A stretch of DNA of 63,582 nt, counting the filler, from Squatina squatina (taxonomy: Eukaryota): the NCBI GenBank assembly GCA_031763465.1. It is 3 parts of 3 records of this genome, joined end to end, with 100 filler letters (N's around TTAATTAATTAA, not from the genome) between each part and the next. Parts side by side here need not be neighbours in the genome. Positions count along the whole stretch, not along the records: positions 1 to 29,383 come from JARFOE010000233.1; 2 more parts are not named here. One strand, 5' to 3'. The translations under genes were made by a program, and so were the position numbers. A model generated the notes under the pieces. It was not told the origin of the DNA. It ran no database searches and saw only the letters and a list, made by a program, of their open reading frames with translations. Positions 1-63,582 of this stretch are shown in pieces (positions within the stretch are counted from its first letter, which is position 1; each line of letters begins with the position of its first letter).

Positions 1-3000
1 AGCAGCTTGGATGAATGGGCAAGGTCTTTACAGATGCTGAGGTAAACAGAAACCAGTGAAAGATTTCACTGTAAGACTGAAATAGATCCTGGAGTTATAG
101 AATTAACTGATAAACGTCACCCAACTTCCCGAACCAGTATTCTTTCAAAATCTCTAAATACTGTATCCCAAAAGATCAAATACGTCAAATTAGCACATAT
201 CTTCCATAATCTAAACTGTCATTTCAAGAGTGACTACCACCTCTAACTATAGCTTTATTATCCATATTTCCCTTGGTTGAAAGGTGGTGAATGTTTATTT
301 AACGTGATAAAATGGTCCATCAGCACTAATCTCCATCGATAACTGCCACACAAAGATGAGCGATGAGCGGACAAGACACAATTAATTGCCACTAGTTTTC
401 TGGAGAAAGCTGGCCGAATCGACTGTATCAGGGCACCGATCGATCGCCTCAGAGATGCTATTCATCATCTCGGTATTGTTTGGGTCTCTTAGGGACCAGC
501 CGCAGTTTTATCTAAAAATCCTATCTGTCTTCCCCCAAACTCCGTCAACCTGGTAAAATCCAATCAGCTGCCCAACGGCGCCGTACAGCCCCAGTCTTCA
601 TCTTTGTAACAAGGAGCGTACCGAGTATTGGTAGAAAAATACAGCAAGACACAGCCGATTGAGGGAGGTGTACTCACATGACAACTGTTTTTTTTTGGAC
701 TGTATTGCAATTCCAGAGAACACATGTATAAATGATTGATGAATCCGATGTGGGATTTACATAATTGATGCAACATATTCCAAATCTGATATATTCATAT
801 TATGATAGGAACTTATCAGGTGATGTACATTTTAGAATCTATGCTTTTGGGTATATAGCCGGTGCCCCATGTGCAGATAGTGCGGGGAGAGATTGCACAT
901 ACACTATTTTACTATTTTAATGCAGTCTTGTATTGACACCAAACATTATTATGTAGTTGATTGAGTTTCTAATATTGCCTAACTGGAAAGATGTTCATTT
1001 TATATTATAGACAAAGGCTGTTTTACGTTATATTTATTTTATTCTGTCTACTTTTCCTCGCGGCTCAGATTAACCATAAAGCATGTGTAATATATATAGT
1101 TGCCAATTTAAAATAGGTAAGAAGATTCGATATTGCTGTTCAAATAGTTCACGTGCAATGTGCTCCGAAGGTTACACTGTGGATGCGGGTAATGGCGATC
1201 AATGATTATACGTAAAGTGCAAAAAGAACTTAGCTTAGTGTTATTTTAGGAACTTAAAATTGGTCATAGGAGTATTTCAGGCTTGTTTGTAATCAAACTA
1301 ATGGGAAACGGTAAAAACACCTTTTCAATTTAAGGGACAGGGTCTATGGCCGTTAGGACAGTGTCTATGAGTAGTTCAGATAATTCCTATAATACTGTGT
1401 TGTTAGAAGGAAACGTCCAAAAAAATGGATGACAGATGCAGGGCTCTTAAAAAAAAAAGTTTATTAAGAAGTTTATACAAGAAGCTGCAATCATGGAATT
1501 TAGTTCAATTAAAACATATAATTAGTTTCCTGGACAGCAGATAATTATGTGACCGAGGGGTGATATCTCCAGGTGTACAGTGTATTGCAACTTTTAACCG
1601 CGATTTAAACCAAGTACACAGAATCGAATTGCCAACACAGTTTTCGGCCTGGGCAAAATTGTAGATCGGCCGCACTGAAGTGCTTGGACTTTTTGAATAG
1701 TCCTCGTATCAAACGCTATTCAAGGATTGCACTGCAAAGGACAGATTGCTGTGCAGGCCTGTTTAACTTTCAGCTTCAAAGTTAGGATTTATTGGTGCTT
1801 CTTGTGTGTGGTTTCAAACGGAGGAGTGCAAGGGCAGCACGATGGGAACGGTTTCAATATGCATATACAGATTAAACTGAGTGTAACATGTTAAACGAGT
1901 CCAGTTAAAAAATTGGTTTAACACCAACGTTTCTTCACCTCTCTCCTTTTGTAACAAAGCAGCATGTTATCTTAAAATATCTCTCAACGTTTGGTAAAAT
2001 TTGGTGAAATATATATTTAACACTAAAAAATCTTTTACAATATGTGTACTGGATCATTACAATATTTGGCCTTCCGTTAATGAAACTCCAAAATATGTTT
2101 CAAAAGGGAAATTTTATTTGCATGTAAAGTAACCCCGCAGCGTGTTCACCGAACCCTGTAGGTTGAAACTGAAAGCACCCTTGCGGCTGTAAACTTTGAC
2201 TGAGTTGAGGAGAGTCGGGCGGGCGCTGTTTGATGTGAACGGGACGAGCTGTTTGGAAAAGAGGCTCTGTCCTGTGGAAAAACTGGAAAGCGAGGAGTGC
2301 AGGGGTAGCTGCAAGCTTCAACTTGTTCCAATTCCTGTTCTCCTTCTCCCATTCATAAAAACAGCAGTGGTCGCTCGACACGACCACTGGAACGAATTTC
2401 CGTGCAGCAGACACGCTCCAGATAGACCAACAAATCTTTAGACACGAAATTGAATGGCAAGTTTTGTTGTTGGTGCACTAACTGCAGTGGGTACTGTCTT
2501 AGCCGAGCACCTTGCATCTACCGCCGTTTTCACTGTATCTTTTGAGTCACCCTGAACTTTTTAGCTCCTAAAATGTGTATGTGTTTGTAATATAAGGCAC
2601 TATTTATCTATCCCAAGGTCTCCACTATTCTGCAAAATGGACCTAACAAAGATCCCTGGAGGGAGGGAGGGAGAGAAAATATTAGAGAACTTACAGAGAG
2701 AGAGAGATATAGAGATAGAGAGGTGTAAGTCACACACTCACTAGACCTGGAGACTTCCTGTGCGATCGACAGTGGCCCAGACACTCGTACCCTTATGTAT
2801 ATAGGCAGAGAGCCGTCGGCTGTCTAGTGGTTCGTGAGACAAGGACTTAAAGGCAAATGGATGTTTCGGGAGAGCGTTGTAGAGGAACTCACACACACAC
2901 AGTGTTTCAGGGCTCAAAAGAGAGTAGGAACTTTATTATCTTTAGCAACACTTCACTGTACACACAATTTGTTGAAAAGGACTGAGGAAGACCAGCGCTT

Positions 3001-3929
3001 TCTAATCCCTGGTTCGAATTAATGCACCCCAATTTAGACAGGCCGTCCGAATGGCCTCTAAATGCTAGCCCACTAATTCTACAGTCTAAGAGAGTGGCCG
3101 CTGNNNNNNNNNNNNNNNNNNNNNNNNNNNNNNNNNNNNNNNNNNNNNNNNNNNNNNNNNNNNNNNNNNNNNNNNNNNNNNNNNNNNNNNNNNNNNNNNN
3201 NNNNNNNNNNNNNNNNNNNNNNNNNNNNNNNNNNNNNNNNNNNNNNNNNNNNNNNNNNNNNNNNNNNNNNNNNNNNNNNNNNNNNNNNNNNNNNNNNNNN
3301 NNNNNNNNNNNNNNNNNNNNNNNNNNNNNNNNNNNNNNNNNNNNNNNNNNNNNNNNNNNNNNNNNNNNNAAACGTTTAAATAAGTGACCAATTAAAGGCC
3401 CATTAGCCAGGGCACGTTTTGAGAATGATTTTCTAAAAGCTGTAATGTTCGTAACTTTTTAATGTTTGTATTGATATGTTGATATGGGGTCTAGCTCGCC
3501 AGCCTATTTTACTCCTTTTCTCTTTCCACTTGTGAACTATATACGGGAACAGGATTTTGTAAAAAGATAACAGATTCAATTTAGGAAAACAAAGCAAAAA
3601 TATGCAATAGCTCCATTTTGCCTTTTTATAAATCCCGATTTCCTTTCCTCTGTGTCTGCACTGGTGAATTCTGTATAATAAATAGAGTCTTTAAACCTTG
3701 TTGTAAATTGTAATAAGATCAGTAACGGATAAGTTGCCACTTGCTGCTTCCTGCCGTCTCCTTCCACTAATCGACTGTCTCCGTCTTTCCCCTCACAACC
3801 CTTTCCATTAGCCCTTTCTTTTGCCACGCATTCTAACCTCATATCTTCCTCAGCACTCAGTCAAACCTGTCTCCTCTCCCAGACCAGTCATTCCAATCTG
3901 TCCGACTGCCTTGCTGTCTAGTTGAACAT

Positions 3930-4080
3930 GTCCCTCTGTATTAGCACTAAGTACTGAATGAAGAGTCTTCATCATCTACTGTGCCTACAGAACAACATTC
4001 ACTACACTTTAAAAAGTCATTCATTATGTGGAGTACTTTGTGATGTTTCAACATGAAAGGCATTGTTTAAGTCTAAGTAC
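3930..4080 (+). mobile_element. Decayed SINE 3' tail (Deu-SINE/L2-tail type)
   Basis: cctacagaacaacattcactacactttaaaaagtcattcatt...gaaaggcattgtttaagtctaagt resembles the reverse complement of the better-preserved copy at 41585-41745. Confidence 0.5.
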
Positions 4081-4418
4081 TATTATTAGTACTGTACCAG
4101 TCTAGTGGTCTCTCCCTCTCCTTTGCCATCTCTTTCTTTTGCTGCCTCTAATCTGTTTTCCCTGCCTTCTTCCTTCCTTTATAACTCACTGAAATCTGTC
4201 TGCTTTCTCTTGCTACTCAGTCAAACTTACCTTTTCACTTACACCTTGGTCTAACCTATTGCCCTTCCTTGCCTCTCAGTCTAACCTCTTCATTTGCTGC
4301 CAGTTTAACCTAAGACCTCATTCTGGTCACACAGTCTTATCTATGCCTACTCATCTGTCACATAAACTAAGTTGTCCCTTCCCTTGCCGCCTAATCTAAA
4401 TTGTCCTTCTCTCCTCAG

Positions 4419-4534
4419 GCTGTGACATGTGTGCTGACAATCGGAATGGCGAGTGCCCAATGCATGGGCCACTCCACTCACTGCGTCGCCTCGTGGGTAC
4501 AAGCAGCAGTGCAGCCACAGCTCCACCCGATGTA
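4419..4534 (+). CDS. PRDM6: PRDM6 coding exon, 5' part (zinc-knuckle region before the PR/SET domain), interrupted by transposon sequence
   Basis: Polypyrimidine tract and acceptor ctcctcAG at 4417-4418. Translates (R)[38 protein letters not shown], nearly identical to recalled human PRDM6 [38 protein letters not shown]. Followed by TCA TAA (stop 4538-4540). Not in the ORF track. Confidence 0.93.
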
Positions 4535-5186
4535 TCATAAAGCAAGCAGTTGGCATGCTGTAGATGCACTTCAGATACTTGGAGGAGCCCTTCAGTATGC
4601 ACCAGCCAGGGTCTCCAGAATCATCATTGTTTGCTGCGTGCTGCACAACATAGTGCTGCAGGAGGAGCAAGGCGCAGAGTGTACAGCCTCTTCAGAGGAG
4701 GAGGAGAAGGCAGAAGACGAGAATAAGGAGAATGAACCTAAGGTGGAGATGGCACCAGCAGCGGCACACATTGCTGCTCAGGGTGCCAGGGATGGCCTCA
4801 TCATGGCCAAGTTTACTTAACTTGCTCCAGTGCACCCATATAGCTGCTACATGCTGTACCAAGTTTCCCCCCACTACCAACAACCCAACAATCACCAAGC
4901 CATTCCTTTCACCCAAACCCCATTGCTTGAGGTTAAGTAATGTCTCACCATTCACTCCAAGTGACAAAAATCCACTTCCAAGGTAGCAGGCAAAAATGGA
5001 CAAGACCAGAAAGCAGTGCAAGGAAATACATTTAGCTGTGTCATAAAAATAACAGAAACTTAGCACTAATATTTGTTCATACACCCATGTGCTACCCGTA
5101 TGCATCTACTTCTGTGTCCTTTTTCTTTTCCAAGTGCTTCTACGAGGTGCAGCACCTGTGGCTTCAGCAGAGGCAGAGGCAGAGGC
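4525..5186 (+). mobile_element. PIF/Harbinger DNA transposon fragment (decayed HARBI1-like DDE transposase C-terminus plus downstream sequence)
   Basis: Reads [18 protein letters not shown], then after a frameshift GGALQYAPARVSRIIIVCCVLHNI and an acidic tail. This matches the HARBI1-family motif IEQTIGxLKxRFRCL...GGALQYxP...CCVLHN. Segment 4767-4825 resembles 53010-53068. Confidence 0.85.
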
Positions 5187-5286
5187 NNNNNNNNNNNNNN
5201 NNNNNNNNNNNNNNNNNNNNNNNNNNNNNNNNNNNNNNNNNNNNNNNNNNNNNNNNNNNNNNNNNNNNNNNNNNNNNNNNNNNNNN

Positions 5287-5428
5287 CACTGTGCCAGGCC
5301 TGGGCTATGGCATCTGTGCAGCACAACGCATCCCACAGGGAACCTGGCTTGGACCTTACCAGGGAGTTGCCATCTCCAGGGAAAAGGTGCAGGTGGGAGC
5401 TCTCAGAAACAGTCGTCACCTCTGGGAG
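5287..5428 (+). CDS. PRDM6: PRDM6 coding exon, 3' part (PR/SET domain start); 5' side lost in gap
   Basis: Translates [47 protein letters not shown] (recalled human [27 protein letters not shown]...NTQHLWE). Donor GAG|GTAAGA at 5429. Confidence 0.93.
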
Positions 5429-6211
5429 GTAAGAAGCAACTGGCCTTAAACCACTTGAACATCAATATATTCTGTAGCGCCATGAATTTGTTTGTGATAT
5501 AAATGTTACATAAAGGCTGCAACATGGTGAGCTATGCTATGGGATAAAATGTTACCATTTGCAATAAATTAGTTTGCATGAAATATTTTATTTTTTCAGA
5601 GCTTTGGCATCATGTTCTAATTACAGGAACAATGTTTTAATGAAAATCTATTTTGAACAGAATATTCAAAGAGCAAATATCTTAAAAGTCACATCACACA
5701 ACAGTAAATAAATTGGAAATCACACTGTCCCCAAATATAATGGGACCAATTTACCAAGTAATACAGTACAGTGGAACTCATCTTTTGGAACCTCTTTAGC
5801 TTCTTCAGGGTTTAACATATCAGTCTACTTGTGATATATAAATTATATCACATGGGCCTTCACAATGTATATCTCTACATGAGGCTGAGCAGATAACCCA
5901 TCAGCATTGAGTTCTGGTCATGTAGGAGCGATTCATCACATAGTGTAATTGGCCATGACATTTTCTATTTTTTTATGCTTGAAGTATATTTTGTAGTTTG
6001 AAAATTTTAAATGTTACTTTATCATTTACAGTCATAACTGTCAAAATATGATTCTTATTTTCATTATTATTGTCCACAAATAAATGGGGCATTGTAACTA
6101 AGAAATGTTGATTCTTTTCACATATGTATTTAGTGCTGGTTCTGACATAAACTTGTAATATTAATATAAAGTCATAGAATCATACAGAAAGTTGAATATG
6201 GCACAAATAGT

Positions 6212-6946
6212 GGGCCAGATTTTGCTAAAAGAAAATAATGGCATCTGAACGACATACACCGTCATTAATGCTCAAATCAGCCAGCAACTTGTAGCGAGGA
6301 AGAGATATCCCGTGAATTGTGAATGGCTGATTTGTGCCGCTCCACCATTAGCTTCACAAAAACGGGTTCTCGAGTTTAACCTCCTATGATTTTCATGAAG
6401 TGGCTGCATTTACACATTAATTCCTATTAACCTCACCACAGAAAGTTAAGTCTAGTAATTATCAGCATAAGTAACCTATTAACGATGTGATAATTATTAA
6501 AGACTGCCAATCAACCTCTGTTGCCCATAAAGTAAACAATTATAAGTGTGGAGTCTCATTCTTTAGGAGATTTTAAAAATGCCAAATTTTAAATTTAATT
6601 TTTTTCTTACTTTTCCTTTGTCTTTTCTCTCTTAATCCAATCTTTCTTTCCTTCCCTTATTTCTCTTTCTGTAGCTGAGTTGACATTGAATTCATCCACT
6701 CTAATTCACTCTCCTTCTCAGTCCTTCCTCTATTTATTTCTCAGTCCTTTAATCTCATTGGTTAAGGGGATACACTGTCCCATTGCTCACCAAGGTACCA
6801 GTTGCCCTGTTGCCTTCGGCATTATCAGCTCGCACTTCCTGCAACTTTGTGGGCAAAAATTTTAAAAGCTAAATGTACAATTGTAAGTCTAACTAATGGG
6901 ACATGCCACGAGATGTCATGCCCATTGTATTTCCTGAAATCCAGCT
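6212..6946. mobile_element. Non-autonomous DNA element (MITE, probably Harbinger-type termini)
   Basis: Begins gggccagattttgc and ends gaaatccagct (imperfect TIRs). The first ~100 bp align by eye with 49405-49495. Confidence 0.6.
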
Positions 6947-7369
6947 GTTACTGGTGGTTANNNNNNNNNNGGCTCAGCTTATTCCTTTCTAGGAACTGAT
7001 GCCACCCTAATAGTTCTCCAACATTAAAGTATATCTGTAGTAACACCCAGTAAAACAGTACTTGTATTATGGCGGAAAAATCAACAAGTCAAACTTTATT
7101 CTGACATTTGGCAAATGTTAATATGAATAAGGACTATTGGGACACTAGATTAAATAACAGGTTATTAGCTCAGTAAGTGTTTTCTGAATATAGTTTTACC
7201 TCTAAAGCAGAAAACCATGATCTTTCACTGCAAATTTTTTATGATCCAGCTATTTAAAATACTTGGATGNNNNNNNNNNNNNNNNNNNNNNNNNNNNNNN
7301 NNNNNNNNNNNNNNNNNNNNNNNNNNNNNNNNNNNNNNNNNNNNNNNNNNNNNNNNNNNNNNNNNNNNN

Positions 7370-7704
7370 CTTTCCTCACAAGACAACCCTTCCATCCCAG
7401 GAATCAACCCCGTGAATCTTCTCTGAACTGCGTCCAATTATAGCATATCCTTCCTTAAGTAAGGGGACCAAAACTGCGCACTGTACTGCAGCTGTGGTCT
7501 CCCCAGCGCTCTGTACAGCTGTACCAAGACTTCCCAACTTTTATACTCCATCCCCCTTGAAATAAAAGTCAACTTTCCATATGCCTTCCCAATTACCTTC
7601 TGCACCTGCAAGCTAACTTGTTGTGTTTCATGTACGAGGACACACAAGTTCCTCTGTACCGCAGCACTCTGTAGTCTCTTTCCATTAAAATAATATTTTG
7701 ACAT
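7370..7704 (-). mobile_element. CR1-clade LINE ORF2 (reverse transcriptase C-terminal) fragment
   Basis: Minus-strand translation QRNLCVLVHETQQVSLQVQKVIGKA...RPQLQYSAQFWSPYLRKD / VQRRFTGLIPGMEGLS is typical of CR1 ORF2. Confidence 0.9.
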
Positions 7705-10700
7705 TATATTCTTTTTTCCAATGTTTGTAACTATTACCTACAAACTAACCCTGTATTTTTTTTAACAGGTAGACGGGGAGTTTAAAAGCATCAGGAATTA
7801 TAGAGAGAATCTAGGAGACTCCTTCAAAAGTTTGCATCGAACAGTTTTATTTTGAAGTACACAAAACAGCTTTAGTTTTTATCCATTGACTTTGAATAGA
7901 CAGAAAATCTCTAGTAACTGTGCTTCTCTTACGCTACCTCAAGGTATCTCAGAGCTGCATTATTGATTGAATTAAGATGCAGAGCAGATTGAAAGGAGGG
8001 GAGATCAAGGCTAGCCATTTAGCCTCAGAAACAGTTATTGCCACATAAAAGTTTTATATATGTTTTTAACTTAAAAATAAGGACAAGAATACAAAAGGAA
8101 AGTAATATATCATATGTAATTCCATGAGATTGCCTGATATGGCAGGGTAATTGACTCATTCTATTCTCTCAACTATAAAGTAGTGAAGGAAAAAACCTTC
8201 AAATGATTCATAAATGAGTTAGATGCTGTTGTGAACCGATTGTAGATCCTTTGCTTTGAGATGGCTGATCTAAGCTTGGCCGAATGACCCTCTTGTCTGT
8301 ATTTATCTTTTGATCTTTAGATGTATCTGAGTTTATCAAAGATTTTAGAAAGTAATAGAATTCAATTTTGATAGTGCAGAAATGTCTGCCCAATTCATTT
8401 ATTATTGATTTTGTCTTGACAGCTTTTGACTACTAGTTGGGATCTTGCTTTGTTAAGATCTGTCTACAATATTCCACATTTCTGTTCAGCCTCAAATTTA
8501 TGACTACCAATTCCTAAGCCTCTATTTAAAAGATTTCCTTAATTATATTTTAGTTCCTTCTACCATTTGATTATGTAATCATGAGCTAGTATCGCTGTGT
8601 CCACTTGTTTGTACACACTGGCTGCCGCTGCAGGCCTATGCTTCAGTACTGGCAGAAATTGTTCTCTGCAGTCAATTCCTCACTTCACTCCACCTCTATT
8701 GCTCTAGCTTCAGGCTCGAGTTCCACAGCTATTCTCAGCTGTGTCCTATAGCATGCTCTGCCACTCCCATGACAGCACCCATTGCTGGATCTCTCAGAGT
8801 AGCAACTCTAACTGCCTCATCCCCTTCCCATAGTGAACATCTCATCNNNNNNNNNNNNNNNNNNNNNNNNNNNNNNNNNNNNNNNNNNNNNNNNNNNNNN
8901 NNNNNNNNNNNNNNNNNNNNNNNNNNNNNNNNNNNNNNNNNNNNNNACTGTGCACATTGACAGTGCAGTCATGCGAATATGGATTGCTTTCAGTATACGA
9001 TTAGTTTGATGTACACATTTAAATTCCAGTGGGAGTTATTGCTGGGAGTGATTGTGCAATTGCAATCACAAGAGATTCTCTCCTTTATGTCTTATACTGG
9101 AAGCTTAGAACTAATTGATGTATACAAAATCCAAATTGTAATCCTAGAAATCCACTGCTGGAATGATTTTTTGATCCCAATAGTTATACACAAAAAAAGA
9201 CTATAATGTCATTTTATAATGATACATTTATAAAATGTAAAACCACAGTGTCAGAGAGAGTAGAAACTATTTGTTAAATCTGACTGTCAGGCTATGTAGT
9301 TTTTACATGGCATTTTTCTGGTGCTGTTTCTCATTTAATTCTAACAATACCATTTTTCATACAGTGCAACTGCATAGTCCAATGTGTTTTGCACTTAAAT
9401 TTAGACTATATTCCCCAAAGGCTCAATTGACAAGTGTACTGGTCAGTATGAAGTTGAACCTTTCAAGGCCAGAAGCTNNNNNNNNNNNNNNNNNNNNNNN
9501 NNNNNNNNNNNNNNNNNNNNNNNNNNNNNNNNNNNNNNNNNNNNNNNNNNNNNNNNNNNNNNNNNNNNNNNNNNNNNCAAAGAGTACTATAATAAAGGCT
9601 GACACAATGAGATTTTGAACAAAAATCAATATAATAACAATGTATAGTGTTAAATAAAAGCTGCTTTAATTCTCTGGTTACTTTATCTTCTATTATTAAT
9701 TTATATTTATCTCCAGTTACTTTCCCCATCTGTGTATTATTCCATATGTACTGTATCCAAATATAACATTCCAAACACAACCAGATCTTTTATTTGTAAA
9801 TGATTTTTATCATTTGTGTTAAATCATTATTTTTTCTGGACAGTGACAGAGGCTGTTTAACTTTTAGCACTGCATTACTATACAAATAATCACAGGTCTG
9901 TCCTCGACTGCCTTTGCGTACTGTTTGTCTTGTACTTGATCCATGTGCTCCACTGTACTGTAAGTTCAGACTGGATCAGATATGATTCCATTACCTCACA
10001 CCATGTCTTGTCACCTGTGAGTGTTCATGGGAAATGATAAACCGTCTGAACCACAGACCACGTTAATTCTTCCTGTGACATGAATCAGTGGAAAGGTGAC
10101 AAGTTTAGCACTGGTTCACTGAGTTAGAAAGCCACATAATTAGTCATTTCAGTTATTTCATGGCCCATTTCATTTTGGATCCCAGGCTCTTGTGTGTGTA
10201 CAGCAGTTGCCCAATTTGTTTTTGAAAAGGATCCTGGTATTCTTTAACAAAACATTCCATTTGGCAAAAGTTTTTTTTCCAATAATAGTGAAAAGTGCAA
10301 TTATAAATAAATCTGGTAATTTAGGCAGACTGGAGTTCTAAAAACAATCCTTTCCAACTGTTTTTATAATAAAACAGAACATTTTCTGAATAATTAATAA
10401 ACAAGCAATANNNNNNNNNNNNNNNNNNNNNNNNNNNNNNNNNNNNNNNNNNNNNNNNNNNNNNNNNNNNNNNNNNNNNNNNNNNNNNNNNNNNNNNNNN
10501 NNNNNNNNNNCATTTTGCTTAGGCCTCAGGCTGAAGCCTAATGGACTAAAGTCAGATTTACTCACTGTAATAAGGGCAGAAGGTCAAGCAACTGTCAGCT
10601 TGCCTGTACATTCTCTCTTCAGAGTTGGGTGGAGGCTGTTAACATGAAGCTTTTCAAAGTAAATTTACAACCAGCAGTACTGACAGAGACCAATCAGTAC

Positions 10701-11255
10701 ACCATAAATGTCAGGTTAGTGAGATTGAGCAGTAAGTAAAGTACTGACAGTATACTATTGGCTAGAATCAGTTGCTGAAGGTTTGACTAAAACTGGTAAA
10801 CGCATTCACTGGAAAAACCATTAATACAAAGTAAGTAATTTCTATGTCTGTATGGCCAATTTTAACTTGAGCAGGAATCGGGGGTGCGGGGGCAGAAGCG
10901 GGCGGTGAACTGCCCGACCCCCCCACCACAGCATGAGGTCCGGGAGATTTTAATTCCCAGGCCTCATTTACTGCCGGTGGGTGAGAGCCAAAATTGATGG
11001 GTGGTCAGGCTGTTGCTGGAGACTCATGGAAAAGACCCCCCGGCAAGGGCAGTATGGATTGGGGGTGTGGAAGCCCAGACACGGGAGACTCAAGGTGTCA
11101 TTGTGGGGCTAGGAAGAGAACTCCTGCTCCTCCTGTCCCATAAGCAACTTTTTACNNNNNNNNNNNNNNNNNNNNNNNNNNNNNNNNNNNNNNNNNNNNN
11201 NNNNNNNNNNNNNNNNNNNNNNNNNNNNNNNNNNNNNNNNNNNNNNNNNNNNNNN

Positions 11256-11350
11256 GGGTACTGAATTTGGATAATCAGCCATGATCATATTGAATGGTGG
11301 AGCAGGCTCGAAGGGCCGAATGGCCTACTCCTATTTTCTAGGTTTCTATA
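11256..11350 (+). mobile_element. CR1/HER1 LINE (or HE1 SINE) 3' tail
   Basis: tcagccatgatcatattgaatggtggagcaggctcgaagggccgaatggcctactcctattttctag; near-identical copies at 32458 and 40284. Confidence 0.85.
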
Positions 11351-11879
11351 ACGATAAAGATAAAGTAACACAGGTTCTTATTTCAGATGGTGAACTCCAC
11401 ACTTCAATTGGATTAATCTTGGAGAGTTACAGCACAGAGCAGAGACATGGAAAAATGTATCAATAAACCAGAGAGAGAATGGGCAAACGCTCTGCCAGTC
11501 CCAGCAGGTAACTCAGATGCTTAGAAACACGTGATTATGGAAGAGTGCAAGGCAACAAAACTGGGCGGCAAAGATTTCCACCACTATGCAACACAACTAT
11601 GTTTCAGGCATGTGCGTTCTGATTTACAGATTGTCACTCATTGGATAGTAAGGCCGTCCTGATAGTTCCAAGCTTGTTTTCTTACTTTTAACACTGATTG
11701 GGATGTTGTAGCTGCAATTTCAATGATATATACTGCAGCTGCTAAAGCTATGTTCCCTTCTAGCTGGGTTGGAAGCTTCGAAACTCACAAAGTTGCTTCA
11801 TACTTGCTTATTCCAATTGTAATGGAGGGGGCGGAGGGAATTTGGCTTTTATACGAGCAGTTTAAAGACTCTGAGCAGC

Positions 11880-11990
11880 AATATAGGGTTAGATGAAGAG
11901 GGGTGGGAAGAGCCTCGTGTGCAGCCCAGACACTGGCATGGTCCAGTTGGGCTGAATGGCTCACTTCTGTCCTGTACATTCTATCCAATA
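11880..11990 (+). mobile_element. Decayed LINE/SINE 3' tail (CR1-related)
   Basis: ggcatggtccagttgggctgaatggctcacttctgtcctgtacattctat shares the gggc(c/t)gaatggc core of the CR1-type tails. Confidence 0.55.
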
Positions 11991-14900
11991 TAAAATTAGA
12001 ACTACTTGTGATCTCTGACTTTAAAACCCTGTTACTCCACGTCCCTTCACAAGTCCTGAAAATCCAGGAGTTTTGGGTGCTGCTGTATGTAGTCAGTGGG
12101 ACAATGATCCCTAGAATGGTCATGGGGACAATATGCCCTAACCTGCTTGATCTACTACGGCCGTCTATCGATCTCTCCGCCCATAAAACTGGGCTCGCTC
12201 CAAGTTACAAAGCCTCATATGCCAGTATCTCGCAAGTGCGCTCGCTCAAAGGCTCTCTTAAATTTTGGCCAGATTTTCAGACACAGAAGGAGCCAAAGTC
12301 ATTTTTCTGGTGTTGCGTCATTATTTTGTGTGTGGTTTTTTTTCATCCTCACTGATACCCGCTTGGTACTTTTTAAAAAAAAATGCATTTTATGACATAA
12401 GTATGAGTCGCATTAAAAATTGAAAAGCTTCCCTGATGGCAGGTTCTTAAAACGCACCGAGCCTGAGTGATGGCTGAACGAGTTGAAACTTTAATTTTGA
12501 TATGTAAAGAAGGAATATAAGGCACGAGTTCGGCGCTTTCTTTAGGTCCCGATTGTAAATCCATGAAAACACTCATTTCTCGTTTGGGCACATCCTATTG
12601 AGTTTGACAGGAGATTTGAGCATAACTTGACATCGGCAGAAAGGGCACATTTTCAGATGCACCCACTTTGGAAATTCCAGGCCAATGAAGTAAGTGGGTA
12701 AAAATCATTTATATTTTAAAATCAGATTTTAGGCCGAAACTTTCCATTTTTTCCTACACCTGTTTTTCGATGGATCTGGGGCAAGCAACTCAGGGAAGTG
12801 CTCCATTGCATTTCTGCCTTCTTACTGCTTTCCGGTAGCCAGAGAAACTGCACATACCCACTAATGGGCAATGAACACTAAAGGCATGGAAGCCCTGTTG
12901 TCTTCCTTGTCATTTTCATTCTTTGCCTATCAGCCCTGGTGCTTCAAAGTCAGCAGCGGGGGAAAAACTTGAAGAGCTGCCTGTGCACATGCCCTCAGAG
13001 CATAGCCCCGCATAGGGCCCATCATGTAAAAGAGAATCTTAAAGACACAAAAACAGACAGCATCCTAGCCACCTCTGTTTCCTGCTGCAGCAAGACTCTG
13101 TCCCCCATATTGGTGTGACTCCCCAGCTGAGCCTGTATGTTATTGAATTGTGGGCTTGAAATATGGCCAGGGTTGAGAGGCATCTCGGAGTAGATCCAGA
13201 TCCGCCCTAATTGTGAAGGGGGAAGCCTCGCCCTTAGTATTCATATTTTAGAGATATCTAGACAGTCCACTCATAAACTGGATTGTCCAATCCAATCTGG
13301 ACGGGTGGCAACCCTATTTTCAATAAGCCTGTCACAGCTGAGTTCAGGGAAGCCCCAATGTGATTCAGGTTTTGTGTACCCTTAACAGATAATCAAGAAA
13401 TGTGCGTTCAGCTTGCACATTTAGGTAGATGCTCACTCCTGCTCTGCAAGTGATAAATGAATAGTGATTAGCTGGGTATAGAAATGAAATGACACGTGAG
13501 GTACAGGCCACTTCTACCACAATCTTCTGCACTTATCAGATCCACAGTATTTTCTCAGCTGACGTGTGAACACTTTGGCTCAGAGCTCACTTTGTCTAGT
13601 AATTGCTCATGCTGAGCCAGATTGTGGTACCACCCAGTGTTAGTTGAGTAATGTTTTAATGAGAAGCACATTAAAATTCCAGACTGTTCTTCATTCCCAT
13701 GTAAACATTTTTTTAAAGCCAAAAAAACTCCAAGAATATTCTGTATCAGAATGACAGCTCGGAAAATAACTCATTAAGATGCACAAACATCAGTATTAAT
13801 TGTGGAGGTCAATTAAAATGCTGTATGCAAGGATTTATAAATTAGGCAGTTTCCCTGATTATTGCAATCATTTACAAAATCGATTACCTTGAAGCAGCTC
13901 AATGGATCCCAGTAGCCGCCGATGACAATGTATCCATCTTGTGATGTAGATAGACAACACTCGGTGAAACAGGGCAAGCTAATTAAAAGAAAAAGTGCTT
14001 ATGGAAACATCAGGACGTTTCTGCAGATTTCTGTATGGAATCCTATAAAATAAATCAATTAATATATTGAATTGTAATAAACAGGGAAGAAGGAACATAC
14101 AGATGATTGTGACATTATTGAGAACTGAGACAGATCCTTTTTGCCTGTTCTACTGTTCGTGATATGCGCACTGATAAATAATCCAAACAATCACAGATGT
14201 TAATAATTCTCTCAGTTGTGGATAAAAGATGTGGACACCAGTCTATTTTTTTAATCCTCAACTGTTCCCCNNNNNNNNNNNNNNNNNNNNNNNNNNNNNN
14301 NNNNNNNNNNNNNNNNNNNNNNNNNNNNNNNNNNNNNNNNNNNNNNNNNNNNNNNNNNNNNNNNNNNNNNNNNNNNNNNNNNNNNNNNNNNNNNNNNNNN
14401 NNNNNNNNNNNNNNNNNNNNNNNNNNNNNNNNNNNNNNNNNNNNNNNNNNNNNNNNNNNNNNNNNNNNNNNNNNNNNNNNNNNNNNNNNNNNNNNNNNNN
14501 NNNNNNNNNNNNNNNNNNNNNNNNNNNNNNNNNNNNNNNNNNNNNNNNNNNNNNNNNNNNNNNNNNNNNNNNNNNNNNNNNNNNNNNNNNNNNNNNNNNN
14601 NNNNNNNNNNNNNNNNNNNNNNNNNNNNNNNNNNNNNNNNNNNNNNNNNNNNNNNNNNNNNNNNNNNNNNNNNNNNNNNNNNNNNNNNNNNNNNNNNNNN
14701 NNNNNNNNNNNNNNNNNNNNNNNNNNNNNNNNNNNNNNNNNTGAACTCTTTTTTTAATTTTAAGATGTCTTGGCATCATATTGGTGCTTCTGACACACAG
14801 TTGTGAGCTGAAATTATTGCATGCACTGCGACATTTCACTTGTCGCTAAGGCTTGCTGTGCCAGTTTTAAATCCCTATCGTTTGCATTAGAATGCCAACA

Positions 14901-16309
14901 ACTGTGCAGCCATGACAGCCAGGGAGAAAGAATCTCCAAAACAAACAAGTCGCAAAGACTTATTTTCCTGCTGGAAATTCTGGCTAATGAGACTGTTCAT
15001 GCTGGGAGTGACAGTCCTCCAGGAGACTTCCACTCCCTAATGTTCAAGGTACTCCTTTTGGTTTGAGCATTTGCTGCTGCAGCCGTCTGTTTAGAGGGAT
15101 TTTCCTTTTTCTTTCAGTATTTAAATATTTCCAACCATATTTATCATTTGAAGTTTGTGGAAAATCGTTTCATAATTGCTGTACGTGATTAAACAGGTAA
15201 GAACAATAAAGTTGATGCTGTACCCGAAGGATTATCAAACATTGTGTCAGTGTTCTGAAGTGCAGAATGCACTCAATTCTGTAATCGTGAAACACATTTT
15301 ACTGCCTGATAAAATGATGCCTCAGGTGTATAAATTCTCTCTTCCACTTCTTGTCTCAATATTTGCTGCCTTTGGTCAGGAGGGCAGGATACTGTTCAGT
15401 CATGGCCAACTACCTGACCATCTGACAGGAGGTGTGCTTGTTGGCAGTGGGGCGCGCTGTCTACTAATATGTGGTCTGTTGCTATAACCAGACTGTTCTC
15501 TTTATTCCAATAAGCCTATATGTTATACTTTAGTAAGACATACATAAGAATCACTTTGGCTGACTGATTACATCTCTTAATGCCACTTGTAAATATTTAG
15601 TGTCATATATGTTAACAGTTACCATGTAGAATACTTTCCAGAGATCCTGCTGTCACATTACTTAACTAGTGATAAATTGTATCAGATATTTAAAGAATCT
15701 GTGAAAACATAACTTGCCATTTGTTTGTTTATATATTGACAAGATGATATAGTCTTTGGGTGTCAAAGGTGATGTGAACTGCTATGGTTTTCCTGTCAAA
15801 GTAACTAGAATTATTTAAATGCTCTAATGGGATAAGGATTTAGCACAGATTGTAGCAGGCAGACTGGCCTCACAGCTGTTACATCATCTGACACAGGAAG
15901 TTGCAACAGTAATCAATCTAAGAGTTTTTCAGGAATGCATTACAATATTTTGTAACATTAGTTGATCAGCGCAATCGTTAACCCAGACCAATTCAATACT
16001 TTGGGCTCAATTTTAACCTGTTTTTACACTGATCAAAAACAATACTTTGCTGCAGATACTGAAGTAATAAAGTTTGCAGAGGGACAGTGTCATGCCTGTG
16101 ATCAATCCTCTTGTGGTGCCTAAGTGGTTATTCTATGAGCGTGAATTCATGTGGTGTATGCTGGCAGTCTATTTGAAATTGAGGGGGGAGTGGGGGAAAA
16201 AGGGGCAGNNNNNNNNNNNNNNNNNNNNNNNNNNNNNNNNNNNNNNNNNNNNNNNNNNNNNNNNNNNNNNNNNNNNNNNNNNNNNNNNNNNNNNNNNNNN
16301 NNNNNNNNT

Positions 16310-16554
16310 ATTCGGGGGTTCCTGGAGCGAAGTCCGAAAACCGGAAAATCTGACCTTTGATGACCTCTGGTGACCTCAATTTGGACCTGATCTAAGAAAA
16401 GACTGATGTACTTTCGGTAGAGCTTGTCTCGAGCTACCTAACGCCGTTTTCCGCTTGTCGCTACGTAGCGTAGTTCTCGAGATCTCACGGGGGCGGAAAT
16501 CAACCCCCACCCCCTGCAGTTCGTGTTCGGCGCGGACCTCCTGCAGTGCGCGGG
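16310..16554. mobile_element. One end of a piggyBac-like (TTAA-targeting) non-autonomous DNA transposon
   Basis: CpG-dense segment ending ctgcagtgcgcGGG|TTAA (TTAA at 16555-16558), i.e. TTAA|CCC on the minus strand. The other end is lost in the gap. Confidence 0.6.
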
Positions 16555-18974
16555 TTAAGTGGATGTGATGGTGCTGAAATTGTGCAACTTCTTCATGCTG
16601 TATTTATTTTACCCATTGAAGTACTAATTGGAATTTTCACAGGTGAATTTAACGCTGTGGAGCTCCCGAGTAAAACATATGAAACTTGTATACTTTTTGG
16701 AAGCACTTCTTTCCGAAAAATGGGTACGTTGGGCCTCTAAACGCGTCCGACGCTTCAACAAGTTAAAAATGCCCGATGTCGTATCTTACGAACCACTGCT
16801 AGAATGCGTCATAAATTTGCACAGGCTTCCTCAGAACATGAAAGCATCTCATTTGACCATTTTTAGACCGATTGAATACAGACTGTGATTTGGATGTCGA
16901 TTTTTCTATTGTGACTTTTTCCCACAAATTGAAAACAGCAATATCATGCATAAACCACCCAGTAACTTTTAACAATCCACAGTTTGCCTGTGATTAGCAC
17001 GAGAACAATTTACAGCCAGTATTAAATGACTTGCCCTTTATTTTCACTGTTTTCTTTAACTAGTTTTTTTCTTCTTTCAAAAATAGTTGCTGGATCTGTA
17101 ATGGCTAAATCTGCAGTTATATGACCATGTCCTTGCAAGTTTGTTCCTGTTAAAGCCTTACAGTTTAAACGGAAGATGCCTGTTTGAGAGCTTCGTAAAG
17201 AGTATCCCACAGAATTAGATCTAACTTTGATACCTTAGGTAGATACAGATGGGTTATTAAAACTGTTGTCACAAAAGGAATATTGTTTTTATGTGAATAT
17301 ATAATTAAACCATATATCTGGGGAAACTATTTTAATTGCTTTAATTTATATTTTATCACCTGTGCCATGTATGTTCAATTATCAGAAACCACAGCTTTTC
17401 TTTTTACATAGGTGTATTAAACTAATAACTTTGTTCAGTTATTGATTATTTTAGATTTTTACCCATTTAATTGTGATAGTATTAAAAAAGTGAAATGACT
17501 CACTATCATCTTTGTAATGGAACTGCTTGTATCAAAGCGGCAGTATCTCTCTTATCGTTGGCTCACATAATCCAGTTTCAAAACTACCCAAATGTGTGAT
17601 ACGTAATCTCCCTTAAAGCGGCTCATCTATCTTTGGTGGTCATAACAGTTTTTGTTGGCTTTAGCAGCGCTGGACATGACAGCAGCATCAAAGTCTACTG
17701 TAATATTTGGCAGGGATCTTTCACCCACAGTTTGAAACAAATTGCTTTGCATTGATTTGTTTATTTGCAATGAATCTGAGCACATTTTCTGACAAAAGTA
17801 TGATTAGTAAAGAAGTAAGGTTATTCAAAACATTTAACCCACATAACAGATTCTACAGCATTTAGCTAATGGGGACAGTCTTCAACAAGATTTATGTTTA
17901 TTGTCATTTCTGATCAGAAATATGTTTTTGTAGCCCTGCTGTTTGTTTTAGAAGCTATGTCCATCTTTATAGATTTCATTAAATAGTCTTCTACTGTGAA
18001 GTTGAAGAAAAAGGTTTCAATGATTAAATGCCAGAGAACAGTTTTGCACTAACATTTTGAGATGTGGCTTATATGCTCCTCATTGTTTCTTTCTTTAAAA
18101 CTTGCAATAGTGTCACCATCTTGCTTTTCAGATTATATTAAATATATTATTTAATATTAGTAATAGACTTTAATTAAGACAAAACAACTGTGATACATCA
18201 AGAAACAGTTGTGGGCCACCAAAGAAAGTTTTAAGAAGGATGCATTTATCACAAAGCATTCTCCTGGCATCTTTCCAATAAACTGAAAAATAACAAATGT
18301 TATATTTAGCAGCTGGATGCAGAAATACTCCTGTAGAATATAGAGCAATAATATTACTCACAGTAGGGTACTCCAAAAACTCAGCTGCATCAATGGGGTG
18401 GGTCTCAGCCAGTCAAATGCCATTTGGCACCAAAACCTTGCACGATGAATGAACTGTCAGTACTTTTTTTCCAGTGGATAAGTTTGGCCAAGTAAATAGT
18501 AAAAGGTTCAGTGGCTTGTTCTGATCACAGATCATGTCCTGATAGTGTAAAGCTGATCCCACAAACATCTCTCTGATCAGCAAGCATGACATGTCTGAAG
18601 AAGTCCACAGATTGATTGATAGTCCTGCTTCTATTGATAACCCCTATCATCCTTGGAGATAAGTGAGATACTGAAGGTGGGAATGATGCTGTTCAGTCTA
18701 TATAGACATACCCGTGCTGGTAACTGGTTTTACTTGACAAAATCTCAGCACATACTGTCTTTGAACAAATTTATAGTGTCAGATTTTTATATTAATGGGA
18801 CAGTTTGTGGGCTCAATGTACATGTTAGCCTATTTATTTAAAGAAACAGTACTCTGCTTGGGGGAAAAGAACATTGTTTTATTTGATTATCAAATATAGA
18901 TACAATACACAAGATACTGCTAAAAGGATATACTTTATACCTCAGGCACAGTGAGGGCTGCTTCACATATTTTT

Positions 18975-20293
18975 TTGTGTGCTCTGCAGGTGTTACTGTG
19001 ACTTCAGTGCGTGTACTGTGCTTACAGTGTGTTTAATGTGCTCTCCATGTGTTTAATGTGATCACAGTGTGTTTCATGTGCTCAAAGTCTGTTTAATGTG
19101 CTCTCACATTGTGTTTAATGTGCTCTCACAGTGTGCTTAATGTGCTCACCGTGCGGCTAATTTGCTCACAGTGTGTTTCTTGTGCCCTCAGTGTGTGCAA
19201 TGTGCTTACAGTGTTTTTACTTTGCTCTCCATGTGTTTACTGCGATCACAGTGTGTTTAGTGTTTTCACAGTGTATTTAATGTGTTCTGACAGTGTGTTT
19301 CATGTGCTCACAGTGCATCTAATGTGCTCACAGTGCGTTTATTGTGCTCACAATGTGTTTAATTGGCTCTGCATGTGTTTACTGTGTTCACAGTGTGTAT
19401 AATGTGCTCCGCATGTGTTTAATCTGCTCTACATAGGTTTAATCGGCTCACACTGTGTTTAGTTTGGTCACATTGCGCTTACTATGCACTCCCAGTGTGC
19501 TCACTGTGTTCACAGTGTGCTTATTCTGCTCACAGTTTGTTTAATATGCTCACACGGTGTGTTTAATGTGCTTTCCTTTTGTTTAATGAGGAGCCATTGT
19601 CTTCACTGTGCTCACAGTATTTTTTGTGCTCAGAGAGTGTTTAATGTGCTCTGACAGTGTGTTTAGTGTGCTCTCACAGTTTGCTTAGTGTGCTCGCCGT
19701 GTGGCTAATTTGCTCACTCTGTGTTTAATCTGCTCTCAGTGTGTGCAATGTGCTTGAAGTGTGTTTACTGAGCTCTCCATGTGTTTTTTCTGCGATCAGA
19801 GTGTGTTTAATATTTTCACAGTATGTTTAATGTGCCCTGACAGTGTGTTTAATGTGCTCACATTGCGTGTACGGTGCTCACAGTGCGTTTATTGTGCTCA
19901 CAGTGTGTTTAGTTTGGTCACAGTATGCTTAATATGCTCCCCCAGTGTGCTCAATATGTTCACAGTGTGTTTATTCTTCTCACATTTTGTTTAATGTGCA
20001 CTCATAGTGTTTTTAATGTTCTCAGAGTCTGTTTAATGTGCTTTCCTTGTGTGTAATGAGGACCCAGTGTCTTCAATGTGCTCAAAGTGTGTTTAATGTG
20101 CACACAGTGTGTTTACTGTGCTCTCACAGTGTGTTTAGTGTGCTCTCACCATGTGCCTAAGGTGCTCACCCTGTGGCTAATTTGCTCACTGTGTGTTTAA
20201 TATGCTCTCAGTGTGTGGAATGTGCTTGAAGTGTGTTCGCTCTGCTCTCCATGTGTTTTTTCTGCGATCACATTGTGTTTAGTGTTTTCACAG
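18975..20293. repeat. Degenerate ~20-bp minisatellite (cacagtgtgtttaatgtgct)n
   Basis: Directly visible tandem units of 20-22 bp over ~1.3 kb, running into a gap. Confidence 0.95.
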
Positions 20294-22517
20294 NNNNNNN
20301 NNNNNNNNNNNNNNNNNNNNNNNNNNNNNNNNNNNNNNNNNNNNNNNNNNNNNNNNNNNNNNNNNNNNNNNNNNNNNNNNNNNNNNNNNNNNNCCCCATC
20401 ACGGAAGACTAATTCATACTCTGTCACCAGGCCAGGCATAATACTAGACCACCAATGATTGGAAGCACCCCACTAGACTGTCATGTATAGAAAACAATGT
20501 ACAAGTCCTGATGTAATCCCAGAAAACATTGTTCAAACATTCCTGAGCTAAGTCTCAAACATGATAGGCAGTCTAAGTTTTATAAGGATTGTTATTTCAA
20601 TGATTGTGAATATGTGCTGGGTAGTTATTCTGCCTGTAGAGCTCATAACTCAAATATCTGTTAAGTACTTAGAATTGCTTCATTACACAATACAAGGATA
20701 TTCTATCAAAGGGTTGTACTCTAATTAATTTTGCTGAGTTTTTGCTATTAATATTAAATAGGTTGGCCTCTGCTGTTAGCACTGCTTTGACATCCTTTAA
20801 TGTTTACTAATGATGACCCAAGGACCTTTTACTTTTTATTGAGAGCAATTATAATGAGTGCTTAAGAGGTTAGTAGAGGGTCAGACTTAAATACATCTCC
20901 ACTATAATAAAACCATTTCAAAGAGTTTTTGACAAATATATAGCANNNNNNNNNNNNNNNNNNNNNNNNNNNNNNNNNNNNNNNNNNNNNNNNNNNNNNN
21001 NNNNNNNNNNNNNNNNNNNNNNNNNNNNNNNNNNNNNNNNNNNNNTTTACACTGCAAACTTTACATTGAGAGGCCTCCATATTGTATCCATAGTCGTGGA
21101 AAGCTAGTGAAGCAGGGTTTACAGTCCATAATGGGCTATTTCCATATGGCGATGGTGTAAAGGATGCCACTGTACTCGTAATACGCTTCATGCCTGGGAC
21201 ACCACTTCAGATGCACAACACTTTATGTTGGGAGTGCAGCCTTTTGCAAGTTCATTTTTTTTCCCCGGAAGGGCTCAAGATTGAGGTGTGGCCTATATGC
21301 ACGTCATTATGATACCAGGTCGGACACTCTGCACATTTTCTAGTTTAGTGATCGTTAAGAATAGAAATGACAGTTCCATTTCACTTACACTGTCATTTTG
21401 GATCAAGTGGCAGAAATAATCAGCTTGGTATCAAGTAGACCGAGGTCAGTAGCATCAGCGGATCCCTCCTGCTTTATTCTCCTTCTCCCTGTCATACATC
21501 TGCACACCGATTTCTTTTTTGAGTAGACTTACCTCACATGGAGCTGACCACAAAACAGTGTTTTGTGACTGATGTAGCATTAGCTGATGTCAGCAGACTG
21601 CCACTGTTTAAATGTAAGTTTCTGCTATCTTTGGAGTAGATAGAATGTAAACACATTGTAATGTTTACGTGACAGGGTAAAGTGTACTTGTTAGAGACTC
21701 CAGGAACAGTGGGAGATTGGGAACATGTCTTCAAAGATGATAGGGTACATGTTTGAAAAGGTGAAAGGGCATATGTCTGCAAAGATGATAGAGCCCAGCT
21801 TTAGTCCCTGCTGTTCAACATTTTATTGCTTGACATGCCAGCTGATTTTTACCTAAAAGTCAAATTACCAGCTTTCATTTGATAAGTGTGTGTATGAGAT
21901 ACAACTCAAGTTGTAAAATTCTGCCACATATTCTATTGTTATGGCTGGTAGAAAATAAGGTAAAAGAGAAACCAAACAGTGTGCAAAAAAGACGTTTCTG
22001 GTACCTTCTGGCTTTGAAGTTGTAAACCACTCCAATACAAATTCACCTTTTGTATTATTTCAATGTTGCCAGTGGTTAGTTGTTTTTGATCAGGGGCTAG
22101 GTTTCCACTCCAATTTGGGGCTAATGACTACTGTCATTGACACTGAAGCCATTACAGAACAACAAAAATTGAGTTAGCAACAACGGTTACTGCATATGGA
22201 ATACAGAGCTATCCCTCGTTTCCAAATTGGAGCTTTATCAAATTGTCTTATCATTGTAATATATTTATTACGCTTAAATTATGCATTTCGGTTGCGCACA
22301 ATCACTTCCACTGGTGTTGCCTTTCACTGATTTCTATGAAAGTGCTCCAGTCATTGTCTGTCTACACTTTGAACTGATGTTTACAGGATTTCAGAACATA
22401 CATTGTGTCAAAAATGCAGTACCTTACACAGTAATTACTGGTGTCGGAAACAATTCAGATCTACTAATACTGAGACTCCGCATGACCACGATAAAATCAT
22501 GCAAAGATCAAATAAAG

Positions 22518-23475
22518 TGTAATGTTACAGCCCCAGTTACACTTCTGTCCTGTAGTGTTACAGTCCCAGCTGCACCACTATTCTATACTATTACAGCCCC
22601 AGTTACATCGCTGTCCTGTACTGTTACAGCCCCAGTTACACTGCTGTCCTGTAACATTACAGCCCCAGTTACACCGCTGTCCTGTACTGTTACAGCCCCA
22701 GTTACACTGCTGTCCTGTAACATTGCAGCCCCAATTACACCACTGTCCTGTACTTTTGCAGCCCCAGTTACACCAATGTTGCAGCGCCAATTTCACTTCT
22801 GTCTTGTAGTAATACAGCCCCAGTTACACCGCAGCCCTGTAGTGTTACAGCCCCAGTTACACTGCTCTCCTGTAATGCTCCAGCCCCAGTTACTCTGCTG
22901 TCCTGTAATGCTACAGCCCCAGTTACACTGCTGTCCTGTAAGGTTACAGCCCCAGTTACTCTGCTGTCCTGTAATATTACAGCCCCAGTAAGACTGCTGT
23001 CCTGTGATGTTACAGCCCCAGTTGCACAGCTGTGCTGTACTGTTACAGTCTCAGTTACACCACTTTCCTGTAACATTCCAGCCCCTGTAACACCTCTGTC
23101 CTGTAATGTCACAGCCCCAGTTACACTGCTGTACTCTCATGTTACAGACCCAGATACCATGCTGTCCTGCAATGTTACAGCTCCAGTTAAACTACTTTCC
23201 TGTACTGTTGCACCTCCGTTACACTGCTGGCCTGTACTGTTGCAGCCGCAGTTACACTGCTGTACTGTACTGTTACATCTCCAATTACTACGCTGTCCTG
23301 TAATGTTACAGCCACAGTTGCACCACTGACCTGTACTGTTAAAGCTCCAGTTACACTGCTGTCCTGTAATGTTACAGCCCCAGTTACTCCACTGTCCTGT
23401 AATGTTACAGCCCCAGTTGCACTGCTGTCCTGTACTCTTACACACCCAGGTACACCGCTGTCCTGCCTTTTACAG
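22518..23475. repeat. 33-bp minisatellite (tgttacagccccagttacactgctgtcctgtaa)n, about 28 copies
   Basis: Directly visible tandem units, which produce the 11-aa periodic ORFs (VTAPVTLLSCN / LQPQLHCCPVM). Confidence 0.95.
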
Positions 23476-23689
23476 TACCAGACCATACCAGAGTAGGGAT
23501 GAAGTATTCCAACAAAATTTGAAAGCTCTTTGCATTTAGTGTCCAAAATATCAGCATCGCTCTGCCTTCTCTGACTCTTCTCTCCTCTACCCCATCAACT
23601 CCCAGCCTTCTTCCTGACTCAATACTCCACACTCTCAGTGCACTCATCTCGTCCATGAAGCGCCCACAACCTGTCCCTTGATCGCCTCC

Positions 23690-25085
23690 TGACCACCCAT
23701 CTTCTCCCTCTTCAGTGATATCTGCACTTACAACACTGTCCGCATCTACTTCACGCCATCAATTTCATCTTCTGCTCAAAAAGGCGACTCTCAGCAATTC
23801 CATACTCTTCAAGAACTGCTCCAAAGCCAACCTTTCAATTGTTCCAAAATTCCACAATGCTGTGTTGAACCCCATTCCTCCAGGTTTTGGACCTTCTAAT
23901 CCAGTTTGCACTCCATTCACAGTGCTGGACTGCCCTGGTCACAGTCATGTACAACATTCTGTGCAACTGAGACTATGGCTTGTTATCTCTCTTATCTTCC
24001 GCTGTCTCTCTGCTGTCTTTGATACAAGTCACTCAGTCCTCCACTACTGTCCCTCGACAGTCCATTTCTAGGGGTTTGACCACTCTCCCATGACTCCACT
24101 CATCCTTTCACAATAAAAACAATGTAGCCAGGATTTTCCACTTCTGTGTTCCTAGCACTCGCCAGCAATGCATATTGGGAAATTGCACATCCTTAGCCCG
24201 TGATTTTCTATCCACTAATTCAATGGGTGGAAAATTGTGTGCTGTCTATATATAATTTCCTGATACATGCCCCTGATGTGTAACTGGAAAATCTCCTTCA
24301 ACATCTTTTCCTCCTCAGCCTGCAAAGTCATCTATGGTATATACCAGGGGTCCATCCTTGGCCCTGTTCACTCCTTCATTTATGTGGTACCCATTGGTTT
24401 AACTTCCACTTGTATATCATCTACACCCAGCTATTAACTCTCTCCTCCATCATGCCCAGTGGTGTTGCTTCAACTACCAGTTCGATATTAAGGTCTGTGG
24501 GAAGTGAAATTTCCTCTGGGTTAATGTTAGCAAGACTGAAGCTACTTTCTTTGGTTTGAGACAGTCTTCCTGGTGGCCACATCCAGAGTTGGAGTGTTTT
24601 GGGGTACNNNNNNNNNNGCTTGAGCCTGAACTGAGTTTCCTTCCTCATACACTTTCCATTACTAAAACAGCACTTCCCACTTCTATAAAACCACCCGGAT
24701 CCACCCTTGCCCATACCGTTATTATCTCTAAGCTCAACTTCTGTAACATTTTTTGACCCAGCCTCCCAGGCCCCAAATTTCCACTCATTGTAACTCATTT
24801 GAAATGTCATGGCCCACCTGCTCACAAAAGCCATGCCTCCATTGCCCCTGTTCTTACCAAGCTCAAGCAGACTGATTCCAAGATACTTGTCTTTATTTTC
24901 AAATCCCTCCAGCTATACATTCCAGCATGCAGTCTCCACTCCTCTGACATCAGGTTACCCGCTCCCTTCATTCTGCTAGCAATACCCATTCTTCCAGCTT
25001 TTATGCCTCTGCCCTTTGGAACTCTATCTAATTTCTTCCGCTCCATCACCACACTCCACCTTTGGAAAAGTCTCCTCTTCCAATA
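23690..25085 (+). mobile_element. Highly decayed L2-clade LINE ORF2
   Basis: Remnants such as LIFRCLSAVFDT, taccaggggtccatccttggccctgttcactcc (PQGSILGP-like) and SKILVFIFKSL. The 3' part parallels the minus-strand L2 at 26440-27324. Confidence 0.65.
24131..24296. mobile_element. Short palindromic MITE nested in the L2 remnant
   Basis: Outer arms ggattttcca / tggaaaatct; inner arms gattttctatccac / gggtggaaaatt. Confidence 0.6.
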
Positions 25086-25349
25086 TGAAATTTTAAAAAA
25101 GTAAAAATAAAATTAATTACTGGTACATTGTTTAAAAACCATGAGCATTAAGGTAAGTATATTTTTAGATAGTTTAAAAGATTTAAAAAAAATTCAATTA
25201 ATTTTTAAAAAATTTATCTACGTCTATATAAGTTTATTAAATTTTAATGNNNNNNNNNNNNNNNNNNNNNNNNNNNNNNNNNNNNNNNNNNNNNNNNNNN
25301 NNNNNNNNNNNNNNNNNNNNNNNNNNNNNNNNNNNNNNNNNNNNNNNNN

Positions 25350-25438
25350 AAATATTTGTCTTATAATACTCCTGTGAAGCATCTTGGGATGGTTTACTCT
25401 GTTAAAGGTGTTATATAAATACAAGTTGTTGTTATTGT
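25350..25438 (+). mobile_element. L2 LINE 3' tail
   Basis: ataatactcctgtgaagcatcttgggatggtttactctgttaaaggtgttatataaatacaagttgttgtt matches the reverse complement of 26440-26515. Confidence 0.8.
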
Positions 25439-25808
25439 GTCCACAAAGACTGTGCAGTGGTGTCATGGACAGACATTTTTGTTACAGGTAGATTGATGAG
25501 GAAGAGGTTATATAGGTTATTCCCTTCTGTTGGTTCCCTGGCCACCTGGCATTGGTGCCCCCATATATGGTACCCTCCATGTCCCCATATCTTCTTACAT
25601 GCTCACCCTGTCCCTGTCTGTTGCCCCTCCTCCCAAAGCCAGGTACGTGCCTGCGTACAATGAGCAGTCAACAGTCTTTCACAGGCTCCCAGCACCCAAT
25701 AATGCAGCCCTGGTACACCCAGCACATCCTGAGAAATACAACCAAAGCAGCAAGAGAGTGATCACTGTTGATCCAATCAACTGTTTGACCTTTTGACCTC
25801 TTTCTCAG

Positions 25809-25936
25809 ATATATGATCAGGAAGGATCCCTACAACACTTCATTGATGGCAGTGACCCCAGCAAGTCAAACTGGATGAGGTATATCCGATGTGCACGACA
25901 TTGTGGGGAGCAGAACATGACAGTTGTCCAGTACAG
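25809..25936 (+). CDS. PRDM6: PRDM6 coding exon (PR/SET domain)
   Basis: Acceptor tttctcAG, donor CAG|GTAGG. Translates [42 protein letters not shown](R) and continues in phase from the exon ending at 5428. Confidence 0.95.
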
Positions 25937-26214
25937 GTAGGAGATATTTAAATTTTTGACCTATCAATGTGATGCTTAGTCCAACTTTTGGTTTGACTGC
26001 AGAAGTCAAATAAAATCAGGCAGCTATGTATATTAACCTCAGTTGGCTTTATTAATATCCATTGCTTCATCAATGATCTTCCCTCCATCAAAGGTTAGGA
26101 TTGAGATTGCTCAGTTCCATTCACAACACCACCAATAATGAAGCAGCCCATGCTAGCCTACAGTAGGAGTGCAGGTAATATTCACGTTGTATAAGTATAA
26201 GTGCCAGATATGAC

Positions 26215-26439
26215 TAACTCAAACAAGAGAAATCCAAGCCTTCTCCCCCTGACTTTTTAAACGGCACTGCCATCCCCAAGGTCAACCATCATCAATACTT
26301 TGGCAGTCGCCATTGACTCAAAGCTTAATTGGATCAGCCATATCAACAGCATGGCTACAAGAACAGGGCAGAGGCTGGGTATTCTGTGATGAGTGGATCA
26401 CCTCTTGATCCCTAAAAGCCACTCCACCATCTACAAGTC
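26215..26439 (+). mobile_element. LINE ORF2 fragment (CR1/L2 group, shark-type)
   Basis: Decayed frame resembling TIINTLAVAIDSKLNWISHINSMATRTGQRLGIL**VDHLLIPKSHSTIYK. Confidence 0.7.
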
Positions 26440-27324
26440 AACAACAACAACTTGTATTTATATAGTGCCTTTAATGTAGTAAACCATCCCAAGGCACTTC
26501 ATAGGAGTATTATGAGACACAAAATTTGACACCGAGCCACATAAGGTGAAACTAGGGTAGGTGACCAAAAGTTTGGTCAAAGAGGTAGGTTTTAAGGAGT
26601 GTCTTGAAGGAGGAAAGAGAGGCGGAGAGATTTAGGGAGGGAATTCCACCGCTTGAGGCCCAGGCAACAGAAGGCACGACCACCAATGGTTGAGCGATTA
26701 TAATCAGGGATGCTCAAGAGGGTAGAATTTGAGGACAGCTGATATCTCGGGGGGCTGTGGAGCTGAAGGAGATTACAGAGATAGGGAGGGACGAGGCCAT
26801 AGAGGAATTTGAAAACAAGAATGAGAATTTTGAAATCGAGGCGTTGTTTAACTGGGAGCCAATGTAGGTCAGCGAGCAGAGGGGTTCTGGGTGAGCGGGA
26901 CTTGATGCGAGTTAAGACATGGGCAGCTGTGTTTTGGATCACCTCACGTTTATTTAGGGCAGAACGTGGGAGGCCAGCCACGACTGCGTTGGAATAGTCA
27001 AGTCTAGAGGTAACAAAAGTATGGATGAGGGTTTCAGCAGTGGATGAGCTGAGGCAGGGATGGAAGACAGGTGATGTTACAGAGGTGGAAATAGGCGGTC
27101 TCAGTTATGCCGCAGATATGTGGTTAGAAGCTCATTTCAGGATCAAAAATGACACCAAGGTTGCAAACCGTGTGGTTCAGCCTCAGACAGGTGTTGGGGA
27201 GAAGGCCAGAGTCAGTGGCCAGGGAACAGATATTGTGGCAGTGACTGAAAACAATGGCTTTGGTCTTCTCAATATTAATTGGAGACCATTTCTGCTCATC
27301 GGACAAGCAGTCTGACAAGTTAGA
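26440..27324 (-). mobile_element. L2-clade LINE 3' region (RT C-terminus and tail)
   Basis: Minus-strand QLNIEKTKAIVF...NLGVIFDPEMSF and IQNTAAHVLTR...PLLADLHWLPVKQRLDFKILILVFK...GGRAF, ending in a (GTT)n tail at 26440. Confidence 0.92.
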
Positions 27325-27424
27325 NNNNNNNNNNNNNNNNNNNNNNNNNNNNNNNNNNNNNNNNNNNNNNNNNNNNNNNNNNNNNNNNNNNNNNNNNNNN
27401 NNNNNNNNNNNNNNNNNNNNNNNN

Positions 27425-27505
27425 TCATCCATGTGATCTTTAAATGTTTGCCATTGCATATCCACTGTCAACCCTTTAAGTATCACTCGCCAGTCTATCC
27501 TTATC
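27425..27505 (-). mobile_element. CR1 LINE ORF2 fragment (between endonuclease and RT)
   Basis: Translates RIDWRVILKGLTVDMQWQTFKDHMD. Confidence 0.7.
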
Positions 27506-29427
27506 ACCAAAACAACAAAGAGAGGGGTCAGGTGATGTTTTCCTGAAATGCGGGAGGTTGTAAGGATAGGGAATGCCCAATTAGAAACAGCGGGGGATGA
27601 AGACTCAGTGAAAGTTTTTTTTTAAAAAAAAAGGAAAATGGATAAATATTTGAAAAATAAAAATTTAAACGGGGAAATGGGGAATGGGCAGAAGAATGGG
27701 ACTTATTGGATAGCTCTCTCACTGAGTCGGCACAAGCTCAGTGGGCTGAAAGGCTTCATTCTGTGATTAAAATTCTATGAATCTATTATAAAAGGGACAA
27801 ATTGAGTTTGGTAAAGCTTCTGGCATTAACAATAACACCAAAGCGGTGAAACACTGCTACCAGTGGAAAATGCATGGGACATCAAAAAGAACATTAGCAC
27901 GAATAAACCTAAAAATAGGGATATTAATGCTCTGAAAAGCATGGTAGGAAAAATAGCTGCCTGTAATCATTCACAGGTCTCCATTGTGCTATCCTATGAC
28001 AGAAGGATTGCTGGGACTTCCACCTTGCACAAGTGTTTCTCAGACAGCATTCCAACTACTCTATTGTGGGAGTAGAATTTGTTAGTGCAGAGAACAAAGA
28101 AATATAGTGAGTGATTGCTTAAGTAGGTTTTATATATCTCCCCTCTCCAACCATTGCCACATAATAGACACAGTCATAGGGTGCACAAAGGGATTTATTT
28201 TTATCTACTACCACAGGCACATTTTTAGAGACGAGTTAATGACATTAGGTCACATCTGCAATTTAGGATCAGTAATGCATGAGATGGAATTCTGCAAAGC
28301 TCTCCCATTTAAACAGAACCTTGCTAGTGGTGAGCGCAGGTTATATAATTGGGGTTATAGTTTTAGAACTCTATCTCTGACCTATGCTTAGGTCTAGCAG
28401 AGCTTCACAAAATTGCTCCCATGGTGTTAAACATAATGGTCTTGCTTCAGTGGAAATGGTTGTGCAAAGATTTGCTTGTCAGTAGTCTTCACATTAGCAG
28501 ATTTCTGAGGGATAATTTCACAAGGTTCTGCTATGGATCTGGAGTTTTGGCAGCAACGAGCCCTGGTTGGATAATCAGAGCAATAGTGTTAGAGCTCATT
28601 GTTGCTCCACATTCATGTCAGCAACAGAGTCTCATGAAATTACCCCTTGATATATTTAAAATTTATATAGTAAGAAAAGTTTGAGTGACTTAATACTCCA
28701 ACATAGTTCCAGGCTCTGTGATTGAAAGGTACAGTACTAGAAATGCAGATCCAAGGCCACTTTGACATTTATACAGTCATGATTGAGAAGTATTGATCTC
28801 CTGAACCAAAAAGACTCCCCTGAAATATCTTCAAACCTTAAGTCATTGGCATGCCCAGGAAAATGACAAGCTCCCTGATCTGGCCATTTTTTAAAAGTTT
28901 TGATCTGACACAGAGTGATGCTGAGACAATCGTTAATATTACAGTAATAAAGGTACTCAAATAATAGCAGTTGTTTTATAGTTGCAATATTATCCTTAAA
29001 CTACTGAAATAAATACCTGAAAAACTATTTTAAATAAAAATTAAAACAATTCTTCCGCATTCCCTATTCTGCTTTATTATTTTAACTTCATTTCATTTAT
29101 TTCCCTTTTTTCTGAAAGCAAGCTATAAAACACTTTTCAACCTATTTCCTTCTGGTTTCCCAGATCCACTTTGGAGCTGGGGCAACCTCTGAAAAATTTG
29201 GGATTTAATTGTCTGAAAATGAAGATGGAACATTAGCTCATGAACAAAAACAAGAAAGAAGTTATATTTTTATAACTATAAGCATACCCAGCGATGATGA
29301 AAAAACAGTAATATAGTTCCAAGTCAGGATGTGTGTGATTTGGAGGGGAACTTGGAAGTGGTGGTGATGCCATGTGTCTACTGNNNNNNNNNNNNNNNNN
29401 NNNNNNNNNNNNNNNNNNNNNNNNNNN

Positions 29428-29439
29428 TTAATTAATTAA
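29428..29439. other. Artificial contig-joining linker TTAATTAATTAA inside a gap
   Basis: 12-mer with stops in all six frames, flanked by 44 N on each side (100 bp total). Identical arrangement at 49749-49760. Confidence 0.95.
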
Positions 29440-30243
29440 NNNNNNNNNNNNNNNNNNNNNNNNNNNNNNNNNNNNNNNNNNNNTAAGCACATTTTCCAGC
29501 AAGCCACTCTCAATCACCTTCCCGCTGCCCTCGACAACCCTAAACTTAATGTTATCTCACCCAGAGCAAATTAATGAGGCTACAGTTCCATCTTCCCGTG
29601 GGAAGCAATGTCCCTGTGACCTCACAGATTGCATCTGGACTACTTTGATAATGAGTTGCTTGCTCCTTGAAGCTCGGACACTGTAAACAATGTCAGCACT
29701 TTGTGCTGGAGAGGAGGAGTCCTGACTGACATTGCATCAGTAATGGAGTAAACATTTGCTACCTATAACGCAAGTTGATCTTGCATTAAAAAAAACACTA
29801 ATGGAAGGCAGAAGCTCAGTGCTTCGAAACATTTATGCTGAATCCATTGTTGCAGGATTTCAGACAGCAAATATGTACAGCAGGAACCCTGAGGAGTATG
29901 GTCCTTGGCCAGCCCATCCATTATCTGTCCCTCAAAAAAACCCAGCTCTATATGAATGTTAACAACCAAATACTAGCAGTTTAGGTAACGAATTTACTTC
30001 AAAAAATATACATTTTGACAGAAAAATTGGACTTAGATGTTTAATAATGCAGATGCATTATCAACAGTGATGAACAGTGATGCTTTCCTCAAAAGAGAAC
30101 ATTTTTTCAGGGCTACATTTGGAATGCTGAGGATCTTCATGTGTGGCTTTCAAACAAAATTGACACCATGTTAGTTGCATCTTTATAACATTTTTGATCT
30201 TTTAACACAATTGAGATTCAAGGACAAGTATGGTGCCCTTTTA

Positions 30244-30340
30244 TATGTCAGCTGGCTCAGTTGCTGACACTCACTGAGTCAAGGCCCACACCAGCATTTG
30301 AGCACATAATCTAGGATAATATTGAGGCACAGGACTGAGG
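30244..30340 (+). mobile_element. SINE 5' portion (tRNA-derived head, Deu-SINE/SacSINE1-like), decayed
   Basis: A-box-like tggctcagttg followed by ttgagcacataatctagg...ggactgagg. Confidence 0.55.
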
Positions 30341-31238
30341 NNNNNNNNNNNNNNNNNNNNNNNNNNNNNNNNNNNNNNNNNNNNNNNNNNNNNNNNNNNN
30401 NNNNNNNNNNNNNNNNNNNNNNNNNNNNNNNNNNNNNNNNCGCATTAGGAAGTACTGAGCTCATGAAAGGCATTATATCAATGCAAGTTCTTTTTCCTCC
30501 TTCTCTGAACTGCAGGAGTTTCAGATTTGATGAGAAAATCAGAAGCCCTCAATAACACAGGCAGGAAAACACAAAACTCTGTTAATCAAGAAGAGTTTGC
30601 ACATATGAGTTTTCAGCTTAATTTCAAAATCTCGGCTGAGACAACTCAACTGCGCTAGAAACTCACAAAAAGGCTGCTGAGATCTTCCAAGTCAAACCAG
30701 TTTGTTTCATGGGATTGAAAGGCTCTTTTTCACATGAAGGCCGGGCACACTGATGTGGTCAGCTAGATGTGTAATGCCCCAGTTATACTATGGGTATAGT
30801 TCTGCTAATCTGAAACAGCAGCCAAGGTTAAGAGAGGTGATTGCTGCTGATAATCATTGTTTTCAGTGCAACGACTAATTTTATTATGTTCCATAATTTA
30901 AAATATCTTCCAGCAGGAACCTAATCGAACTAGGCCTGTTGCGCCAGCAATTGTTAAAAATGTCACTAGCACTCAGAGTCTGGTGTGCAGATTCATTGTA
31001 TGTTTGATTACAGATGTCTGGATGCTTTGCTTCCCCTTCACTCAACAATGATGCAAGTGGTCAGTATAATCATGGCAGTCCACGCAGTCTGCTATTAAAG
31101 GTGCACCNNNNNNNNNNNNNNNNNNNNNNNNNNNNNNNNNNNNNNNNNNNNNNNNNNNNNNNNNNNNNNNNNNNNNNNNNNNNNNNNNNNNNNNNNNNNN
31201 NNNNNNNTTTTAATTTTATAACTGTGACAAGTATATAT

Positions 31239-31950
31239 GGGGCTAGAAATTGAGTTGCGACCCATTTGGGGCAATAACTTTTGCGGGAGCACAAAAGTAT
31301 CACCGGGCGAAAGAGATTTTCAGCTGACAGGAACTTCTACTTGAGCGCTCCAAGAGGGAAGTGGAGTGCTCAATCAAATGCCATCACTTCCCTTGGAGCA
31401 CTAAAGGGAGTGAGAGGGGCAGTAGCGGCAGAGCGCTGCACAATGTTCAGTGCAGTGCTGTCACCTGAAAAGGCTTCTTCCCTCGCTTAAAGGGAATGGT
31501 CACTGCTGGGGTGACAGAGTTTTCCCGCTGTCTATGTTTGTCCACGGCACCCGCGCTACGTCCAAAGCAGCCCTAAGCACTCTAAGTGAGTGCAGGGCTA
31601 AGAAATCGCGGAGTCCAAAAAAAGCCAAAAACACCACACTGGGGAAATAAATGTTGCCCCACCTGACCACCACTGCCTTTAATTAGCGCTCCCCAAGTGG
31701 CCAACCGAGGTGACAACGCCTCCTGCAGCTGTCGTCGTTGACACCCGGTGGGAGCGAATATTGCATCCGGGGCGGTAGTTGGTCGCTGCGCACCGGACGA
31801 GCGTGGCGGTAAGTGTTAGCTCCAGCGCAAAACCGCCAAGGAAGTTCACGGACGTCGCTGAATTCACTGAGCCCGGTTGGTAACCCCTTTGATCTCCGTT
31901 ACTGTCCTCTGCAGATGCTAATGGGAGGTACAAAACAGCTGAATTTCTCT
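31239..31950. mobile_element. GC-rich non-autonomous DNA element (MITE-like)
   Basis: Sharp GC/CpG-rich island beginning ggggctagaaatt and ending near gctgaatttctc; no credible protein. Confidence 0.5.
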
Positions 31951-32457
31951 GATAATGCATTTATTTTAGTGATGAATACAGAGGCAGATGCTATATAAAT
32001 TGAAAGCTGAAGAGGTAATTTTGAACCATGGCCAGCATAATCATTTTCAATGAGATAAGGTAATAAAAAGGAGTTAGAGAAGCCAGTCTTGATGAAGAAG
32101 AAGTAAGAACAGGATAATCATTTTTTGGCAGCAAATTCATAGCCAGCATAACTAAAAATCATGTTGTACATCACCACTGAATTACAAATGATGGAAATTT
32201 ATTAGCATTAATTATTCATTACAGCTGTAAGTATTTTGGTTTTATTGATTGTATACTAACAATATTTTGGAATGGCATGGCATTGAGTGTGTACCAAAGT
32301 GGTTGAGGGTTTGACTCTGGTGACAGTTACTTGCTACCCTGTTTGCCAGCCTGTGTGGTGATTCACAGTACACTTGCCTGAGCTAGTCTGTGGTATCATG
32401 GAATTAAACATATGGCCCTGAAGTTGCGATCGGAGGCTTCCTGCGTGCGGTTGCCTC

Positions 32458-32533
32458 TGATCAGCCATGATCATATTGAATGGCGGTGCAGGCTCGAAGG
32501 GCCTAATGGCCTACTCCTGCACCTATTTTCTAT
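32458..32533 (+). mobile_element. CR1/HER1 LINE (or HE1 SINE) 3' tail
   Basis: gatcagccatgatcatattgaatggcggtgcaggctcgaagggcctaatggcctactcctgcacctattttctat. Confidence 0.85.
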
Positions 32534-34395
32534 NNNNNNNNNNNNNNNNNNNNNNNNNNNNNNNNNNNNNNNNNNNNNNNNNNNNNNNNNNNNNNNNNNN
32601 NNNNNNNNNNNNNNNNNNNNNNNNNNNNNNNNNCCTGCTGCTCTTTCAGCCACTGTCTAGTGAGGATCAAATAAGGAAAAAGAAAATGAAAAAATACTAA
32701 AATAAAACTGTAAAAATGCAAATACATACTTTGTTAAGTCAATCACGCCCTGCTTGACCTTTATAATATTCATAGACGCACTGGGCTGGATCTGAGACTA
32801 GTGTCATGTATCACCACTCACAGGAATAATAGCGTTGGTAGCCATGTGTGGAAATGGAAAGAAAATAGAGGGGTAGAAAGTAATTAGAGACACAGAGGAA
32901 CTGGATGGCTTCCACATTCAAAGTGATAAATCTAGCTTGGTTTGATGATTACTGTCGTGCTGTTTCAGTCTTACAAAGACCATAAAAACAGGCATTTATC
33001 TTCAGCTTAAGCTTTAAGAAAAGAAATTCAATATTTACCCGTAACCTCAGCGCCTCCAGATAAATCAGCATATAGAGATTTCTTTTCTCACTCATGTTGC
33101 GATTAAAAAAAAAACTGAAGGATGAAAAAGAAAAAATCATATATAAAAATTACATTTTTCCTTGTATAATTTGCACTCCCTCCACTTCTCATCTCTTCTA
33201 TTATCTCTGTTTTTGTAATTCAGATTTTCTCTCGCCATGAACAGGACATCCGAGCACTGACTACAGCATTAGATTTCAGTATAAAGTTGAGTTGCCTAAA
33301 AGTATCGGCTATGCTACTTCCATTTCCACACAATCATATTCAGTATTCTAAGAGTCTGCCGTGACTGGCAGGGGAGCAGAATTTGGGAGAACGATACTTA
33401 TTCCAACAAAAATATGATAAAAATAGCACTCGGAGCCTCAAAAACATTATAGGGTCTAATAGCATTAAGCCCAATGTGAATTTTACTTTGTGCACACACC
33501 TGTTTCAGTTGAAAATCTTAAAGAAGTANNNNNNNNNNNNNNNNNNNNNNNNNNNNNNNNNNNNNNNNNNNNNNNNNNNNNNNNNNNNNNNNNNNNNNNN
33601 NNNNNNNNNNNNNNNNNNNNNNNNNNNNTGGATTCGTTTTAGTTTGCCACCTGCACTATTTTTGCTCAAAGCTTTCCCACAGAAACTGTCATTTTATTAA
33701 TTGAATCCAGTGTCATTAAAACATGGATTCAGACACATTTCTCCTTTCAGACTTTCGGTCAAAAGATTACATAAGAATGTCTGCACTGCAGTGTAAGAAT
33801 CCAAGGTTAGCATTTTCTTGCAGTCTATAAAACAAACTGGGGCAGCTTTTCACCAGGTACCTCGCTCTCTCTCCCTCCCTCCTTCTAGCCTTTGGATGTT
33901 AGCAGACCGACTCTGAGGAGTTTTAACATAAAGAGGGGAGACTTCAGACACAACTCCACAGATCTGAGCTGTAGCATTCCATTCTGCTACCACGTTCCCT
34001 GGAAGTCATCACCCAACACTTACAGGGAAATAAAGCTGAAGGCATCACCCAGCCCCCTCCCCATTCAGACCCCTTCTCCTTTGTGTCCAACAGCGAGCTT
34101 TGCAGATGGGTTTCTGCTTGTCTGAGTGTTCTTTTGATAGGCAGTTGGCATCCACCAATCAAGTGTTGGGAGTCAGCTGATTGCTGTATTATAGTACCAG
34201 GTGCTAACATTACCACAAGCAGTGGAAGGAGTCTGCGCTGGGGACAGTGGATCCTCGGAGCTTGTAGTAAACCTCGTGTGCTGTTGCAGTCAGCAGAGAT
34301 TTCTACAGGCAACAGAAATGCCATTAAAGAATCTGTAGTTTATTTATTTATTTTTTTGTGCAGAAGCTGATGGAAGAAATCCTGCTGAGAGTCTG

Positions 34396-34443
34396 AAGAG
34401 AGAGAGAGAGTGTAAGTGTTTGAGAGAGAGAGAGAGAGAGAGA
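34396..34443. repeat. (GA)n microsatellite
   Basis: Visible interrupted GA runs. Confidence 0.85.
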
Positions 34444-35014
34444 CTGTTGGGTGTTTGCAATTAACTAAATGAATCCTTCACAGTGACTGCACACAACACT
34501 CTGCTGAGTGCCCCAATTCACCGTACAAGCACAGTTTTCACTCAGTATATAACCTGCAGCTGGATACAACACTTCAGTTTACTTGGGTAAGGCTCTGCTA
34601 TTTTTTTTCCTCTCTCTTGAGTGCTTTGTGTTAGATGTGTAATTCCTCGAGCAATTATTAATTTGACCAGTTTTTTTTAGCTGAAATGATTGTCTGCTAA
34701 GCAGAGGCATGTGCGTGCCCTAATCTCTGATTTGCATTTAAATGCGACTGCATTCTGGAAGGAGCTTTCCTCCTCTTATTCACACGCAGGAATCTGAAGA
34801 GACAATAGGCCGTAAAGAAGGAGAGTGAAAAGCCCAGCATAGGCCCTGTGTTTCTAAGATCGTATAGTCCCCTGTCACCTTAAAGCTTAGGAAGGGGCTG
34901 GGTAGAGAGCTTCACCTTCGCTGCTGTCTGTCCCACTCTTGAAAGGCAGCACCCTCTGTACCTCATCCCAGCGTCATAGAAGAAGGGCTCCCAGACAAAA
35001 GGCTGCCAGCAAGT

Positions 35015-35363
35015 TGTGTGAGAGCGTGTGTGAATGTGTGTATTTGAGAGTGTGTGTGTGTGTGTGTGTGTGTGAGTGTGTGTGAGAGACAGTGTGCGTA
35101 TGTGTGTGAGAATGTGTGTGTGTGAGAGAATGTGTGAGAGGGTGTGCGTGTGTGAGAGAGAGTGTGTGAGAGATTTTGTGTGAGAGAGAGTGTGTGTGTG
35201 TGTGAGAGAGAGAGTGTGTGTGAGAGGGTGTGTGAGAGAGTGTGTGTGTGTGTGTGCGTGTGTTAGTGTGTGAGAGTGTTTGTGAGAATGCGTGTGTGTG
35301 CGGGTGAGACTGTGTGAGAGCGTGTGTGAGTGTGTGTATTTGAGAGTGTGTGTGTGTGAGAGA
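35015..35363. repeat. Compound (GT)n/(GA)n microsatellite
   Basis: Visible; runs into a gap. Confidence 0.95.
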
Positions 35364-35669
35364 NNNNNNNNNNNNNNNNNNNNNNNNNNNNNNNNNNNNN
35401 NNNNNNNNNNNNNNNNNNNNNNNNNNNNNNNNNNNNNNNNNNNNNNNNNNNNNNNNNNNNNNNTAAGCTGTAGACTACCAGCATCTCTATTCTACAATAC
35501 AAACAAAGTTGGAAAAACTCAGCAGGTTGAGAGAGAGATTTGTTTTCACTCCACAGATGCTGCCCACCTGAGCTTTTTCTGATTCCAACATCTGCAGTAT
35601 TTTGCTTTAGTATCTCTATTCTACACTCTTAAAAGATGCTACTGTCTGATTTTCTTTCATGTCTTGCAG

Positions 35670-37908
<2,239 letters not shown>

Positions 37909-40283
37909 NNNNNNNNNNNNNNNNNNNNNNNNNNNNNNNNNNNNNNNNNNNNNNNNNNNNNNNNNNNNNNNNNNNNNNNNNNNNNNNNNNNNNNNNNNNN
38001 NNNNNNNNGGTTAATCCCGCATTGCGATCCCCGTGCCTGTTTTCAGGGGCTATCCAATTTAGCACCCCCCACCCAAGGGTTTGAAATGCAGAATGCTCTG
38101 CTCACTAAGTACAAAATGGTGACACTCCATCATTGTGAAACAGGCAGGAGGTTGCTGTCCACAGACTCGTTGATGAAGAATTCCCTTTGATAGTGGCAGG
38201 AAGCATGATTAAAATGTTAATGGATGCAGCATTTGCCAGAAGGATATGTGATTTAAAATACCAGAAAGGAAATGCAACTGTTAAAACCCATTGTCTACCA
38301 TGCAGAGAGGACTCTTAAAACTGTTTTGCTTCATCGCTTCAAAGAAATGCCTTTACATCAAAGAGGTTCCACAGGCTAAATATCCCAATCTCACCAGTTC
38401 AGTCCTGGTGAGAACACAACAAGCTTCCTATTTGAGGTTCACATATTCTATGCGTAATATCTCATTCAAAGATACACTTTGAGACTGCAGACTCTATATT
38501 AAAGAGTAGGATAAGTCTCAGTTGATTCATCCAAAGAAAATTCCATTTAAAAAAAACTACAAACCGGGAGCTTTTTGATAAGGGGATATTAACCCTTTGA
38601 GGACTGATTCACATTCTCTCACATAAATATTGTGTTGTTTGGTATCTTGCATATATTTTTGCTTCCAATATTCTTTTGCAAGGATTTGCAAATAGAGCTT
38701 TCATAAGTCCAAGGTTCTAGTTCAATCAAGTTAAATCTCTTTTCTGCTAAAACAGATATTTTTAGCAGAGAACAGAGTAAACTTGCTTTGATGGGTAAAA
38801 ATAAAAGCTCGTCACTGATCATCATTTAAAATTCTAAAATAAGATCGATGTTGCGCTATTTTGGAAGATTATTTCCCGAAGAGAATCCCCAGTGTATTAG
38901 AAGCAGAACAACTGCTGACATTAATATCTGATTTTCACAATCATTTTGGAACATGAAAGAATGCTTTGTACAAAGATTTCCAAAATGTGTCTCGTTAGGT
39001 TTTTCTTTTTTTCTATTACTTCTGATAGTTTAGCCTGGGTTTTCTGCCAGTTTGAGAGCAGGTGCATGGAAATGAGGCGGTAATGGCATGGCGATCTCAT
39101 ACGTCCCATTTTTCCATTATTTCTGTCTCGTTTTTGCTCGGCAGTAATTGTGCTTGTTTTATGTGGGNNNNNNNNNNNNNNNNNNNNNNNNNNNNNNNNN
39201 NNNNNNNNNNNNNNNNNNNNNNNNNNNNNNNNNNNNNNNNNNNNNNNNNNNNNNNNNNNNNNNNNNNCAGACCTGTGTTAATTACACAACAATTGATCTT
39301 ACCCTCATTGCCCAGTGCCAATCGCCAGTCAGATTCATTACTCCGGACCCAAGAATGTAACCCAGGCCACTGCAACAGAACAAATAAGACACATTTAGCT
39401 CTCCTAATCTACCAACAGCAAAGTTCATTCTGTATTATAAACCCTTGTCTGCCCAACTCACAATTCTTCTACTTTACACCTCCCAGCTGTACTAGTCAGT
39501 TCCAAAGTCAGAGAACTGGACTTAACCTAAATCAGTTCTTATTTAATTGAAGGATTACGTGAAAGGTGATTAGATCCTAAATCATTCCTGTCAGAGTCAA
39601 GTTCCTGTTGACCCAGGATTGAAAGATAATTAGCAATCTTTCAAACTCAACTGAATTTGGAGGTCTGAAAGGTGAAGAAAAGGAACTTGGACCACTTGTA
39701 TAGGAAAGCACCACCCATTCAGTCAATGTCAGGACTAACACCTGGGTTAAAGCGTGATCATAACAGGAATATCTACCAGAAAATTGCATCCTCTTTTTAA
39801 AGTCTTGGAAGTGAAATAGTTCTGCAAAAGTGAATGTTGGAGCTCCTGCTCTGTTTTACTGATGGTTGCAGCTCATTAGGTACTAAATGTTAGTAACCGT
39901 CTCTACTAATTGCCCACTGCTAATGATTTCTCTGCGGATCTAATTAATTTCCACTTCCGAAAGGTTGCACAACTGACATTTAGTGAGCTCAAACTTTTAC
40001 ACAAAAACAATTTTGTAAATTATTATGCTGTGATTATGGATAGGATTTGCAGTCTTCTTATTTAACTTAAAGGAAATAAATGAAACAATCATTAAAAGAG
40101 GAACTAGTGTCAGAAATAGATATATGCTGTATTTGAATATATGAAATAAGAAAATCTACCTTATGTTTTACATTCACCTTAACNNNNNNNNNNNNNNNNN
40201 NNNNNNNNNNNNNNNNNNNNNNNNNNNNNNNNNNNNNNNNNNNNNNNNNNNNNNNNNNNNNNNNNNNNNNNNNNNNNNNNNNN

Positions 40284-40361
40284 CATGATCATATTGAATG
40301 GCGGTGCAGGCTCAAAGGGCCTAATGGCCTACTCCTGCACCTATTTTCTATGTTTCTATGA
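40284..40361 (+). mobile_element. CR1/HER1 LINE (or HE1 SINE) 3' tail
   Basis: catgatcatattgaatggcggtgcaggctcaaagggcctaatggcctactcctgcacctattttctatgtttctatg, ending in the octamer repeat. Confidence 0.88.
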
Positions 40362-41202
40362 TGGGGGAGCATGGAAGAAATCTAGCTTTCTAAAATGTAG
40401 TTATGTTGACTGATGGCGGGTCGTAACAAATTTTACATCCAGTATAAACAGACTTACAAAACTCACGTGCACTCTCACACACACGCGCTGTACCCATATG
40501 AAAGGCTGAAAATGCACATTACCTCATCACAAAATGCTCTGCTTTCATTGGAGAATATGTCCTTTGAAGCCCCAAACCTGTGTTAAATAAATAACATTGA
40601 TGAGGCTAACAATCGAGTGATGTAGGGATAAGAAAATGCTCCAATCAAACAGCATCACTTGATGAAAACAAGTCTCAGATTTAGAAACAAGCATTGCAGA
40701 ATGGAAAAAGGTTTCTTCTCCAGCCGTTACGATCATGGTCCATCGGCACCAACTATCTTGGAACACGCCTGAAAGGAACATCCACATGATTAAATGGTGT
40801 TCACAGGTGTCAGAGTGTTAGTGTTACTCATTTCTAAAAAGGTTTCATGGCAAATTTGAACTACAAGTAACACAAGTTAGAGACGAACAGTTTATAAGGC
40901 ACAGTATGCGAGAGGCTGAAAATAAAATGACCAGCAACAGTATTCACACCACTAAAGGTTCATTTTATACCCTGTAAAACAGCGAGTGTCCCATCCATGG
41001 CCTGTGGGCTATTGTCAGCTCTCCAGCCCCATGGAGACCTGTCTCAATTCCACTTGTCACATTCCCGAGATGAGATTGGGAACTTATTGCCTGGAGAATT
41101 TCAGGAGACAATTCGCATTCATCCATTCCGTGGCACTTACATTAGTCTATCAGCGCCTGAGTCACTGACTGCAAATGTGTTTGACTTTGCTAAGTGAGCA
41201 GC

Positions 41203-41216
41203 GTCGCTATGGCAAC
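41203..41216. promoter_or_regulatory. Candidate RFX X-box motif GTCGCTATGGCAAC
   Basis: 12/14 match to the canonical palindrome GTTGCCATGGCAAC in non-repetitive-looking sequence; function not shown. Confidence 0.4.
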
Positions 41217-41584
41217 AGCTTATCCTGCTGTAAGCAAACCAACGCCACGCTGGCCCTGTCCACAAGATAATATCTTTGTTGTATGAATCATTTCAGTGTT
41301 CTTTCTGTCACTGCTTCATGTAGAATCATGGAGTACTAGTAAACATCAGCGGTTCCAGCTCCTCTATGTTAGAGAGCTGGGCCTGTTTCTGGCTGGGTGG
41401 AGATCACCTTGTACAAGAGGTAGGCGGCATACATCACTAATCAGAGCCTGATTAGTCCCCTGGACCAGTTTTGATCACCTAAGAGGGTGGGAGAGGAATT
41501 ATATGTTTCCTTAATTGGTCTAAGTTTTCATCTAGTTTTTTACTTCTCCCAGGAGATCATCACATGCCTCTCAGGTGGATGAAA

Positions 41585-41748
41585 GAAAAGAAAGACTTGC
41601 ATTTATATAGTGCCTTTCATGACCTCAGGACGTCCAATGAAATACTTTTGAAGTGTAGTCACGGTTGTAATATAGGAAACGCGGCAGCCAATTTGCGCAC
41701 AGCAAGCTCCCACAAACAACAATGTGGTAATGACCAGATAATCTGTTT
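41585..41748 (-). mobile_element. Deu-SINE/SacSINE1-like SINE, 3' part with L2-derived tail
   Basis: aaagacttgcatttatatagtgcctttcatgacctcaggacgtcc...ttttgaagtgtagtcac...gcagccaatttgcgcacagcaagctcccacaaaca; the tail resembles the L2 tail at 26450. Confidence 0.75.
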
Positions 41749-42053
41749 TTCCTGTACATTGATGACTGTATCAGTGCCGTTGCCTGCTCTCGCCCTGAAC
41801 TAGAAAATTTCATTCACTTTGCCTCCAATTTCCATTCTTCCCTCACCTACATTTCTGACTCTTCCCTTCCATTCCTCGACTTCTCTGTCTCCATTTCTGG
41901 GGATAGGCTCCTCACAAACATCCACTATAAGCCCACTGACTCCCACAGCTACCTGGACTGCACTTCCTCCCACACTACTTCCTGTAAAGACTCCATTCCA
42001 TTCTCCCAGTTCCTCCGTCTCCGTCGCATCTGTTCTGATGATGCCACCTTCCA
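41746..42053 (+). mobile_element. Penelope-like retroelement reverse transcriptase fragment
   Basis: Stop-free frame FFLYIDDCISAVACSRPELENFIHFASNFH...LPFLDFSVSISGDRLLTNIHYKPTDSHSYLDCTSSH...IPFSQFLRLRRICSD, with the YIDD, LPFLD and YKPTD motifs. Confidence 0.9.
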
Positions 42054-45000
42054 NNNNNNNNNNNNNNNNNNNNNNNNNNNNNNNNNNNNNNNNNNNNNNN
42101 NNNNNNNNNNNNNNNNNNNNNNNNNNNNNNNNNNNNNNNNNNNNNNNNNNNNNGTATCACTGTTCAGTGTAGCAGCACTGAAAGGGATTACGGTGTTTGT
42201 CCTACATACATTTGCTTCAAGGACACAGTACAGAAGCTGTAAGGTTTATTTTGAAATATGACAAGGAAGTGCCTGGGAAGCTCATGTAAAGTTCTAAACA
42301 ATATATACACTGGAATTGTTCAGCACAACTAACACCAGCTTAAAAAACTCAATTACAATTGCATAACCTTCACTCATTCCCATTACTCATTGCAAAGCAT
42401 TTTCTCTTAAGTGCGGCAGGCATAACCTTAAAATATCCCTTTTAACAAATAGCCTTCTATACTAAAGTCCCTTAACTATAACACTGACACTGATTCTCCA
42501 GACAGTAGAGTCTGAATAACTGTGAAATCACCCAATGTGACAGGCTTATAAATCCTCCAGTAGCCGCAATCTTTGCTGCCGTACAAAGGACTGCTAGTGT
42601 ACGATGGCAATGTGGATGTTGTAACACAAGAGAAAGGATATGATGCTTTGGCAACATATATTAAACTCTTCAGTGTATCGTGCATTTTATGCTACAGAAT
42701 GAACAGACACTCTATATGGTCAGCAAGCAAGAAGAGAGGTTATCAGGGTTAGTGAACTAATATCCTAAATGGTCCAAAGTAACAGAAACATTACTTCGGT
42801 AGTGCGTTGCCCTGCATGATTCATATATACGGCATCTATTGTTACAAGCTGTGTAACGACGTGATTCACCTAGTCAGGGTAAATATCAACATTTGTTTGG
42901 CCAACTGTTATACCCCCATCAGACATGGACTACAGTGGAGCTGATTATCGGGTGGCGGGGGTATAACAGGCGCTCAGTACGTCACCGCCCATTTTGTTCC
43001 ACGGCCCAAGACGCACTTCTATCCCTACGTCCTGCATCGAGTTACCTGATCTCAGCATGGGCTAGGCAGGAATGAAAAAAAAGTTGCTCAGCATTCTGAA
43101 TCCTCNNNNNNNNNNNNNNNNNNNNNNNNNNNNNNNNNNNNNNNNNNNNNNNNNNNNNNNNNNNNNNNNNNNNNNNNNNNNNNNNNNNNNNNNNNNNNNN
43201 NNNNNNNNNNNNNNNNNNNNNNNNNNNNNNNNNNNNNNNNNNNNNNNNNNNNNNNNNNNNNNNNNNNNNNNNNNNNNNNNNNNNNNNNNNNNNNNNNNNN
43301 NNNNNNNNNNNNNNNNNNNNNNNNNNNNNNNNNNNNNNNNNNNNNNNNNNNNNNNNNNNNNNNNNNNNNNNNNNNNNNNNNNNNNNNNNNNNNNNNNNNN
43401 NNNNNNNNNNNNNNNNNNNNNNNNNNNNNNNNNNNNNNNNNNNNNNNNNNNNNNNNNNNNNNNNNNNNNNNNNNNNNNNNNNNNNNNNNNNNNNNNNNNN
43501 NNNNNNNNNNNNNNNNNNNNNNNNNNNNNNNNNNNNNNNNNNNNNNNNNNNNNNNNNNNNNNNNNNNNNNNNNNNNNNNNNNNNNNNNNNNNNNNNNNNN
43601 NNNNNNNNNNNNNNNNNNNNNNNNNNNNNNNNNNNNNNNNNNNNNNNNNNNNNNNNNNNNNNNNNNNNNNNNNNNNNNNNNNNNNNNNNNNNNNNNNNNG
43701 ATTTCAGACTACTTACATTTAAATTAAAATTTCATGGTCACTTTGCCCTACACATTTATTGCTATGATTTAAAGATATGATGTGTATTCACAGCAGCTAA
43801 ATTGATTTTTTTCTCTATCGCAATTATTCCATGAGGTGAGCCAATAATCTGATTTTGCTACTGTATGTCATGGGTGTCTATCAATATTCAGACGGTTGTT
43901 TCCAATTTAGTCAGTGACAAACTAGAAAACACTTGACAGCAGTGAAGAGCACGTGTTTTTAAGGATTCAAGCCTTTTCTAGTTTGTGGTTTTGTATCCAC
44001 CGTCAAGTACAGGAAGTTCCATAAAAGCCCAGTGACACCAACAAATTCAAGAATGAGTTATGACCTAATCGTTCAGGAAAGCAGGCAAGTACAGACCCAA
44101 ACTGATGATATTTGGATACTAAATTCTTCAGAGGAGATATTAATAACAGATCAGTATATAAGTAAGTCTGATAGTTTGGCACTAAGAAATGTACTTTTGT
44201 TCAGGGAGCACAGCTGATGGCACATGCAGCTAAAACAAGACGACACTTAATAGTCATAAACAGCACAATACTGGAGTAGTCATTTCTGCCACTGTCTGGT
44301 AAATGAATAAGTGTGTTTGGTAAGAATTTACACTTTCAGTACAAGAATGAGTGATTATTATTTATGCACTATCGACCCAAGACTGAATTTTTTTTGATAT
44401 AAATAAGTATTTATTTGGCAAAGTTGGTTCAAGGAATGTGGAAGAAAGATGATATGGAGGATGTCTTAAGGGTTTTGAAAAACTCTTTCTTGCCCCTTTC
44501 CCATTGAAAAGAAACAACTCCTACTCCAAGGAATGGCTGAAGTCATTATCCGAATAGTTAAAGAATGACATGTTTTAAGAACAGTAAGGTAATTGGAATC
44601 ACTTTAAAACTTTATCTCAGCCCTGTGTTCCACAAAACCTAAATGNNNNNNNNNNNNNNNNNNNNNNNNNNNNNNNNNNNNNNNNNNNNNNNNNNNNNNN
44701 NNNNNNNNNNNNNNNNNNNNNNNNNNNNNNNNNNNNNNNNNNNNNATTGAAAGGGTTTAGCTGCACAGATTGCTTCCCGATTCTCCCAGATTAAGAAACT
44801 TAGCACAGTATCGTTTTACTTTAACTGAACAAGTGCTGCAGAACTCAATTGTCCAGATCCGGGCTACTTTCGGGCTTTCAGTCTAGTTCAGAGCTCATCC
44901 CTCGTAATTAGTTCTCAGTCCTAAAATTACCGGTCCAGCGCCTGGAATGAATGAATGAGCAGAAAGTGGTTATGTAATAGTAATTATCGTGGGGTCATTC

Positions 45001-46269
45001 CATGGTCAAATCATCTGGGACCTAGATTTCAGGGATGGGTGGCTCTGTTATAGTAATTTGGGTGGACCACTTAGAAAAAAAGCAGTAAATGAACACACAT
45101 AGAGCAGGAACTGTATGAGGCACGAAAGATTAAAAGCCCTGGTGATGTTTCTGAACTTTGCTGAACCCTGAGATCCTAATCCTACTGAATGGCTTCCAGC
45201 GCAGTGATTATTGAATCAACAGGGGGACTCGCAGATATAGTTTGTTTGCCCGAGACAATGTTAGGAAAGACTTGTCCCTCTAATAACTGTATTGGACCAC
45301 ATGAAGAGAATTGCAGCACTTAAATCCTGTGTAATCAATCAGGTTGTTCAAAATGGAATCAAAGTCACATAAATTGCCATTCCAGCTCTATAAAAGTAGG
45401 ACATGTAACCAATATCCCTGGGTAAGAGAGACACACATTTGTCTTTGACATATTTATTGGCAACATCACAGTTACTTTTTATTTTCAGGATATAATACTG
45501 GGCACAATAAAACAAGCACACAGAAAATGAAAGCGAGTTGCTTGTTTTCCCTTGTGCAGATCCGGGTCAAACAACCTTACCTAGGGAAAGAAATGCCTTT
45601 CTAAACCCAGACTGTTTTAAGATATTGGCATCTTTCGCAGCAATGAGCAATATAAGTTGTGCACAGTTTGTGTCCTCTCATCTCCAGCCTCTTGCCTCTG
45701 CCCCTGGATTTTAATTATGCTTAAGTATTATCAGTGCCTGTCAGAAACATGAAATGTCTTTAAATTGGAGACTGGAAGGACATCATTTCAGAGATAAGCT
45801 TCTTTAATGTGTTATCGCTATGTGAAATGCAATCTTGGGCGTTGCAGCTTTAAGCATTCTGAGGATTTTGGACAATTCCCACAAGTCATCCTATCAGATG
45901 TGAGGCTATAATTGTTCTCTGCTGCTGTTGCTGTCACTATGGGTTGGCTGACTACCCCACGAGCAAAATCAATGAATCCTTTGGTTCACTTGGGAAGTTC
46001 ACCGAAAGATGTGTCAAGGAATAAGGTTGGTCATGATTTAAAGGTGCAATACGAACAGTCCACTTCTCAACTCTAGGGAAGCTANNNNNNNNNNNNNNNN
46101 NNNNNNNNNNNNNNNNNNNNNNNNNNNNNNNNNNNNNNNNNNNNNNNNNNNNNNNNNNNNNNNNNNNNNNNNNNNNNNNNNNNNAAAAATGATAGCGCAG
46201 AGGTTGTGCTCTGAAATTGTTGAACTCCATATTAAGTCCAGAAGGCTGTAACGTGCCTAATCGAAAGTT

Positions 46270-46415
46270 TTTTGTTAGGTGAGGGTACGAAGGGATGTGG
46301 AACCATTGCAGTTAAATGGAGTTAAGATGCAGATTAGCCGCGATCTAATTGAATGGTGGAACAGGCTCGAGGGGCTGAATTGCCTCCACCTGTTCCCTTG
46401 TTCCTTCCTATGTCC
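46270..46415 (+). mobile_element. CR1 LINE 3' end
   Basis: gattagccgcgatctaattgaatggtggaacaggctcgaggggctgaattgcctccacctgttccc. Confidence 0.75.
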
Positions 46416-49404
46416 CTATCACAAAGCTGGTAAAACTGCTGACTGTTGACTCTGAGCAAATGGTCATTCTTTGGCTTAATACAAGGTTACCTGGCCTCTG
46501 TAACTATTTTGCTGTGATCAGCTGCTTGGAGAGTTGTGAAGACTCGGACCCATCACTTGGATGCTCTTTCCCTCTCGCCCTTTGAAAAAGTAAAGTTATA
46601 CGTCTTTCAGGAGCTCTGAAGAGTTTTGAGTGGCAGAAGGAAACAGTGAAAGTAAATCATTTTATCCAGCAGTTAGAGAAGGTAAATTGGTGAACTGATG
46701 GTTATTGACCTGCAGCCAAAGGCTTTTAATTGAACTGACATACAATGACTTTGCCAGCAGCTTTTAGTTTAAGTTCAGGAGGCAATCTGGTTGCATGTCA
46801 CTNNNNNNNNNNNNNNNNNNNNNNNNNNNNNNNNNNNNNNNNNNNNNNNNNNNNNNNNNNNNNNNNNNNNNNNNNNNNNNNNNNNNNNNNNNNNNNNNNN
46901 NNAAAACCTGCAATGAACAGCCAACCTTTCTTGGCCACAAGTTCATTAATGGGGACCATCTCCCTGCTCTGTTTAATGATGAATCAGTATTAACAGGCAG
47001 GTCTTCTGTTACTTAGTATGGTTCACCATCCATGTAATGAGCCTGTATTTCTTTGCCCTTCCAACCTCATAAAACCATATCTACTTGTGTTCCTGTTCCT
47101 TTGTGCAAAATCTATTTTTTAAATGTGCTACAAAGCATATGCTCATTCAACAGCTATTTTCTACCTATTATCTTCATCCTGAAAACATTGTTTGATACCA
47201 TTTGAAGCTGGTAATGATTACTGGGAACACCGACTGATTCTAACAGTTGGAACTCAATGGTTTTCCATAGTTTGCTAAATGCACGTGTGATGTGATGATG
47301 TATGCCATTCAGCTCTTTATTGAAGCTGACTGGTTTTCAGCCACTGCTATTAACTCTGTGGTTATTCCCATCCAGAGAAAAGCTCAGCTGAAAGCTATGA
47401 TGCAGCTATTGTCTTCGCTTGATTAAGTTCACTCAATTGTTTCCAGCGTTCTGTAGGTGCAATTTCTAACTGATGCAATTGTCTTGTGGGATGGAGATCA
47501 AGGTTTATTAAATACAGAAGAAAGCTTATGAGGNNNNNNNNNNNNNNNNNNNNNNNNNNNNNNNNNNNNNNNNNNNNNNNNNNNNNNNNNNNNNNNNNNN
47601 NNNNNNNNNNNNNNNNNNNNNNNNNNNNNNNNNCCCTTGACTTCTTTCACATTTAGAGCACCTCCCAATAGAGAGATTTTGCATAATCAATGTCAGATGA
47701 AATATTACAACTGAAACACCCATTGGGAATCTAAAGATGTCTTCCTGTTGGAAAAGTTGAGCATTCCCGACTCCACCGCTGTCCTTGGGATCATAATCTG
47801 GCAGAGTTTATATTTGCTTCAGGAAGTCATCTGTGAACAGGACTGTAGAAACTGTTTCAGATGTACTCTCTGTAGCTTGTCTAGGACTGGAGTATGCAGT
47901 GTTCATACATGCTGCTTGTATTTCAAAATGCCCTGTGGGCAGACAACCTTGTTAGCAGAAATGCTGGCACCGCAGTGCAGAACTCGGGGAAGTCGACAAC
48001 TCTACAAGCCAACCTGCAGGCCGCTCGCCTGTTGCCTTGTTGCCCAGGGACAGGACTCCTTTTTGCTCATTGTGCTCCTCTGTTATGCTACCACCACCAA
48101 GAAAGCTCTCGCTTGACAGCAAGATATCCCGGCTGTAAATATAGAGGGTGTGAGCTGCCGGACACTTTATTTGTAGGAACGGCAAGCAGCCATCATGGTA
48201 CTTTAACAGATTGAGATGATTTGTGATTCCTGTGCCCAACTTAGCGCTGAAAGCTACACCAGCAAAATGACAGCTGTGTGAAGATTTCCTGCAGACTGCT
48301 TAATAAACACTCCGCAAATGTGTTGGCGGCTTACATATATAGCCATTGTTTNNNNNNNNNNNNNNNNNNNNNNNNNNNNNNNNNNNNNNNNNNNNNNNNN
48401 NNNNNNNNNNNNNNNNNNNNNNNNNNNNNNNNNNNNNNNNNNNNNNNNNNNAATACGCTTCAGCGCGTTGCTAAATAGTTTTTCGGCCTTTAATGTCTGA
48501 AGATGACAACAGCCCTGAAAACATTCAAAGTCCTTTTGGCAGTCATCTTTCCCTTGGGGCTTTCAGTATCTACATTGAACTGCTTTCTCCTTTGAATTGC
48601 TTTCTGTTTTTGACAGGGATTGAGCAATTTTTAATGAGAATCTTACACTTTGAACTAAGAGTTCACAAGAACCCAATTTGTTCAAGTTTGTATTTCAATT
48701 GCTGTTTATTCTACATTGTTAAATGTGCTCTTTTTTGTGAATGTTGTGCTTATCATGCTGAGGGATATTATTGCTGGTGAATGGAACACCTTCCAATTTG
48801 AACACCCAGTGTCAGTATGATGAACTCCGAGCATAGTTAGAGTGGAGTAAAGCCTCTGTTATCCTCTGTGTTTCCTTGCTTCAAATTGGTGTCTGTGATA
48901 CATGAAGCTCTATGTCGTATGGCAAATGAAAAACACAATTGTTTTGTTTAATCATTTTCTCACGTATCATATTCTTCTGCATTTTGTGTTTTACCTTCTG
49001 TGCACCATTCAAATTGCAGTTTTAAAAAAATGAATCTAGACAATACCCACAAAGAGCACAATGATCTAGATAAGGCAAAAAAAACACACAGGTAAACTTT
49101 AAACTTTCCTCACAAAAGCTACAGCAGTCTAAAAAAAGATAAGGCACAGCCTGAGGCAGATGCAATTTGAGCAGCACCTACTATTCAGTGCAATTCCTCT
49201 TGCCCCTGGAATGCAGCTTCTCCCCTGGAATAGCATAATACTGGTTGACGAGTAGGATGAATGGATGAATACAGCAACCAATCATAGCTGTGTCTTTTGG
49301 TAATGGCTTTTCCCCAGCACATATCGAGAATCAGGAGCAGGTGAATTTATCCACTAAGCAACCAGGGATGGTGATAGCTTTCTTTTTACCAATACTAATA
49401 TATT

Positions 49405-49704
49405 GGGCTGGATTTTACTGTGAAAATAACAGTGAGGCTAACAGAACCATTATTTATGCGGAAATCGGACAGCAACTTCTGTAGAGCGGAGATGTGCAGT
49501 TAAACACAAAAATCCGTAAATTGCTGTTTGAGATGTGCTGGCCCTCTGTAAGCTGTGCAAAAATGGCATTTTAACATCTGCTTCCTCATTCAAATATATT
49601 GAAAGGTGTGAAGTTCTTGTGCTGTCTTTCTTTTACTGGCATCATAGATACAGACTAAACACACCACAAAACATTAGGGCTTGTCCATTCCAATCTAAGT
49701 ACCC
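49405..49704. mobile_element. MITE, same family as 6212-6946, truncated by gap
   Basis: gggctggattttactgtgaaaataac...aaatcggacagcaacttctgtagagcggagat aligns with the start of the 6212 copy. Confidence 0.6.
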
Positions 49705-49748
49705 NNNNNNNNNNNNNNNNNNNNNNNNNNNNNNNNNNNNNNNNNNNN

Positions 49749-49760
49749 TTAATTAATTAA
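49749..49760. other. Artificial contig-joining linker TTAATTAATTAA inside a gap
   Basis: 44 N + 12-mer + 44 N, identical to 29428-29439. Confidence 0.95.
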
Positions 49761-49898
49761 NNNNNNNNNNNNNNNNNNNNNNNNNNNNNNNNNNNNNNNN
49801 NNNNACTGTAAATAGTAACTCTTCATAAAATGTAACCTCTGTACAATGGGCTTATGTCAACAGCTATGCATCAGAAGCACCCACTTTAACTTCCATAC

Positions 49899-50032
49899 CT
49901 GGTGTATATAAAGCTCCCCCGGTTTAGTGGTTTCAATGTTCCCTCCAGTTTCAGAAGCCAGATCCACAACAACAGATCCATCCTTCATCGACTCAACCAT
50001 TTCCTTGGTAATCAATACAGGAGCTTTCTTGC
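49899..50032 (-). CDS. NNT: NAD(P) transhydrogenase, mitochondrial; internal exon (domain I)
   Basis: AG/GT-bounded; (G)[44 protein letters not shown]. Confidence 0.93.
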
Positions 50033-51204
50033 CTGCAGAAATATTGAACGAGATTTTAAAACTGGACGAAGGCCTTCGACCAGAACCCTGCCATCGGTTA
50101 TTGAATTAATGTGACAATACCCAAAACAAATGTCCTGAAGCTGGTTTTTGACTGCAAGTTACCGCATTACTGAACTTTACTACGACATGATCCTGTTTTA
50201 TTTTACGAACTGAAAAATAGCATTTAGCAATATTATTAATCATAAAGGAAATTAAGTACCAACCTAAATAATGAACAGAGTATTTTATCACTATCTTTTG
50301 GCATATTAATATTCAGCATAAACTCCTCCCAATATCTACAGATCAATGCCCTACTTAGCAAGCAAGCAGAATTGAAATTTTTTTTTTACAAACAAATGAT
50401 ATCTTAATACTTTTAGTTTTTTATACTCTTTTTTTAGTTTTACAAGCAAACTACACAATTGTAGCCCAACATTTCTCAGGACTTTAAGTTAATAATCAGA
50501 GGATAATATTCCATTTCTGCAACACTATTTCTTTTCTTGAAACCTTCATTTGGAGAGGAACATTTACAGAAATTCAAACTAAGTTGATTTCCATCAGAAA
50601 TATTAGTTTATAATTTTATTTTTCAGCAAATCTGACTGTTTTCATTTTATCTGTAATCTTTTGCTCAGGTGATATGAACATACAAAAATGAATAAAAGGA
50701 AAGACCACTCTAACATACACGTGGCTTAAGTTATAGCATACAAGGCCAAATAATATGGTGTGGAATGGTATAGAAATAGTAAACTGGATGAGTGAGCCTG
50801 ATAGCAGATTAATATACTGCTACCATGCAGTGCTGGCATATAATTTACCCGNNNNNNNNNNNNNNNNNNNNNNNNNNNNNNNNNNNNNNNNNNNNNNNNN
50901 NNNNNNNNNNNNNNNNNNNNNNNNNNNNNNNNNNNNNNNNNNNNNNNNNNNTTTGACCTTCCGCTTGCCACAATATCTTTGTAGCCATTAAGTTGCATAA
51001 CCACGCCCTCACTTCCACTTTTGATGCTCTTGGCCTTGATGAAACTTTCACGGCCGTTTCCCTGGTTTGGCCTGCAACTTACCTCCTTTAAGTGCAAAGA
51101 TGCTGGCTTGAGCACATATGGTGCACAACTGGCTGAGCCATTCATCATCAGATCAGGCTGGACCACAGCAAATTTCGCCAAGCCTCACTTAAAGACACTT
51201 AAAG

Positions 51205-51390
51205 GTGGGGGTGTATATAGAAAAGGCAAATGGGATTCTCAGTTTTTAAACAGGGGCACTGAATATAAAAGCACGTAAATTATGTTGAATTTGAACAAGA
51301 TGCTGGTTGGCTGCAGCTGAAGTACTTTATGCAGATATCTGGGCATCCCAATATAGGAAAGGATATAACATTAGTTCAAAGGTTGCAGGT
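51205..51390 (+). mobile_element. Decayed CR1 LINE ORF2 fragment in NNT intron
   Basis: KANGILSFLNRGTEYKST...PNIGKDITLVQRLQ, homologous to the CR1 segment at 7370-7704. Confidence 0.65.
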
Positions 51391-51432
51391 AATGAAAAGT
51401 ATCTCAGCCCTTCAAAGGAAAATTAAAAGTAC

Positions 51433-51521
51433 CTTGTGTCAAATCCTCTCACAATGGCTCCCATTGATTTTGCAGTACCTGCTGCAGAGAGACCAGCAAC
51501 ACCGCCACCAATAATAAGGAC
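51433..51521 (-). CDS. NNT: NNT internal exon (NAD-binding Rossmann motif)
   Basis: AG/GT-bounded; [29 protein letters not shown](R). Confidence 0.93.
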
Positions 51522-51654
51522 CTACATCAAGGGGAAAAATACAAAGGTCACTGCTGCACATCTTTGTTTCAAAAATTTACATTCAATATAATTTGACAAA
51601 AAGAGTTACAAGCTTTTGAATCCGACACTGACATTCGCAGAGATAAGAGTTAAG

Positions 51655-51926
51655 CAAAAAAGTGGGAAGACAGGGATGATTAGAGAGAGCACAGAAGATA
51701 AGGAAGAGAGAGAAAGGTAGAGAGAGAAAGGGAAGAGAGAGAGAAAGATAAAGGGATAAGGGGAGGAAGAAATAAGGGGTGAGAGTAAAGGCAGAAGAGA
51801 GAGTAAAGGGGAAGAAAGAGAGTAAAAGGGAAAAGGGAGATTAAAGAGAGAAGGTAAAGGGATAGAGAGATAGAGATAAATAGATGGGACAGAGGAAAAA
51901 GGGGGAAGGGAGATTAAAGGAAAAAG
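51655..51926. repeat. Purine-rich (GA/GGA) low-complexity tract
   Basis: Visible A/G-dominated sequence. Confidence 0.85.
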
Positions 51927-52029
51927 TTTTAGTCTGATGCCTTCAATTTTGTTTCAAACTGCCACAAGATGACCTTTTATTATTCCTAAAATTTCTTTAG
52001 GGACGATTTTCATCGGCTCCTTTTTTCAA

Positions 52030-52686
52030 AAATTCGCTCCTGGGATGTGTGTCTCTGGCAAGGCCATCATTTATTGCCCATCCCTAATTGCCCTTGAGAA
52101 GGTGGTGGTGAGCCCTGTTCTTGAACCGCTGCAGTCCTTGTGGTGAAGGTACTCCCACAGTGATGTTGGGGAGGGAGTTCTAGGATTTTGATCCAGCGAC
52201 TATGAAGGAATGGCTATATATTTCCAAGTCAGGATGCTGAGAGACTTGGAGAGGATTTTGCAGGTGATGGTGTTCCCATGCACCTGCTGCTCTTGTTCTT
52301 CTAGGTGGTAGAGGTCACGGATTTGGGAAGTGCTGCCGAAGAAGCCTTGGTGAGTTGCTGCAGGTCATTGCTGCAGATATGCTGAAGATGGTTGAGCCTA
52401 GGACACTGCCCCGAGGAACTCCTGCAATCATGGGGCTAAGATGATTGAACTCCAAAAACTATAATCATCTTCCTTTGTGCTAGGTATGACTCCAGCCAGT
52501 GGAGAGTTTCCTCCCAGATTTCCACTAACTTCAATTTTTCTAGGGCTCCTTGATGCCACACTCAGTCAAACGTTGCCTTGATGTCAAGGGCAGTCACTCA
52601 CACCTCACCTCTGGAATTCAGCTCTTTTGTCCATGTTTGGACCAAAGCTGTGATGAGGTCTGGAGCCGAGTGGTCCTGGTGGAACC
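52030..52686 (-). mobile_element. LINE fragment (CR1/L2 group, shark-type), 3' end plus RT piece
   Basis: ctggcaaggccatcatttattgcccatccctaattgcccttgag recurs at ~60768-60810, and ttccaagtcaggatg recurs at ~29317. The minus strand includes ALDIKATFD*VWHQG and VPRGSVLG-like RT motifs. Confidence 0.8.
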
Positions 52687-52689
52687 AGT

Positions 52690-53325
52690 TAAGTTGGCAG
52701 CTTCAAATGTAACGTAAAAGCACCCACTTTACAGTGATGTCTTCCCTCGGCCACAAGCTCTTCCTCACTGCATTTCCACAACAGATTCACCATGCTGCAA
52801 GTTTTTACACAAGTTTTCATCCAGTCTGACATCATTACCTCTCTCACCATTGAAAGGTCGCTTGAAACTCTCTCATCTTGGTCCTCAGAATCCCACTACG
52901 ATCAGCCCCAACAGCAGCAGCACTGGGCACACCAGCAGCACCAACGACAACACCAACCTTCTTCGCAATCAACTGATGCTGCACAGGACAGAGGGCATCA
53001 GCACCCAACCACATTGCTGCCCAGGAGGCTAGGGATGGTCTCACCATGGCCACATTTACTTCACTTGATGCATTACATCCTGGCTGCCACATGATGAGCC
53101 AGGTTGGCACCACCCCACTCCAAAACCATAAAACATCCCTACAATGCCCAAGCCATTCCTCTCACACTCATGACCATTGCGGGGGGTGGGTACCAATATG
53201 TCTCACCATTTACTGCAACTCACTAAGCCATATCCAAAGGTGCACACAAATCTGTCCAAGAACACAAAACGTTGAAAATAAAGGTTTCAGGGCGCCCAAT
53301 TCGATTGCCCTAAGTTTCGGGCGCT
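52690..53325 (+). mobile_element. Harbinger-derived non-autonomous element
   Basis: 53010-53068 (cacattgctgcccaggaggctagggatggtctcaccatggccacatttact) is homologous to the end of the Harbinger transposase at 4767-4825. Confidence 0.6.
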
Positions 53326-53629
53326 AATGGATGAATAGTTGGGTGTTAAGTTTAGTCTTAGAAATGTTTGGTTAAGACATACAATTCAACACTTAGAAAA
53401 AAACACATAAGCAGCATTAAAAAAACGTCCTAATTTCAGTGCTAAAAGGCACTTTTTATCTTAGTTTTTTTCATGAGGCGAATTGTGGGACAGGTCTTAG
53501 GAGCTTCTATCAAATGTCATGCCACCTCAGCCCTTAAAGGAGTTCATTCTGGAGACACAAGCAATGCTTAGGTCAGTCAAATCATGGTTCATAGATGGGG
53601 TAGGAGGGTTTAACTTGTTGACTGCTCTG

Positions 53630-53890
53630 CTTGGCAGGCATAACCGATGACACCCTGCACCCTCGGGAAACCGGCAATGGTGGCAATGTCCACGTGATGA
53701 CTTGGCGTCTGAAGACTCGCCGATCAGACCTCACCGATGTCACCTTCCTGTCCGACATCTGGAGGATGATGAAGGGCTGCGGCGTGTGCCACCAGTGACG
53801 TCGCTGGCAGTGGCAAGTGAAGGGGTCACTGGTTGTGCTGATGATGACCAGCTGGTGATGCCAGCTGCCTGACATCATCTTGGTGTGCCC
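53630..53890 (-). mobile_element. Harbinger (HARBI1-like) transposase N-terminal fragment, internally deleted
   Basis: Minus strand encodes IATIAGFPRVQGVIG, matching the HARBI1 motif AGFPxVxGxID. Confidence 0.7.
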
Positions 53891-54165
53891 NNNNNNNNNN
53901 NNNNNNNNNNNNNNNNNNNNNNNNNNNNNNNNNNNNNNNNNNNNNNNNNNNNNNNNNNNNNNNNNNNNNNNNNNNNNNNNNNNNNNNNNNAAACTTGCCA
54001 AACCCCACTAACCAGAGAATGCAGTGTATTTTGCAAGAAGGATCAAGAAATATAATAGACACTGCTAAAGAAAAATCAGAACTGTAAGATTAGTGACTTG
54101 AATACCTCACTATGTGTGAAATGCAGAACAGCATAATAATTTAAAGACATAAAAAGAAATCTTAC

Positions 54166-54395
54166 CTTGACAACGAGGTCTGAACCCAGGGCTTCCTTGG
54201 CCCCCATAATTTTGGCACCAACTTCCCTGTATTGGTCATCGGAGAATTTAGCTGCTTCACCAGCACCAGATTCTACCACCACATTAAATCCTTGTTTCAC
54301 CAGAGCTTGAGCACCAGCTGGAGACAAAGCCACTCGCTTCTCATTCTGGAAGATCTCTTTAGGGACTCCTACTGTCAGTTGTTTATAAGGAATTC
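54166..54395 (-). CDS. NNT: NNT early coding exon (start of domain I)
   Basis: AG/GT-bounded; (G)[76 protein letters not shown]. Confidence 0.95.
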
Positions 54396-55420
54396 CTACC
54401 ATCACAAATAAATATTCCACCTGTTAACTACTGCAGTAATGTAAACTATACTTGTACTTATACTCTTTTCCGCCATCTTACATAATCACACTCCATTCTC
54501 ACTATCTGGCTATTTTCGCCCGACATCCTAGCTAAAGAAACAGTGGCCTAATTCTATTTGTCTTTTTTTTCATAAAATAGTTTCACAGTTGGAAAAAGTT
54601 AAACATTTTAACATAAAAAGTCTGCACNNNNNNNNNNNNNNNNNNNNNNNNNNNNNNNNNNNNNNNNNNNNNNNNNNNNNNNNNNNNNNNNNNNNNNNNN
54701 NNNNNNNNNNNNNNNNNNNNNNNNNNNTTAAAATTTGGTTCCTGGGGGTGATGAAGCTCTCCAGTCCCTCAGTTACCTTGGGGGAAGCAATAGTTTTTAC
54801 TGTTTAAGATAAAAAAAAATTAGTAACCTTTTGGTTTTTAAACATTTGAAAATAAAACCTAAAAGTAGCTCAGTAGGCACAGGCTGACTTTTTTTTTGAA
54901 TCAATGAACTTCACCTGAGTAGATGAATATGGATTCAGATGACATTGATGAAATCTCTTCATAATTGATAAAGTTAAGGGGGAGAATTCAGTATTCTTGA
55001 CTTGTGCAATAGAAACTGACATCATTTTTTTATTACAACACATCTTACAACAAATGTAAAGATCAATGTTGAGAAATTAATTTTATTGGGTGTCTTTGTT
55101 CCAACTCTTAGTCATGAATTGCAAGATATTTGTTAAAAATACACAGATAAATGAATTAGATTAGAGAAAGTGAAGAAAACTACACAGTTTTTAAAGATGT
55201 ACTTTCAAATTTTTGTGCAAGAAACTGCCATTATACATAAATTGAAATAACTTGAATTCTCAACCATCAACCCACATTAGTGACTTTGTGCTGACAGGGA
55301 CTTGGATTGCTCCTTGGAAATGCCATTATTAGATTTTCAGAATAGAATTATTTCTCTTCCCCAATTTAAAAAAAAACACATTTGGCTCCAAATTATATTG
55401 CAGGATAAAAAAGAAACTTC

Positions 55421-55569
55421 TCAGAACTCCTCTTCAGCATGTTTACTTCTGGACTGTTTGTGCTGCAAAAGCCTCTTGATAGTTTCAGATATTGTACGTT
55501 CTCCATGCACCTTGTTGTCTCTTGTACGTACATTAACTGTTTCACTGCTCTTCTCTTTTTCACCAACCA
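55421..55569 (-). CDS. TARS1: Cytoplasmic threonyl-tRNA synthetase, last coding exon
   Basis: Acceptor tttgcAG; (V)VGEKEKSSETVNVRTRDNKVHGERTISETIKRLLQHKQSRSKHAEEEF*. The AEEEF terminus favours TARS1 over TARS3. Confidence 0.9.
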
Positions 55570-56622
55570 CTGCAAATGCGACAACACATTGAGTACATTC
55601 TGGCAATTAATTCAAGGTAAAACAAAACTGGTTAAAAAGAGTCCAACAGAAAAATTAAATAGCATTAAATGAATGCAAGGTGTTAATGCTTTGGAATTAC
55701 TGTCTGAAATGTTGATACAAACTGGATGATCTGCACCAGATAATGTGAGAGAACGGCTCTGTGCTTTCCCTCTTCCCAGCAGGGTAGTACCAAATCTCCT
55801 CCCGGCATGGCTGAAGTTAGAATGTTGATTTGCACTGTCATGACACATTGATGTATTTACATATTTAAGCACATTTATTACTTGAATCACTACTAAAGAA
55901 ACATAACTTAGTGCTCTCACTACAATTTCCTTTATTCATATTAATTGCGTTAAGCATTTAACTATTTTCTGTTTCAGGGTATGGTTTCATCTAATTGAAA
56001 TGCTGAAAATATTGCACCCTCCGCTTTGCACAAGTGCCTTTTGATTTAAATAGGCCATTGTTTGATCGATCATAATTAGTATAAAGCATTTTTTCCTATT
56101 CTCAGGATGTGGGCATAGCGACAAGAGTAGGCCATTCAGCCGCTCAAACTTGCTCCANNNNNNNNNNNNNNNNNNNNNNNNNNNNNNNNNNNNNNNNNNN
56201 NNNNNNNNNNNNNNNNNNNNNNNNNNNNNNNNNNNNNNNNNNNNNNNNNNNNNNNNNTATTAACATGTTGGCCACAGCATCTTTGTATGACCCTCTTCAT
56301 GGAACAATCCAAAACAGTCAAAGGTTGTCTGATCGCACATGCACATTAAACAACTGGTTCCTCAGGAGGAAGAAATGGGACGACTTATATAAAAGTCTTC
56401 AAAATTCTTTTGAAGTATAATACATACACATAAAAATATATACAACATATACACACACAGTGCATATGTATATTGTACTTTAAAAGAATACTCTAAATAT
56501 GAATAAGCATAGTATTTGTGAAACACAGGTTTTTGAAAGTTATGTATACTTTAGCAATACTTACGTAATCCACTAATCTTAATAAAATCTAACTGAACAC
56601 AGAAAATGGAACTCTACATTAC

Positions 56623-56727
56623 CATTTGCCACCATAGTTCTCAGTCAAAATTGCAATCATTCGTTCCACAGAACCCAGGATGGCACGGTGAATGATAACA
56701 GGCCTATTCTGGTCACCACCATCATGA
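56623..56727 (-). CDS. TARS1: TARS1 exon (class II motif 3)
   Basis: AG/GT-bounded; [34 protein letters not shown](W). Confidence 0.93.
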
Positions 56728-58067
56728 CTGTGAAATAAAGCAGAACCATGTCAGTACATCCTGTATTTAACATCAACTGTAGCTGTGAATCTTATTTAAA
56801 ATAAAAAAGACTTATTTAGCAAGAGGAGAACAGAAATCATTAAATTTGCTATATAAACTGCAAACCAAGACAAGCAATTGACTCATGATTATTTTATTAT
56901 AAATTTATGAAAGGAATCAATAATTATTACTGTCTANNNNNNNNNNNNNNNNNNNNNNNNNNNNNNNNNNNNNNNNNNNNNNNNNNNNNNNNNNNNNNNN
57001 NNNNNNNNNNNNNNNNNNNNNNNNNNNNNNNNNNNNNNNNNNNNNNNNNNNNNNNNNNNNNNNNNNNNNNNNNNNNNNNNNNNNNNNNNNNNNNNNNNNN
57101 NNNNNNNNNNNNNNNNNNNNNNNNNNNNNNNNNNNNNNNNNNNNNNNNNNNNNNNNNNNNNNNNNNNNNNNNNNNNNNNNNNNNNNNNNNNNNNNNNNNN
57201 NNNNNNNNNNNNNNNNNNNNNNNNNNNNNNNNNNNNNNNNNNNNNNNNNNNNNNNNNNNNNNNNNNNNNNNNNNNNNNNNNNNNNNNNNNNNNNNNNNNN
57301 NNNNNNNNNNNNNNNNNNNNNNNNNNNNNNNNNNNNNNNNNNNNNNNNNNNNNNNNNNNNNNNNNNNNNNNNNNNNNNNNNNNNNNNNNNNNNNNNNNNN
57401 NNNNNNNNNNNNNNNNNNNNNNNNNNNNNNNNNNNNNNNNNNNNNNNNNNNNNNNNNNNNNNNNNNNNNNNNNNNNNNNNNNNNNNNNNNNNNNNNNNNN
57501 NNNNNNNNNNNNNNNNNNNNNNNNNNNNNNNNNNNNNNNNNNNNNNNNNNNNNNNNNNNNNNNNNNNNNNNNNNNNNNNNNNNNNNNNNNNNNNNNNNNN
57601 NNNNNNNNNNNNNNNNNNNNNNNNNNNNNNNNNNNNNNNNNNNNNNNNNNNNACCTGCTGAGTTTTTCCAGCAATTTTTGTTTGTATACTAAAACCAAAG
57701 CATTATTTTACTTCATTTTTGACTCCCAAAATGCACATTTTTCTTGCAGCTGATTGCCTCCATTTTCTGGTCAAGAAAATCAGACACTCCTTTTTGCATT
57801 AGCTTGTGAAAAGATAAAGGTTTGGTGCCAAACTTTGAGTATTTGTTAACATTGAGATTGCAGTACTAATATAAATCAGGCTCCATAACTTAGTTTCATG
57901 ATAACTGAAATCATTTGACTTACCATAATATATTTCATTTTCCCTATAATTACCCCCAAGCACAAGAAATTTACTCTTTAAATGGGAAGAGAAAGGCAAA
58001 TTAAAATAAATGGACAGCTCAAAATAAACATATTTACTACTTGATGTTCCTACTTTCGGAGGCTTAC

Positions 58068-58168
58068 CTCACATAGGTCAAGTTAAATCGGATTGGCAAC
58101 TGGAAATCCAACTGAATTGTAGCACACTGATGATATCTACCAATAGCATCTTTGATTTTTATGTCAAT
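58068..58168 (-). CDS. TARS1: TARS1 exon
   Basis: AG/GT-bounded; [33 protein letters not shown](S). Confidence 0.93.
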
Positions 58169-58253
58169 CTGTAAGAATTTTTAAAAAAGATGTTGAAAAT
58201 ATTTTGTTTGTCATATTAAATGTTTCTAGTATTATTACACTGATTTAAGTTAC

Positions 58254-58331
58254 CTTCGGCCCATAAAAAGCACCATCACCAGGATTCAAGGTCCACTTCT
58301 CACCAAACTCATTCAGGCTGTTTTCAAGTTG
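58254..58331 (-). CDS. TARS1: TARS1 exon
   Basis: AG/GT-bounded; [26 protein letters not shown]. Confidence 0.93.
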
Positions 58332-58429
58332 CTGGGAGAAAAGGGTTATACAATTACTGGTCTGATTAAAAATGCACAATAAAATACAGCATTTAGCATC
58401 ACCTAAATGTGCACAGTAGGATTACTGAC

Positions 58430-58567
58430 CTGTTCAGCTGTGTTCCACACTTCAATATCACCAAGAAACTTCTCCGGACGAGTAGAAAGCTCAAGTTTAA
58501 AAGTAAATCCAAAAACATCGTAGACTGCACGCAGGAAGTCCAGGCAACCTTTAATTTCTGCTTCAAT
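58430..58567 (-). CDS. TARS1: TARS1 exon
   Basis: AG/GT-bounded; [46 protein letters not shown]. Confidence 0.93.
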
Positions 58568-59642
58568 CTTGTCAAAAAAAAGTAAAATGACAATTAACAA
58601 CCAATTATCACCTTCCTGTTTTTTTTCCAGAATTGGGGAATGAATAGATTATGAANNNNNNNNNNNNNNNNNNNNNNNNNNNNNNNNNNNNNNNNNNNNN
58701 NNNNNNNNNNNNNNNNNNNNNNNNNNNNNNNNNNNNNNNNNNNNNNNNNNNNNNNNNNNNNNNNNNNNNNNNNNNNNNNNNNNNNNNNNNNNNNNNNNNN
58801 NNNNNNNNNNNNNNNNNNNNNNNNNNNNNNNNNNNNNNNNNNNNNNNNNNNNNNNNNNNNNNNNNNNNNNNNNNNNNNNNNNNNNNNNNNNNNNNNNNNN
58901 NNNNNNNNNNNNNNNNNNNNNNNNNNNNNNNNNNNNNNNNNNNNNNNNNNNNNNNNNNNNNNNNNNNNNNNNNNNNNNNNNNNNNNNNNNNNNNNNNNNN
59001 NNNNNNNNNNNNNNNNNNNNNNNNNNNNNNNNNNNNNNNNNNNNNNNNNNNNNNNNNNNNNNNNNNNNNNNNNNNNNNNNNNNNNNNNNNNNNNNGTAAA
59101 AGGTTGTGCATTCACTTGCACAGAAATTCAACACACAAGACCAATCACACTCACTATCATATAATTTATTTTTCTTAAAACAGAAGATAATTTCTCCCAA
59201 TGGTGGTCTCTCTCTCACCTATCAATACTATATTCCTCTCTCTCTCTCGCCTTTGAGGCTCCAAATTCACCGTGCTACAGACACTTCCTTCTCCTGAGGT
59301 TTCACTATTGAAATCAACACTCATTGCACTGCAATGCTCTTGGACAAACTTCTCCAACAAATCATTGCTCCAAGCAAGTGGATCAAATACTTCATCTCAT
59401 TCTTTCCTTCCTCCGACAATCCAAGGGTCTTTAAAACCAAAGCTTGTACCACCTTACCATTTATTCTCAATTTATCCCATCTTTTCTTACTCAACATTGC
59501 TGGTGCCCTGTACTTTGACCCAGATTTTTAAAATAAAAACAAAACTTGCCAGGTAGTGACCAGAATCACACTACATACATTTCAACAATCCTGAGTAATA
59601 GAACAGCATGTGTGAAACCCGAACAAGACTGAATCATGATAC

Positions 59643-59805
59643 CTGTTCCATGGTACAGAAAATGTGGGCGTCATCCTGCTGGAACCTCCTAACCCGAGTC
59701 AGGCCAGTCAGTGCTCCAGATAGCTCGTTACGATGAAGCACTCCAAAGTCAGCGTACCGCATTGGCATCTCCCGCCAGGACCGTGGCCGATGGTCAAACA
59801 TGAGG
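59643..59805 (-). CDS. TARS1: TARS1 exon (class II motif 2)
   Basis: AG/GT-bounded; [54 protein letters not shown]. Confidence 0.94.
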
Positions 59806-60754
59806 CTGAAATATGGATAAATTATGAAAACATCTTACATTTAAAAGAAAACAATTTCATGCTCAACGTAGTTAAAATTCCATAAAGTTGTGGCCATGTA
59901 CTAGGTGAAGCAACATCCCGACTCAAACACCAGAGTTGATCAGGAAACTAGGCAGTATGCAGTAAAACCCCCGAAGACCAAATGTTAAGTAGTACAGGGA
60001 ACTGGGAAGGGATTAGGGTAGCTAGCTCCTTTAGGAGAACTGGCATTAACACAATGGGCCAATTGGTCTCTACCCGTACATAATTTCTACATTTTTAAAA
60101 AAAACTGTGCAGAGTGGAATAATGAAGAGGTTTAGGGTGGGGGACCAAAAGCAGAGTCAAAGCAATGGGTTTGGAGGCAGTTTTCAAAACAGACAGAAAA
60201 GGTACCTCAGCAGAGAANNNNNNNNNNNNNNNNNNNNNNNNNNNNNNNNNNNNNNNNNNNNNNNNNNNNNNNNNNNNNNNNNNNNNNNNNNNNNNNNNNN
60301 NNNNNNNNNNNNNNNNNNNNNNNNNNNNNNNNNNNNNNNNNNNNNNNNNNNNNNNNNNNNNNNNNNNNNNNNNNNNNNNNNNNNNNNNNNNNNNNNNNNN
60401 NNNNNNNNNNNNNNNNNNNNNNNNNNNNNNNNNNNNNNNNNNNNNNNNNNNNNNNNNNNNNNNNNNNNNNNNNNNNNNNNNNNNNNNNNNNNNNNNNNNN
60501 NNNNNNNTTCTGGGAAGGTGGAAAATTACGCAAACGCAAGCTAAAAAAAATTCCCATGCGCTAGGATGCACTTATCTCCATATTTAAGTGGTCCTTCAGC
60601 AGCACTGTGAAGTCATGCATAATTACACCATGGGAACTATACACCATTGTGAGAAAGCACTACCTTAAAAGAAAGGGAGGGAAAATTGGAGAGGCTGGAC
60701 TGTTCTTTAAGATCTCTTGTACCTGAATTGCTTACTTAAAAAAAAACTTTATAG

Positions 60755-61035
60755 GTTGTGGATGACGCTGGCAAGGCAATATTTATTGCCCATCCTTAGT
60801 TCACTGAGAGCATCAAGAGTCAACCACATAGTGAGGGAGTCAAATCATATGTAAGCCAAACTGAGTAAGGGTGACAAGTTCCCTTTGTTGAAGGACATTC
60901 GTGAACCAGCTGTTTTTTTGTGACAATTCAGCAATTTTCATGCTCATTTTTGCTGGTGTTATCCCATAAGTTACTAGATCATCATGGTGTGATTTGACTT
61001 CTCAGTTGCTGGTTCAGTATCATAACCACTAGGCT
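60755..61035. mobile_element. Decayed SINE/LINE-related interspersed repeat
   Basis: gacgctggcaaggcaatatttattgcccatccttagtt is shared with 52050-52095. Confidence 0.55.
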
Positions 61036-61154
61036 CCCATTACCCTATAATTAATTAATATAATCACAGACCGAGAACAGAAGAGTCTCAGGAAGGCACT
61101 TTGAAAGTGGAGGAAAATTGAAAAGTTTGAGGTTTCAAGAATTGAATCACATAC

Positions 61155-61219
61155 CAATGACCTGGGCAATTCATAGGTTTTAAGGCAAAGAGCTCCTTCT
61201 CCACCTCGAAACAGAACAT
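61155..61219 (-). CDS. TARS1: TARS1 exon, 5' part lost in gap
   Basis: MFCFEVEKELFALKPMNCPGH(C) followed by donor GTATGT; in phase with the exon at 59643-59805. Confidence 0.92.
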
Positions 61220-61643
61220 NNNNNNNNNNNNNNNNNNNNNNNNNNNNNNNNNNNNNNNNNNNNNNNNNNNNNNNNNNNNNNNNNNNNNNNNNNNNNNNNN
61301 NNNNNNNNNNNNNNNNNNNCCGCTTACTTGGAAGTCTGTCAATATAAAGCTGCTTACTACCAAAGGCATGTGAAAAGTAGAACAAATGTTTGTGTGCCAT
61401 GCATGCTTTATAGTCACCAATGCGATAATGAGAATTATTTGATGAGCAATATATTCTATTTAGTTGGTGTTCTAAATTGCATATTGAATACACTCAATGA
61501 AGAATAAAGTAATAAGCAAAGAAATATTGGCAATTTAGTGCTTCTTCTGCTCAACTTAATCTTGCTGAAGTCAACAATTTTTACTTTTTCTCCCCCTCCC
61601 CACCCACCTCAGTTAAAATTTCACAGTCCATCGAGCATTCAGA

Positions 61644-61824
61644 TTAATAATCTTCATCTTCTGGATGAGTCACGTATGTAAAGGGTACTAATCCATATTC
61701 AGCACCAAGGCCACACAGCAGCCAGTCTGCATCCACTTTTGACACCACTCTCAGAATATCACCTTTTTTAAAGCTGAGTTGTCCTTTTTCGGTCGCTATG
61801 TGATGGCAAAGTGCTTTCACTTCT
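61644..61824 (-). CDS. RUSC2: RUN and SH3 domain-containing protein 2 (iporin), last exon with SH3 domain
   Basis: Acceptor ttttttttcttcaAG; [59 protein letters not shown], resembling recalled human [26 protein letters not shown]. Confidence 0.88.
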
Positions 61825-62193
61825 CTTGAAGAAAAAAAAGTAAAAATGTGTCTGAAAAGTTGAACGCATAACACAGAGCTGAATATTAATGGCTTTATCA
61901 TGTTAGACTTCTACTATCCCACCCAATTCTGCACTTTTGTGTTAAATGTTTCAGTAAAACACAATGCCATGCAAGAAAAAATATGATCTCTACAAATACT
62001 TGAGAGTTAATGCATTTAGGAATATTTGTGTCTTTCTCAAGTGAAGCACTTGTGGAACTGTAACGTTTCCTATACAATTTGATCGATCCTAAANNNNNNN
62101 NNNNNNNNNNNNNNNNNNNNNNNNNNNNNNNNNNNNNNNNNNNNNNNNNNNNNNNNNNNNNNNNNNNNNNNNNNNNNNNNNNNNNNNNNNNNN

Positions 62194-63124
62194 CTCGTCT
62201 GATTTACACTTGCACCAAACAATCGGCCCAGCCACATTCCTCGTTTGCCTTCAGTATGCTCCAGGTTTGACTTCTTTTCTGGGTGTGCAGCATGATCATG
62301 TGAAGCCATGCTTTCATTCACCTTGCTGTGCTTAAGTTCATGTAGTACAGACTCTGGAGGACTCCCCATCCAATAAGGTTTGGCTTCATTTTTAGAATAC
62401 TCAGGCTGAGTCGTCTTTAAGAGTTCCTTAGTGGCTGCTGCCTCCCCATTTGACTCAATCTGACTGGACACCATGTTACAATTGTCCAAATTTTGTGATT
62501 CAGATATAGACACATTCTCTGCTCCTTCTGTAACGCCCTCTCGAAGTGACTCTTTCTCCATACCTATACTTAATCGTAGAGGTACAGCAGCTGTACTTTG
62601 CTTCTTTCTCTTCTCCCATTTTACAAACTTTGATTCTTCTGAAGATCCTTCAATGTATACCTGTGAGCTCTGCATGAGTTGGTACCACCACCCTGCTTGC
62701 TTGTCCTTTTTCATCTCCGTTACTTGCTCCTTTCTTGCTCTCTCTCCACTCTCCAAATCGTCATCTGTTTTATCCACTAATACTGCATCTCTTGCTGTTG
62801 CACCCTTGCGTGCAGCTGCACTTTGTGTGATTCTTTCTGATTTGTCCTCCCTGTTCTGTTCAGGTCCCAAACTGCCATTGGTTCTCATCAGCTGGAAAGT
62901 GGAGTGCACGGACTGCAAGAGGTCCTGCTTGACTTTGAGCTGTTCCTTCTTCTTTTGTTGATCTTTATTCATTTGAATAACATGGTGTTCAAACATCAAA
63001 TCTAGATCAAAGGGTAGCAACGAAAGAGGCTGCAGTAATAGAAGGAGCTCCTCAAACAGTGGTTGGCAAACACTGTGCGACAGTGCTAGAAAACCAGTGG
63101 GCAGATAGTGAACTCCAATAATAT
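62194..63124 (-). CDS. RUSC2: RUSC2 large internal exon (end of RUN domain and linker), 3' end lost in gap
   Basis: Acceptor ttctctttggttAG; (D)IIGVHYLPTGFLALSHSVCQPLFEELLLLLQPLSLLPFDLDLMFEHH...WWYQLMQSSQVYIEG...YWMGSPPESVL...WLGRLFGA. Confidence 0.9.
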
Positions 63125-63582
63125 CTAACCAAAGAGAAGAAACAATTAGTGTTATAGTTTAGTTATTCAAATATAAGCACTCCACAGGAGGGGGAAAATG
63201 CTGCTACACAATTCTGCACACAGGCAACTATAAGCCAAAATTCAACAATACCGCCAGTTTCTCTGAGGCTTGAATAATACATAAGTGTATACAAAACCAG
63301 ATTTATTCATTACAGGGTACGAACATGGACTGCTAGTTTGACATATAGATCCCTTCCCCAATGAAGAACCGAGATGATAAATCTGGTAACTTCACACATT
63401 TTGAGTCCAAGGTGATTATGGTTTCAGCTGGAATTCAAATCTATGGCTCCAAAAGGTGATGAATATTTTACTAAATACTTATTAAAACTACATCAAAATG
63501 TTATGAGAGAACTATAGTATGCCAATTCAAGTATAATCAGATCTTATTACCTTCTTGAATGAATAGTATCTTGCTATTCATG

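Follow-up and report, generated by a model that had tools for sequence, protein, structure and literature searches.

The window analysed here, a stretch of 63,582 nt from a draft genome of Squatina squatina (GCA_031763465.1), carries pieces of PRDM6, a heart-and-vessel gene, one of whose exons runs as assembled into a fragment of a Harbinger transposase. This exon, which we take to correspond to exon 3 of mouse Prdm6, opens at 4419 on the plus strand behind a polypyrimidine tract and AG acceptor recognised from sequence (4399-4418, with the AG at 4417-4418), where the first-pass annotation of this DNA had placed it. Its 5' part (4419-4533, plus strand) encodes the zinc knuckle and linker, corresponding to residues 162-199 of PRDM6 from the white shark Carcharodon carcharias (P0006), which is the reference for residue numbers in this study. 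Its 3' part (5287-5428, plus strand) encodes the beginning of the PR/SET region, residues 216-262, and is closed by the donor GAG/GTAAGA at 5429. Both parts are delimited by identity to P0006 and by contigs from related species. The next PRDM6 exon is intact (25809-25936, plus strand), with an AG acceptor and the donor CAG/GTAGGA, and is identified by its identity to residues 263-304. The gene is represented in the window by pieces spanning residues 162-304; it contains neither the exons upstream of residue 162 nor those downstream of residue 305, which include the exons for the C-terminal C2H2 zinc fingers.

The translation of 4421-4531 is identical to residues 162-198 of P0006 at 37 of 37 positions, that of 5288-5428 to residues 216-262 at 47 of 47, and that of 25809-25936 to residues 263-304 at 42 of 42, so that all 126 residues of the three pieces agree with the white shark protein; 121 of the 126 are identical in Mobula hypostoma (P0019) and 120 in Callorhinchus milii (P0096). 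A protein search with the 5' piece returned 242 matches, the top named one being Carcharodon carcharias PRDM6 at 100%, which settles the name. The Pfam model for the PR zinc knuckle (PF18445) scored under its cut-off on this 39-residue piece (E 0.15), and the assignment to PRDM6 therefore rests on the identity to P0006. The 46-residue 3' piece was matched by none of 11 candidates in the protein search and by nothing in the PDB, and its best Atlas match (0.82) was unnamed. The splice sites of the PRDM6 pieces are intact. No neutral decay is seen in the 126 codons relative to P0006, and zero changes in about 293 nonsynonymous sites limit the neutral decay of PRDM6 to about 1% or less (95%). Old pseudogenisation of PRDM6, against which its conservation had already been argued in the first-pass annotation, is rejected in view of the unchanged protein and the intact splice sites.

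The PRDM6 reading frame of the 5' part ends at an in-frame TAA (4538-4540), as had been reported, shortly after the sequence has changed into that of the transposase. The segment at 4534-4820 (plus strand) is the decayed 3' end of a Harbinger transposase, recognised by its matches to HARBI1 proteins and ending in a stop codon at 4818-4820. Across 4524-4817 the best match to shark proteins annotated as "putative nuclease HARBI1" has an E value of 2.8e-20; three of the four protein matches carry that name, and the fourth is a long, differently named protein that contains a similar segment. The Pfam domain DDE_Tnp_4 was matched weakly on this piece (E 0.01), below the curated cut-off. The remainder of the same high-copy repeat (4821-5186), recognised by depth and by a second copy, finishes with (GCAGAG)3.3 where the contig stops, and is followed by a spacer of 100 N (5187-5286), the N count of which does not give the true size of the gap. 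On the minus strand the region 4821-5186 is possibly the tail of a Myb-like frame, judging from a translation of 26 residues only before the gap at 5187. A second, more diverged Harbinger-related piece lies at 52862-53268 (plus strand), where 52990-53268 is 69% identical to 4747-5012.

Several features show that this Harbinger piece is an old, broken and very abundant repeat. The transposase contains a TAG at 4561-4563, has lost 10 nt and with them its frame near 4580, where in the runs of four relatives 166-236 records each have ten extra letters and before which there are loose alignment ends, and lacks six codons near 4655 that are present in all four protein matches. Between 4731 and 5100 there are at least 14 places where at least 90% of the repeat depth in one of these runs (X4) differs (at least 3.8%), as counted in 40 of 236 rows. 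The stop, the two deletions and this divergence indicate that the repeat predates whatever loss of function PRDM6 might have suffered. Summed depth over 4578-5186 in the four relatives ranges from about 700 to 350,000, against 5-9 in the flanks, a figure that is not a copy number; within 4821-5186 it runs from thousands to hundreds of thousands. Compared with known PIF/Harbinger elements (P0141-P0143, DDE_Tnp_4), the C-terminal segment after the frameshift is 61-71% identical, and summed depth is very high in each of the four relatives; the piece in the window, however, is internal only: it lacks a terminal inverted repeat (TIR) and the greater part of the DDE domain, and carries the stop, frameshift and six-codon loss described above. 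Scans of metagenomes for Harbinger DNA gave 0 matches, and 40 pattern hits of which none was confirmed.

The position at which PRDM6 gives way to the repeat had been placed at about 4525-4534. The change itself stands, but the tract that can be read both as PRDM6 and as transposase extends over about 4513-4533 (plus strand), roughly twice as long, and base 4534 does not belong to it, since the PRDM6 alignments of the relatives stop at 4533 in four of four runs. Over these approximately 21 nt the PRDM6 residues are identical to P0006 and lie within the relatives' PRDM6 alignments, and the transposase frame, inside which the junction falls, reads SHSSTRC, compared with SHMSTRC in P0141 and P0143 (6/7) and SHISTRY in P0142 (5/7). 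No other of the 113,323 positions read in six frames across the window gives 6/7, a count that gauges rarity and is not a formal P value, the site having been chosen because it adjoins the repeat; the seven residues immediately upstream show 0/7 matches to the transposase. Depth supports the same extension: in the bin 4470-4523 it is above the single-copy level in all four runs (21.8 v 9.0, 13.7 v 7.3, 8.6 v 7.7 and 7.3 v 5.5), which means that the alignments of some repeat contigs extend leftward past 4524. Harbinger family DNA at 4513-4533 was seen through proteins and depth only, and the shared tract is probably imperfect; if the family has a Met codon where the window has Ser, the longest exact match would be 12 nt or less (4522-4533).

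Relative to the PRDM6 proteins of cartilaginous fishes (P0006, P0019 and P0096), the exon ends in the window agree with the relatives' contigs, while the window lacks 48 nt (residues 200-215) and has 653 nt of repeat and 100 N in their place. PRDM6 had been reported to resume after the gap at 5287 with about 16 codons missing. The resumption holds, with 47 identical residues and relatives aligning from base 5287 in four of four runs, and the missing peptide is PCGLRELPREVCLCTS (P0006 200-215), not the PEWLRD-like peptide proposed previously. PCGLR is found in three cartilaginous-fish proteins, and PEWL or PDWL in the six bony-vertebrate proteins shown. Since 16 residues of P0006 are absent, 48 nt are predicted between 4533 and 5287, and this is the exact distance in the relatives: in each of four runs 4533 and 5287 lie on a single contig, separated by 48 letters, equal to 16 codons, and this contig contains no transposon. 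The comparison with related species suggested in the first-pass annotation thus finds the exon whole in all four.

The four runs, from four organisms and four studies, were taken from 21 listed runs, of which 18 hold 0.05-0.13 of the window's words and none holds half. Their joining contigs measure 16,270, 16,821, 10,896 and 3,693 nt, have a single-copy depth of 5-9, and all cover 4206-4533 and 5287 to about 5800. Of their aligned letters, 21-25 of 328 and 31-39 of approximately 514 depart from the window, an identity of about 92-94% in the PRDM6 flanks, which marks the aligned runs as relatives and not conspecifics. At least two differences fall in PRDM6 coding sequence among the 40 rows listed (4468 and 5407), and both are synonymous by codon reading. 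None of the four relatives has an intron at the junction site. Because all four join 4533 to 5287 with 48 letters, the ancestral exon can be read from these alignments as 305 nt long and uninterrupted.

The missing peptide was not found elsewhere in the window, where the best match to it covers 5 of 6 residues (E 0.15). That match lies on the minus strand at 5326-5343, where VPCGMR resembles the VPCGLR that opens the missing stretch. The true exon may therefore contain an imperfect inverted repeat adjoining the hole, which could favour dropout, or perhaps the resemblance is due to chance. Among 133 homologs fetched with the knuckle motif, 119 cross the missing stretch, 13 are scored as not continuing after LPRE and one is without it. 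Eleven unnamed homologs diverge directly past LPRE(V) (P0021, P0027, P0036, P0059, P0069, P0090, P0091, P0125, P0127, P0129 and P0130), which suggests, from protein alignment, that some lineages, probably of bony fishes, have an intron within the same PRDM6 exon approximately 10 codons beyond the junction studied here.

These observations confirm what had been described at the locus, but a genuinely broken gene is unlikely to underlie it. The junction of PRDM6 with Harbinger is very probably a false join in the assembly, made across shared sequence at a hole in coverage, and an artefact had been the leading explanation from the start; it is now supported by the four relatives, the 126 unchanged codons, the decayed repeat, the lack of an element end and the patchwork nature of the draft. 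On the simplest account a single accident is enough: the coverage of a short-read draft would have failed over 48 nt inside a PRDM6 exon that is itself intact. The true continuation of the 5' half would have been uncovered, or trimmed as a dead end, leaving as the sole path the one into the Harbinger repeat, which might have been taken through a shared short k-mer, a gap closure on a short overlap or a template-switch read. The 3' half would have begun as a separate contig, later set behind the 100-N spacer by a homology-guided step, and the animal itself would have a normal exon of 305 nt (115 + 48 + 142). Such an accident would explain why the 3' contig opens mid-exon at 5287 in unique sequence with zero repeat bases, yet the 5' contig retains an untrimmed overhang of 653 nt of repeat.

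Two features to be expected of a chimera are found: sequence shared by the two partners at the junction, in the form of the tract at 4513-4533 with its extra depth, and an uninterrupted locus in related genomes in four of four runs, where the 48 letters of the join are the number predicted from P0006. Chimeric contigs from de Bruijn graphs are described for a transcriptome assembler in PMC6736328: where branches have been trimmed or are missing, condensation across a sequence held in common can be chimeric, and tips are glued on overlaps of 8 bp. As at PRDM6, two unrelated sequences with a short common tract and a missing true branch end up in one contig; the assembly there is of a transcriptome, however, and the exact step that produced the PRDM6 junction is our inference. 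Other observations weigh against a chimera. The junction stands within a contig, away from the gap, and the 92-94% flank identity of the relatives leaves room for a change private to the lineage or the animal. If the family does have Met in the shared tract, the exact match of 12 nt or less is also below the usual assembly k-mers, and the join would depend on one particular diverged copy, on a step using short overlaps or on a chimeric read; no sign of any of these was observed. If the junction is a chimera, its significance is only that of a warning that this draft can show false gene disruptions within contigs, and for that reason calls of gene loss or insertion made from it need read support. 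A literature search for loss of PRDM6 in a shark found no paper, which does not imply that none is in print.

Of the explanations in which the junction is real, a recent lesion in this animal or its population is the least unlikely, though it is improbable. Homeologous recombination or microhomology-mediated repair would have exchanged the 48 nt for old Harbinger DNA, probably on one allele, producing a null allele that stops at 4538. Such repair would use a partly identical tract of the kind present at the junction, about 21 nt long, and if the event is recent no decay of the protein is needed. Deletion of exon 3 of mouse Prdm6 is embryonic lethal when homozygous and heterozygous knockout mice are viable (PMC3836774), so lethality is no bar to a lesion of one allele. 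A graph containing two alleles could also begin the 3' contig exactly at 5287; with a normal allele present, however, the assembler would more likely have stopped at the branch or taken the normal path. Were the lesion homozygous, the 3' contig should open with repeat bases, which it does not, and coverage holes in coding DNA are found elsewhere in the window. If it were a true lesion of one allele, it would be a natural PRDM6 null arising from ectopic repair.

An older gain of an intron is rather harder still to credit. It would require that the repeat was captured at a break, that the GT at 4532 serves as donor, and that the acceptor and 48 exon bases lie in the gap, the repeat meanwhile decaying where it stands; a shark lineage would then have gained a spliceosomal intron in a deeply conserved PRDM6 exon by homology-guided capture of an internal piece of Harbinger DNA, with a GT of the exon itself as donor and no effect on the protein, a proposal to which we give little credence. 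Among models of a real event, it alone accommodates decay of the repeat together with a protein that has not changed. The GT falls at a codon boundary, and the 11 homologs that diverge past LPRE(V) suggest that an intron was gained in this exon in some lineages, probably of bony fishes, though at a different site. Scored against the donor consensus MAG/GTRAGT, the candidate GAT/GTATCA at 4532 matches 4 of 9 positions, lacking the G at -1 and the G at +5, and is as weak as had been judged earlier: 2344 of the 3238 GT sites in the window score equally well or better, 4/9 being the commonest score. Both of the real donors score 7/9, a level reached by 118 of the 3238. New introns have been proposed to arise through break repair (PMC3020277), but intron gain is described as rare in vertebrates outside teleosts (PMC12357937), the four relatives have no intron at the site, and a second accident would be required to lose the acceptor and the 48 nt. 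Were the gain true, cartilaginous fishes would offer a rare case that can be dated and in which the donor sequence is still recognisable.

An ordinary transposon insertion that knocked out PRDM6 long ago has the transposase and stop inside the exon as assembled and the empty site in the relatives in its favour, but it is scarcely credible, because the junction lies in the middle of the transposase with no TIR of 25-50 bp and the 126 codons show no protein change where the repeat has decayed by at least 3.8%. Harbinger elements usually have TIRs of that length and 3-bp target duplications (PMC9179366). A duplication, the absence of which had been noted previously, would have to be judged at the second junction as well, and this would fall within the gap (5187-5286). 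The absence of a TIR at the junction, noted previously, is borne out by a search of 4380-5460, where there is no inverted repeat of 25 nt or more; 14 pairs were found there, the longest measuring 20 nt at 75%. Insertion by transposition is rejected on the lack of an element end at the junction and on the unchanged protein, and an old knockout by this route is ruled out because the bound on PRDM6 decay (about 1%) is below the repeat's own decay.

The assembly chimera favoured here stands in a fragmentary draft. There are 43 N runs in the window, 31 of them exactly 100 long, and the median distance from one 100-N run to the next is 1.4 kb. A synthetic-looking spacer of 44 N, a 12-nt self-complementary motif and another 44 N closes the PRDM6 block at 29384-29483 and is repeated at 49705-49804; the motif provides stops in all six frames. 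These 100-base spacers were likely put in by a script as joints; they divide the window into three blocks, across which gene order is untrustworthy. The blocks hold pieces of four genes, including the two PRDM6 exons. Breaks in unique coding DNA are not rare here, as frames at 37908 and 62194 also meet gaps.

The first of these, at 35853-37908 (plus strand), is a single extended frame of a membrane protein, combining LRR, Ig and FN3 domains with one hydrophobic stretch, and it meets the gap at 37908; its best PDB match is LINGO1-type, and it is presumably LRRN1-like. The second, at 62194-63158 (minus strand), begins with a match to the end of the RUN domain of Iporin/RUSC2 (E 3.1e-15) and meets the gap at 62194; 62194-63155 had no usable match in the Atlas. 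A single exon at 54165-54384 (minus strand), the ends of which were judged by eye, encodes an AlaDh/PNT N-terminal domain (E 3.5e-17) and, on the basis of this domain, likely belongs to an NAD(P) transhydrogenase. Two degenerate tandem arrays are present at 18962-20293 and 22518-23482.
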